Source of the DNA: Heteronotia binoei
Taxonomy: Eukaryota
DNA: 64,000 nucleotides
Direction: 5' to 3'
Assembly: GCF_032191835.1 (NCBI RefSeq)
Contig: NC_083239.1
Coordinates: forward strand, 13,640,001-13,704,000
The notes under the pieces are model-generated. The model worked only from the letters and a program-made list of their open reading frames with translations. It made no database searches and was not told where the DNA came from. The translations under genes and the position numbers were made by a program. Shown piece by piece: positions 1 to 64,000 of the stretch; the stretch's first letter is position 1; each line of letters begins with the position of its first letter.

Positions 1-708
1 ATATTTAGCTATGGCTGTCACAGGAAGGGGGCTGTGTTTCAACAGAACTTAGATTCCATGCTCAATAAAACTCTGCTGCAATGCTTCCTAGCTCCTGGCT
101 CTCACACTGAGAGACCACTTTACCTCTTCTTCTTGAGCCTCTCCCAGACCCCACCTCATGTAACCCCCTTCCCCTCCAGTTAGCAGCTGAGACATTGACT
201 CACATATCCTAGCTCAAAGTTAGAACTTTTAGAATCCCATTCTGAAGGCAGAACTACATGCGACTCCCATAGCAGAGGTGTATAGAGGTGTGCAATGCTT
301 ACTCTTTGGGATCTCCTTGCACACATTTTCTTTCTGCATTTTAAAAAAATGTAGAGAGGATTCAGTGACTACAGATTCTATTTCCTTGGTATGCACACAG
401 CCCAGCTCATAGTGATGTCTGTAGCATTGGGGTGGGGGGAAGGAAAGGGGCGGTGGGAGAGTGGGGGAATTCTTTGTAACGTTACAGGAAACTGCTCTGA
501 TTTTTGCAGGGATGCTTGGGGAGGAGTGGAGAAGTTTGATAGTTGACTTCAGGATACATTGGCAATTTCTAAATTATTGGTCAGCAAACAAATAGTTTGT
601 ATCTGCTACATGTTCTCCATTTTACCATTTTTGATTGGCAACTCTGTAGTTTAATAATCATGAAGATTAATGGAAAGAAGCCAACACAGAGCATCTTTTG
701 ATGACTAA

Positions 709-816
<108 letters not shown>

Positions 817-2003
817 TAAGATGGGCAGTGGGACTAGGAGAGAAGGCCCTTTTGGGGCAGGGAGAGTATTGGTGCCTAGTGATTGGTTGCTTTTCTGAGC
901 TATGAAAAGTGGAGTGGAGAAACAGTTCTGTATATCTGATGGCATGGAAAGTCAATGGAGCCTCATATTTCACTTAGGCTATTGCACACTATTTTGCACA
1001 TTGTCCTGGGAGGAGGGCACTATGCTACAATGAAACTGGTTTAATTACAAAGATTTCCTATTGAACAGGCAGTTATGAAGGACACTGGTACCCCTCTACA
1101 ATGTTTACCCTTTGTGTTCCCCTACATATATCTGAACTGACCTCCCTTCTGTCCCAGGCTGCTTGGGCTGGCTTACACATGACCTTATCACTTGATGGCA
1201 AATGTGCAAATTAAGAGCTCAGTTGATGCATATTACCTGAAATCCAGTGTTTTTCTGTGGACTAGATTCACTCATTCAGCTGCTAATCAAGTGTACAGTC
1301 ACTAAAGAAGACATTAGATAGTAGTGGGTGAGTCGTATATCATCTTCTGTATTAAATTAGAAGAACATGCCATACCCCCCAATTACTTTTAAAACTAGTC
1401 TGTAAGAGAAAATACTACCCATCTTTGGAGAATTTTGTCTCTTGGGTTTCTGCTTCTGGACTTAGCCCTCGATTTGGAAGGACATGGGCCTGGAGCAGTA
1501 ATTCATGCAGAGGAACAGCAGTCGATCTCTGCTGAATATCTCCGCTACAATTCAGTTGGCTGATTGTTCACAAGGAATGATTTGATACTCCAACTGGCTT
1601 CCAGCGTAGGCAGAGTGGAAGGAAATGAAGTTGGAGCAGTAAATATTTTAATTGTTGCTTTTATGTTTTTGTATACATTTTGGCTCTGGCCTTTAGTCAT
1701 TTTAATGGTATGGTATTTGTTGGTTTTAAAGATGTGATTATTTTATGTATGTTTTTAATTTGTTAGCTGCCTTGGTTGCCCTTATGAAGACAGGATATGA
1801 ATTTTATAAAATGAATTTCACAGGGTTGTAGTAGGCAGTTTCTTCTAGGGGGGAATGCTTTGGGATCCTAGAAGCCTTTTAACTCTGTAATTTCTTGCAG
1901 CACACTGGGGCACCCACCCCATAGTTTTGTAATGATTGTAGTCTGTGCTCTTCCCAGTGAGAGTATAGCCATCACTTAGCAGCCACTATTTCCTCTTGCA
2001 TAG

Positions 2004-2151
2004 GTTCCCCCTGCAGTTGGAGAGTGGCCAGACTGTGGAGTGCACAGTAGCACAATACTTCAAGCAGAAATACAACCTGCAGCTCAAGTACCCCCACCTG
2101 CCGTGTCTTCAGGTTGGCCAGGAGCAGAAGCACACGTACTTACCTCTGGAG
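2004..2151 (+). CDS. AGO1: AGO1 coding exon 8 ([52 protein letters not shown])
   Basis: tag|g acceptor and gag|gtgaag donor; 148 bp; phase matches exon 7. Confidence 0.97.
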
Positions 2152-2871
2152 GTGAAGGCACCTTCTGGGAACAGGGGATGCTTGGTAGAATTTTGCTCTT
2201 CCCGTTGCATCACGTGTGTGTGTGTACACACACCTGTTGCAGCTGTTTTCTGAAAACCTTTATCCCATAGACAAGGGATCCCTAACGTGATGCCGACCAA
2301 GTGTTTTTAGAAAGTGGGTGAGGTCAGCAGACCTTCTGATTGGCTACTGGGAATCTGACAGATACTGACAGATGAGTGCTTCTTAGCTAGATCAATATCT
2401 ATTATTTGTGTATGTAAAGCAGTATGTTCATTTTAAAAGGAATCCTGTTAAACAGAGCTCCTGCTGGAAATACTGAAGAGCAACAGTCAGTTATGCATAA
2501 CCCCCCTAACATTTTGTTCGGCTCCACCTCCTGTGACAACCATTCCGTGATTGTGCCCACACCCTGTGTCAGATTTCCAGAGGTGCCTACTAACTCAAAA
2601 AGGTTGGGGCCCCTGCTGTAGATGGTTCAGGGGTTTTTTTGCCTCGGCCATCAGGTGTGTGGGTTACAGCATCCTCAAGTAGTCTGGATGGGCTTTTGAT
2701 CAAAGGTCTCTAGCTTTTTATTGTTGATGTTACTAACTGCAGTTACTGATCAGTTTTAAGGGGGTATGTTTGTGACAGTTTCATTATTATAATACTTTTT
2801 GGGGATAGGGCTATATTGAACTGAAGCACAAGACAGAATATTTGAATTACCTGTGTTGCATGCTTTGCCAG

Positions 2872-2991
2872 GTGTGTAACATCGTGGCTGGCCAACGTTG
2901 CATCAAGAAACTAACAGACAATCAGACCTCTACCATGATAAAAGCAACTGCAAGGTCGGCCCCGGATAGACAAGAGGAAATCAGCCGGCTG
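2872..2991 (+). CDS. AGO1: AGO1 coding exon 9 ([40 protein letters not shown])
   Basis: ccag|gtg acceptor and ctg|gtacgt donor; 120 bp. Confidence 0.97.
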
Positions 2992-5076
2992 GTACGTTTC
3001 TCTCATCCATCTGTTGTTGTGGGAGGGAAGCAGGAACTGTGAATTGGAAACTTTGTAGGGCTGGTTTTTGGCAGGTGGGCTGAGGAGCTAATGGAATGTA
3101 GCGGCTATGTGTCAGGGAACAGGGCTACATGATGGGAATTCAGTTAGCTGGAATTTCTGTTAACTCGCTGAATGACCTTCAGCCCTGTTCTTTAGCCTCC
3201 CTAACCTGCAGCAATGACCATGCACGGTTGTCAGAAGGAATACAGCATTGATGATATATGTGAAGTTCTTTGAATGCTCTATGGCACTGAACAAATGCTG
3301 CTGTATTGAGAACTTGTTGAATTCTGCAGGTACAGGGTGGGGCAGCTTGTTTCCTTGGGTTGTTCGGTAGTACTGTTGTGAAAAATGTAGCTTTCATTTT
3401 TAAAGTCTCTAATGGTTCCTCATGGTTCCAGAATTAAGAACATAATAAATGTCTACTAGATTCGACCATTTGTTCCAACTTCCTGTTTCATTCAGTGACC
3501 ATTCAGCTTCAGCTTTCATTCTCTTCTCTCTTCGCGTTGCAAAGTGAAAGCTGCTGAGTCATGGTGTCTGCTCCCATAGAACAGTATAGGAGCTTCATGG
3601 TTGGCTCTCATAGCTGCCAATTAAGCTGTGGACAACTGCTATGGGTGTTTTTCGGGCTCCCAAAAGACCACCCCCAGTGTTGCCTAGGAAGTGACTGAAT
3701 CAGCGCTAGGCTGTCTGGTGAACAAACTGCAAAAATGAATCAAATGAACCACCAAGGAAAACAGGTGATTCATTTTCCGTTTTGGGCATGGCATGACCAA
3801 ATGAATTGGTTCAAAATGAACCACAAACCATGGTTTGTTTTGGGTCTGTGCCCATGTCTACTTAACCTCAAGTTCAGGCACACATGGGACCGTGCTTGTG
3901 TAAGCCTGCTGTGGAGATCTTTTTCTCTGAAAGCTCACTAGAAAATCTGGAATGCTCAGCCCCCTCCCACCATGGGCTGGCTCCTTCTTTCCCAGATGAC
4001 ACATGGCAGGGCAGGGCAAGCACTCCTTCCCCAGTCCTTTCTTTGCCACCATGGAGACTGGATGTCTTCACTGATTTTCACAAGTTTTTCTTTGTAATTT
4101 CCCCTCCTCTATTCACCTTCTTACCTTTGTCTCTTCACTCTGTTTCATTCCTGCAAAAGGAGGGATTTGAAGGAGGACTTTATTATGGCTCTCTTCAAAA
4201 AGTGCATTGAATGCGCCCTAAAAATGGCTCAGTCAGATGACCGTGACCGTTCTCTTCTATGCCTGGGTGAGGCCCACAACCACTCTGTTGTTCTGTTTGG
4301 AAGTACCGTAGTTGACTCTAAAGGCTCACTTGAGCTGGCTTTCCAGACTGAAAGCTGCCCTTTGGGAACCAAAGCTGGTCATCAGAACCAGACTACTAGG
4401 CCTGTAACCCCATTCAGGGTCAGCACTGTCACTGTTGGGTCCAAAGAAATCCATGGGGGCACATAGCAACTTGGAACCATCACTGCAAAAAAAGAAGCTG
4501 AAGTCAAAGCATTAGACTTCTCGTCACTCCTCCACCCAACAAGGAATTGATCCATCTTGTACCAAAATGAGAGAGAGAGAGAGAGAGATTGGATTTATGG
4601 GCCACCCTCTGACTTCCTGATTGTCATTGTCCCCTTCATCCAACAATGAAGTAATTGAGGTCAAACAGCCCCCCCCCCGCCCCCAGTCTTTTCCTGGAGC
4701 TGAGGCTCTGTCAGCTAAATGGTGCCATAAGTCTTTGGGGGTCTCTTTGGCCCTACAACACTGGGGACTGCCAGCTCCGCAGTGGTTCCAGTACACCCCC
4801 ACCGCCTATGTACTGGCCTACTCAGTGGGAACAACAGCCTAGCACCTTTCATGAAACCGAGCTCGCAGTCATGCCATGCTCCTTCATCAGTTCCATTCAC
4901 TATGGAGCTGAGTCTGTTGCAGCTACTGCATAAATTATTGTGCTCTGGTATCATCCTTCCTGAGCTAAGACGAAAATCTGTGAGCTAGAGGCTAAAAATC
5001 TGTGAGCTAGCTCACGCTAACTCAGCTTAGAGGGAACACTGTACAGAATACACACACACACTCTAAAGAGAGAGAG

Positions 5077-5628
5077 TGTCATGTTGTCAGGGTGCAGGCA
5101 GGCAGGAGTCCAAAGCCAGTCCAAGGTCAAAGTCCAGGAAGTCAAGCAGGAGCCAAGTCACCAATGCAGAATCACAAACCAGAATCAGAAGTCAGTGTCC
5201 AAAAGCCAAAAGGTCAGGGTGCCAAGGAAATCAAGCAGGTCAGGATCAGGAATTAGGAAGGAGCGTGGATGCAACCCAGAGAATAGACTTGTTGCTTCCA
5301 CAAGGTTACTGGATCCTTGGTGGGAGCTATATGGGAGTCTCAATCAGTCTGCTCCCTGGGTGTCAGCGACTCTGCTAGAACTCAGGGCTGAGAGATCTAA
5401 AGCATCGGCGTGCCTCATGTCTTCGCTCTGAAAGTTCTTTCCAGAGCCTGCTTCAAACTCTTGAGATGGGAGGAGGAGAGCTTGGAGGAGATTGATCGTC
5501 AACAGCTGACACTGGTGCCTGGAGAGTGATTGATGGGCCAGCTGATGTTTGTTGGAACTGAGGAACTGGCTGGCAACTCTTCCAGGTCTGTTAACCCTTC
5601 CAGCTCCTCCTTGTCAGGGCTCATGACA
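5077..5628. mobile_element. Solo LTR nested in the DIRS element
   Basis: TGTCATG...CATGACA termini; 552 bp; sits in an (AG)n run with a near-perfect 5-bp TSD gagag/aagag. Confidence 0.7.
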
Positions 5629-6801
5629 AAGAGAGAGAGAAGAGCGCCTAGGGAAAGCCTTCCAACTGGCTTGGCAAGGAATTCTTCTATGCCTTTCCCC
5701 TAATTCCCCTGCTAGGGAGAGTCCTCACCAAGATTTGGGAGGACAAGTCCAGTTGCATTCTGATGCACTGTTCTGGCCAAAAGGGTATGGTTCCCAACAC
5801 TGCTTTCTAACTCTTCCCACGGTGTCAGACCTGCTCCATATAGGGCCTCTCTTGTACTAAAATCTCTAGTCCTTGAACCTAATGGCCTGGTTCATACACA
5901 ATCAGTAGAGTGGTGCAGGTGTTACTGTCCTCTATGTACTCCTCAATAAGGAAATCTTAAGCTGTTTAATGGTCCAGATTTTCCTGAGACCTCCACCCTG
6001 AATCCTGCCGATTGCATTATATTTTTGAATACTTGCTGCTGTTACCTCAAAGTCCATCCATCATCCATTTCAGCCTTCCATGACCCCATTGCAAATTTTT
6101 CAGGGGGGGGGGGGCCCAGCCCCAAATTCCAAAAAGTTTATTTGATTTACACCCTCTGGCACCCTCTCCCATTTCCCAGCGGACCTTTCATTGGTGCTCT
6201 CTGCATTGATGATCAAGCCCTTTGATCCCCTTGCTACACGCAACGTATCCTTCTTCTCTTATAATGTAGCCTGGCAATCACCTTCTACTGAAGGGTAGGA
6301 GAACTCAGGGCTTTGTGGTCTTCCCTGTCCTTTACAAGGTTTCATCCTGATAAGATTGTTCTCCACCCTGGTCTGGAGTTCCTCTGAAGGTTTTGTCCTC
6401 CTTTCATGTTTCCTGCAACATAGTTCTGCCAGTGTTTTTCCCTTCCCCACATCAGACAAGGAGCAAACACACCTACACCCACATTAGATGTTTGTAGGTA
6501 ACTACTTCTTTACTTAGACCATATGGCATCATTGTAGAAGAAGGACAACCTACTGGTTTGCTTTGCCGTCCCCCACAAGGGCCAGATAGCCTCCTCTCAA
6601 ACCATATCACACTGGGTTGTCAAAGCCATTCAGTTGTAATATTCTGCCTCCAGAATTGATTGCCTGCTCAATCTCAGGGCTTACTCAGTCAGGTCTCAAT
6701 TTTCTTCTGTAGTCTTCCTTAGCTATGAACCCTTAGACATCATCTGCAAGGCAGCCACCTGGTCCTCCTCATCAACATTCATAAAGCACTATGCAGTTAA
6801 T

Positions 6802-7594
6802 TTTTTTTACATTTTTTTTATTTTGTAATATAACTCATGTTATTTCTCCATCTTACATTCTTACAATATCTTACATTCATATTACAGATCCATCAATTAC
6901 CTCCCTCCTCCCACCCCTCCCAAATTGACCATTATAGAATTCATTTATATTTTCAACCACATGCACACCCTTTGGAGCCTGAGCCTTATTTCATTATTGG
7001 CCCCTCTTGTTTTTTACCTCTCCTTGCTTTCCTTGTTTTAGTATTGATAATATATCTGACTGAATCCATTCGTATAAATAACTGTTCCATTTATCCGAAG
7101 TCAATTTTGTGGCATCTTTCCAACCAAATGCTATGACAGCCTGGGCTGCCAAAATCATAGCCTTAAATATCTCTTGGAAAGGCTTATCCACTTTAGAATT
7201 CCCCAATATTCCCATGAATAACACCTTTCCCGAAAGTTTCACTTTAACTTTACACACTTCTTGCACCTTTCCCAAAATCTTCTGCCAGAATTCAGCCACT
7301 TTTGAACACTCCCACCATAAATGCACATAATGTCCTTTCTCCTTTTTGCAATGGCAACAATTGGATCTCAATCCCTTAATCAGATATGCTAATTGAGCCG
7401 GTGTTCTATACCATTTCCAAATTAATTTCATTTCTAGTTCTCTAAATTTTTCCAGTTTTATATCATTATGTTGAAGCAACAGAAATATTCTGGAATATTT
7501 AAGGATGATACCTTGATGGAAGAACTGTATAGAAGTAGGAAAGATGACAGAAAAGGTCTAACTATCGGAACAGGAGATAAAGTAATGAGAAATA
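6802..7594 (-). mobile_element. 5'-truncated L1-clade LINE (ORF2 C-terminal CCHC region) with exact 15-bp TSD
   Basis: ORF 6994-7479(-) contains CCHC..GHYVHLWWEC; T-run at 6801-6808 is the poly(A); TSD CACTATGCAGTTAAT at 6787-6801 and 7595-7609. Confidence 0.88.
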
Positions 7595-8953
7595 CACTAT
7601 GCAGTTAATCTTGATTTCAGACAGAATGCAGCTGTGAGGAAAGTGGTTCTTCAGTTCTTATTTTGCTGAAGATCCCACTCTCACCTCCTACTGGTAAGTC
7701 AGATTGCTATTCTCCCATGTGGGACTGCACAGAAGCCAGGAAGATGAAAACAAGGTTGCACTTAACTGTAACTATTGTTCATCAAGTGGTCTTCTGTGCA
7801 GGCTCACATCCTTCTCCCTCCTTTCCCCCTGTGGGATTCTTGCACTCTTGAGTTCTTCCATGGCAGTGAGAAGGGACTGAGAGAAGGAGCACTCACCTTG
7901 CCTCATCACATGTCAGCTAAGTGGGAAGGAGCTGGCCTGTGAAGGGAGAGTGCTCTGAACATTTTAAAGAGCTTTTAGAGAAAAAGATCTCTGCGTCAGG
8001 CCTGCATAATCACCGTCCCATGTGTGCCTGCACAGAAGACCACTCGATGAACATCAGTTACAGGAAAGTGCAACCTTGTTACCTTCAGTCATGGTCTCAG
8101 ACAATTAAGAACCCATATTTAAAGTTAGCATTTTTTGTTCCAGTGTGCATTCTCTTACACTTAACGACACTGAACTTCATTTGCCATGTTAAACACTCAT
8201 TGTTGGGAGTTTTTTTACAAGGAAATGGTGCATATGAAGTCCCAGGATAAGTCATAAATATACCAAAGAGCAGTCTGCACAATTGTCTTTATGTATTGGC
8301 ATAAATCTGTGCATGGTTTGCACTTGGATTCATAGCAACTGCTCACCTCTTTTATTTCCCTTCCATAAAGCTCTATGAAGCCATCTTTGCCAACCATTCC
8401 CTTCACATACAGGTTGTTCTAGCATCTCACCTACCCTGCCAGTAGATCTTACCTTAAAGAGTGCATTTTTCTTTTTTGAACGGCTGTATTTGGCTACATA
8501 CCAAACCACATTTGGCTTTGGAGCGATAGATTTCTGACCTGTGTATTACATCTGTCAGGAGCAATCAGTTCCAGACAAGATGTGTGCATGTCTGTGTTCT
8601 CAAGACCTTGAGGAGTGATGGTCTACAGCTGAAGTATGCTTGCTTGAGTTCATCTGTCTTTCCTGCAGAATCACTGAGGGGCACACCTTGGATGAGGTGA
8701 TAGAATCCCATGACTTCATGAGTGGAGTTTCCTGACATACCTTGGCAAAAACCAGCACCATAATCTTCCAGTGGCTCTCCTTGGAGTCTCCACTGGCCAA
8801 TGTTAGGCTGGTAGTTTCCCTCTCTTGTCTTAAATGATACGTGATGTCTTGTATAACCTATATTTTCCCCCTCTACTGGCAGTTTTGTTTTCTGCTCACA
8901 TACCTGCCAGCACACTTTGTTCTGTATGGTGTAACTTAATCTCTGTCTTTCAG

Positions 8954-9076
8954 ATGAAGAATGCCAGTTATAACCTGGACCCGTACATACAGGAGTTTGG
9001 CATAAAGGTGAAGGATGACATGACCGAAGTGACAGGGAGAGTCCTTCCAGCTCCCATCTTACAGTATGGAGGTCGG
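8954..9076 (+). CDS. AGO1: AGO1 coding exon 10 (L2 linker, [41 protein letters not shown])
   Basis: tttcag|atg acceptor and cgg|gtaagc donor; 123 bp; [16 protein letters not shown] is AGO1-type. Confidence 0.97.
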
Positions 9077-9258
9077 GTAAGCAGAAATGAAACCAGCTGG
9101 ATGTTGTGTTGTCTTGGCTTGTCAAAGTGGTGGTGGGCATGGGGCTGGGTGAGTTGGGGGGAAGTGATTGTAGAAAGCAGTGTTGTGATGCTTGTCTTGG
9201 CCATGATGAGGTTTGGATTCCTGAAATAATCTTTCTTCAAAGGTTATGCCTGAATAAG

Positions 9259-9578
9259 TTTATTTATTTATTTATTTATTTATATTGGAATTTATACCCC
9301 GCCCTTCACACCGAAGTGTCTCAGGGCGGCTTACAACATAATAATTTAATACTACAATTTAAAACACTTACAAGTAGAATTAAAACCATAAATTAATAAA
9401 AACAAGATAGATAAAACCGGCGGTCTACAGATGCATTTCGTTCCATCCAAAAGATTTCCTTGTCAGTCAGTATTATAGGCCTGCCGGAAGAGGGCTGTCT
9501 TACAGGCCCTGCGGAACTGCCCTAGGTCCCGCAGGGCCCGCACCTCCTCCGGCAGCTGGTTCCACCAATAAGGTGCCG
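9259..9578 (-). mobile_element. L2 LINE 3' fragment
   Basis: (TTTA)n tail, tcagggcggcttaca motif, similarity to the other L2 copies in the window. Confidence 0.65.
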
Positions 9579-10282
9579 TTTCTCTTTGCCTTTTATTTAT
9601 CTGCCATCATATGCATACCTGCTTGCTTGTTCGATGTAATTGAGATAGGCGTGTGTGTGGTGATTACATTTAATGGCTTTCCAGACCCTCTTATTCTTCT
9701 TTTGTCTGAACATACTGAACCTTAATTATGTCCTGAGCATATGATTTGGGGAAAGGCAGCTGGCAAACTGAGTCCCTTTTTTTTGCTTTAGAGTAGATGG
9801 CATGGTTGGCAGCTTATTTGAACCAGAACTTGTGGCCCTTCCAGATACCAAAAGCTGTCCAGGAAACACACAAGACCTGGAAAACAGCCTTTTCTGCCTT
9901 GTTTCCCTGTTCATTTGAAAATCTCCTGGAACCTAACTGGTTTCAAGTCCTCTCTTTGGATTGGTGGGGAAGCCTTATATAACTTGGGCCAGGCCCACAC
10001 CAGCCTCACTATTGGTGAGCTGGTGTCATCCAGTTGTGCTTCTTACTCCCTTCAGCCTAGAATACATCAAGAAATGTGCCAGAAGAGTAGATTTCTCTTA
10101 GGATGAACTCCTCTGGGGAGGAGGATGGCCTCCTTGACACCCCTCCCCTTCTCTTTAAGTGACTTGGTATTGGCTGCGGGTTGGTCTCATTGTAAAAGTC
10201 GATGCTGGATGAACCATATCTTGACAGACCAAGCTTTCCTTCAAGAAAGTAGATGTGTAATCTTATTTTTTTCCCCCTACAG

Positions 10283-10416
10283 AACCGGGCTATCGCCACA
10301 CCTAACCAGGGTGTCTGGGATATGAGGGGGAAGCAGTTTTACAATGGCATTGAGATCAAAGTCTGGGCCATCGCCTGTTTTGCCCCTCAGAAACAGTGCA
10401 GGGAAGAAGTGCTGAA
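10283..10416 (+). CDS. AGO1: AGO1 coding exon 11 ([45 protein letters not shown])
   Basis: ctacag|aac acceptor and aa|gtaagt donor; 134 bp; read manually. Confidence 0.96.
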
Positions 10417-10704
10417 GTAAGTGAGATGGGAACTGGAGTGGGTTGTATCAAAATAAGGTGGTGCTGAGATCCTGCTGGATTGGGGGAGGGGGGAGATGAC
10501 TTGTTATGAGTTCTTGTCTCTGCTGTCTTTGTTAATTTTGCTGCTGTTTTGAATGTATACAAAATAACCCCTGTGTATTAGCCAACATCATAATGGTAGT
10601 GGAGGGCAGAGTCCATGTTGTGTCACCAAATTTGGCTTTTTGAAGAGGCTTTAGTAGAGAGGCGGGAGATTTGAGATGTGCTTAAAATTTTACTCAGAGC
10701 CTTA

Positions 10705-11210
10705 TGAACGTAAGAAGAGCCCTGGTGGATCAGGTCAGGAGCCCATCTAGTTCAGCATCCAGTCTCACTTAGTGGCCAACCAATTTCCCTGGAGGGCCAG
10801 TAGTAGTAGGGCATTGAGGCTGAGGCCTTCCCCTGATGTTGCCTTCTGGCACAGGTATTCACTGCCTGTGAATGGGAATGTTCCCTTTAGCCATTGTGCC
10901 TAGCAGCCACTGATAAACCTATCCTCCATGAATCTAATTCCCTTTTAAGGCTACACTTGTGGCCTTTGCATTATCTGGCAGCAAATTCCACATTTTAATC
11001 ACTCATTCTTATCCCAGAATCTGCTGCCCATCAACTTAATTGAATGCCTTTCAAGTTCTAGAGTTTTGGGAGAGAAAGTTTTCTCTGTCATCTACCCTGT
11101 GTATAATTTTATAAACCACTTACTATTCTCTTTTCTAAACTAAAAAGTTCCAGACTCTTCGAAAGGTGCTCTGAACCTTTAACCATCTTGGTTGCCATCT
11201 TCTGTACTTA
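10705..11210 (-). mobile_element. Degenerate CR1 LINE 3' fragment
   Basis: CR1-type 3' tail; the reverse strand shows a remnant of the LGLFSLEK motif near 11135-11160. Confidence 0.6.
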
Positions 11211-11682
11211 AACATTGTCCTGCTCTTAGAGGACAGATTAGAATTCCATATCATGCCCTGTCCGGAATCAACTTGCCAAATGATGTAGAGAAATATAGAA
11301 ATGTGGGTACATCTGAATATGCCTGAGAAAACCTGAGAAGTACCTGTTTATTTCAGACTTCTTTGTTTCATTTGAGGGAATCAACTGGAAAATAATTCCA
11401 GATTTCTTGTGGGAACTTGTGAAATGCTGATTGTGCTGCTGTGGGAATAGCTTGTGCCCTGATAGGCATGTCCCTTCTCTTTGGATTTACTGTTATGATA
11501 AACAGCTGCATTTGCCTGTTCAGTTATGGCCAGAATTATTGCAAGGGTTCCAAAACGTATGAAGTGCATAGATGCTGTTCAGCTAATGGATGAGGTGTTT
11601 CTTTCCAAACTTGATTTCACAGCACAGGGGAAAGAAAGTCTTCTTTGGCATTCTACAGCGCCCCGCCCCCTGCACATGTAGC

Positions 11683-11840
11683 TCAGTTTATGGGTTCAGC
11701 AGCATGCTGTATGCCAACCCCTATTTCATTCAGTTTATGGGTTCAGCAGCATGCTGTATGCCAACCCCTATTTCATTCAGTTTATGGGTTCAGCAGCATG
11801 CTGTATGCCAACCCCTATTTCATTCACCCCTATTTCATTC
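11683..11840. repeat. 47-bp minisatellite, 3 identical copies plus a partial
   Basis: Unit tcagtttatgggttcagcagcatgctgtatgccaacccctatttcat starts at 11683, 11730 and 11777. Confidence 0.95.
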
Positions 11841-12299
11841 ATACTAGTCTGGGGGTGAGGAAGCTTCAGGTCTGCAGAAGAGCAGGTGGTAGGCTTGAAG
11901 CAAGAAATTCTAAAGAACTGCCAAAAGGCTAGGAGTGTCAAATCCTTGCATATTGTCTAGTAGCCAGTCAGGGGAGATGCTCTATACCAGCAACTGCTAC
12001 TTTTAATACATTCAAGCTTTTACCACCACCACCTTTTTTGGCTATGGGTTTTAGAAATCTACCATTTTTATTTAAATCTGTATATCGAATAGATCTGCTG
12101 CTGCTGCTGCTACTACTACTTTTATTCGATATACAGAATTGCTGAATATTCAGTATATACTGAATACAAATTAAAATGGTAGATTTCTAAAACACCGATG
12201 GCATCCTGGTGAATTTGTTCTTTGTCCAGTTTATGGGAGCATATCGGGGTGGGGGGGGGAGGAGAGGAAAAGGTGCCAGCCATTGCTGTCCTCAATCAA

Positions 12300-13340
12300 A
12301 AACCTGGTAGAACATCTCTCCCTTACAGGCCCTGCAGAATTGCATAAGATCCCATAGGGCCTAGATGTCATCTGGCAGAGAGTTCCACCAAGTTGGGGCC
12401 AGAATTGAAGAAGAAGATGATATTGGATTTATATCCCGCCCTCCACTCCGAAGAGTCTCAGAGCGGCTCACAATCTCCTTTACCTTCCTCCCCCACAACA
12501 GACACCCTGTGAGGTGGGTGGGGCTGGAGAGGGCTCTCCCAGCAGCTGCCCTTTCAAGGACAACTCTTGTGAGAGCTATGGCTGACCCAAGGCCATCTCA
12601 GCAGGTGCAAGTGGAGGAGTGGGGAATCAAACCCGGTTCTCCCAGATAAGAGTCCGCACACTTAACCACTACACCAAACTGGCTCTCAAATTGAGAAAGC
12701 TCTGGCCCTTGTTGAGGACAGCCGGACCTCTTTAGGGCTGAGGATCACCAGCAAATTGCTGCCGGCAGAGGATAATGCTCTACCAGTGAGATAACGGAGG
12801 GGATGGTCCCACAGACTGCTCAAGGCCTTAGAGGTCAAAAACAATGCTTTGAATCTGACTCAAACAGAAGCCAGTGTAGCTGGCGCAGCACTGGTTGTGT
12901 ATGGGCCGTCCGTGGCATTCCTGCTAGGATTCATGCTGCTGCATTCTGGACCCATCGGAGTTTCCAGGTCAGTCTCAAGGGTGGGCCAGCATAGAGGCAG
13001 TTACGGTAGTCTGTATGGAGGTGACAGTCGCATGGATCGCTGTGGCTAGGTCCAAACGGCACAGGAGGGGGGCCAATTGCTGAGGTTAGCGAAGATGAAA
13101 AAACGCCACCGTGGCAATGTGCGTAACTTGAGCCTCCCATGTCACACCCAGGCTCTCGTATTAATGGTGCCCCATCAAGGACTGGTAAACTAAGCTCCAG
13201 TCCCATTTCCCCCACAGGACCTCCATCTTTCGTGGATTCAGCTCCAGCCTGCTCTTTCTTAGCCAGCCCACCATGACCTGTAGGCCCGTAGCCAGATCTT
13301 GTGGGACGTTATCCAATCAAGAGGAGATATAGCTGGGTGT
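12300..13340 (-). mobile_element. L2 LINE fragment interrupted by a SINE
   Basis: Minus-strand ORF ending KLRWVQNAAA (L2 RT C-terminal motif); continuity broken at ~12409-12688. Confidence 0.7.
12409..12688 (-). mobile_element. MIR/Ther1-derived tRNA SINE (Squam3-like), full length
   Basis: Reverse strand begins gccagtttggtgtagtggttaag (A-box) and has the B-box gggtttgattccc; possible TSD AATTGA at 12403-12408 and 12689-12694. Confidence 0.85.
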
Positions 13341-13875
13341 CATCTGCTTATTGGAGACCCTCCAATAAGGCATATATTAAAACCATTTAAAACTATTGTA
13401 ATAACATTAAAAGTGCTATATTGGTGATGGCAGTGCAGCAGATCTTCTTCAGGTATTAAATGTTCATATTCTTCAAATACATATTGGTTCAGCTGCCTGC
13501 ATAAGTCATTTGCTAAGGTGACCAACACAGTTTCTGTCCGATGGTTTGGGCAGAAGCTCGAATGGAACAGGTCTATGTGTCCTCCAGGAAATCCTGTAGC
13601 TGCTCAGCTACTGTTCTCTCAATTACCTTGCCCAGAAACAATAAATTTGAGACTCGGCAATAATTGACTGCCTCTAAGGCTCCAGAGAAGATTTTTTTCA
13701 GGAGCGAAAATGGCCTGGTGGAAATCCTTGGGGAATGATGGCTTCCCTGCTAGTTATGGACTGCTTGAAGCACTTGCTTCTTGGGGGGCTGGGGGGGGGG
13801 AGCGGGGGAGGAGGTTAAGAACCTGGATTCAGTTTGGACCTAGTAGTTTCCCCTACAAAGGAAAAGGATGCCTAG

Positions 13876-14184
<309 letters not shown>

Positions 14185-14814
14185 TAAGGTTATATGAAGC
14201 CTGAGATATTTGTGTGTATCAGGGAGATCTGTGTGTATTCCCCCCCCCCCCTCCAGAGAGCACAAATTCAAGCTGTTCCAGCTAGCCCTCTCTCCGTCTC
14301 ATTCTAAGTACAGGGGTGCTGGGCTGGACCCGGATGGGAATGAACTCTTTCCTACACTGATATGTTTCTAGCTTCCCCCCCCACACACACACTTATTCTA
14401 CAATCCAGCCTAACTGGATTATTTTGTTTTACTAGGAATTTTTGCTGGTTGATTACAAGGTATGATAAGAGTTTGAATCTGCTCAGTGATTGACTGAAAA
14501 GGATTTTTAAATCATACTTGTAATCTGCCTTTATTATTACTATAGTGGTAGTAACAATAATAGGGCTAGGTTCCTGTGCCTTGACAAGCTAATTTGCTGT
14601 ATCCAGGACACTTCCCCCCCTCTATGAGGAAGTGGAAGAATGTGGATCCCACTGAACTCTTCACTTAAGTGATGGACCTCAGGAGGAAGGACTTGAGCAT
14701 TTTTTTGCATGATTTAAATTGACTCCAGCCCTTCTTTAAACACTTATTTAGCCAACTGAATGCAATTTCAAATTGTGTTCTGAAACACAGTTTCCAGAAG
14801 CTTGCCTGCTATAA

Positions 14815-14997
<183 letters not shown>

Positions 14998-15395
14998 TAA
15001 GCATGCCATTCAGAACTGGCATCCTTCATGTCCCTGATATTTTTCAACTTAAAACAAAGTGTGAATCTGTGACCCTGATCGATGCAGGAACTACTGTTGC
15101 ACTGTATGACAGGGAAGCACATGTTGTACCTTTCGAGAAAAGAGAACTGGTGTCCCGAGATCTGCATTCTGTGCCCATGAATGCATTGCACCTGTTAAGT
15201 ACTATCGTTCATTCATAAAGCATCGGTTTTTGGAGTGCGATACTGGCCAGAGCAATGGTTGTCATGAGCAGCTCATCTTTGACTATTGAAATGTCATATA
15301 GCATAGACCATCAGCCTTCAATGTGACCTTTTAAAACTTGTTTAGAAGATAAAAAAATTGAGATATCAAAACTGGCATCTAATCGCATACCTTGT

Positions 15396-15969
15396 CAGGG
15401 CCATAGCCAGCAGCAGGGCATAAGGGGTGATGCCCCCTCTCAAATTAGGGGTGCCCCTATCCGCAGCCTGCTGCAATGGGCAAATTGTGATGCTGCTGCA
15501 GTGTGATTCCAGAGAGAGGATTTAAAGTTTAAACCCCCCTCTCTGCTCAGTTGGCTGGCAGGGGAGGAGAGTGGGTAGCCATGTGGCCTCTATTGCTGGC
15601 TGCCAAGTCTTCCTGCTAGCAAGCAGGGACAAGAATTGCCCAGCTGACAGTGAAGCTGGCTCATTGCCTCCCTCCCCTCACCAGGTGTTCTGAAGACCCA
15701 ACAAGGAAAAGGGGGTGGTGATCACCATCTGCCTGGCCTCCTTGTTGCTGGCCGCTGAGTCTTCTTATTGCTAGCAAGCAGCTGGAAGACTCAAAGTCAG
15801 CAGGCAACAAGATGCAGACTCTCCCTCCTCTTGGCTGTGTCTTCAGAAGACCCAGCAAGCAGAGGGGGTGGCAACTGTACAGCCTCCTTGCTGCTGGCGG
15901 AGACAAGTTTTCCTACTGGCAGCCCCCCTGGGGCCCCTGAGGATTAAAAAAATCATGGCTACGGGCCTG
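15396..15969. mobile_element. hAT-type MITE with exact 8-bp TSD
   Basis: TIRs cagggccatagcca / tggctacgggcctg; TSD TACCTTGT at 15388-15395 and 15970-15977. Confidence 0.88.
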
Positions 15970-16236
15970 TACCTTGTACTTGTAAAAGCATAAAGGCAAA
16001 CAGTCATGATTATAAAGGCTTAAGCAAGCATTTGTGGCTAGAATGGGTGAGAGGAGGGCTTGTACAGTCCCAGTTCTAAGTACTTCTTCCCTTCCAGTTG
16101 CTAGTACTGTTCTCTTCTCACCACAATTGCTACTCCTGCAATATATTGCCCTCATTCTTTGCAGTGATAGAATAGTCCCTTGAGAGCTTGTTCTGAATAC
16201 ACTATCCCAATAATCCTTGGGGCTGAACTAGAATGA

Positions 16237-16554
<318 letters not shown>

Positions 16555-16916
16555 TGATTAACTTCTTTTTGTCTTCTTCACTGAAGTGCAGTTTAACTGT
16601 GCATCTTTCTTTTTTCTGCACTTTGATTGTGAACTGGCAGACTTTCTAGGCAAACTTTCTCTCTAGCATAAAAATGTGCATGGGTACCATATAAATATGA
16701 AGATGCAGAAATCATAGTAGCTGCAAGCCTCATACAAACCCTCCTGCTTCCTTAGCTAATACCACTGACATCCACTGTCTGCCAGAGGTCACTTCAGAGT
16801 AGGACAGAAGGAGCAAGCATCATTCATGATGGTCTGGGCCCCAGATTTGCTGCAACACCTGGGGATATGCCATGGGTTGGGGTTCAGTTGGCTTACTTCT
16901 CAGTGTGTGGTGCTGC

Positions 16917-17070
16917 CTTTGGAAAGATGTGGAAGTCTTATCTGCGCCTTCTCAGGCTCAGCTCACAGAAGGGAGTCGGAGTCTACTACGATCAAGGCCA
17001 CTCAAGCCTGAGAACGAGTTGGTAACATCAGTGTGTGAATGTGCCCTGCATAATCCTCCCCCCTTAGGAA
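16917..17070 (+). repeat. Inverted partial copy of the interior of the 17491-17905 LTR
   Basis: Reverse complement of ~17630-17782 with few mismatches. Confidence 0.9.
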
Positions 17071-17490
17071 TCTTTGGGTAGGAGATCTGAGCATGTGGTA
17101 AAAACCAAAGGCTGCTTATCTGAGGCAGAGAAGCAGAATACATAAAGGAGCAGATCTGACTGAGTGGCTGAGCGCCAGCTGCTGCCTATTGCTGCCCTTC
17201 TCCACTGTTCTGCCAGCTTGGCTGCCATCCATTCCTCCTTCTATGGTGAGTCCTGCCAGGGTCCTCTGCGCTGCCTTAAACCACTGCAGAATAAGGCCCG
17301 CTGTGCCTTAGTATACTGAAGGAATCGGGCAACAGTTTCTCTGGAAATTTCTCCACCTTCCCCAGTGGGTTTTGAGGGGTTTATGGAATCTATTTCATTG
17401 GACTGGATTTTTCGTTGCTTTGATGCAGCCCAGGCCTAGAGAGGGAAGGAGTGACCAAAGCCACAAGAGTCACATGGGAGGCTGACTAGA

Positions 17491-17905
17491 TGTCAAGTCG
17501 GCAGATTCAGTGACAGTCGTTGATACAAAGAAACTACTTTATTGATACTGTTACTTGAGGCTAGGCCAACATTGAAAGACTAAAGAATAACCTGTAAATG
17601 CATGGCATATATGGGGCACTTCAAAGGGATTCCTAAGGGGGGAGGATTATGCAGGGCACATTCACACATTGATGTTACCAATTCGTTCTCAGGCATGAGT
17701 GGCCTTGATTGTAGTAGACTCCGACTCCCTTCTGTGAGCCGAGCCTGAGAAGGCGCAGATAAGACTTTCACATCTTTCCATTTCAAAACAAGGACACTCA
17801 CTAAAGGAGGGGGGTAGGGAAGGTACAAGCTAGCAGCATTTGAATACACTTTAGTTCTACCCAGAATGCTCTCTGACTGAGCCAGAGTTACAGACAGACT
17901 TGACA
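17491..17905 (-). mobile_element. Solo LTR, 415 bp, exact 5-bp TSD
   Basis: TGTCAAGTC...GACTTGACA termini; TSD CTAGA at 17486-17490 and 17906-17910; AATAAA on the minus strand near 17538. Confidence 0.88.
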
Positions 17906-18344
17906 CTAGAGAGAAAGAATGGGTCTGTTCCTGCTCTGAGAGGGCAGGCAGGTGAGGGAGTCTGTGCTAGGATCTGTTATGAATGGGTGTGGGGTTTGCC
18001 CAAAGTGGAAAAGCAGCTGTGTAGGAAGGAAGGGATTGGACTGGAAGGTTGGCGACTGGATATTTAATCCCTTTGGGAGCGGTGGAGGGCAGTATATGGG
18101 AAATTGTGAGTAGGATGCCCAGCTTGTCTTCATTCTATACTTGTTGGATTTGGTCATCTAGTTCTGGTGATCTGTATTTTCTTCTCTCCCTTTCCCCATT
18201 CGTGCTTTGTCTGGATGATCTGCGAAGGTGACGCTGATCCACTCTGCTTCTTGTGCTTTCCAGGAAGCTGAATTTTTTAATGTGCCTAATAATGTTTTTT
18301 AATAACATTTTTAATGTGCCTAGTAACACTCCTTAAAGCAGGCC

Positions 18345-19050
18345 TTTCAGTGAGCCATGGTTAGATCTCACCTACAGCATTGTGTTCAGTTTTGGGCACC
18401 ACAATTTAAGAAGGATACAGGCCAGCTGGAGCGTGTTCACAGGAGGGCAACAAAAATGGTGAGGGGTCTGGAGACCAAGTCCTATGAGGAAAGGTTGAAA
18501 GAGTTGGGTATGTTTAGCCTGGAGAGGAGACAACGGAGAGGTGACATGATAACCATCTTCAAGTACTTGAAGGGCTGTCATATAGAGGATGTTGCAAAGT
18601 TATTTTCTGCTGCCTCAGAAGGCCGGACCAGAATCAGTGGGTTGAAATTGAATCAGAAGATTTTTTGACTAAACATTAAGAAGAACTTCCTGACAGAACA
18701 GTTCCTCGGTAGAACAAGTTTCCTTGGGAGGTGGTGGGCTCTCAGGCTTTGGAGGTTTTCAAATAGGCAAGTGGCCATCTGATAGGAATAGTTGCTTCAG
18801 TATTTAGTTTTCATGGCCCCTTCTTATATGCCCGGGGAAATGCTGTTCACCACTTTAGGGTCAGGCAGCAATTTTTCTCCAGGCCATTTTCCAGGGATAC
18901 TGGAGGTTTTTGTGTTTTTGGTTTTTTTGCCATCTTCTGGGTGTGGAGTAGGTGTCATTGGGTGTGTATGGGGAGAGGTATTTGTAAATTTCCTGCATTG
19001 TTCAGGGGGTTGGACTAGATAACTCTGGAGGTCCCTTCCAGCTGAATGAT
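18345..19050 (+). mobile_element. CR1 LINE 3' end (RT C-terminus plus 3'UTR)
   Basis: ORF 18357-18668 HCVQFWAPQFKKD..LERVHRRATKMVRGLE..YEERLKELGMFSLE..RRGDMI; CR1-type tail near 19010-19050. Confidence 0.9.
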
Positions 19051-22000
19051 TCTAACTTTGCAGTGTCCTGTGAAGGGTAAAGTCAAGGTCAGTTTTTGCC
19101 ACCAGGTACAACTCAGCAGTCTTGTTCTCTCACTATGCAACCTCCCTGCCATGATATGCACCAGTCTGCTCTTCCAAAACTTGCAGTATCTGTACAGCAC
19201 AGTTTCAGAGTAAGTGAATACCATCTTCAGATTGCGTAGCAGGTTTTCAGTGGAAAATGCCTCTAGAAACAGGCTTGAGGAAAACACAGTGGAACTTTTA
19301 TTTCAGTAGGGCACAAAAGGACATATAGTAGTGGGGGAGGCATAGAGCAAAGCAACATGGGAAACCAAGGAAGAATGAAACACTGAGTGGAAGAGGAGGA
19401 GAACAAAGTTAAAAGAAGATGGGAGGGAGAAAGTGGGGTGAGGGGAGTGATGTAGGCCAAGAGGAATGACCACTGGCAGAACTGAGATTTAGTTGTTGAA
19501 GGACTTTGTTCTGGGAGGCTGCATTTGTTCCTTCTCCCTTCGTAAGTCAGTTTTCTTTAGTGTGACGAAAGAGCTTTTTCCCAGTATGAGCTTTTGACAA
19601 TAGATGCTGGTTTAGTTAACAGGGCGATGCTGTTGTCTTTCCCCCTCCTTCCAAACTGTAATTTGCAAAGCCTCTCTAAGCCCAGATTCTTTCCGGGACA
19701 GGGAGCACACAGCTAGGAATGTGCGCATTTAGGCCACAGTTCTTTGTGGTTTAGCAATTCATGTAAAGTAGGTGGCGCCAGTGAGCTATGCGAGCATAGG
19801 AACACTCAAGTCTCCGGCACATAAATTGGCTGGTCTTAAAATGCATCACCTTATAAAGAAGTCCACTGTGAGTTGGCACAGAGCAGTTGCTGAGTGGGTT
19901 TTGGTGCCTGGTCTCTTGTCACGTCTACGCGCTTTATGTGGTATGTAGAAAACCACTACATGGTAATTTTTATGCAATTAAATTTTACAAGGGAGCAGAT
20001 GCAAACATCTTTGAGCTGTATGTACAAATGCATACTTTCTCCATTACATCTACTATAAATGGCTAAAGGTTGGTTTTGTGCCCCCTCCCTGACTTCATCC
20101 CCAAGCCATTCACTTCCTCACCAAATGAATGAAGGTCGGCTGTGCACTTAGGAACCTGAACATTTGCCCTGGTGATATGAGGGAGGTCAGGGTTTGTGTG
20201 TGTGTGTGCACGTGTGCAGTCTTAACTAACCATAGATCTCTGCGGGAACCATGAAACAAGGCCAGTGTCAGCATACCCTGAAGTTGTGCAGTTGCCAGGG
20301 CCCACTGCTATTGATCCTTTGGTGTAAACTCTTGCTAGCAACCCATTCTCTCAGCTGCACACACTACTGTGCCATTGCCACTGGGGAAAGAGCTGAAGGC
20401 AGTCAGGCACCTGTGAGCATGGGCGGTGGAGGGAATTTCAAGTTGGCAGGGAAAGGATGTACAGGTGGATGAGGGGCATGCAGTTGGGAGGGAGAGTGTA
20501 AACAGGGGGTCTGATGGTGGGGGAAGGAAGGCCTCGGAACTCTCTGTCTAGGGCCTACCAAAACCTGGAAGTGGCTCCACAAGAACTCCCTCTGCCCTAT
20601 CTGTGCATCCTGGTACATTAAATGTGTAAGGTGAGACTGATGGAACTCGGGCTGGCTTTCTGGTGTATGAATGAGATGCCTATTTGCAGAGGGAGGGCTT
20701 GGGTATAACAAGGCATGGGATGCTATAGGTGCTTGCAAACATACCCAGGCCATGTTGTTTATAGGACAAGAATCATTTATAGGGCAGAGCCATTCAGAGT
20801 TAGGGGTAGGAATCAGATCTTCTTTTTCTCCTACCTTATTCCCAGATACAGGCTTGAAATCCAAAGATGCTCTTTTGTCCATGCAGCAGCAGTTCTTCTG
20901 ATGGAAAGATTTTCTATCTGTGGAAGACAGGAGGCAGAGTTTCCTTATTCTACCCCACCACCACTCACACATTCTGCAGTTCCCAGTTAGCTTCCCATGG
21001 TGTCCCTTTGGGGTCCACTGACCTGCCATGAGAGGGGAGAGATACAGAAGTCACTTCACTCTAGCATGACTTCATTTGAGCTGTGTAGGATCTAAGCTGT
21101 GGTGCCCTGCTTCTTCTGCAAGAATGAATGGAGACATTTGGTAAGGACACCTTCTGTATTGGGTGGGGAACTAGCCTCTGGCCATCCCAGGATGGTAGTG
21201 GAAAGAAGTAGGCTTTTCTGCTTCAGCTGTATCACAAAGTGCAAACCATCTTACTCCATCCTGTGGAATGCAGAATGTTGGCAGTTGATGTGTTTGATTT
21301 ATGGTTGTATTTGCATGTGAACACACATGCACATAATCCCATGACATTCCAGAGAAAAGGGGGGAGGGCACTTGGCCCTATTCACTCCATCCAGTTCTCT
21401 AAGCAGTTTTTCCCTCCTTCCTTCTTAGTCTTTTTTTCCCCTGCCATCCCTTTTTCCTGTCCTTAGGATTGTTTTAGAGCCAGCCTGCCTCCCCAGCCTT
21501 CTCCCACATCATTGCTCTTTATGCTACCCAGCCTGCCTCACCACATGCTGCATTGCAGCCGCTCTAGCTACATAGCCCCATGCTATCTAATGCTGCCCCC
21601 TCCCAAGGGAACACAGCAATGGCGGCTGGAAAAAAAACCCCGCTGCCTGTTTCTTCCTGATCTAAAGAGCCAAGAACGCAATCTGTGTAATACCTTTTAT
21701 TAGGACCAGCCCAGTGCCAAATAACATTGGCTTTGGGCTGGTGCTAATAAGCTTTCAAGTTTCCCTAGAACGGCCACATGTTTTACATTTAGCCTGATGA
21801 AGAGTTCTAGGGAACTCAAAAGTCTGTATACCAATATGTGTCATTGTGCTGGTCCCTAACAGAAGGTATTAATATGGATTGTGTTCTTGGTTTTTTGGAT
21901 CTTTTTGGTCCAACATAGATATAATTTGTCTTCCACATCTGCTGATCAAAAGCATTGGGCTTTTTTTGTCACACTTGATCCGCCAAGCATGAACAAAGTG

Positions 22001-23436
22001 ATAATGGTGAGGAAGGAATGGTATAGATTTCTATTTTTTGTATTGGTTTTAAATTTGTGTGCATGTATAGCAGGCAAGGTAATTATTATAGTAAACTATT
22101 GAAGGATTTTCTGTAGCATGTAGCTTATTAAATATTTGCAGGAATATCTTCTGTTTGATCATTTTCTCTATGAAGGAAGGGTTGGGTAGTATTGCAGGAT
22201 GGTCTTTAATTAACAGACCTGCTTAAATCACCTTGGGTCTGCTTCCTGTTGCATATACTTGATGGATTACAAAAACATGCATGCATAAATGTGATTTGGT
22301 ATTTTCTGAATCCCAGTTTCAGCAACTCAAATTTATGTGTGTTTGGTATAGTGCAGAGCACGTCCATGTGGGAATACCTCTTCCTTGTATCCAATACTTC
22401 TTCCATGGAGCTCAAGGTAGCACAGGTGGATGTCCCATTTTATCTTCACAACAGGTCCTGTGAGGTAGGTTAGTATGGGAGGGATTGACTGGCTCAAGCT
22501 AGATGGAGAACTTCATAGGTGGGTTTGAACCTTGGTCCATGCTTTGTCCAGCTTTGCACTGCCTCTCAGTATGGTCAAGGTTAAAAAATATAATCCTTCA
22601 GATTAGGATTTTTAAAAACCCTCTGTGTACTATTAACATAATCTGTGCAAGATCTCCTGAAGGTGCCGCCCTGCAAGAAGGTTCTCTGATTTGTCTCCCA
22701 TCTGATGGAATGGCCTGCCTAAAAGAGGTCAGAAAGGCTCTCACACTCTTCTTGTTCTGCAGCATATGTAAAATGGAACTATTTGGGAGGGCACTGTTTA
22801 TAAAAGGTTGTTGTTTCAGTGTCTGAAAATTTGAGGGTAAAGAAAAACTGACTTGTACCCAGCAATGTGCCAACTGAACAAAAATGGAAAGAATGCCAGG
22901 AGATAGATGACTTTTTTATTGTTGTACAAAGTCCCTACATGTTTTGCCGTGCTGGCTTCGTAAGGGGAATCTATAAAAACATGTTTATATATTTATCACA
23001 AGTAGAGAAAGACCCCTTGATAAAAAGTTACTCCAAAGTTATTTAAAATAGTATTAAAAAGGTAGGATCAAAATTAATTTCCAAAAATATGAGATCAATA
23101 TATGAGATCAGTAAACTGTACATTGGACATGATGGTATATTGATCAGTATTTTATCTATTTTTGGAAATTACTTTTGATCCTGTCAATTTAAATACTATT
23201 TTTAATAACAGTGGAGTAACTTTCATCAAGGGGTATTTCTATTACGTGTATTAAATAAATAATTATGCTTTTATAGAAGATTTCCCCCAACAAAGCCTGC
23301 AGGGCGAAACATGTAGGGACTTGGTATAAATAGATCAGCTGTCTATCACCTGGCATTTTTTCCTTTTTGTCCTGTTGAAAACTTTGAAGCAGTTTTTTGT
23401 CGCATGCTTTTTGTTGGATATATTGCACTGTTTTTA

Positions 23437-23597
23437 GTGGCGGTGAAAAGTATCTTGTGGCAACCCTGTAGGGTTGTCACGGCAAAAATTGAGCAGAGGT
23501 GGTTTGTCTCTGCATAGCAACCTTGGACTTCCTTGGTGGTCTCCCATCCAGCTTCCGAGCTGTGATGAGAGGAGGCTAGCCTGGGCAATCAGGGTAT
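23437..23597 (-). mobile_element. 5S rRNA-derived SINE copy
   Basis: ggtggtctcccatcc is the reverse complement of a 5S internal-promoter segment; similar to the 28300 copy. Confidence 0.55.
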
Positions 23598-23850
23598 GGT
23601 TTCTATTGATGTTCTCTAGGATCATATTGCAGTTTTCAAATAATCATCCGTCCTTTAAAAACATTCAAATGCATAGTTCTCCTAGAAATGCCATGAATGT
23701 ACGACATAATACATTTTAACCTACGCTGCATTCAGTTGGTGAAAATGGTAGTGTTTTGTGTAATTTTTTAATACCTGTTTCTCCTTGCCTTAGCCATAAT
23801 GCCGGTGATTCAGATGACAGTTTCATATGTTTGCTCTTTGTTTCCTACAG

Positions 23851-24045
23851 GTGGTGGGCAGCATGGATGCCCATCCCAGCCGATACTGTGCAACAGTGCG
23901 GGTGCAGCGACCCCGCCAGGAAATCATTGAGGACTTGTCATACATGGTGAGAGAGCTCCTCATCCAGTTTTACAAATCCACACGCTTCAAGCCCACCCGC
24001 ATCATCTTCTATCGCGATGGAGTGCCAGAGGGACAGCTTCCACAG
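23851..24045 (+). CDS. AGO1: AGO1 coding exon 15 ([20 protein letters not shown]...[11 protein letters not shown])
   Basis: ctacag|gtg acceptor and cag|gtgagc donor; 195 bp; [10 protein letters not shown] is AGO1-specific. Confidence 0.97.
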
Positions 24046-26038
24046 GTGAGCAGCTGCCCTCTTCTCCGTAGTGTCAACAACACACAAAGGTTGCTGCAGC
24101 AGAAGGCTCTGGACTCCGTTGTGTTAATGGAGAAAGGGTTTGTAGAAGCTATGGCCAGTGGGACTGTGAGGCTATTGAAGCAGTGAGTGATTAGTGCTTG
24201 CATATCCCTGTAAAAGACTGGAGAGGCCATCTGGCACATCAATACAGAAAGCACTTTCATGACCTCCTGTTCCAGGATGTACCTGTATAGCAGTTACTGT
24301 CCTGTGACCAGGGCTTGGTATATATCCCCTGGTGCAAATATGTGAAATTGGCTTTTGCCCATTTGTAGATTACTCTTGAGGTGGCACTGGCATTGTGGAA
24401 ACCCTTTCTGCTCTTTCATGGATGGCATAGAATCAGAGTTCATTTAGGAGGGCTTTTAATTGAAAACTTAGGTTCTGTTGTGGATAGCGGCTGTTAGCTT
24501 GCTTGGCTGCTCGTTTCATTGGGCTTTTTTGTATTGTTTTTCCAGTAGTCTTTCCAGGTCATTGTGTGTTCTGTTTAATTGTAATCTGCTTCATTAATAA
24601 GAAAGCGGCTGATTAGGAAGAAAATGGCTTAAGTTTTGCAAAAAGCATGTGAATGAGCAAACGAAAATCCTTAGGTAGGACTGAGTAGGGAGAGTAAGGT
24701 TGACAAGGGTATCTTTGTTTTTTGTTTTTTAAATTGGCAATTTTTATGTACTATAATACAAACCAAAACACAAGAAAAGATTAAGTGAATCCTGTCTGTA
24801 AAGCTGACTTTCTTTCAGGTACATGCGGCTGAAACTCGAACCAATATCTGTGAGGCAGAGAGCCAAACGTTTTCCATTTTAAAAAAACCCTGTTTTGATT
24901 CCAATGCTGTGAGTCTCTACCTGTGGCAAATCACTTTAAGGCATTACAAGTTTCCAGTTGTATTTGGCAAGAAAGAATCACCATTGGATGGGCCCTTGCC
25001 CCTCTTGATGGCAAGGAAGCCAATCCAAGAGGGGAGAGAGCAAGAATTTACCTCAAAGATGGCTGGCTTTGCTTACAAGCCTTGCCTCTTTCCTGACTCA
25101 GGGCCTGGTAATGAGAAGGCTGAGACAGGTGCAGTGGGCTTAAGGCAGGGAACCACTGCCAAGGCACTTCTTAGCATAGGAATTCCCCTTATTCAACCTT
25201 GTCCCCGGTGATTTCCAAGGCCTGCCCTCTTGCTGCTTGTGCGGTGCTTCTGACTGAATCATAAGATGTTCTTCTAGGTTGGTTGACCACCCACAAGTCA
25301 CTTGATGCTCTGGTAGGCAAACTTCATCTCACTGAGGCACGTGTCGCTCTCAACTGTTTTATGATGGGGAAATGTCCACTGTTGTCCACCGTAGGCTTTG
25401 ACTGGTCTCCTTAAGAATCAGGACTTACCCTGCAGGTGGTCACTGAGCAGGATCTAGGCTTCCGGAGCTGTCATGGTCTGGAGCACAGTAGCAGACAGGC
25501 AGTGGTTGTGGTCTTGCGAAGTGGATGATCCAGGAAGAGTGTCTTTCCAGGCTCCAGCTTAAGTCATCATGGGATATAATTGAGTTCAGCTGACAGGTGC
25601 TAGAGTTCCTGCGGTGGCTCTGCACAGTGACCTGGCTCCTGCAGGGACTCACCCTCAGTGCACTGTTATACCCTGGTGTTGTGTGCAACCTCCTTTGTGT
25701 TACTTTGGCCTGGGCCCACCAGCATCCCTGCAGACTGGAAGAGAGTCCTGGGAGTCTACAGGGCTAGGCTCAAGTCCTGCAGGGCAGATGCCTGAAGACT
25801 ATCTCTGGGGCTGATGGAGAGGTTTCCCTTGTAGGCTCTGCCAAGACAGCCTCTGGTGTTGAGGTGACGTCATCTGCAAGTGATTCTGCAGCACTGGTCC
25901 TTTCCTGGTCCCTCTAGTCCTTCAGAGTCGCTGACCTTGGGCTCCTCCTTTAGGAATTCTGAATATGAATCACTGAGTGAGCTGCAGTGAGTCATGACAG
26001 CCATAGTGTTTCTTTCCTCTTGTGGCTCTGATACCTTA

Positions 26039-26518
26039 ATAATAATAATAATACTTTTTATTTATATCCCTCCCTCCCCGCCAGGGCAGGCTCAGGGCGG
26101 CTCACAACATAATAATACAATATACAATAAAACCATACATAATAAGTACAATCACAATTATAAAATCAGCATTAAAACATCAACAACTTACATTAAAATT
26201 AACATTGTGGTGCTATAACTTAGGTCTTTAGTAAATTCAGTGACTAAAATAATGACTCAGCATTAGGTGAAGGCCATTTTGAAGAGGTAGGTCTTACAGT
26301 CCCTGCGGAATTGGTCTAAACATCGCAGGGCCCGTACCTCCTCCGGGAGTTGGTTCCACAGCAGTGGGGCTACAATGGAGAAGGCCCGATCCCGGGTGGT
26401 CTTCAATCTGGCCTCCTTGGCCCAGGGATATTCAGCTGGTTCTTTCCAGCTGACCTCAGCGCTCTCTGGGGTTCGTATGGGGAGAGACGGTCCCTCAGGT
26501 AGGCAGGACCTCGGCCAT
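26039..26518 (-). mobile_element. 5'-truncated L2 LINE with 7-bp TSD
   Basis: (AAT)n tail and L2 3' motifs; TSD TACCTTA at 26032-26038 and 26519-26525. Confidence 0.75.
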
Positions 26519-26931
26519 TACCTTACTCCAGCAATGCCACCTGGTCAGGAGAAACCTGCACTACCTCCAGAGTAAGTGATGCCGTTCCTGAGGGGAAAGA
26601 TATCTGGGGCCTCCTGCAAAAACAGTATGGTGGGCAAGGTGTTAGCCCTTTGGACAAGCACAGCATCTTAACGTCCAAGGATGGGCTCATGCACCCTTGC
26701 CTTTTGGAAACTCAGTAGGCACCTGCAGTGAGAGTTGGATTTCTGAAATTGCAGCTTGCCAATCAGGGGATCTCTTCCAACAGTCAGGGGGATCTTTTGA
26801 GGGGAAAGGGGGTAGATGTCAGTTGAACTGTGATATATTAGGTCCTCCTGTTCTGACGCAGCGGTCTTGGCATGACCTCCTCCTTGTTCTTTCCTCTTTC
26901 CTTTCCAAGTGTTGTGGTTGCTTTCTCCTAG

Positions 26932-27066
26932 ATTCTTCATTATGAACTCCTCGCCATCCGCGATGCCTGCATCAAACTGGAGAAGGATTATCAGCCGGGC
27001 ATCACTTACATTGTCGTTCAGAAACGGCATCACACTCGCCTCTTCTGTGCAGATAAAAACGAGAGG
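26932..27066 (+). CDS. AGO1: AGO1 coding exon 16 ([45 protein letters not shown])
   Basis: cctag|att acceptor and agg|gtgagc donor; 135 bp. Confidence 0.96.
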
Positions 27067-27976
27067 GTGAGCTTCAGCAACAGCCATGTTCTTTAAATTG
27101 GGTCTTTCATCAAGCAGACCTTGCTAGACATGTTGCTCTGAGGACTGGTTTTGCCCGAATGATCATGATAGATCAAATAGAGAGGCCTGAAGGGGATTGT
27201 AAGCAAAAGGCTCAAGGGATTTATCCCTCCCCCCCCCCCCAAAAAAGCTGCAAATCAAAGCAAAAGAGACATTGGAACAAATTCCATGTAGGTGCTTTGC
27301 CTTTGCAACTGCATGGCACAAATGCAGAATTTGAATTGGGTGTGCAAGTTCAAGATCCTCAGTCTTGGCTTTCTGCTTGCCTGTGTTTCTAATCCTTATG
27401 AATGCAGAGATTAGCTTGAAAACATTTGAGGTGTTCCTGGTGAAACCTCAAGAGTGAGAGCTGATCAGTGTGAAGGGTGGAACCTGCTTTGAACAGGCAT
27501 CATCTTTCCTTGTGATCAGCAGAAGAGTAAATTATGCTGATCCACATCATGTGATCAGGTTAGGAGAATAGGCTTTCTTCAGTGCGGAATTCCACACACC
27601 CTCTCCATATCGGAGAGGAGAGGAGAGCCCTGAGAAACTTTTCTGTGGTCTCCTGCTTGAAGATCAGTGAGTCGGGTTCCTTCCCTTCCCTTCTCTTCCA
27701 ACTCCAATTCACACAGTGACTGTCTAAGCACTTGAAGTGACCTAAAGGGTGGTTAATCCCAGGATCACATCAACAAGTTTAAGATAATTTGAAGCTAATA
27801 GTACTGTGTTCTGCATGCAGCTTGTCTGGGACATTGAAGAGACAATTTGATGGAAAACGTGTAGACAGAACTTCTACTCTGCAGGATCCAATGTATCCCA
27901 AGCTTCTGATGTTGCTAAGGACTGGTCCTTGATTTTATTTATTTATGTCTTGTTTTCTTCTTGTTAACCTGTACAG

Positions 27977-28078
27977 ATTGGCAAAAGTGGGAACATCCCA
28001 GCAGGAACAACAGTGGACACAAACATCACTCATCCCTTCGAGTTTGACTTCTATCTTTGCAGTCACGCTGGCATTCAG
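27977..28078 (+). CDS. AGO1: AGO1 coding exon 17 ([34 protein letters not shown])
   Basis: tacag|att acceptor and cag|gtacca donor; 102 bp. Confidence 0.96.
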
Positions 28079-28299
28079 GTACCATGGCTTAAGGGCATGC
28101 CTGGGAGTTAGCTAAAGCCCCAGAAACATGCATTTTGATTTAATCACTTCTATTCCCTTCCTGGTGAAAAGTGCACTGGAGAAAGCTGACGTTAATCAAC
28201 ATCACCCTAATCTGTAGACTCCCCTAGAGTCATCTGTGCTTTGTAGGCTCAAGGGAGTAGCAGCAGCTGTTTTTAAAGTAATTTTAAATAGGTCACTAT

Positions 28300-28515
28300 T
28301 AGCCCTAACCTGGATGGTCAAGGCTAGCCCAGTCTCATCAGATCCTGGAAGCGAAGCAGAGTTGGCTCTGGTTGATATGTGGGTGTGAGAGACCACCAAG
28401 AAAGTCCAGGGTTGCTACTCAGAGGCAGGCAATGGAAAAATCACCTTTGCTTTTCTCTTGTCTTGGAAACCCCTCAGGGTTGCCATAAGTCTGCTGTGCT
28501 TGATGGCATTTTACA
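28300..28515 (+). mobile_element. 5S rRNA-derived SINE with Sauria-SINE-like 3' part
   Basis: 28325-28406 aligns by eye to 5S rRNA (gcccgatctcgtctgatctcggaagctaagcagg...gggagacc); tail gcaggcaatgg...gggttgccataagtc. Confidence 0.7.
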
Positions 28516-28603
28516 CAAAGAGAGATACACACACACAACAGTTAAAGGTATACCACATTTACTACTAGTAGCAGTAAAATTTACTGCGTATTACAATTAC
28601 AGC

Positions 28604-28772
28604 CAGGGGTCATTTTGTAGAAAAATAGTTGGTGGAGCTCATCCAGGGATTGTTATGCAGCTGCAATACTATTCAATGGACAAGGAGGTGGAACTCTCAG
28701 AAGGAGGAGGTGGAACTCTCAGAAAGGTTCAAGAGCTGTGCTCCTGTGAGCTCCCACTGAATCCAAGGCCTG
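28604..28772. mobile_element. hAT-type MITE with exact 8-bp TSD
   Basis: caggggtc...aggcctg; TSD ATTACAGC at 28596-28603 and 28773-28780; related longer copy at ~57787-58196. Confidence 0.85.
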
Positions 28773-29894
28773 ATTACAGCAACTTACAAGTTAAAAGCAG
28801 TCAAAGACTCTAAAATTAACACATTCAAATTTAGATTATTTACAGTCTTAGTTACATACTGTGATTCCATAGTCAGGCTCCAATTGTCCAATTAACAACA
28901 TCATTTTACTGTCTACCTGGGTGCTGCCTTATAAGAGACCGTAGAGTCAATATCTGACAACAGAAATATTATCTATATCAGAAGCCATATACAATTGATC
29001 TGTTATTTCAGTCTGTTCTAAATACAGTGGGCAAACTGTAACATAATGGAAAAGGTCCTCCACAGAAGTTTTGCATATACAAATATGCTGTTCCGAGGTG
29101 TTTACTAATAGTGCATGCAAATCTGATATATACAGAAGAGTCACATGTTGAATTTCCACAAATCTTTACCGTTTGCTAGTGCAGTCAGTGTATTTTATTT
29201 ATTTATTTTCAATTCAAAACATTTGTATAGTTCTGGCATCTAAGAGAAAGCCAATAATTATATAAGAGAAACTGAAACAAATAATTATTTAAATATTTTT
29301 AAACAACTAAAATCCAATTTACAGACCCTAATAAAAAACTAAATAACCACAAAAAATTCCCCTCTCAGAAAAGAGATATTCAGCATCTTTGAACAGCAAA
29401 ACAAAACTTACAGCCCTTAGTAATTAACAAAAAGCCCTTTGAAACAGCAGTGCCTTACAGATCCTCCTGATAATGACTGCCACAACTCTCAACATGCAAA
29501 ACTTGATTGGAATGGAGCCTGCTTTAGATGCAGTGAGAAATTTCGCAGTGAATTTCTTCCTGAGTCCTTATGCATTATCACAATACAGAAAACAGGGAAA
29601 TATACTTGGCACCATAACAAGAATTTTGTCCATCTCTTATCTGTAGTATATTAATAATCTTCCTTCCTGGCTTGCTTGCTACCCTGATTGTATCTGAAGC
29701 TCCCTGCACTGAGTCAGAACACTGGTCCACTAGAACACCTAGTTCATTATTGTTAATTTTGCATGTCATTATTGTTAATTTTGCATGTCAGATTCTTGGA
29801 GATGATGGGGATGAGTCTGAACCTAGAAACTTCTAGGATGCCACCTTTTGTGGTGGTGGTGGGAGGTGTGCAAAGAGGAGAGGTTCTCTGATAA

Positions 29895-30206
<312 letters not shown>

Positions 30207-31064
30207 TGAGTTGATAGTCTGCATTCCTTCCACTGTTCTTATTTGCAACTGAATTTTCCCATCACCCTTGGAGTGATGGAAACATGGTGGAATGGGTGGT
30301 GGTGGTTGTGGTGGTGTCTTGATGTTTGCGGGGGGGTACATAGTATCCCTGGAATTCTTGTGCTTCAGGTAGTGTAGGTATGTGAGGCACGGCAAGAGCT
30401 ATACCTTAATCCCCTGCAGAACAGGGCACCTGCTGTTTCATAGTGCATATATGGGTAATGATGAGATTCTTCCTTTCTGGATGTACCTTACGTTGTGTGG
30501 AAGATATGTTATCTAGACATCTGATACATGAGGGATATTCCCTCCTGAATTAAAATTGGAGGTACGCTCCAAAAGTTTTATGCACTGGGGGGAAAAACTG
30601 CTGAATTGATGTGTTCTAGCAATCATAAAAGTTATGTTGGTGTGTGAGTCACAGGCATGCTCTGTGCAATGGAAACAGGCATGTCCTGTGCAGTGAATCA
30701 TGCAGAAATGCAGTTGGCAGCAGGATTTGTTTGGGCTCACGAGCTGGCAAAGTGCCAGTGTTCTTGTAGCTCACAGTGCAAAAAACTCATCGACTGGTAA
30801 AACTTGCTGCACTGGACCACTTGAAAGTAGAGGTGGTGATGGGGTTGAGGAACTGCAATGACCATATATTCTCCCACTTTAAGAAAAATAATAAAACTCT
30901 GTAGAAAAGAGCACAGGAGATGGGAAGAGAAGTTCCAACTCGAGCTTTTCTCTCCAAGATGCTGCTTTTCTGCCTTTAGATATTTTCTCCCCCTTGATGA
31001 CACCATAACATGTTATATATTGCTAAAAATTAATTCTTTCTTTCCTTTATTCCTTCCTTCCCAG

Positions 31065-31173
31065 CGGAGAAGGCAGCCACATATCTGGCCAGAGCAACGG
31101 CCGAGACCCTCAGGCCCTTGCCAAGGCTGTGCAAGTTCACCAGGACACTTTACGTACCATGTACTTTGCTTGA
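31065..31173 (+). CDS. AGO1: AGO1 final coding exon 19 ([36 protein letters not shown])
   Basis: cccag|c acceptor; 109 coding bp; TGA at 31171-31173; C-terminal MYFA typical of AGO. Confidence 0.97.
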
Positions 31174-34100
31174 AAGCCTAACTTTTTTTACCTCACTCCA
31201 GAAAGCTTTCAGATTTGTAGGAGCCATACAAAAATATAAAAGGAAGCATTGGGAGCACCTTGTGAGCATCCAATGAGAAATCACTGCAGGGCGTGCAGTG
31301 GTGTTGGAGGCAAAAAGACCAGCAACCTCCGGGGCAAATGCGGGAGAGCCACTTAAACCGGATGGACACACCTTTGTAGTATTACAAGAGACTTTGTTTT
31401 TCAGGCTTTCCAATTACCTGACCAAACAAAAACAAAAAAGTATTTGATCCGAGGAAGGGATCTTTCTTCCTGTCAGAAGAAAAGCAGGTTTTCTTTGCAG
31501 GGGGTTGGGGTGGGGGGAAAGCAATATTAGACTTTTGACTGTGAAATAGCTGTTTTGGTCCTCCAATGCCAAATCAAACGCTGGTAAGGTTTTGTGTGTG
31601 TGCGTGTGCGTGTGTTGTTGTTTTGGGTGGGAGGGGAAGGGATTTTTAGAGCCTTAAAACAGATGACTAGATTTATAAAAACTAATATTTTAGGATACCA
31701 AGATGCTTTAATTGGTTAAGAAGAAAATCCAGTAGTTTATAGAAGAGTTTTAACGCTTAGCTCTCCCTCTTGAAGTAAAGTTAATTTTTTCCCTTTATAT
31801 ATAATTAACGTAAGGCACCCCCAGCACTTAACTACTGCTAAGCTGAAAAAGAAAAGGAAACTGTCTTCCGTCTGTTGACGTGGGTCAGCCGCTGCCCCGT
31901 TTTGATGCAACGGTCACATGCTTAACTGTGGGCCGAGTGCCTTACTGCTATGCTGCAAAAATGTTGACATTTGGTCACCTTTCAAGGGAAAAAGTGAGAA
32001 TTATACCCAACAATACTCTTGTCTTAGTGGCGGTCCACATTTCTATCTTGAAGGTGTCCGGAGTTCTTGTTTTTAAATATTCACAAAGCTTGCAGTTCCA
32101 TATTAGCTCACAACCTCACCATGGGGTCAAAATTCTGTGCACTTTTTAACATTACACAAACAAATTTAGAGAGCTGCTGATAAATCTATTTTTCTTGTTG
32201 CCTGTTGCTATGTGTTTTTTCTGGCATATTTCTTGGATGGATTTTCATCTTTTATTTAAAAAAACCTGCATTTCTGACAAATGGGATGTGTGTATGTGTG
32301 TGTGTGTGTGAGAGAGAGAGGGAGGAAATACTTATATACCCCCACTGGCATAAATAGAAGCTCCGTTATCAGTTGCTGACCTGATTTTTTCTGTACCAAT
32401 GAATTTTTTTATCATTGAGTATTATTTTTATACATTGTGGAGTCTGTTGCCAAAATTCACTCAGATCCAATTCATTTTTCTCAACGGTTGAGGACTTTGG
32501 AGCGTTCACACTGAGGATGGAGTGGATTTTCTGTTCCATGAATTGCACTGCAAACAATCCAGAGTTCTTAAGAGGGCTCAGTCTTACTTTTCTGTCCTGA
32601 AAAATCCTTGAGGGGCATTTTTCACCTACCACCCTTTTTAGTAGATCCAGCATATAATCATGATAACTTCTGCTACTTTAGTTTTTGCTATTTGGTTTTA
32701 TGTGGACCAGGGGGACTGGGATTTCACTTCTGCCCTTGCAATTGGAGAAAGAAACTCATGGGCTCCTCTGATGTCAGAACATCAACATGCACTTTTGTCT
32801 CAGTGGTTCTTGATTTGTGTCCAGCAAGAAAATCTCTTCTCCCCACAGTGTTGCAGCTACCAAGTATCCTGCAAATGCAAGGTAGAAGGTTATGCTAGGT
32901 GATACATAATGGGTAGGTAGTTGCCATTTGCATTAAAAATGGGCATGGCCATACCCGGGTAGTTAAGAGGGCTTGTATATGACTGTCCTTTTGGAATTGT
33001 TATTCCCCCCCCTCCCTGAGCCTGCCAAAGTGAGCCTTTGAGAAAACAAACAATTAAATTAAATTTGGTGCCATTCTCCTGTAAGCACATCCCCTTGAAG
33101 TGCATGCTTTGCAGCTCATGGGAACAACACTGACCAGTGCTGCAATGGCGACATTGATTCAGATCTCCCATTCTTTTTTCTCTTCCTCCTTGCCTTCCTA
33201 CTCTGTACCGTGTGCCCCTTTGGAACAGAATGTTAAACTCCCCAAAATGCTATGCAAACAAAACTGGGCATCTGGCCAAGGCCACTCAGAAAGGAGCTCT
33301 GAGTTGGGCATTATCGTTCACACTCTAGTCAGGATCCAAAGAACTTTTTTAGATGTGTGAACCCAGTGGGATTTCTGGCTTTGATGGTCAGATTTCCATG
33401 TTGCAAACTCCTCTCCAGTTTTTTTTTTTTTTTTTACAATGGTTAATTTGTGCAGCATTGGAGAGAGTGGAGTGAGTTGTTTTTGGGGTTTTTTTTAAGC
33501 ACAAGACCAACACCCTGCTGGGGACACCAAATTATTTGTGTGGTTCTTTGGATTTAATTTAATTTTTTTTGTTTCACTTGGCTGCTTCGTATCCCAAACG
33601 ACTAGGATTTATTTTGCATTTGGCACAAGTGTAGCGGCAGCCAACATGTCAGAATGAAAAAGTCAACATTCTGTGACAAGGTTCCAAAAGAAATTGAAGT
33701 AACGTTTTCATTTCCTTGGCATCTCTTCTTGGACTTGTCTCCCTATCTACTGGGACTGGGATTCTCAGTGTAGTCGCCAGTGTTGCAACTGAAATTCTCT
33801 GCTGTTGTATTGGGGCAGATGAAAAAAGGGTATTAATTTAAACATTTCATCTGAGTTTCTGAAGCATTTTCAACAAAAATGACTAGTGCATTGCAGAATG
33901 GAAAAAGAAAAAAGTGACAAGAAGCTTGTGGCTTTGTAAAAATTGCTTTGAAAGAAAGAAAGCAAAAATCACACATCCTCCAGGACTTGAGAATGATCAT
34001 CAATGGACTTTCCCCAGATTTTTGCACTCCAGTGTTAAGTAGCTGCTTTGAATGGGAGGGGTGTTGGCATGAAGCAAACTGCTGGGGGGAATAGAACTGG

Positions 34101-35900
34101 CAAAACACTTTCCGCCCATAATCCTGCCTCTTTTCTCTCCTTCCGCTCCTCACCTGGTGCATGCGGAGTTTTTCACTAAGTGCCGTAAATGATGTCATTG
34201 CTGCACCCTCTATGAAACAAAGTTTCTGGGCTTGGCGTTTTATGTCTCTCCCCCCCCCCCCCTCTTCTTAGATGTTAACAATTAAGTGGTTAGCGCTACC
34301 TGCATGTTCTGTATAATGGAAGCTCTCTTGTTTTGTTCCTGCTTACCTTTGACAAACTATGTTCTGTCTTCTTAAAAAGCTGGAGAAAGCACAGAGTGTA
34401 GGATTTCCCCCCCCCCTTCTTTTTGCAACTGATAGTTCACTTCAGGGTGTTGCCAGGCTACATATGTAATCTTGAGATCCTCTGGGATCCCATTTGGAGC
34501 GTTTTTCACCTTGCACCTTAGACTGTAACTTGTTGCTGTGCCTCTGTTCCTTTTGTGGCTGGAAAAGTTACGAAGTCCCACATTTCAGGGGATGGGTAGC
34601 ATCATTATGTAAATTGCTGTTGGCTTGCTTTTAAAAAAGGGTGTTTTTTTTTTAACCTGCACTGCTGCTAGTTTCAGGTAATGCTTCTGTTCAGACAAAT
34701 AAGAGTGGGTGATGGAAGACTTGCGAAGGGATGAAACATGTTCCTCGGAAGCACTGGAGGAACAGCACAAATACTAGGCCAAGATCTACCAAATGGCACA
34801 GGCTTGTACAAGGGATTTGCACCTGCTCATTGAAGTGTGGGTTTTGTACAGCAGGGTTCCTGATGCCTTGTCACATACTTTTTGAAACTCCCCTCACTTT
34901 CAAAAGCTGTTTATCATGCAAGCATGGAGGCTATTTTCCCAAGGAAAAATCAATCATGAAGCTCGCTTGGGCATACGGCTCTCAGTTTTGGATCCTCCTG
35001 ATCCTTAATGTCTAAGGACATACCAGAATGTTACTGATACGATGCAGAACAGCAGCAAAAGTGGTTACCTTTTTCATTTGGTAAATGCAAGGTTTTTGAG
35101 TTATGCGGGTAGAACAGAACTAGTATTAGGCTATACAGAGCACAAACTGGGGACACATGCATATACTCATATTTATGTGTGTTTTTTACATATATTCACA
35201 TGGAACCAGCTTATTTAAATTTTGAGATACTGCTCTCCTCTGCCTTTTGAAGAGTTCTGTATAGCTCTAAAACTTGCAGAACTTCCTTTGCAACTAAAGT
35301 AAAAAGTCACCATGCCTGTTCTGTATCTTACCCTTTTGGGACCAACAAAGCAACTACTGTCCATGCCAAGCTGATGTTCTTGGAAAGCCTAAAAACTTAA
35401 AACCATGCATGGTTTTAAACAAATCTTTGTCTTTCTCTGATTTAAAACTTCAAAAGCATTTTGCCAGTACGGTGCAAACGTGTCGATTCTGTCTGGGGAG
35501 AAACAGGAGCAACACAAAACAGCAATAAAAGTGAAATCTGTATCTCACGTGTGCACGTAACTTTGCACTTCAAAATAATTGTGAAAGTTTTAAACTAATG
35601 GGAACTCTGGTTTGTGTTCAAAACTGTTTTTTTTTAAGCTGTTACAAGGAAGGGTTGAACTGTAAATAGAGAATGTTCACAGGGCACTCGATCGGATGGG
35701 GTTTTGTCTTGTTGGGTTTTTTTTTAATTTTGAATCTGAACGTTGTATGGTCCATTTATTAAACTGATTTGAACAACCACTGTACTGTCCTTATTGAGGG
35801 GGTGAGGTCTGTAAAGAAAATAATGGTCTGACCCAGTCTGAAATATGGGTTGGTGGGGGGCATTTACTGCAACAGGTCATTTAAAATAAAGTTTAAGAGA
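31174..35900 (+). other. AGO1: Probable long AGO1 3'UTR with candidate polyadenylation signals
   Basis: No recognisable TE over ~4.7 kb after the stop; AATAAA at 35524-35529 and 35885-35890, ATTAAA at 35758-35763; Pumilio-type TGTAAATA at 35661-35668; true 3' end is inferred. Confidence 0.55.
31189..31195 (+). promoter_or_regulatory. let-7 7mer-A1 seed match (TACCTCA) just after the AGO1 stop
   Basis: TACCTCA is complementary to let-7 nt 2-7 plus A1; 15 nt downstream of the TGA. Confidence 0.7.
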
Positions 35901-37329
35901 GAGTATATCAGGTAAGACTGCAGTATTCAAATGGGACCCATGGAAACTCAGGAGGAGAGGAAATCTTTTCTCACCCCCTACTCACCTCTGGTTCTTCCTC
36001 TCCCAGCATCTGGCTTGCTATTCTCAATGTTTGTGTGCCATTTTGAGTTGCTACAGCAAACCAAATTACTGCTCCTTGGTTCTGGTGGTGTTTTTTGGGG
36101 GGAAGGGGCAACAGTTCCCCTTTGCTAATTAGCATTGTGTTTTTAAAAACCTGGTTCTTCAGGTGTGAGGATTTCCTGAACTCATACTTAGATCAGGCCC
36201 CCATTGTGCAGATTTGTCTGTCCACACAAGGACCCATCCTTTCCCTATTAGATATAGGGATGCTCACTATGAAATGGGCTACCCGTTAAGGTTTCAAAGG
36301 CAACTCCTTTAAGACTACTTGCTATTTTGTTGCACAGATGTTTTGGGCTTTTTTCCAGAGGTATGTGCATGTGGCTTCACTGTTTTGCACTGAAGATGTT
36401 TAGTAAATGGTGTGATTTGTGTAAACAGAAAGTGAACTGTTGAACAGAGGTTAAGGAAGGTTTCCTTGTTCACACTGCCTTAAAGTTAAATTGAATAAGT
36501 TTGACCCTTGAAGAAAACCATACCATTGGTTTTTTAGCATAGTTCTGGAGCCTGTTGGCTTATAGGTTGAATGGTGATGCCTCTTGAAGTGACCGTCAGT
36601 GGTTTTTCAGATTAAGAGGTGAGCAGAGGTACATACCTCTGCATAGCACCCTTGCCCTCCTAGGTGGTCTCCCATTCAGGTACTGACATGGCCATTCCCC
36701 AAATTCCAATGAGTAAGGCTACTAGTTGCTTCTGACTTAGTAACCCTACGAATCAATGACTTCCAGAATATCCTATCATTAACACCTTGCTCAGGTCTTG
36801 TAAACTGAAGACGGTGGCTTCCTTTATTGGGTATTTAATTTTTTTTAAAAAATCACTTGATTTGGAAGCACAGAAGCTTTACACAGTATCCCCAATTCTC
36901 CATTTTTTACTTTGTTAGAGGGGAAATTACAAAGATAATCCAACTTCTATGATAACAGGAGAAAGAATTTTTAATTGCAAAAACAGACGCACATCTTGCA
37001 TGACATATTCATGTACATTTAACTTATTGTGAACAGATTAACTTCAAAAAGGTTAACTTGCTACAGCTCCAAGCCTATGTAAGAGAAAAGAGGTCCTGCA
37101 TAAGATGAAAACAGAAGGCAAAAGCAATGGCTAAAGAGGCTCAACTAACCAATGAGAGGGTGCGGTCTACTGCCAAGTTTACCTGAGTGAGAAAATTTTC
37201 TTAACCCTTTCCCTCCAATTCCTCATATATATATATATATATTCCTCTCATATGGCTCTGCATGGATAACATTAGTATCAGAAGCAGCATTAAAGCAATA
37301 AATATTAGTTAAAACCTTTTATAACGTCA

Positions 37330-38215
37330 GTTAATGTTAATCAACCAGACGGCAGCCAATACTTGAACTAGATTTTGATTGACTGAGCATGGTGCTCTTT
37401 GGGGGGCATACCAGGAGATGGTATGTGCCCCAAAGAGCACTATGCTCAATGGATCAAAATCTAGTTCAAGTACCAGTTGAATATGGGCTCTTACTGGTAT
37501 TCCAATAAGAACGCGTGCCCTCGAATTCTGGACCAGCTGGAGTTTCCAGTCTAAAGGGTAGCCTTGCATAGAGCATGTTACAGTAGTCCGGTCAGGATAC
37601 AGCAGTTGCATGGATCACTGTAGTAAAGTCAGGGAAAAAGAGGAAAGAATAAGGTGATGATATTGGATTTATATCCCACTCTATACTCAGAGTGCTCACA
37701 ATCTCCTTTACCTTCCCCCCCCCCTCACAACATACACCCTGTGAGGTAGGTGGGGCTGAAAGAGCTCTTACAGCAGCTACCCTCTCAAGGACAACTCCTA
37801 TGAGAGCTATGACTGACCCAAGGTCATTCCAGCAGGTGCAAGTGGAGGAGTGGGGAATCAAACCTGGTTCTCCCAGATAAAGAGTCCACACACTTAACCA
37901 CTACACTAAGGAGCCAGTTGCTTGACCTGGCAAAGATGGAAAAATACTAGTGAGATTTATGATCTAGGCATCCAGAGTCACACCCAAACTCCTCCTTGTT
38001 GACCTTGGTGTCAATGGCACATTGTCAAGATCGCAGTTGGATCCTTAATTCTGCATCCCCCCGTTCAGATATGGACCTCTGTCTTCGATGGATTTAATTT
38101 CAGCTGGCTCTGCTTCAGCCAACCAGCCATAGCCTCCAAACCCTTGACTAAACTATCTGGGGTGGTACTCGGCTGGGGGTCGTCAGTGTACTGATGGCAA
38201 CCCAGTCTGAATCTT
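37330..38215 (-). mobile_element. L2 LINE RT fragment interrupted by a SINE
   Basis: Minus strand CHQYTDD (YADD-like) near 38175-38200 and KLQLVQNSRARVL near 37500. Confidence 0.75.
37655..37907 (-). mobile_element. MIR-derived tRNA SINE (Squam3-like) nested in L2
   Basis: High similarity to the 12409-12688 copy. Confidence 0.85.
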
Positions 38216-39865
38216 GAGTTCTCAATTTTCAGCCTTATCTTGTAGGTTTTCAGATCTGTCTCTTGATTGAAGCTTGGACAGGATATCAGCCAACAGCTCT
38301 TCTATTGAACAGTACTCCATATCTGTTTTGCCCTTCTCAATTAGAACATGCAGTAAGTGAAACGTCACACCAATGTGCTTGATGCGTGCAACCATTTTTT
38401 CCTGATTGAGAATCTTAATGCAGCTCTTTGTCTTCTGTAAGTTGAAGGTTTTTGCTCATCAGCTCTGACAGTCCCTTAGTAAGTGGTCTAGCCACAACAG
38501 TTCTCTGTTTGCTTCAGCAGATGCTATATATTCAGACTCTGTGGGAAGACAAACCTACTACAAATCTACTGTCCCAGGAGATTGTGCCACCTCCATACAG
38601 GAACAACTACCCACTTGTGGATTTATAGTCTTAAACTATCTCCCGCCTAATCTGTATCTCTATAACCAACTAATTTTGGATTATTGGTGGATGGCAGTTA
38701 TAGTTTCAAATCTAAAGTTTCTTTTGGATATCTAGCCACTCGTGTTTTACTGCAGCCCTGATCCTTTGTTCATTCTGTTTTTACTCCACGGTTTCTAATC
38801 AGCCAAGTCGTTATGCCTTTGATTCAGATGGTTTGCTTTCATTCTGCATCTGTTGAATTTCCTCAGTACTTTGTGCCTGAAACGTCACTCTCTGCAGATT
38901 ATGCTTTCTGTATTTTTTTTTTTTTTTGGGGGGGGGGAGGGCGTCGGCAGCTGGCTAGAGATGAAAAAGCAACAAAGAAAGGTGAGATCACAGAAAGAAG
39001 CTGGAGGGGGACTCCCCCATTTAAAAACTATTAATGAGGGAGGGGAGAGCTGAAGAGGACCCCAGTTGATGATGTTCTCCTCTGACGGCATGAGAAGAGA
39101 ATGGGGCAGCTTGCCTTTAAGAGAAACCAAAAGCAGGACTCTGTTGTCCTGAGAAAATGCATAAATCCTTCACATCTTTCAGCTCCATCCCTCAGTGCAA
39201 AAAGAAAGGGAAGGGAGGGGGAAATCCAGGCTGGGAGCAGGGAATCCTCTATTCTTTTATATTTACTGATTTCTTCTTATGCACTCTGGCTTTTTAAAAG
39301 TTTGCCTGTTCAGGAGGATATATCTTTCTCTTTTGTCTTTGGAGAAGGAGGGAAAGAAAATGAAATGGGGAGGGGGTGTCAACCTCAAGAAAGAGAGGAC
39401 ATTACAGGGGAGGGCAGTGGGCAGGCCTCGAAGATCCACCAGAGGCGTTCTACTTCTAAAAAGAGACGCAGATCAAACATGGAGCTGACAAAAGGTCTGT
39501 TCCAAAAGGAGTTTTGGAAACCGCAAGGAGAAAGGAAGCTGAAACTGGTGTGAGTTCTAGCCCACCAAAACAGATGTAGAAACGAGAAGAAACTCTGGGA
39601 CGAAAGAGAACTTACAAGTGGGAGGTGGCATAGAAGGTGAATTTGAAAGGTGCTGTGAAACCGTAACAGAAGGCAGGTGTAAAAAGTGCACCACTCTTTC
39701 TTGATAGGGGCACTTGTCTTTCTACTAAGGATCCCAACACTGGTTGCAATATCGGGGCGAACTGCCAAGTGTACTGAGAGCATTCTCTTAACCTTTCCCA
39801 TCCCAGTTCCTCTTGCATGTAGAGTTACAGTACCCATCAATTTAAACCTGGTTATATGTTTAAAG

Positions 39866-40070
39866 CTCTGGATAGCCCAGGCAAGCCTGATTTTATTAAA
39901 TCTTAGAAGCTAAACAGGCTTGGCCCTAACCACTATTTGGGCAGGAGACCACCAAGAAATACCAAGGTCACAATGCAGAGGCAGGCAATGACAACCCAGG
40001 TCTAAATGTCTCTTGCCTAAAAAACCATATGGGGTTGCCATAAGCTGGTTGGAACTTATGGCAAGGTTAA
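39866..40070 (+). mobile_element. 5S rRNA-derived SINE copy
   Basis: Similar to 28300-28515 (agaagctaaacagg...ggagaccaccaagaa...gcagaggcaggcaatg). Confidence 0.6.
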
Positions 40071-40306
40071 AAGCAGTGTATTAAATTCAGTCGCAGCTTT
40101 GACAACCACAGATGTAATACCTTTCACTTAGAGCACAAAGTATCACAGTGAAGTTAGCTTGCCAGTGCAGAAAAGACTTGTACAGTCAAGCAGCCTCCAG
40201 TAATAAGTGCGACCAGCCAGGTTAAGTTATTGGACATGTACAGATCTCAGAATCACTGGCATACAAGCAGAAGCATGACAGTCCTTTTTTGAAAACCGCA
40301 CCGCTC

Positions 40307-40320
40307 CTGCCACCTAGTGG
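40307..40320 (-). promoter_or_regulatory. Candidate CTCF site between AGO1 and AGO3
   Basis: Reverse complement CCACTAGGTGGCAG matches CCASYAGRKGGCRS at all 14 positions. Confidence 0.6.
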
Positions 40321-40672
40321 AACTAGTTCAGCAATCCATTTCACTGCCTTTATTCCAGTCCTCTAGGCTGGGGGGTGGGATAAGGTGTGTGTGTTTGTCA
40401 ACAAACAAACACATATGCCCTACCTCACCCCCAGCCTAAAGGATTCAGAGCGAGTGGTCAAGAAAGGACTAGTGTAATAAAGCCTGTTCACATAACCAAA
40501 AATAACGTTACTTTAAAAGTCACTTACTGATTCTTTCTAGTTTGCACAAAAAACCCAGATAGGAAAACAGAGAATGCAGCAAAGGAACATCTCCGCTTGT
40601 ATTAATGACTTCATCACCCCAGGTTGTCTATTCCTTATAAACCATAGCAGCTGCAGCTTAATCTGGAGGAAC

Positions 40673-43600
40673 TGTTCATCTTCCGTCTTCTCGTGCAGCC
40701 CCACATTGGGAATGCACCTGTGCAGGCTGGTTGCAGACATTTTCTTCCTAGCTTAACAACTCCAAAGATGGGGCAGCCCACCCTTTTTGGAGCCAGTGCA
40801 TTCATGGGATTCCTGCACAATGTGCTCTGACAGTGTGTGCCCCCTTGCCTTAGCTCCTTTCCACCACAACGAGGATAGGAAGCTTTGTTGCACACTGTTG
40901 ATGTTCGCCGCCGTTGTGAATAAAGTGGACATCTTTTTTCTTCAAAGAATTGTTTTTCACACTTTGGGAGTTTATCTTGTGAGAAGCAAACCTCATCATA
41001 AAGTGGGCTCTCCCTGTCTGTTGTGCTGGTGGTCCCTTGTTATGGCATCAAGGGCACTGTTTAAGAAATGTTCTAAATGTAGGATCAAGACGATGCACAG
41101 CAACAAGCATGAGTTCTGCCTCCTGTGCTTAGGTGAGACCCACAACATTGGAATGTGTCCAATTTGCTAGTGCTTTATCCCAGAGGTTCAGTTGAATAGG
41201 GCCACTAGGTTGAAAGCCATGCTATGGGAGAAGGCTTTGTCCTCCTCAGCTCTGTCCAGAGTGAGTCCGCATTCATTCCAACTGTCTCAGTTCCACTTGC
41301 CCTCCATTCTGGACCCCCATCAGTCCATTTGGTTCCTGTGGGTCTGACTATCAGGACAGTTCTGATCCCTCCAAAAAGGGCTGCTTTGGTCACCCTAGAG
41401 GCAGAATCTACGCATCTGTCTTTACCTTCTTCAGGACCTTCAACCAAGGTCTAATCATATTCAGAAGTCCTACAAAAAAGCATAGAAGAACAAACCACAA
41501 GGAGAAGACCGGATCCATTTCCAAGTTGGCACGTGTCAAATCTTATATGGGTCCAGAGTCAGACCAGGGCAACATCCTGATTCTCTAATATACTCTGTCA
41601 CCTCACCTAGCCTCCTTTGCCAGTTCCTTTTCAGATGACCAACCTAGCATCCCTGTGGTACAACTGGTGCAATCAGAAACAGGACCTCCTTTATCTTGGC
41701 AACTGGTGGGCTTTCCTCAGCATTCTTACTATATATCACCAACTTACTTAAATAGATGGGCTGGACATCACCCCCAACTTTTGAAGGAGCATGATCCGAA
41801 AATAAGGGGATACATGGAGGTCTGCTCCACACTGGCTCAATTTCAATCTCCGTATCATAACCCTGAAGAAGAGGTCTCTGCAGCTTCTCATTATAGCTCC
41901 TAGAGAGCCTCGAACCTATCACCTGATGATACTGTGGGTGCTCCAACTCCAGTATCCCCTAGTGAAGACCTTTGTCTCTGCAGAGAACAGATGCTGAGAA
42001 TGGGGAAAGCCCTTGATATTGATGTCTCCACTTCAGACAATAGTCCAAAAGACAGACTTTTGAGTTTGCTCTATTCCAGCACTCCAGAGATAGTTGCTTT
42101 TCTGATTTTGAAAGGCCTGTCTGACCTCATGGTTCCAATCTGATAGAAACCAGCCTCCATCCAAGTCACACCTTGAGAATTTATACAGAGTAAAGCAGGA
42201 CTCTTACCAGTTTCTGTTCACACATCCACCACCATCCTCATTGGCCACAGAGGAGATGGAGGCACATCAATGACTGAGCCATCATTCATCCCCAGGGGAC
42301 AGGGAAAGCTTCTGGCTACAAACTTTTCCTCTGGTAGAGTCTTTCCCACTATTTAGACAGATTACCTGATGAATCCAAATCCCTGCTTTAGCTTATTCAG
42401 TCCAAGGTGATTAAGATCTTGCAACAGTAGATGAATGCAAGCAGGTATGTCACAGATGTATCGGCCAGATCTATAGCTTCTGCCATAGTTCTCCAGAGAT
42501 ACTCATGGCTGCGCAACACTGATCTCCCTTCAGAGACTTGCTGTAAAGTGGAGGAGCTCCCCTTCAAGGGATCAACTCTGTTATTGCAATCCACTGATGA
42601 GTTCCTGTCCACTTTGAAGAAGAACCACCAGATAGCCATATTGTTGAGCATATTCTCCTCTGCTCTGACCCAGAGACATTTCTTTCAAAGGTAACGTGGC
42701 TTTGCTTTCCCCTTTCTACAGGAGCCAGAGGCAGCACCACCAGCCATCATTCATGTATTCTCAACCCGGCCACCCTCTTTTTCAAAAGAAAGGGTACCCT
42801 GCACCTGACGCCTCCTCAACAGTACCCTCAGAGGGACCAAGACCATCAGCCAACGAAGTTCCGTTTTCCCCAGTAGTTGCTGGTATTTTTCAGTTTCAAA
42901 GATTGGCTGGCACAATTTGCAGAGGCTTGGTGCAGGATTAGTTCAGATAGTTAAGTTTTGTTTATTGTTCAAGAAGTTTACAGGTTAGAGTTGCTATCCT
43001 AACCCCCTTGCCCACCTGGCTCCGATCGCAGTGGGAGAAGTCTCATCTTGAACCATCTCAGCAAGTGCAGTTCATTTGCACCTCCCTCAACACCACTATA
43101 GGGAGGGCCTTTCTGCCTGTAGCCGGGGCCAAAAGCATTAAAGTAATAGTCTTAAGATGCATTAGAAAGACTGCACATGCAGACTTTGTAAATCTGGTTT
43201 GTTAAGAAGAATGACCCTAACAAACACCCGTCCCCCCAGGACAATATTTTTTGATACCTAGGGTGGTGGTCCGGTCTCTACATTGGTGGCTAGTAAATGC
43301 TAACTTGTTCTCAGGTATCCAGTTTGATTTTTGGGTTTTTCAGGTCACCCTGACCACGGATGATTCCTTATCAGTTTGGGGTGCCCATTACAAGGGTTTT
43401 TTGATACAGGGCTGGTGGACTTTTGATGCAAAATGCTCCCCATATTAAAGTCCTAGAGCTTTGTGCGGTAAGATTTGCCCTTATCTCCTTTTCAGGTATC
43501 CTCAAAGCCAAGAGGGTGCTGATTCAGATGAACAACACCATTGCTGTGTACTATTTCAACAAACAAGGAGGCATAAGTTTCTGGAGGCTTTGCTTTGAGG

Positions 43601-44033
43601 CAATAGCAGTGTGGGAAATAGCTTTAAGTATTAGGTCTTTCCCAAGGCGATCCACATAGTGGGGTCTTCAGATACAGAAGCAGACAACCTGAGCAGGGTC
43701 TATCAAACTTAACTATAAGTGACCTATCCAGGACAAATATCAAGGTGATTTTTGACACCTAGGGAAATCCTCAGGGGGACTTGTTTGCCTCAGCTGAAAG
43801 CACTGGAGTTTTGCTCCCTGGTGGGAAAGGGGGACACCTGCCCATGGAGGACGTGGCACTTTGGGGGGGAATTCTGCACATGTGATGGCTCCAAAAGGGG
43901 CAGAGTGCGCCCTCTTTGGAATTTTTTAGTTAGAAAGAAAATGTCCATGGCTAGCCTGCGCAGGCACAGTCCCAATATATGTCTGCACGGAAGATTCGAT
44001 GAACAACAATTATGGTAAGTCCAACTCTGTTTT
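40673..44033 (+). mobile_element. Second decayed DIRS1-like retrotransposon (intergenic)
   Basis: ITRs ~40673-40810 and ~43870-44030; gag zinc finger FKKCSKC..CLLCLGETH..CPIC at 41042; gag C-terminus YSWLR..LPFKG at ~42500; RT start RLAQFAEAW at ~42900; RNase H motifs TTDDSLSVWGAH, HIKVLEL, NKQGG, EADNLSR; no recombinase seen. Confidence 0.85.
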
Positions 44034-44289
44034 ACTTGCAGTCATCATGAAACATTATCACCTAAAGCAATAAAAATGTATGGCTTATGCACACACAAAT
44101 AGACTCTGCCTGAGAACGACAGCGATTGTTTCTCTCAGGTACATGTTGGCAGCCCAGATCCACCATGGAACACAGTGTTCCCTTCCCCTACACTTGCTGG
44201 ATCAATGCATGCTGTTTTTTCTTTTTCTTGCAGTTTGTATTCACAATGTCATTCTGCTGGTATCTTTGGTGTAAACAGGATGGCCTTTT

Positions 44290-44950
44290 TAAAAATGGCA
44301 TTCATTCCATAGTAAACTCTTCAGCTTAGTGTCTCCTCCAAGTTGGTATGCAATGGCAGATGAAGTGCTGGGCATATGCCAGAGAGAACTGAGTTGACAA
44401 GCCCACAGTGCAGTTCTCAGCATTGATATCAATGTGCTTAGAAAGGTATAACTTCACACATATGTGCAAAATCTAGCCTACCTTGCAGGGCTGATGTAAA
44501 AAAAATTGGATCACTCCATGAATGTGACCTTGTGTTTGTCAATGGAATAAATACAATAATTACTGAAAATCAGATTGTAAGTGCTGTCATGTCACAGGTG
44601 ACTTTTGGTAACCCCAGCAAGCAGCTTCCAAGGCAAGTGAGGAACAGAAGTGGTTTTGCCATTGCTTTTCTCTGTGGAGTCTTCTTTGATGGTTTCCCAA
44701 GTGCTGATGCTGCTTAGCTTCTGAGATTTGACAAGACTGGGCTATACCATTGGTATCCTCCATCCTAATTATTACACTGTTCCAGAACTGTTTTGTATAG
44801 ACCTATTGGGTAAGATATAAAAATATAGGGTGCCTTGCTTTCCCAGCCTTTTGCAGGGTCCAGTCCTCTGAGCAGAGAAACAGGAGACTTAATGGTTCTT
44901 TGGTGATGCATGGTTACGTACAAGTGTATATGCTTAGCATGGGATTAGAC
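44290..44950 (+). repeat. Copy A of a local direct duplication (paralog of 51988-52985)
   Basis: Colinear similarity, e.g. aaaggtataacttcacacatatgtgcaaaatctagcctacctt identical in both copies. Confidence 0.9.
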
Positions 44951-46058
44951 AGTGCTAGCTTCTAAAATGACACCAGTTTTCCACCTGAAGCAAAGGTCAG
45001 AGCAATGGGACCATGTAGTTATCTGCAAAAATTCCCATGTAATCCTGAGAATGCCTATTTAGAAATAACTTCCAGTAATCTCACAGCAGATGGGAACTAT
45101 CTACTAGATCCCAATCAAGCAGAGACACAGTCCACCATTTATTAAACAGTGGTAGGGATCTAGATAGCAAGTTCAATGAATTGCCAACCCCACCCCCCGC
45201 CCCCCCCAGTTCCAACAAGTCTCCTGTGCTCTTGCAAGCTGTACTGCCAAGACTGCAGAATCACAGTCTTCTCTATCATGTTTCAATGTGAGGAACAGCT
45301 ACAGGCATGGGGTTTAGGGTTTTGCTGAGTTTTTTTAAAATTCTCTGTCCACTTAAAAAGGGTTCCTTCCCCAGGTGGTCAACATCAACCATTAAAGACA
45401 TTAGAACAGCATAGAGTATATTTATATAGACTAGACTATTTACTTTTTTCTTAGTTCTGCAAACTGTGTTCCAGTTGCCAATTTCTTTCTGATTCAAGAG
45501 CTAGTAACTACCAAGGTTCACTTAAATAAAGATCTTCCAGCCACCAGTATGCACTAAGGAAACATTGTTACTTTTTCTCTAGGTTGCTGTACATTAACCT
45601 CTTCAATTTAAGCAGCCCTGACATTTTTCAAACTCTCACCTTATTGGATTTATTCATGCCGTTGTTAGAAAAAAAACTACATCACTTTTTCATGATGAAA
45701 TGGACAGTCTCCAAGGCAACCATGTTCAAAAACAGTAGTAATGGGTTGTACAGAAGGAGAAATAGCTGCTGCAAGTGAAGAGAGGCTTCAAAAGAAAATT
45801 TTGGTCAAACATAAATTTTTCTAACCTTTGCAAGGCTTGTAACAGACTTTTAGAGAGGGACAACACGTGACAGTCTCCCACTTTGTTCTGCAAGTTTTTA
45901 CAGGCAAGCAGAGGCAGGATTTATGTAACTATAAAGCAGCAAAGGAGATATTCAGAGAAACCTCTGTGAAATCAATTCCAACTAATATTTCACATTTTTG
46001 TCATCACTAGAAATTCTTTGTTTTAAGGGAGGCCTTTACACTGTACCTTGGTATTACC

Positions 46059-49000
46059 TGTGGAGAAACATCATTTTAGGCCTGTGCTTGTCTGGGAGTT
46101 GGCTAGAGGAGTCTATACAACTCTAGGCAAGGCTTTGGCCTAGTCTATTCCTCCTTCCCTCTCCCCTCCTGTCTTGAAGCAGCACTTCTGAGGAGGCCTC
46201 CTAGAGACAGGAAGTCTTTCAGGCTGGTCTCCCAGAAGGTTGCAGGAGGGAAAACCAGTTCTTGGGCAGGAACTGGGTTTTGGGAGGGAAAGGCAGTTTG
46301 ATTTGAGTCTTGGTGACTGGGGAGTCGATTCTGAATGTTATGATCAGGGCCAGTTGCACAACAGGGAAAGGAACATTTTTCCCTAGTTTGATTTAGTTCT
46401 TCTGTTCACAATTTTATAATGCCTGTAAATAGTTATAAATTTTAAATAAATACAGTATTTTGTCTGTTAAAAAAGGTAGTCCCTCTGTACCACATAGTTT
46501 CCCCAACCGCCTTAGACCACGTTACTGCAATAGGGGAGTCCAGGGAAGGGGGAAGGCATGCAGTTGGTAGGGTGCCAATCCTCCGGGGGTCTCCCAAAGA
46601 AGGACTTTTGTCTCTGTGTTAACCAGGTGGTGGGTTGGCAGAGGTCCTTGAGGCCAGGTCTCAGAACTGGCAGGAAGGGGGATTGGGAGTCCTATTCCTC
46701 TCGGTCAGGAACCCTAAATTGAACAGATGGTGGCAGTGTGCCCTAGTAGTGGGAAGAGGATGAGCTTCCTTCAGGAGTTGGCAACTCAAAAGGGAGTTGA
46801 CGGGACCGGGTCTGAAAGTAGAATTGGGCCGGTTCCATCACATTTGGGAGCAGCAGTGGGATAGGACAGACAGAGGGGACAAAGACCAAGCCAAGGGTCT
46901 AAACAGGCATTTTAAGCTGGTGTACCCACCAGGCAGTGACAGAAGTGTTGTTTTATTTTTTCGGGTCGACTGGAGTAGGGAAAGTTTAATTTAGTTAGGA
47001 TGGAGCATGCCAAGACATGGGACATCCTGAAAATGACGAAGCCACAGCTCCAGGAAGAGTGTACAAAGCGTAAACTGGAGTGTGAAAATATGACTGTGTC
47101 AGATATATAAGCCCTCCTAATTGACCATAACCAGCATGTAGGGGCTCCTGTAGAAGTGCGACCAAGCCCATCAGACGTGAGCCTCTCACTGGAACTGGAA
47201 CAAATGTGTATTCAGGCTGAGAGAGGGATGAAAGACGAGCAGAGATCTGCAGACGGGAGGATGAAAGATGTGAAGAGATCCACTGACGGGAGCAGGAAGA
47301 GCAACGGAAACATGAGCATGAGGTGCTGTGTCTGAAAGCAGCCCAATACAAGAAAAGCAAAGTCACCCAGGAGGCAGAGAACCAGCCCATCTCAAGCCCT
47401 GAGGAAGAGGGATGTAGCTTTCCCCAAGTGCAGCAAGAGGCTGTGGATGTTCTTAGGAAGGGAACCTGTCTAGTGTAAAGGATGTGCGTGCTGAAGAGAC
47501 AGAGGTGGAGATTTCACAGGAGGTTCTGAGAGCAGCAAGGCTAGTGTGGGCTCAGAGGAGCACATAGCTGAGGGCTTGGAACGGGAGTGGTTCCAGGAGG
47601 CGTTCCAGAGTGACCTGAGGTTGGAACCAGTTCACCAAGTAGCTGTGGATTAGGAAGTGGGATCTTCAGAGAGACTCTCAGAGCAGGTTGTCTTGAAGCA
47701 GGGCAGACAGGAGTCCTTGGAAGCTGTGGAACCTTCCAAGCAGGAAGGGGGTCTGTTGGGTAGTGCTGAAAAACCAACTGAGGGGACTGAGAACCCAAAC
47801 CAAACCTTTGCCGAGGATCCTGGAAACAGTGGGACTAGGGGTGGCTTGGAGGAACAGATGATGGAAAGTCTGGGGGAGCCAGTAACATTCCTGTCAGAGG
47901 TTCAAAGTGACCCTAGTCTGGAACCACTGTGTAAGGTGGCAAGGGACCAGGAAGTGGAGTTCTCAGAAGCTGAGACGGGAAAGGGTGATGGTTTGCCTGC
48001 CCCTTCATACCGGTGAACTGAAAGCTGAATGGGAGGGACCCCATGTGACTGTGGATAATCTGGTTGATGCTACTTATGTGGTGGCTATGGAGAGGGCTGG
48101 AAAGACAGCTAAAGTGGTGCAGGTGAATATACCACAGCCATTCTCGGTGAGGCCCATGGTGTTGCATATAAGAAGAAAGGAAAAAGACAACAAGAAGCTG
48201 GAACAACAATTGCTTGGAGCACCAGAGGTGGTTTTCTGGGAGGACAGAGTGGACAGAGGGAACATTCCACCAATGAGGGATAAAGAAGAAGCAACTGTGT
48301 GGGAATTGGGCAGTTTCCAACTGTGGGAACTGGGCCAGGAATTTCCTCCTTTGATGGACCACTCATCCTGGCAACAGCTGCAACTGAGGGAGAGCACCAA
48401 ACTCCAAAGGTGGCCCTGGGAGATGGAGGACTACATCCTAAAGACTGGACATTCTTTCCAAATGCAGCAATGCGACTTTTTGTCCAGAAAGGACGTGGAC
48501 ACTTAGGGGTGTCGGACTTTGTAAATTGTTGGGGGAAATTTCCTGGTTTGTATATGTTATATTTTTGGTTAATGGGTTTCTCCTTGGTTATTTTGGATTC
48601 TGCCACAGGGTCACCTCTGTAGGAGGAAACCCCTCCAGCTCAGAATCTAAGGAGAAGGAGGTGTGGAGAAACACCATTTTAGGCCTGTGCTTGTCTGGGA
48701 GTTGGCTAGAGGAGTCTATACAACTCTAGGCAAGGCTTTGGCCTAGTCTATTCCTCCTTCCCTCTCCCCTCCTGTCTTGAAGCAGCACTTCTGAGGAGGC
48801 CTCCTAGAGACAGGAAGTCTTTCAGGCTGGTCTCCCAGAAGGCTGCAGAAGGGAAAACCAGTTCTTGGGCAGGAACTGGGTTTTGGGAGGGAAAGGCAGT
48901 TTGATTTGAGTCTTGGTGACTGGGGAGTCGGTTCTGGATGGTATGGTCAGGGCCAGTTGCATAATAGGGAAAGAAGGAACATTTTTCCCTTGTTTGATTT

Positions 49001-49405
49001 AGTTCTTATGCCTGTAAATAGTTATACATTTTAAATAAATATGTTGTCTGTTTAAGACGGTAGTCCCTCTGTACCACATAGTTTCCCCAACCGCCTAAGA
49101 CCATGTTACTGCAATAGGGGAGTCCAGGGAAGGGGGAAGGCATACAGTTGGTAAGGTGCCAAACCTCCGGGAGTCTCCCAAAGAAGGACTTTTGTCTCTG
49201 TGTTAACCAGGTGCTGGGATGGCAGAGGACCTTGAGGCCACAAAACTGGTGAGGAGGATCGGGAGTCCTGTTCCTCTCGGTCAGGAACCCCTAAATTGAA
49301 CAGATGGTGGCAATGTGCCCTAGTGGTGGGAAGATTAGTTCCCTTCAGGAGTTGGCAAGTCAAAAGGGAGTTGATGGGACCGGGTCTGAAGGCAGAATCG
49401 TCACA
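46059..49405 (+). mobile_element. Internally deleted Gypsy-type (Gmr1-like) LTR retrotransposon with two LTRs
   Basis: LTRs 46059-46842 and 48662-49405 (TG...CA); TSD ttacc/ctacc; PBS-like tgggagcagcagtgggat (tRNA-Leu-like); purine tract at 48649-48661; integrase C-terminal remnant ELKAEWEGP..YVV..KVVQVN at ~48015-48130; no RT seen. Confidence 0.85.
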
Positions 49406-49955
49406 CTACCTATCCTGTTTTTGTGGGGGAGGGGGTTGTTTTGTTTTAGGTTTAGGCTGCCTCATAATCAGGTTTGAAAGAAGGCTTTTCTGGTTCCCTT
49501 CCTGGAAGACCCAGCTATATACTCCATTGCTGTTGTCCTTTCTCTGGCATATATTTAATGGGCAGAAGGGCTCACAAAGGCTCTTAGAAAGGGGCTGGGG
49601 GTTCAGTAATACAGCCGTTGTCTTGCATGTGGAAGGTCATCGGTTTCAATCCCCAGTATTTCCAGTTAAAAGCTCATGTGGAAAATATATACCTAGGATC
49701 CTAGAGAGCCATCATCAGTTGCAGCAGACAGTCTTGACTTTGGTGTGACTCAGTGCTAGGCAGTTTCATGTTCTCTGTTTCAAGTAATTATATTCAACAA
49801 GTACGCCCCTTATTATAAACTCAGAACATGTTTTCACCAGCCTACCCAGATTGGATTTTTTTATTCCGGAGTTGCCATTCCAAATGTTAACGTCCAAACA
49901 ACCTCAAGATACAGGGAGTGCCCCAGATCTTCAGAATCCTAACAAAAACACATTT

Positions 49956-50085
49956 AGGCTGCAATCACACACACTTCTGCATTTTCAATCCACTTTCAAT
50001 GCACTTTCCAACTGGATTTTACTGTGTAAAATTCAGTTGGAAAGTGCACTGAAAATGGATTATCTAGCGTGTACGATCACGGCTG
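49956..50085. repeat. Small palindromic MITE-like element
   Basis: 28-bp arms 49995-50022 and 50026-50053 (2 mismatches) around a 3-nt loop. Confidence 0.65.
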
Positions 50086-50634
50086 TAGGATTGCTACTCC
50101 TGTTCTGCAGCTGATGGGACAAGCTGAGAAAAACTTCAGATTAGGCCTTATTTATTTAGAATATGCATGGCATCTTTCATAGAGAACTGCTTGAGGCAGC
50201 TCACAAGATAAAACAACAGTGGCACAGCATCTCAGCCACTGTTAAAATTCTCCACTGAGAAGCTGGCGGCCATAGACAACAGAGGGAACCAAAATTAAAA
50301 CAAAAATACTCAGCACTAGAATAATATACAAGAGCCATCCTGAAAGAATTCCCATTAGAATAATGGTAGAAAAATATCAACTTATCTAAAAAGTAGGGCT
50401 GCTAAATCTGGAAATATATAAATCAGACAAAGGACAGAACTTTCTTTTGGGCCTACCCCCCCCCCCCCCATGGGGAGGAACTCATGTAACTAGTGACAAA
50501 GCAGAGGAATCAAAGTGCACTGAAAGGGGAAGAACCATCAAAATTCATCTGAGATGCCTGTGTTGCAGGATTTGTTTTGTACGCTCAGCATCAAAACCAA
50601 AACCCAGAAACCTTTCAGAGGCCCTTTCAGAGAA

Positions 50635-50862
50635 CCAGTGTAGTGTAATGGTTAAGAACAGTGGACTCTAATCTGGGATAGCTGAGTCTAATTCTTCACT
50701 CCTCCACATGAAGCCTGCTGGATGACCTCAAGCCAGTCACAGTTCTCAGAACTCTCCCAGCCCTACTTAACCTCACAAGGTGTTTGTTGTGGGAAAAGGA
50801 AAGGCGATTGTAAACTGCTTTGAGACTCTAGGGTAGATAAAAGCAGGGTTTTAATAAAAACC
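50635..50862 (+). mobile_element. Older MIR-derived tRNA SINE
   Basis: ccagtgtagtgtaatggttaag head; body similar to the Squam3-like copies. Confidence 0.65.
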
Positions 50863-51409
50863 AACTTTTCATCTTCAGTCTCTCCAGCTGAGGAGATATC
50901 AGGAAGGAAAGGAAAACAAATGACAAAGACAGGTGTAGCATATAGAAAAGTGGATTTTAAGGAATAGAAAAGCCTTATTCTAAATATTTGGCTGCAGGAC
51001 TAGTGCTGCAAATGTTTAAAGATATAGCAAAAGCAAATTCCTTTACTTTACAAGGAACAGTTATAAACCACACTTGCTCCCCCTCCCTTTCATTATATTA
51101 AAAAAATAATCCAGGTGAACTGATCTCTGTTACCTGGAGATCAGTTGTAATAGTGGGAGATCTCCAGCTACCAGCTGGAGGTTGGCAAATCTAGCAGGGC
51201 CAGACATGACAGTGGTAAGATTGGCAAGGTTTAAGCTCAGCCTTACAGGCTTGTAAGGACACTGAAAGAATTAAACAGGAAGATCAACAGGACCACATTT
51301 AACTTTAGAAGGGGTAAGTTTTTTTTCAAATGAAGAGGATTGTGAAGAAGAAATTGAAAGGAAGGGTAAGGTGGGGTGTCGAATTTCTTCAGGATGCTTA
51401 GAGACTATT

Positions 51410-51955
51410 TGAAACTTACAATACTGGAAGCTCAATTACAGTGTATACCTCAAGTGAGGAAAGGTATGAACAGGTATTTTTAAAGGCCTGCATGATTACT
51501 GAACAAAATAATGGAGGCAATAAAAGTAAAAGGATTCCTTTAAGCAGTAGAAGTCTAGTCTGAGTGAGGTAAATAAAAGTCAGCACAGGCTTTGACAAAA
51601 TACAAGTTCGTGATCAGACAGGCCAAAAAGAACTACAAGGAACATATTGCAAAAATATGGCTAAGCAAGTCGTCATCAATGTGGCAAATAAGGTTCAACG
51701 CGGGCAAGTGCAAAATAGCGCATTGGAGCCAAAAATCCTAACTAAATATATATTGATGGGGTCAATTCACTTCAAAAAAGATAGCATTGGAAAAGGTGCA
51801 GAAAAGTGCAAGTAAGATGATTAAGGGGATGGAACACCTTTTCTATGAAGAAAGAATAAAAAGGTTAAAGTTCTTTAACTTGGAGAAATGACAAGGGGTG
51901 ACATGATACTGGTTTACAAAATCATGCATAAGATAGCGAAGGTAGAGACTTTCTT
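51410..51955 (+). mobile_element. Degenerate CR1 ORF2 fragments
   Basis: WQIRFN..KCK, ALEKVQK..KMIKGME and GDMI motifs. Confidence 0.7.
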
Positions 51956-51987
51956 ACAATACAAGGATTGACACTTGACTTAAAAAA

Positions 51988-52985
51988 AAATGCCATTCAT
52001 TCCATAGTAAATTCATCAGCGTAATACCTCCCCCAAGCTGGTATGGAATGGCAGATGAAGTGCTGAGCATATGCCAGAAAGAACTGAGTTGACAAGTCCA
52101 CAGTGTGGCCCTCAGCATTGATATTGATGTACTTCAAAAGGTATAACTTCACACATATGTGCAAAATCTAGCCTACCTTCCAGGGCTGATGTAAGAAAAT
52201 TGGATCACTCCATGAATGCCACCTTGTGTTTGTCAGTGGAAGAACAAGATACTAATGAGATACATACTAAAATTTCTGAAAATTAGAATGTATTTCATTT
52301 TCATTTCATTTTATTTGATTTATATCCCACCCTACCCCACCAAAGCGGGCTCAGGGCGGCTTGAGTAATGTAAGTACTGTCAAGTTGCAGGTGACTTTTG
52401 GCAACCCCAGCAAGAAGTGGTTTGCTATTGCCTTTCTCTGTGGAGTCTTCCTTGATGCTTTCCCTGCTTAGCTTTTGAGATTTGACAAGATCAGGCTATA
52501 CTAGGGGTAGCCAAACATGCTTAACATAAAGAGCCACATGGAATAAATGTCAGATGTTTGAGAGCCACAAGACATGGACATCAGATGTTTGAGAGTTGCA
52601 AGACAGGCAGGCAGGCAAATAGATGGGAGAAAGAGGTGGAAAGAAAGCAACTTTAAATGCATTCTCCAAGCTGCCAGCTGGCTTGGCTCAGAGAAGTGAT
52701 TTAAACAGAAAAACGCCTTTTCCAAGTTAGCCAACTGTGGTGGGAGCTTCAAAAGCCACACAATAAATGTAAAAGAGCTACATGTGGCTCCCGAGCTAGT
52801 TTGACCAACCCTGGGCTATACCACTGCCACCCTCCCTCCTAATTATTACACTGTTCCAGAACGGTTTTGTATAGATATAAAACTATAGGGTGCAATGCAG
52901 GGTCCAGTCCTCTGTGCTGAGAAATGGCGGACATAATGGTTCTTTGGTGATGTACAAGTATATATGCTTAGCATAGGATTTAGCA
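51988..52985 (+). repeat. Copy B of the local duplication, abutting the AGO3 CpG island, with two extra insertions
   Basis: Colinear with 44290-44950 apart from inserts at 52293-52366 and 52502-52813. Confidence 0.9.
52502..52813. mobile_element. hAT-type MITE with exact 8-bp TSD
   Basis: TIRs taggggtagccaaac / gtttgaccaaccctg; TSD GGCTATAC at 52494-52501 and 52814-52821; empty site at 44740-44747. Confidence 0.92.
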
Positions 52986-53049
52986 CCCCGACAGACCGTA
53001 CTAGTTTTAAACGAGGGCTATCCAGGTCTTCTACCACAGCTGCTAAGGT

Positions 53050-53950
53050 AGGGATTTGAACTGGGAGGCTCGCAGGCGTTTCTTCTTCGGGCCCCGCCTT
53101 TCTCGCGCTGCCGTCCCTTTAAAAATTTATATTCGCCAACTGACTCGAGGGAGAAATAGCTGCTGAGCCAAACCATGCCGGTGCTTCCGTTCAGCTTTTC
53201 TTTTTTTGTAGTTAAGGCGAGCGAGAAGGCGCCTGCAGTTGCGCGCGTCAAAGGAAGGGGCGGGAACGTTAAGCGCAAGAGGAGGGGGAGGACTTCCGGC
53301 AAAAGGGTTGTGCTTGGGCGCGCATGCGCATAGCCCAGCGTCGGAAAGCCTCCCACGGACGACTGAAGAGAAATTCTTCAGACTTAATCGGCAAGAGGGG
53401 GACTTCCGGTGGGAAGGAACAACAGCACATGCGCGCCCCTCGCGAGCGGCGGAGACTTGCGCCTCAGTGTGTGCCGAAGTAGAAACTCGGGCGGCTCAAG
53501 TCAGTTGGTCTGAGGCGAAGCCAGCAAGAGGAGTCGGGGTTGCGGGCGGCCACGCAACTTCCGCCTCTTCAACCGTCACCGCGCTGCAGACTGGCCGGAG
53601 CTGGCTGAGAAAAAGAGCGGAGTCAGGAGGGGCCGCGCCAAGAGCCGCCGGCACCGTCACAGGCCCGGCCGGACCGGACCGGGAAGGCGCAAGGAGAACG
53701 ACACGGAGAAGGGACCCGACCGGCACCCGTAGCCCCGGAGGGGCTGCGCCGAGCTCCATGAATGGAAATCAGCAGTGCAGGTGAGGGAGGAGGCTGCCGG
53801 GATGCGGGGCTCTGGAAGAGCTGGACCTTATCGGGGGAGGCGGGCGGTTAGAGTCAAATATATAGCTTAAAGGAAAAGGTTCGCCTCCCCCAACATGCTA
53901 CTCTGGGGAAGTCCGCGAACTCCGAGCGGGATGGCAACAAGTCGGCTTCT
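53050..53950 (+). promoter_or_regulatory. AGO3: CpG-island promoter and 5'UTR of AGO3 with ETS/GABP and NRF1-type motifs
   Basis: Abrupt CpG-rich block; GACTTCCGG at 53291-53299 and 53401-53409; CGCGCATGCGCA at 53319-53330; no evident TATA box. Confidence 0.8.
53762..53780 (+). CDS. AGO3: AGO3 first coding exon (MEISSA + G, 19 nt)
   Basis: ATG GAA ATC AGC AGT GCA G|gtgagg; resembles the human AGO3 N-terminus MEIGSAG; inside a CpG island directly downstream of AGO1; exon 2 not in the window. Confidence 0.85.
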
Positions 53951-54284
53951 TCTCTCCTTCCCCTCTCCCGACAATTATTATTCAGAGGTATGCTGCCTTT
54001 GGCTCTGGAGGGTTCTGTCTGGCTGTAAACGCTGGTGTTTCTCCTTTGTAAATTGGTGGGCAGAGCCTTTGGCCATGGAGGTTCTGTTTGGCTGTGATGG
54101 TTAGATTTATTTAATTGTCTTAGTTTGGAGGGCAAAGGGGCAACCTTGGTGATGGATTACTGGCTTGATTGTTGTATGGTAGCTTGGCAGATCATGCATT
54201 GTAGATGGCTGGAAGCTGATGTGCTTTGGCACTTAGATTTTCTGATTGTTTATTATTTGTTTCATCTGAAACCTGCCTTTCTCC

Positions 54285-54480
54285 TCAGTAAAGCCCCCAA
54301 ATGGCTAAGAAGATCATTCTCCTCTTTTCCATATTATCCTCACAGCAACTCTATGAGGTAGGCTAGGCTGAGAGCTTGAGATTGGCCCAGGGTCAAACAG
54401 CAAACTTCCATGGCAGAGAGGGGATTTGAACCTGGGTCTACAAGATCATAGTCCAACACTCTAATCACTACAGCCCACTG
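54285..54480 (-). mobile_element. Older MIR-like SINE
   Basis: tcctcacagcaactctatgaggtagg CORE-like segment; B-box gggatttgaacc on the opposite strand. Confidence 0.6.
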
Positions 54481-54510
54481 ACCTCTGGGAATTGAAACAA
54501 TTACAGAATT

Positions 54511-54776
54511 ATCAAAGATTCCAGGTTTTCACGGCTGGTAACATCATTAGGGTTTGTAGAATCTTTCGGGATCAAGTGCCGTGTTCTACTGGAGAAAGTT
54601 TTCCTTCCAGACGTTTCGTTCTCAGCTGCGGAGAACATCCTCAGTGGCGTTGCAGCTTGGACGCCACTGCAACGCCACTGAGGATGTTCTCCGCAGCTGA
54701 GAACGAAACGTCTGGAAGGAAAACTTTCTCCAGTAGAACACGGCACTTGATCCCGAAAGATTCTACAAACCCTAAT
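54511..54776. mobile_element. Penelope-like element remnant forming a perfect palindrome (110-bp arms, 11-nt loop)
   Basis: Arms 54546-54655 and 54667-54776 are exact reverse complements; Penelope-type motifs ggttttcacggctgg and agacgtttcg; flanks AATTACAGAATT (54499-54510) and AATTGCAGAATT (54777-54788). Confidence 0.8.
54675..54715 (+). ncRNA. Minimal type-I hammerhead ribozyme motif (mirror copy on the minus strand at 54607-54647)
   Basis: CCA-CTGAGGA-T-GTTCTC-cgcagct-GAGAAC-GAAA-C-GTC-TGG: core boxes, 6-bp stem II, palindromic ACGT stem III, GUC triplet, 3-bp stem I. Confidence 0.65.
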
Positions 54777-54959
54777 AATTGCAGAATTGTTGTGGCCAGT
54801 GCAAATGTAAGGAGTGTTTTTTGTTTTGTCTTTTTTTTTTTTTAGCTTAGTAGTAAGTCCCTATAACTTAACTGTAGAAGTCCTGTAGAATTCATGCCCT
54901 CACGCACTAGCAAAAGACAATGATAAAAGGAGGAAGATGAATATCCTTGAGGAGGAAGG

Positions 54960-55340
54960 TCCAGAGTCTTTGCGCATGACTGAAAAGGCCTTCTCCCAGA
55001 TTGCTACAGATCTACCCTCAGACAGCAGGGGTACCTGAAGCAGGGTCCCTGAAGGTGAACATAGTGGTCAGGTAGATTAGTATAGGAGTAGGTAGTTCCT
55101 AAGGTAAGTTGGCTGCAGACCGTATAAGGCTTTAAAGGTGAATACCTTGAATTGGGCCTGGGAATAAATTGAAAGGTGATGAAGATGGTCGGTGACTGAA
55201 ATGATAGTCAGCATCCTGTCTGCAGCATTCTGTACCCGTTAAAGATTCCAAATACTTTTCAAGGGCAGCATAGCCCATATGGAGCATATTCCAGTAATCT
55301 AATCTAGATGTGGCCATCTTTTGTGCCCAGAAAGGTTGCA
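54960..55340 (-). mobile_element. Degenerate L2 LINE fragment
   Basis: Minus-strand SRLDYWN motif (L2 SRLDYCN). Confidence 0.6.
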
Positions 55341-55554
55341 GATAGTTAACCGTTTTAAACTGGTAAAAGGCAATGCCTTCTTTGGGTTGTGAAATGGGGT
55401 AGATTTGTTTGTACTGGCAGTTAAGCCCACTTGTTAAAACACAATAATTTTGTGTATTTACATTATTTGCAGTTGGAGATGTAAATGCTGCATGTCAGGA
55501 ACCCAGAGCACCAATATCCCTATAGCCAGTGGTCTTTGTGGCTGCTTATCACTA

Positions 55555-55715
55555 CGCATGGTCCTGGCTGGGAGACCTCCAAGGAATATCAGGGTCATGC
55601 CGCAGAGGCAGGCAATGGCAAACCACTTCTGAATGTCGCTTGTCCTGAAAGGCTTATGGGGTCACTAAGAGTCAGCTGTGACTTGACAGCACTTTCCACC
55701 ACCGTGACTGCACAT
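55555..55715 (+). mobile_element. 5S/Sauria-like SINE copy
   Basis: gggagacctccaaggaata...gcagaggcaggcaatggcaaaccac...gtgacttgacagcact. Confidence 0.6.
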
Positions 55716-57786
55716 TAAGCTACTGTAAACTGAATTGTGCTACCAAGGTACTATCTGTTCAGACTGTCGGCAGCTCTCAAAGGCCTCAGGTGAAATTTTT
55801 TTGCATCGCCTACTACCTTTTAGCAGGAGAAGCCAGGGACTGAACCTTCTGCTTGCCACACAGATGCTGTATCACTGAATTACAGCCCCACCTATGACCA
55901 TCCTAAACTAATTAGTGCCAGTGTTGACTAATGCGAGCAAATAGCTGGATTCTCAATTTTGTGATACATTGTTGTAGGATTTACTTTCATCATTATTTTT
56001 ATTCTGTCAGTCTTAGATCTTTAAGCATCAAATTCTGCCCAGTTTTATCCCATTTTGCAAAATGGTTTTGGAATTGTCGTTGTGATCCACATCTTCACAC
56101 AGCCAAACTATTTTGAAAGCTGGTTCAAGGTGTGTTGCTTTGTTACACTGAGCTTGAGCATTAAAAAGGTTACTGATGAGCGGCTCCATGAGTCACTGTG
56201 AGAAGAGAAAGGTTTAAAATATGTAAGTGTATTCGGTGTTTTTTATGGTACACCATGAAGGTTATTTTTATGTAACAGGGAATTTGTTGTATGGAAGAAT
56301 TGTGATTATAACATACATTTTTCTGTGGTAGCTATTAGGCTTGCTTTTTAATTGGAGAGATGCACAGACCCTTAATCTCTCTTCTTGGTGTACAAATACA
56401 AATCTCTTTTCTTAGTATACAAATACTTACCACAAGACTTTTAACGTGGACAGCCTAATTAGTTGGTAAGTAAGAAAGTAACTGAATTACAAAATTGTGT
56501 GTAAGCTATTGAACATTCAGGGAATGGTAACTAGCTTTTAAGTTTGTGACTTTAAGTCTTATTGAACAGTTATTTCCAAATAACCATACTTAGTTACCGT
56601 CACCATCTTAAGCTCTGTGGATCTGTTGGCACACTCCTCCCCAAGTGCTGTTTTCTTTTGATTACAAGGAAACAACATTTAACACTTCTGGGCATTATTC
56701 CCATGCATCTCACTCTCTATGCAAGAGTACGTAGAAGGAAAGATGCCTACAGTTCAGCTATAGAGAAGGTCCCGGGTTGAAGATCTGGCATCTTGAGTGA
56801 AAGGATCTTGAGTAGCAGTGTAGAGAAAGTCTTCTTCCTGAGACCATGAAGAGATGACTGCCAGTCAGTCAGCTAGATGAACGAATTGTCTGGCTCAGTA
56901 TTGAGCAGCTTCAGTACACCTGTTACAGATGTGCTGGATGCAGTTCCAGAGGTTTCCTCTAGAAATAAGTGTTATTTTAAGGTTCTGATGATCAGATTGT
57001 GTACCTTTTAGGCAGCATTTTCCTCTTTTAAAAAACCCCCTAGAAATAAATAATTTTCTTATCCCTGACTTCACTAGTTCTAGAACAAAGTCTGAGTAGT
57101 AGCTCCCCCTGAGCCCGCCTTGGCGTGGAGGGCGGGGTATAAATCAAATTAAACTTAAAACACCTCTGGGCTTCTCTTTTCCCAGGTTCAACAGATCAAT
57201 TCCCTACCAGTTGCTGTGCGACTTCATTTTGATTTGCACATCCTTCCAATTCTCCCCGCAACTACCTGATCTTAAACATATACAACATAATGAAGATGTT
57301 TTAACAGATGTAAAGAGGAATAACAAGCTACATATATAAGACCACTGTTGTTTGGTTTAATCCTGGGGAAAAAGAGTGAAGCACATAGAAATATCAGAAT
57401 TGGAGATAGATGTGTAAATGTATCATTCTCAATTGTGGAGTTTGTCTGCTGCCTTGAAAACCCTATTCCCAGCTTGCTACAGTAGACGTGTTTCCTGCAT
57501 TGTTGTATACTACTTTCCTTCAAGTGGTTTTTAACTCCTGTGCCTGTGGGATACAAGTGAGTTTCATTCTCTGCGTAAAGATGTTTCCCAGAAGGAAAGT
57601 GTTTTACACTAGGCAGTGTACATTCCAAGCCCTGGTACAGTAAAGGGTTGTGTCCCCCCCCCCCCCCCCAATTTCCAATGTACTGGGAAAATACTTTGAA
57701 GCCAGGGAAGTATTGGCTGGCCCAGGAGAAGTAGTTTAAAAAAGATGGAGCAACTAAATCAGCAAGGGGTCCTTGAGTTAAATGTG

Positions 57787-58196
57787 TGTGGTCGTTTTGT
57801 AGAAAAATAGATGGCGGAGCTCATTAGTATAACTCATTAGTATATGCCACCACCACCCCCAGCCAAAAGCAACCCGATGCAAGAAAGGAGAGCCCCGGGT
57901 GAGCGAGGCCTGCTTGGGCTGGCTAGAGATCCCCCCAGTCAAAAGGCCAGCAAGCCATCCGCCACCCAAAAGAAGTGGAGAAAGGGTGGTGTGGGCTTCT
58001 TCAGGGGTTAATGAGGGCTGCTGGGGGCATGGCAAAGCCCCTGGTGGCTGGCTAGCTGCCTGTACTCCTAATCCAGGGATTGTTATGCAGCTGCACCTAC
58101 TATTCAATGGACAAGGTAGGTGGGGAGGAATAGGGGGAACTGTCAGAAAGGTTCAGGAGCCATGCTCCTGAGAGCTCCTGCTGAATCTGAGGCCTG
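57787..58196. mobile_element. Longer copy of the 28604 hAT-type MITE family
   Basis: Shares ttttgtagaaaaatag, atccagggattgttatgcagctgca and ctgaatctgaggcctg. Confidence 0.7.
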
Positions 58197-60373
58197 TGTT
58201 TAATGAATGCTTAACATACTTATGGGTGGCGCTTCCATGTATTAGGGTATTTTTCAAAGCAGCGTTCTATATTTAATATTCCATGGAACTTTGTGAGTCA
58301 CTGAAGTAATTGCTCATCTATGTAAATGCAATTAATTCTAATGGTCTAAATGTTGTTGGGGAAACAGCATTTTGCTAATCTTTGGAAAACCATCTTACAA
58401 GTGGTGCACCAGTGGTGAGAACTGGTGGAATGTTTTATTATATATTTTATTGTTAATATTCTATGTTTCCTAATAATGTTTTTAACTGTTATTAGCTGCC
58501 CTGAGCCCGTCAGGGGAGGGCGGGATATAAATCTGATAAATAAATAAACCAAGTTAGACCTTAGGTGGAGGGTGCTGCTGGACCTCTTTTTTCATCCTAA
58601 GAAGTTCTGCTTTCTGCATGTTTGTTTTTTATGGGCAAGAGAGTAAGCCCCTCAGAATGCTGTGCAGTTTCAGAGCTTATACTTGATGCATCAAACATAA
58701 AGTCAAGGAGAAATATTTGGCTCCATTTGTGGGATGTTGTGAATCCAGACTCTGAGTTCCATAGGGCTGGGTGGCTGTTTGGCCTGCTATTAAAATTGGT
58801 AGAGAAAAAGAGCTTTTATTTTATCAGTCAAAACAGATTTTTTTTAAAAAAACCCTAGACACTTGAAGCCAAGTTTCCAAGATCTTGCAGTAGGCCGTAC
58901 TGGACTAGATGACTCTACTGGTCTAATTTGATATAAAAGATATACCGTAGTTGGTTATAACTAATTTGATATAAGACAGCTTCCTATGTAAAACATGTAA
59001 ATTATAAGCTGTTCAGAGGACAGTTGAGGGTTATATTTTTCACTGCCCTATTTTCCTTCTTTCTCTGCTGCAAATTTAGCTATGAGATAATATATAGGCA
59101 GTTTCTCCCACCAGTTATTATGCTGCTGTGCAGGGGTGTGGGGGGGGAAGCAGTTGGAAACTAGGGGTTTGCATATAGAAGTTGACTAGCCTTGGGGTCC
59201 CAAACGTTTCATAGGTCTCTCTGACCCTATTCTGCAATATCATGTTCTGTAGTTATATTATATGAGCAATTACTTCAGTGACTGTTCTGACATTCACTTA
59301 AGATAAATAGCCAATCAGAGCTGTGTACATGATAAATACATGGTACATGTAGGTTGATATTTATTTAATCAGCTTGTCAGTATAATTGTACATCTTATTC
59401 TTGAAAGAATTTCCCATACGTGCATCTGCAATTACTGTATAGTGGGGTGGGTGGAGGGAACATCACAGTAAATCCCATGTCAACCAGTCACAGGTCTGTG
59501 TTTTCTTTAAACATAGAAGTGTTTGAAATTACAACAGATTATCATTTGTCTAGCATTTAAGTGATTTGATTTTTGCTGGTTTACCATTGAGTTGGAAAGT
59601 AGTATTGCAACATTCTAAACTCTTAAACTTGCGTCCACTAGTTTTAACATCTGTATCTATTTACTAGTTGACTCATTACACATAATGTATGAGCAACTAT
59701 AAAATCATTTAAAAAGGACAGTTAACAGATATGCTTGAGGAATGCCCAGTGTGCTGATAAATAATGCTGGAGTCTTTTAGTATTGCATGTTTTTAGTGTT
59801 CTGGAGTTTTTGAAGTTCTTATTAAAAATAACCAGTGATTAGGCAGATCTGTTTCTTCAGCCCTGTAGCACATTCATACATTAAGCTAAGTAAGGTGGCA
59901 TTAGAAAACATTTGTTCTCTGGATGCTTGATTTGCTGTAATGCATTTGTGGCTAAATCTGTGGATACTTGAACTCAGAGACTGGGGCTATGAGCAGACAG
60001 ATCTTTCTACAAACCTGAAAAAGCCTCAAGTTTGCAGAAAAAACTGAAATCTAAGGAAATAAACATACATATACATACATGGGGAGTTAACACCTCCAAA
60101 AAAGAATTGAAGCAGTGCCTGTAGGTTGAAAAAAACAAATTACTTTTCAGTGACCACTGGGGAATTGGTAGGCAATTGCAACAATGTTGTCAGTCTTCAA
60201 GCCTTGGTTTCTATCAGTAAAGGGCAGGGGGAGGAGAGCAGAACCCTTTCCAGGCTGTTTTGGCCGTAGAGGCAAAACTCATCAAGTCCAGGACTGGCAG
60301 CAGCCACTGGGTGACTTGATACCATAACTCACCCAGGAGTGGCTGTATGCTATTGTTGCAGCCACCCCACAAA

Positions 60374-60545
60374 AGCCAGTATAGTGTAATGGTTAGAGTT
60401 TCAGGCTAGGATCTTGAAGACCATGGTTGAACTCCCCACTCTGCCATTAAAATTTACTTAGGCCTGGTATCAGTCACAGATTCTCAGCCTAACCAACCTC
60501 TCAGGATTGTTGTGAGGATGAAATGGAGAGGAGAATGATACAAAT
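60374..60545 (+). mobile_element. Older MIR-like SINE
   Basis: gccagtatagtgtaatggttagag head; caggattgttgtgaggatgaaatgg CORE. Confidence 0.6.
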
Positions 60546-60555
60546 GAATAAATAT

Positions 60556-61156
60556 GAAGATGATGATGATATTGGATTTATTTCCCGCCCTCCACTCCGA
60601 AGAGTCTCAGAGCGGCTCACAATCTCCTTTACCTTCCTCCCCCACAACAGACACCCTGTGAGGTGGGTGGGGCTGGAGAGGGCTCTCACAGCAGCTGCCC
60701 TTTCAAGGACAGAGTCTCAGAGCGGCTCACAATCTCCTTTCCCTTCCTCCCCCACAACAGACACCCTGTGAGGTGGGTGGGGCTGGAGAGGGCTCTCACA
60801 GCAGCTGCCCTTTCAAGGACAGAGTCTCAGAGCGGCTCACAATCTCCTTTCCCTTCCTCCCCCACAACAGACACCCTGTGAGGTAGATGAAGATATTGGA
60901 TTTATATCCCGCCCTCCACTCTGAAGAGTCTCAGAGCGGCTCACAATCTCCTTTCCCTTCCTCCCCCACAACAGACACCCTGTGAGGTGGGTGGGGCTGA
61001 GAGGGCTCTCCCAGCAGCTGCCCTTTCAAGGACAACCTCTGCCAGAGCTCTGGCTGACCCAAGGCCATTCCAGCAGGTGCAAGTGGAGGAGTGGGGAATC
61101 AAACCCGGTTCTCCCAGGTAAGAGTCTGCACACTTAACCACTACACCAATCTGGCT
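60556..61156 (-). mobile_element. Squam3-like SINE with an internal 110-bp tandem amplification
   Basis: Near-identical units start at 60601, 60711 and 60821 (third truncated at ~60884); a complete SINE spans ~60885-61156. Confidence 0.9.
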
Positions 61157-62050
61157 AAATATAGCTGAAGATGAAGGACAAATAAAAGGTGGGTGGGTGA
61201 GAAGGAGAAAAGAAAGCAGGGATAGGTAAAGAGTGTGGGGGCTGCCAGGAGGAGAAAAGAAATAACATTGGGAAGAGGGTGCAGGAGAAAGTGAGGTGCA
61301 AATCCTTTGTGTCCTCCACCACATAACTGAACCCGGTGGCAGACAGTGCACAACTGGGCTTCGCTAGGTGGCTAGCACCGTGCAACTTGGCCAGAATTTT
61401 CCCAGGTAGAGGCTGTCAGCAGGACAGAAAACAGAAGATAGGGAACAGCTGAAGGTAGGTTGGCTGGTGGCTGGAAAGGAATGAAGGAAGCAGGAAAAGG
61501 GGAGAGACTGTTGGGGCTTTCAGGGAAGGGAAATAGTGGGGAGATTGAAACATGACATCTCCCTTCCCCTTATAAGTCCTTGCAGGTTTCCGTTTGTAGT
61601 GAATACAAGAAGGGACCCACAACACAATGTTTCATAATATGTTGCACTCCACTGCCACCCACCCTTCACATTCATTCACCCCCCACTATTGCTGTATTCC
61701 CACCTACCCTTGGTCTCTTCCCACCTCCACCTCCCTACTCTTAGCACTCCATTACCTCTTCATCTTTTCCCTTCCTTTGCTTCCTCCACACTTTTTGTAA
61801 CAAACTTCTCCTTCTTTCTTTCCCTCTCCCTTTTTCTGTCAGCATTCCTTCACTCTAGTTCTAACCCTTACCTTCTCTGACAATCATTCCATTTCCCCAG
61901 CTTTGCTTATTCCCCTCTCCTACCACACCTTCTCCACCTCTCTCATCTTCCTTCCCCCACTCCTTCTCTTACTTATGTCTTCATTCCCCCCCGTCTTTCT
62001 CCCTTTCTTTTTCTTCTCCTCCCTGCACCAAGACTACTCCCAGAGAACCA

Positions 62051-62298
62051 TTGATGTAATGGTTAAGTGCGCAGACTCTTATCTGGGAGAACCGGGCTTG
62101 ATTCCCCACTCCTCCGCTTGCAGCTGCTGGGTCAGCCATAGCTCTCACCGCAGTTGTCCTTGAAAGGGCAGCTTCTGTGAGAGCTCTCTCAGCCCCACCT
62201 ACCTCAGAGGGTGTTCGTTGTGGGGGACAGGGAAGGTAAAGGAGATTGTGACCGCTCTGAGATTCAGAGTGGGCGGGTTATAAATCCAATATCTTCTC
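62051..62298 (+). mobile_element. Squam3-like SINE, inverted relative to 60556-61156
   Basis: gatgtaatggttaagtgcgcagactcttatctgggagaaccggg head; ends ataaatccaatatcttc. Confidence 0.85.
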
Positions 62299-64000
62299 TT
62301 TCCTGCCAACCCCCATGCCAATTTCCCCTTCTTCATCTCTCTATCTGAAGCCAATCCCCCTTTTTTCCTCTCTCCCCCGAGCCATTCTGTTGTCCTTTCT
62401 CTGTCTCCCCCCAGCAAATTCCCCCTTCTCCACCTGTCATTTTTTTGTGACAGCCCCAGTGGTGGCTCAGGAAGCTGTGGTCCTAACTTCCTGTATGTTG
62501 GCAATGGTTCTGGTGGTGAGCAGTGTAAGTGGTGGCATGGACAGTAAGTTGCAGGCATTAATTGGCAGTAGTCCTGGGGGTGGTGGGGAGGGGTCTAGCA
62601 GGGACAGTTTTTGGTGAGGTGGCTTTCCTTGCATCTGCAGTGTCTTTTTCCAATGGTCCCAGCTGCAGTGGGGACAGTTGTTGCAGCAGTAAGGACCATT
62701 AGAGGTGGAGTGGGCACAGCGACTATTCCTGTACCTCAGTGAGTAAATTCTGTGCGCAGGCTCAGAGCAAGCTGTTTTAGGAGAATTAAGTGTTCGCCCG
62801 TATAATTTTTTAAATATGTAAGATTTTTCTGCACACCAAGGAGCGCTGCAAGTGTGCAGGAAAATCTCTGTACCCTCCATGTGCCCTCTATCTGTAAAAA
62901 TAAGTATCCACATGGAGAGGGGGCATGTTGAGAATGAGATATATAGATATTAACATGTACCATCACTACTTGGTGTAAAAATTCACTTGGTTAATTCATA
63001 GAGGAACTGATGCTAGACTTTTGAGCAGGCTGTGCACTGATAGCACTGCTTGGTCAGTAACTGGGTGGTGCTAACCACTACATTTGGTTTTAAACTTGGG
63101 TGTGTCACCTAAGGACTAGGCCAAGATCTACAGATCATCTAGTCTATTCTATTGCAATAAGGCCAGTTTCTTGATTCATTAATCACCCTTTGTGCAACAT
63201 GTCATCTCCCGGTTTAAATAAACTTCCACCATCTGGATAGTCGGGACTAAGCTTTAGATTCCTGCAGTCAGGAACAAGTGTAGTAAATTAGACAGCAAGT
63301 CAACCAAACCAAACCTCATGCCAAGGGTAGGGGAGAAAAATCCCATAGTGATTAGTTTGTGTTGGAAGAAAATTACTCTAATCACAGACAATTTAGTTTA
63401 AATATCAAACACAAAACAAAATCTTTCTGCTAAGCCTTTCTAGTGTGGAATCTGCTCAGCCTCGTGCATGTCTCTGTTGCACTTAACAGTCCGTCCCCAG
63501 GGATCTCAGAAAAGAAAGTGTGGTAGATGTGTTTTGAATGGGAGCCTTGGCTGTGATGTTTTCTTAAGATTAATTTTTTAGTGGTTTATAAAGTATAGCC
63601 TGTATAGTAGCAGAGTGACATGGTTTTCTTTCCTGTGCAGCTGTTTGCTGTTCTTGTTTATCTGTCTTGCTTACCTAATTATGTTGTATTCTTGACATTA
63701 TTTTGGGCACTAGGTTTGTAGATGAATGTGTTGCTTAAATAACCCACCGTGAAACGGTTACTGGGAAAGTCTTGTCAAAAGTGTTGGGTTCATGTGATGT
63801 GATGCTGCTCTTCTGTTGCATTCTGTATGTCGCTTATTGCTACAGCTTGTTGTTCTTATATAGCTCTTGAATCCCCATGAGTATTATGTACTTCAGTATC
63901 AGTAAGGAAAAACTTTTTGTGATTGTTGTCTTGTCTACTTTTATCTGCTCACAAGAATTATATCACAGCTTAAGTCAGTCGGTGGAAATACATCCAGCCT

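What the first reader, a model, noticed from the sequence alone, without database searches (positions are those of the whole stretch)
54499..54788. Perfect 110-bp-arm Penelope palindrome with a hammerhead ribozyme motif on both strands in AGO3 intron 1
Seen: 54546-54655 and 54667-54776 are exact reverse complements around an 11-nt loop, flanked by a 12-bp direct repeat with one mismatch. The right arm reads CCA CTGAGGA T GTTCTC-cgcagct-GAGAAC GAAA C GTC TGG, a complete hammerhead core (predicted cut after C54712), and the left arm gives the same motif on the minus strand. Known: Penelope-like retroelement termini carry minimal type-I hammerheads with a palindromic stem III that work as dimers, and long perfect hairpins are Dicer and ADAR substrates. 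Inference: ~0.77 kb into the AGO3 pre-mRNA there are two mutually exclusive folds, a 110-bp duplex or a self-cleaving motif. The duplex could mask the ribozyme or yield endo-siRNAs against this TE family from inside an Argonaute gene. Zero arm mismatches imply a recent insertion or ongoing conversion.
Basis: partly seen in the sequence, partly recalled or inferred. Interest (0 to 1): 0.8.

Follow-up and report, generated by a model that had tools for sequence, protein, structure and literature searches.

The report
Fold-back Penelope retroelement fragment, AGO3 intron
The perfect 110-bp palindrome in AGO3 intron 1 is real, but it is the usual fold-back scar of a truncated Penelope-like (Poseidon-type) retroelement insertion; its inherited hammerhead motif is locked inside the hairpin, and nothing shows that it acts on AGO3.

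Summary
The arms 54546-54655 and 54667-54776 are exact reverse complements around an 11-nt spacer. They are flanked by an 11/12 direct repeat, and each arm carries a complete minimal type-I hammerhead motif.

It is a dead, 5'-truncated insertion of a high-copy Poseidon-clade Penelope-like element (PLE). [quoted passage not shown] Helices I and II covary between the two families.

This is the PLE "tail", the interval between the two internal reverse-transcription start sites. Both target nicks follow 5'-AATT-3' and are staggered by 12 bp, which gives the target-site duplication. This matches the in vitro behaviour of the anole element.

The functional reading is not supported:
- The AGO3 transcript holds one sense motif, not a dimer.
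- Forcing the hammerhead fold costs about 81 kcal/mol against the hairpin.
- RNA reads on the arms come from other copies.
- No read ends pile up at the predicted cut site.

First-stage notes flag many similar fold-backs elsewhere in this genome. It is an ordinary member of a known kind and of low interest.

The parts
54499..54510 (.). Left copy of the 12-bp target-site duplication, AATTACAGAATT. The top-strand nick falls after its terminal AATT (54510|54511).
   Evidence: Many other copies of the family end at 54509-54512 and run into unrelated flanks (loose ends with 0.4-0.8 agreement).
54511..54545 (-). 35-nt PLE 'tail'. These are ORF nt 94-128 of the inverted copy, the interval between the two reverse-transcription start sites. 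It is present on this arm only.
   Evidence: RNA and DNA reads from other copies cover it. It aligns to Poseidon_Ac at about nt 88-125. The ORF stays open through it. The tail is described in PMC8557442 and PMC11167929.
54546..54655 (-). Left arm: inverted 5'-truncated copy, made of the last 17 nt of the pLTR plus ORF nt 1-93. It carries the minimal hammerhead on the minus strand (54644-54610, cut after 54610).
   Evidence: The family consensus continues past 54655 as CGGAGCAGGCGC... (188 reads, 0.96-0.97 agreement), so 54655 is the truncation point.
54656..54666 (.). 11-nt junction filler, CTTGGACGCCA. It does not match the family consensus. ACGCCA plus the following CTG re-copy 54672-54680, which is a slippage or template-switch signature.
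   Evidence: by direct reading of the sequence.
54667..54776 (+). Right arm: direct 5'-truncated copy, made of 17 nt of pLTR plus ORF nt 1-93. It ends at the first reverse-transcription start site and has no tail.
   Evidence: Other copies also end at 54775-54778.
54675..54715 (+). Minimal type-I hammerhead motif in the sense of the AGO3 transcript. The predicted cut is between 54712 and 54713. The element's ATG is at 54684-54686.
   Evidence: The features match the PLE minimal hammerhead of PMC4209133 and the anole element's hammerhead of PMC11167929.
54777..54788 (.). Right copy of the target-site duplication, AATTGCAGAATT. The bottom-strand nick falls after AATT (reverse complement of 54777-54780).
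53762..53780 (+). Coding part of AGO3 exon 1 (MEISSAG...), with the donor GT at 53781. This is context only.
   Evidence: Contig 1 of run X1 covers 53500-53781 with no differences and then splices out.

Best explanation
This is a dead-on-arrival, fold-back insertion of the 3'-terminal part of a high-copy Poseidon-clade Penelope-like retroelement (PLE).

The element's GIY-YIG endonuclease nicked both strands of an AT-rich site after 5'-AATT-3', 12 bp apart, which produced the target-site duplication. DNA synthesis from the top-strand nick started at the outer internal start site on the element RNA and gave the tail plus the left arm. The copy joined to the bottom-strand nick starts at the inner start site and gave the right arm without a tail. 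Synthesis stopped 17 nt upstream of the element's ATG. After a short slip, which left the 11-nt filler, one arm was copied from the other by template switching onto nascent cDNA. The arms were therefore born identical.

The hammerhead motif is simply the family's ribozyme at the pLTR-ORF junction, carried along in both arms. In any read-through transcript, including the AGO3 pre-mRNA, the single sense motif is sequestered in a 110-bp duplex and is not expected to cleave. The locus is most likely a young, neutral intronic relic.

Shown here: the structure, the boundaries, the homology, the covariation, the copy number and the energetics. Inferred: the order of the priming and template-switch steps, and neutrality.
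For: 1. Exact arms, spacer and 11/12 repeat.
2. Homology to the Poseidon_Ac pLTR-ORF junction: 62.5% identity over 136 columns, local score z = 9 against shuffles. The part downstream of the hammerhead is matched by only 1 of 2000 shuffles.
3. Identical architecture: CTGAGGATG, then 18 nt, then GAAACGTC, with the cut 26 nt after the ATG, as PMC11167929 states for the anole element. The ORF is open for 42 codons through arm and tail.
4. Covariation against Poseidon_Ac: in helix II, 3 of 6 pairs change on both sides and 1 on one side, and all stay paired. The closing pair of helix I is A-U against U-A.
5. The arm ends fall at ORF nt 93 and nt 128. This 35-nt tail corresponds to the anole element's roughly 34-nt tail at about nt 85-119, which lies between its two reverse-transcription start sites.
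6. Reads from four runs stack only on 54511-54778. Variable flanks start at 54509-54512 and at 54775-54778, and a uniform continuation follows 54655. This means many copies, family boundaries exactly at the repeat edges, and truncation exactly at the arm tips. Libraries of only 6-19 million letters hold the arm words, so the family is high-copy.
7. Both arms share a mirrored minority variant, 54571 A with 54751 T, where about 70-80% of family reads have C with G. This points to one source for both arms.
8. Both nicks follow ATT, and both strands are extended in vitro by the anole protein.
9. An inverted 5'-truncated copy plus a 30-40-bp tail at one end is the textbook PLE insertion form.
10. 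The hammerhead fold costs about 81 kcal/mol against the hairpin.
Against: - No reverse transcriptase or endonuclease coding sequence is at this locus. Longer copies of this family could not be fetched, so assignment to Poseidon rests on about 145 nt.
- BLASTP of the 42-residue peptide against the Poseidon_Ac N-terminus finds nothing. The similarity is visible only at the DNA level.
- Rfam hammerhead models give no hit even at E <= 10.
- No independent read spans the spacer or the unique flanks, so the palindrome in this individual rests on the assembly plus structural logic.
- Simple dual priming does not by itself explain why both arms stop at exactly the same base.
- Neutrality is assumed, not tested.
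Confidence: 0.88

Rival explanations
1. One reading: the site is a regulatory switch in the AGO3 pre-mRNA. The RNA toggles between a self-cleaving hammerhead and a 110-bp duplex and so controls AGO3 output.
For: A complete hammerhead core lies in the sense of AGO3, 0.77 kb into intron 1. The two folds do exclude each other.
Against: - There is a single sense copy, whereas PLE minimal hammerheads need a dimer and cleave poorly even then.
- The homologous anole ribozyme is inactive without the element's protein, and no cleaved ends are seen in vivo.
- The penalty against the hairpin is about 81 kcal/mol, and the antisense arm is transcribed first.
- Helix I has only 3 bp.
- No read ends pile up at the cut site in family RNA.
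- Similar fold-backs are noted in unrelated introns of this genome.
- Cleavage inside an intron would not obviously change the mRNA.
Confidence: 0.03
2. The hairpin is an incidental dsRNA substrate. When intron 1 is transcribed, the 110-bp duplex is edited by ADAR and/or diced into small RNAs that match the PLE family. This would be a by-product, not a selected function, and it is compatible with the best explanation.
For: The perfect 110-bp duplex is -229 kcal/mol. In Drosophila, siRNAs map precisely to Penelope inverted repeats (PMC3681739). The family is present in RNA libraries.
Against: - No read in X22 or X23 lies on the flanking intron, and none carries the locus marker 54521 C, so expression of this copy is not shown.
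- The only A>G site listed (54560, about 5-15%) looks like family variation.
- Vertebrate somatic Dicer handles long dsRNA poorly (general knowledge).
- No small-RNA data were available.
Confidence: 0.15
3. The palindrome is an assembly or library artefact, that is a fold-back chimera, and the genome holds a single truncated copy.
For: PLE inverted structures are known to disturb assemblies. No independent read here spans the spacer or the unique junctions.
Against: An artefact would not produce a 12-bp duplication abutting both ends, ATT nick sites on both strands, a tail on one arm that ends exactly at the family boundary, or a slippage-type filler. The window has no gaps. The same architecture recurs across the genome.
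Confidence: 0.03
4. Mechanistic variant: only the top strand primed reverse transcription (tail plus left arm). The cDNA then snapped back on itself, copied 110 nt, stopped at the protein-bound inner start site, and was joined to the bottom-strand nick through AAT microhomology. No second, independently primed cDNA was involved.
For: - The arms have exactly equal length, and the filler re-copies 9 nt of the arm tip.
- Other fold-backs noted in this genome are described as palindromes, with arms of roughly 78 to 220 bp (titles only).
- AAT is shared by the arm end and the start of the duplication (54774-54779).
Against: The stop exactly at the inner start site needs an extra assumption. The anole protein extends both strands in vitro from both start sites.
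Confidence: 0.35

Closest known systems
Poseidon_Ac (PAc), the Penelope/Poseidon-clade PLE of Anolis carolinensis (Arkhipova 2006; Frangieh et al. 2024, PMC11167929)
   Same: - Alignable pLTR-ORF junction, with the hammerhead overlapping the start codon.
[quoted passage not shown]
- 3-bp helix I, 6-bp helix II and 7-nt loop.
- A tail of about 34-35 nt between two internal reverse-transcription start sites, at about 90-125 nt into the ORF.
- Nick sites at ATT, with both target strands used.
   Different: Only about 62% identical over 136 nt, so it is a different family. Helix II is largely replaced by compensatory changes. Only 110-145 nt are present here, with no reverse transcriptase or endonuclease sequence. 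Activity of this family's protein and ribozyme is untested.
Minimal hammerheads of metazoan PLEs (Cervera and de la Pena 2014, PMC4209133)
   Same: [quoted passage not shown] Opposite-strand pairs about 100-700 bp apart were already noted in Schistosoma.
   Different: Helix I is 3 bp rather than the usual 4-5 bp. Here the two motifs lie 33 nt apart within a perfect palindrome.
Canonical PLE insertion architecture: pLTR, inverted 5'-truncated copy and one-sided 30-40-bp tail (Evgen'ev and Arkhipova 2005; Craig et al. 2021, PMC8557442)
   Same: An inverted 5'-truncated copy adjacent to a direct copy, a tail at one end only, and heavy 5' truncation.
   Different: This is an extreme miniature. Both copies are truncated at the same base and there is no full-length unit between or beside them.
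siRNA-producing Penelope inverted repeats in Drosophila (Rozhkov et al.; review PMC3681739)
   Same: Rearranged Penelope copies with inverted repeats that can form dsRNA.
   Different: There, siRNAs were measured and mapped to the repeats. Here no small-RNA evidence exists, and the host is a vertebrate.
L1 twin priming
   Same: Both target ends take part, which gives inverted segments within one insertion.
   Different: Twin priming inverts a different, more 5' part of the RNA and does not produce a perfect palindrome of the same 3' segment.

Membership tests
Hammerhead ribozyme (type I, PLE minimal variant) | Conserved catalytic core: C3 U4 G5 A6 N7 G8 A9, then G12 A13 A14, then A15.1-U16.1, then H17 | tested here: met
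   CUGAGGA 54678-84, GAAA 54705-08, U 54711, C 54712. There were 0 descriptor hits in 100 random windows.
Hammerhead ribozyme (type I, PLE minimal variant) | [quoted passage not shown] | tested here: met
   U 54685; G 54686 pairs with C 54704; helix II is 6 bp; ACGU at 54708-11. The criteria come from PMC4209133.
Hammerhead ribozyme (type I, PLE minimal variant) | Helix I of about 4-6 bp | tested here: inconclusive
   Only 3 bp (CCA with UGG); the next positions mismatch. Poseidon_Ac also has 3 bp.
Hammerhead ribozyme (type I, PLE minimal variant) | Helices supported by covariation among relatives | tested here: met
   Against Poseidon_Ac, helix II has 3 double changes and 1 single change, all still paired. 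The closing pair of helix I is A-U against U-A. Only two families were compared.
Hammerhead ribozyme (type I, PLE minimal variant) | Match to the Rfam hammerhead covariance models | tested here: not met
   No hammerhead family is listed at E <= 10 on the region or on one arm alone, and none at gathering score in the window. My reading is that this is expected because the motif has no helix III hairpin.
Hammerhead ribozyme (type I, PLE minimal variant) | Self-cleavage at the H17 site | not testable with these tools
   No pile of read ends at 54712|13 or its mirror 54610|09 in two raw RNA-seq runs. The anole homologue cleaves only with its protein and shows no cleaved ends in vivo.
Penelope-like element, Penelope/Poseidon clade | [quoted passage not shown] | tested here: not met
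   The locus holds only the first 31 (right arm) or 42 (left arm) codons, and no other copy lies in the window. For the family as a whole this could not be tested. The locus is filed as a fragment, not as an element.
Penelope-like element, Penelope/Poseidon clade | Sequence homology to a curated PLE | tested here: met
   62.5% identity over 136 columns to the Poseidon_Ac junction, z = 9. The segment beyond the hammerhead is matched by 1 of 2000 shuffles. BLASTP of the short peptide was negative.
Penelope-like element, Penelope/Poseidon clade | Hammerhead at the pLTR-ORF junction that overlaps the start codon | tested here: met
   ATG at 54684-86, which is A9, the bulge and G10.1. The cut is 26 nt after the ATG, as in the anole element.
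Penelope-like element, Penelope/Poseidon clade | Insertion signature: inverted 5'-truncated copy, one-sided 30-40-bp tail, duplication at an AT-rich site nicked at ATT | tested here: met
   35-nt tail at 54511-45 on one arm. The boundaries are confirmed by reads from other copies. The 12-bp duplication has AATT at both nicks.
Penelope-like element, Penelope/Poseidon clade | Dispersed multi-copy family | tested here: met
   Arm words occur in 20 runs from 10 studies, including very small libraries. Hundreds of reads carry diverse flanks.
microRNA precursor or endo-siRNA hairpin | Family match above threshold, or small RNAs mapping to the arms | tested here: not met
   The Rfam miRNA hits (mir-8515 and others) score 21-56 bits against gathering scores of 80-100, and they hit both strands equally. 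These are generic hairpin matches. Small-RNA data were not available.

The most novel reading that the evidence does not exclude
The perfect hairpin is transcribed with AGO3 intron 1 and processed into small RNAs that target the still-active Poseidon family. An Argonaute gene would then host a trigger against the element. Its arms would be kept identical by intra-palindrome conversion; the weak hint for this is 2 changes in the 59 non-palindromic nt of tail and duplication against 0 mismatches in 220 arm nt.
Probability: 0.04. Interest if true: 0.6.

Novelty: new member of a known kind. Interest (0 to 1): 0.2.

Why it matters
It matters little for AGO3 biology. The site is best treated as a repeat to annotate and mask, and as a warning that hammerhead motifs in lizard introns usually come from PLE insertions.

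Its modest value is mechanistic. A single clean genomic scar shows ATT nicks on both strands, one arm starting at each of the two internal reverse-transcription start sites, and a slippage filler at the fold-back point. That is an in vivo footprint consistent with the in vitro model for the anole element. A census of such miniature fold-backs could decide between dual priming and snap-back.

Tried and rejected
- **Rfam.** Three searches (the region at E <= 10, one arm alone, and the whole window at gathering score) gave no hammerhead hit. They gave only sub-threshold miRNA-family and other generic hairpin matches, which I rejected as uninformative.
- **Other copies in the window.** BLAST of the arm and tail found none.
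- **Peptide comparison.** BLASTP of the 42-residue N-terminal peptide against the Poseidon_Ac N-terminus found no alignment. The peptide is too short and too diverged.
- **Exon 2.** A search for AGO3 exon 2 in the window found nothing, so it lies beyond 64000.
- **SINE-like repeat.** A tRNA scan of the repeat upstream found nothing.
- **Earlier findings.** A look-up by sequence was blank.
- **Laid reads.** I hoped they would show locus-specific expression, editing or cleavage. All reads on the arms come from other copies and none lies on the flanking intron, so the locus itself could not be tested. The listed A>G site at 54560 was rejected as evidence of editing, because it sits among family variants and no DNA from the same individual was available.
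- **Retrozyme preprint.** The 2026 preprint was checked for fold-back forms and had nothing relevant.

Full report
**Observation.** Positions 54546-54655 and 54667-54776 are exact reverse complements, 110 of 110, around the 11-nt spacer CTTGGACGCCA. AATTACAGAATT (54499-54510) recurs as AATTGCAGAATT (54777-54788). As RNA the region folds into one hairpin of -229.4 kcal/mol, z = -34.7 against shuffles. As DNA it folds at -152.7 kcal/mol.

The hammerhead motif maps as follows on the plus strand:
- helix I: CCA 54675-77 with UGG 54713-15
- core: CUGAGGA 54678-84
- bulged U: 54685
- helix II: 54686-91 with 54699-704, with a 7-nt loop
- GAAA: 54705-08
- CGU: 54709-11
- C17: 54712

Its mirror image is on the minus strand. 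A descriptor I wrote for the minimal PLE hammerhead finds only these two sites in the 64 kb. It finds none in 100 random windows of the same first-order composition, even with helix I not required.

**Gene context.** AGO1 ends at about 31165 on the plus strand (...LRTMYFA*). AGO3 exon 1 has its ATG at 53762 (MEISSAG) and its donor GT at 53781. An RNA contig of run X1 covers 53500-53781 with no differences and continues with codons for AGPVGAQPLLMV, which are not in the window. Intron 1 therefore exceeds 10 kb, and the palindrome lies 0.77 kb into it.

The left repeat does not touch the left arm. 35 nt (54511-54545) lie between them, with no counterpart on the right.

**Reads from other copies.** Laying two raw RNA-seq runs, one RNA contig set and one DNA contig set on 53500-55300 gave depth only on 54511-54778, apart from low depth on AGO3 exon 1 and contig depth on the repeat at 54354-54475. 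There was none on the unique intron on either side of the insertion. Most reads were 95-99% alike and ran off into other sequence, so they come from other copies of a repeat family.

- Their boundaries are informative. Loose ends with many different continuations start at 54509-54512, exactly at the edge of the left repeat, and at 54775-54778, the edge of the right repeat.
- 188 reads continue beyond 54655 with one uniform sequence, CGGAGCAGGCGC... (0.96-0.97 agreement), which is not the spacer found here.
- Hence the tail belongs to the family, 54655 is a 5' truncation point, and the spacer is filler.
- The filler's ACGCCA plus the following CTG repeat 54672-54680. This is a slippage or template-switch signature.
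- Very small libraries (6-19 million letters) hold the arm words, so the family is high-copy.
- Both arms share the mirrored minority variant 54571 A with 54751 T, where most copies have C with G. This fits one source for both arms.

**Identity.** PMC11167929 supplies the Poseidon_Ac consensus. Joining its end to its start, as in the tandem form, and aligning it to the left copy gives 62.5% identity over 136 columns. The local score is z = 9 against shuffles. The segment beyond the hammerhead is matched by only 1 of 2000 shuffles.

The architecture is identical: CTGAGGATG, then 18 nt, then GAAACGTC. [quoted passage not shown] The frame is open for 42 codons through the arm and tail.

Between the two families, helix II keeps pairing through three double changes and one single change, and the closing pair of helix I flips from U-A to A-U. 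The motif also shows the features that Cervera and de la Pena list as typical of metazoan PLE minimal hammerheads. These are an extra nucleotide after A9, the G10.1-C11.1 pair, a long helix II and palindromic 15.2-16.2.

Rfam's hammerhead models give no hit. I attribute this to the missing helix III hairpin, but it stands as a failed test.

**How it arose.** Craig et al. describe the typical PLE insertion as heavily 5'-truncated, often with an inverted 5'-truncated copy alongside, and with a 30-40-bp tail at one end. Frangieh et al. show three things for the anole protein. It nicks at 5'-ATT-3'. It cleaves and extends both target strands. It starts reverse transcription at two internal sites whose interval is the tail, roughly nt 85-119 of the ORF.

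Here the top strand ends ...GAATT at 54510 and continues with the tail. The bottom strand ends ...CAATT at 54777 and continues with the reverse complement of the right arm. The copies end at ORF nt 128 and nt 93. The locus therefore reads as the scar of one integration event:
1. Two ATT nicks were made 12 bp apart.
2. Each junction lies at one of the two start sites.
3. Synthesis stopped 17 nt upstream of the ATG.
4. A short slip followed, and one arm was copied from the other.

The equal arm length argues for a template switch onto nascent cDNA. Whether that was the cDNA's own strand (snap-back) or a sister cDNA cannot be decided here. The order of these steps is inferred.

**Function.** The AGO3 transcript contains one sense motif and its complement, not two sense copies. 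Isolated, the helices I plus II fold is worth -7.8 kcal/mol. Forcing it within 54499-54788 costs about 81 kcal/mol (-148.7 against -229.4). The antisense arm is made first and the motif lies 9-46 nt from the spacer, so pairing should close over it as it emerges (inference).

PLE minimal hammerheads do not cleave as monomers and cleave poorly as dimers. The anole ribozyme needs its protein, is dispensable for insertion in vitro, and leaves no cleaved ends in RNA-seq. In the reads laid here, no pile of ends appears at the cut site. No read carries the locus-specific C at 54521.

The idea that Penelope inverted repeats feed siRNA production is already published for Drosophila. It is untested here.

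First-stage notes list 38 Penelope items in this genome, many of them fold-backs with hammerheads in other introns. I did not check them. They suggest that the AGO3 location is incidental.

**Age.** Zero mismatches in 110 paired positions bounds divergence per arm at about 1.4% (95%). That is a few to perhaps 15-20 million years at commonly assumed squamate neutral rates; the rates come from my own knowledge and were not tested. The duplication mismatch and the private 54521 C make 2 changes in 59 non-palindromic nt against none in 220 arm nt. The probability is about 0.045 if changes were uniform, and this is a post hoc test. It is a weak hint of arm homogenisation, and errors at integration explain it equally well.

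**Verdict.** The ribozyme or siRNA switch reading is unsupported. This is an ordinary, young, truncated fold-back PLE insertion: a new member of a known kind, of low interest apart from being a tidy in vivo footprint of the published integration model.

Noticed in passing
window 54521: The C in the tail is private to this locus. All reads and contigs of the four runs read T here (X22 128/128, X23 388/388). Together with the duplication mismatch (54503 A against 54781 G), the non-palindromic parts carry 2 changes while the 220 arm nt carry none. This is a weak hint of arm homogenisation, or of errors made at integration.
   Followed up: partly
window 54656-54680: The spacer is not family sequence. 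ACGCCA plus CTG duplicates 54672-54680, preceded by 5 unexplained nt (CTTGG). This is a slippage and template-switch footprint at the fold-back point.
   Followed up: partly
window 54300-54480: A SINE-like repeat lies directly upstream of the insertion. Contigs of X1 and X2 cover 54354-54475 at repeat-like depth. ARAGORN calls no tRNA there.
   Followed up: partly
window 53300-53781: The AGO3 promoter and exon 1 are GC-rich. An RNA contig covers at least 53500-53781, so the 5' UTR is at least 262 nt. An upstream ATG (53759-61) overlaps the start region, out of frame.
   Followed up: no
window 54541 and 54542-54665 (reads of X22 and X1): Other copies of the family show different rearrangements. 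In one, the tail is followed by a sense-oriented ...AAACCCTAAT end (14 reads). One contig replaces 54543-54664 with 16 other letters. The family forms varied tail and arm junctions.
   Followed up: no
window 54820-54845: A T-rich tract (T4GT4GTCT14) lies about 40 nt downstream of the insertion. Read laying skipped it as a repeat.
   Followed up: no
window 30138-31165: The AGO1 C-terminal coding exons are on the plus strand ([22 protein letters not shown]...; ...LRTMYFA* ending at about 31165). AGO1 and AGO3 are therefore in tandem about 22 kb apart.
   Followed up: no
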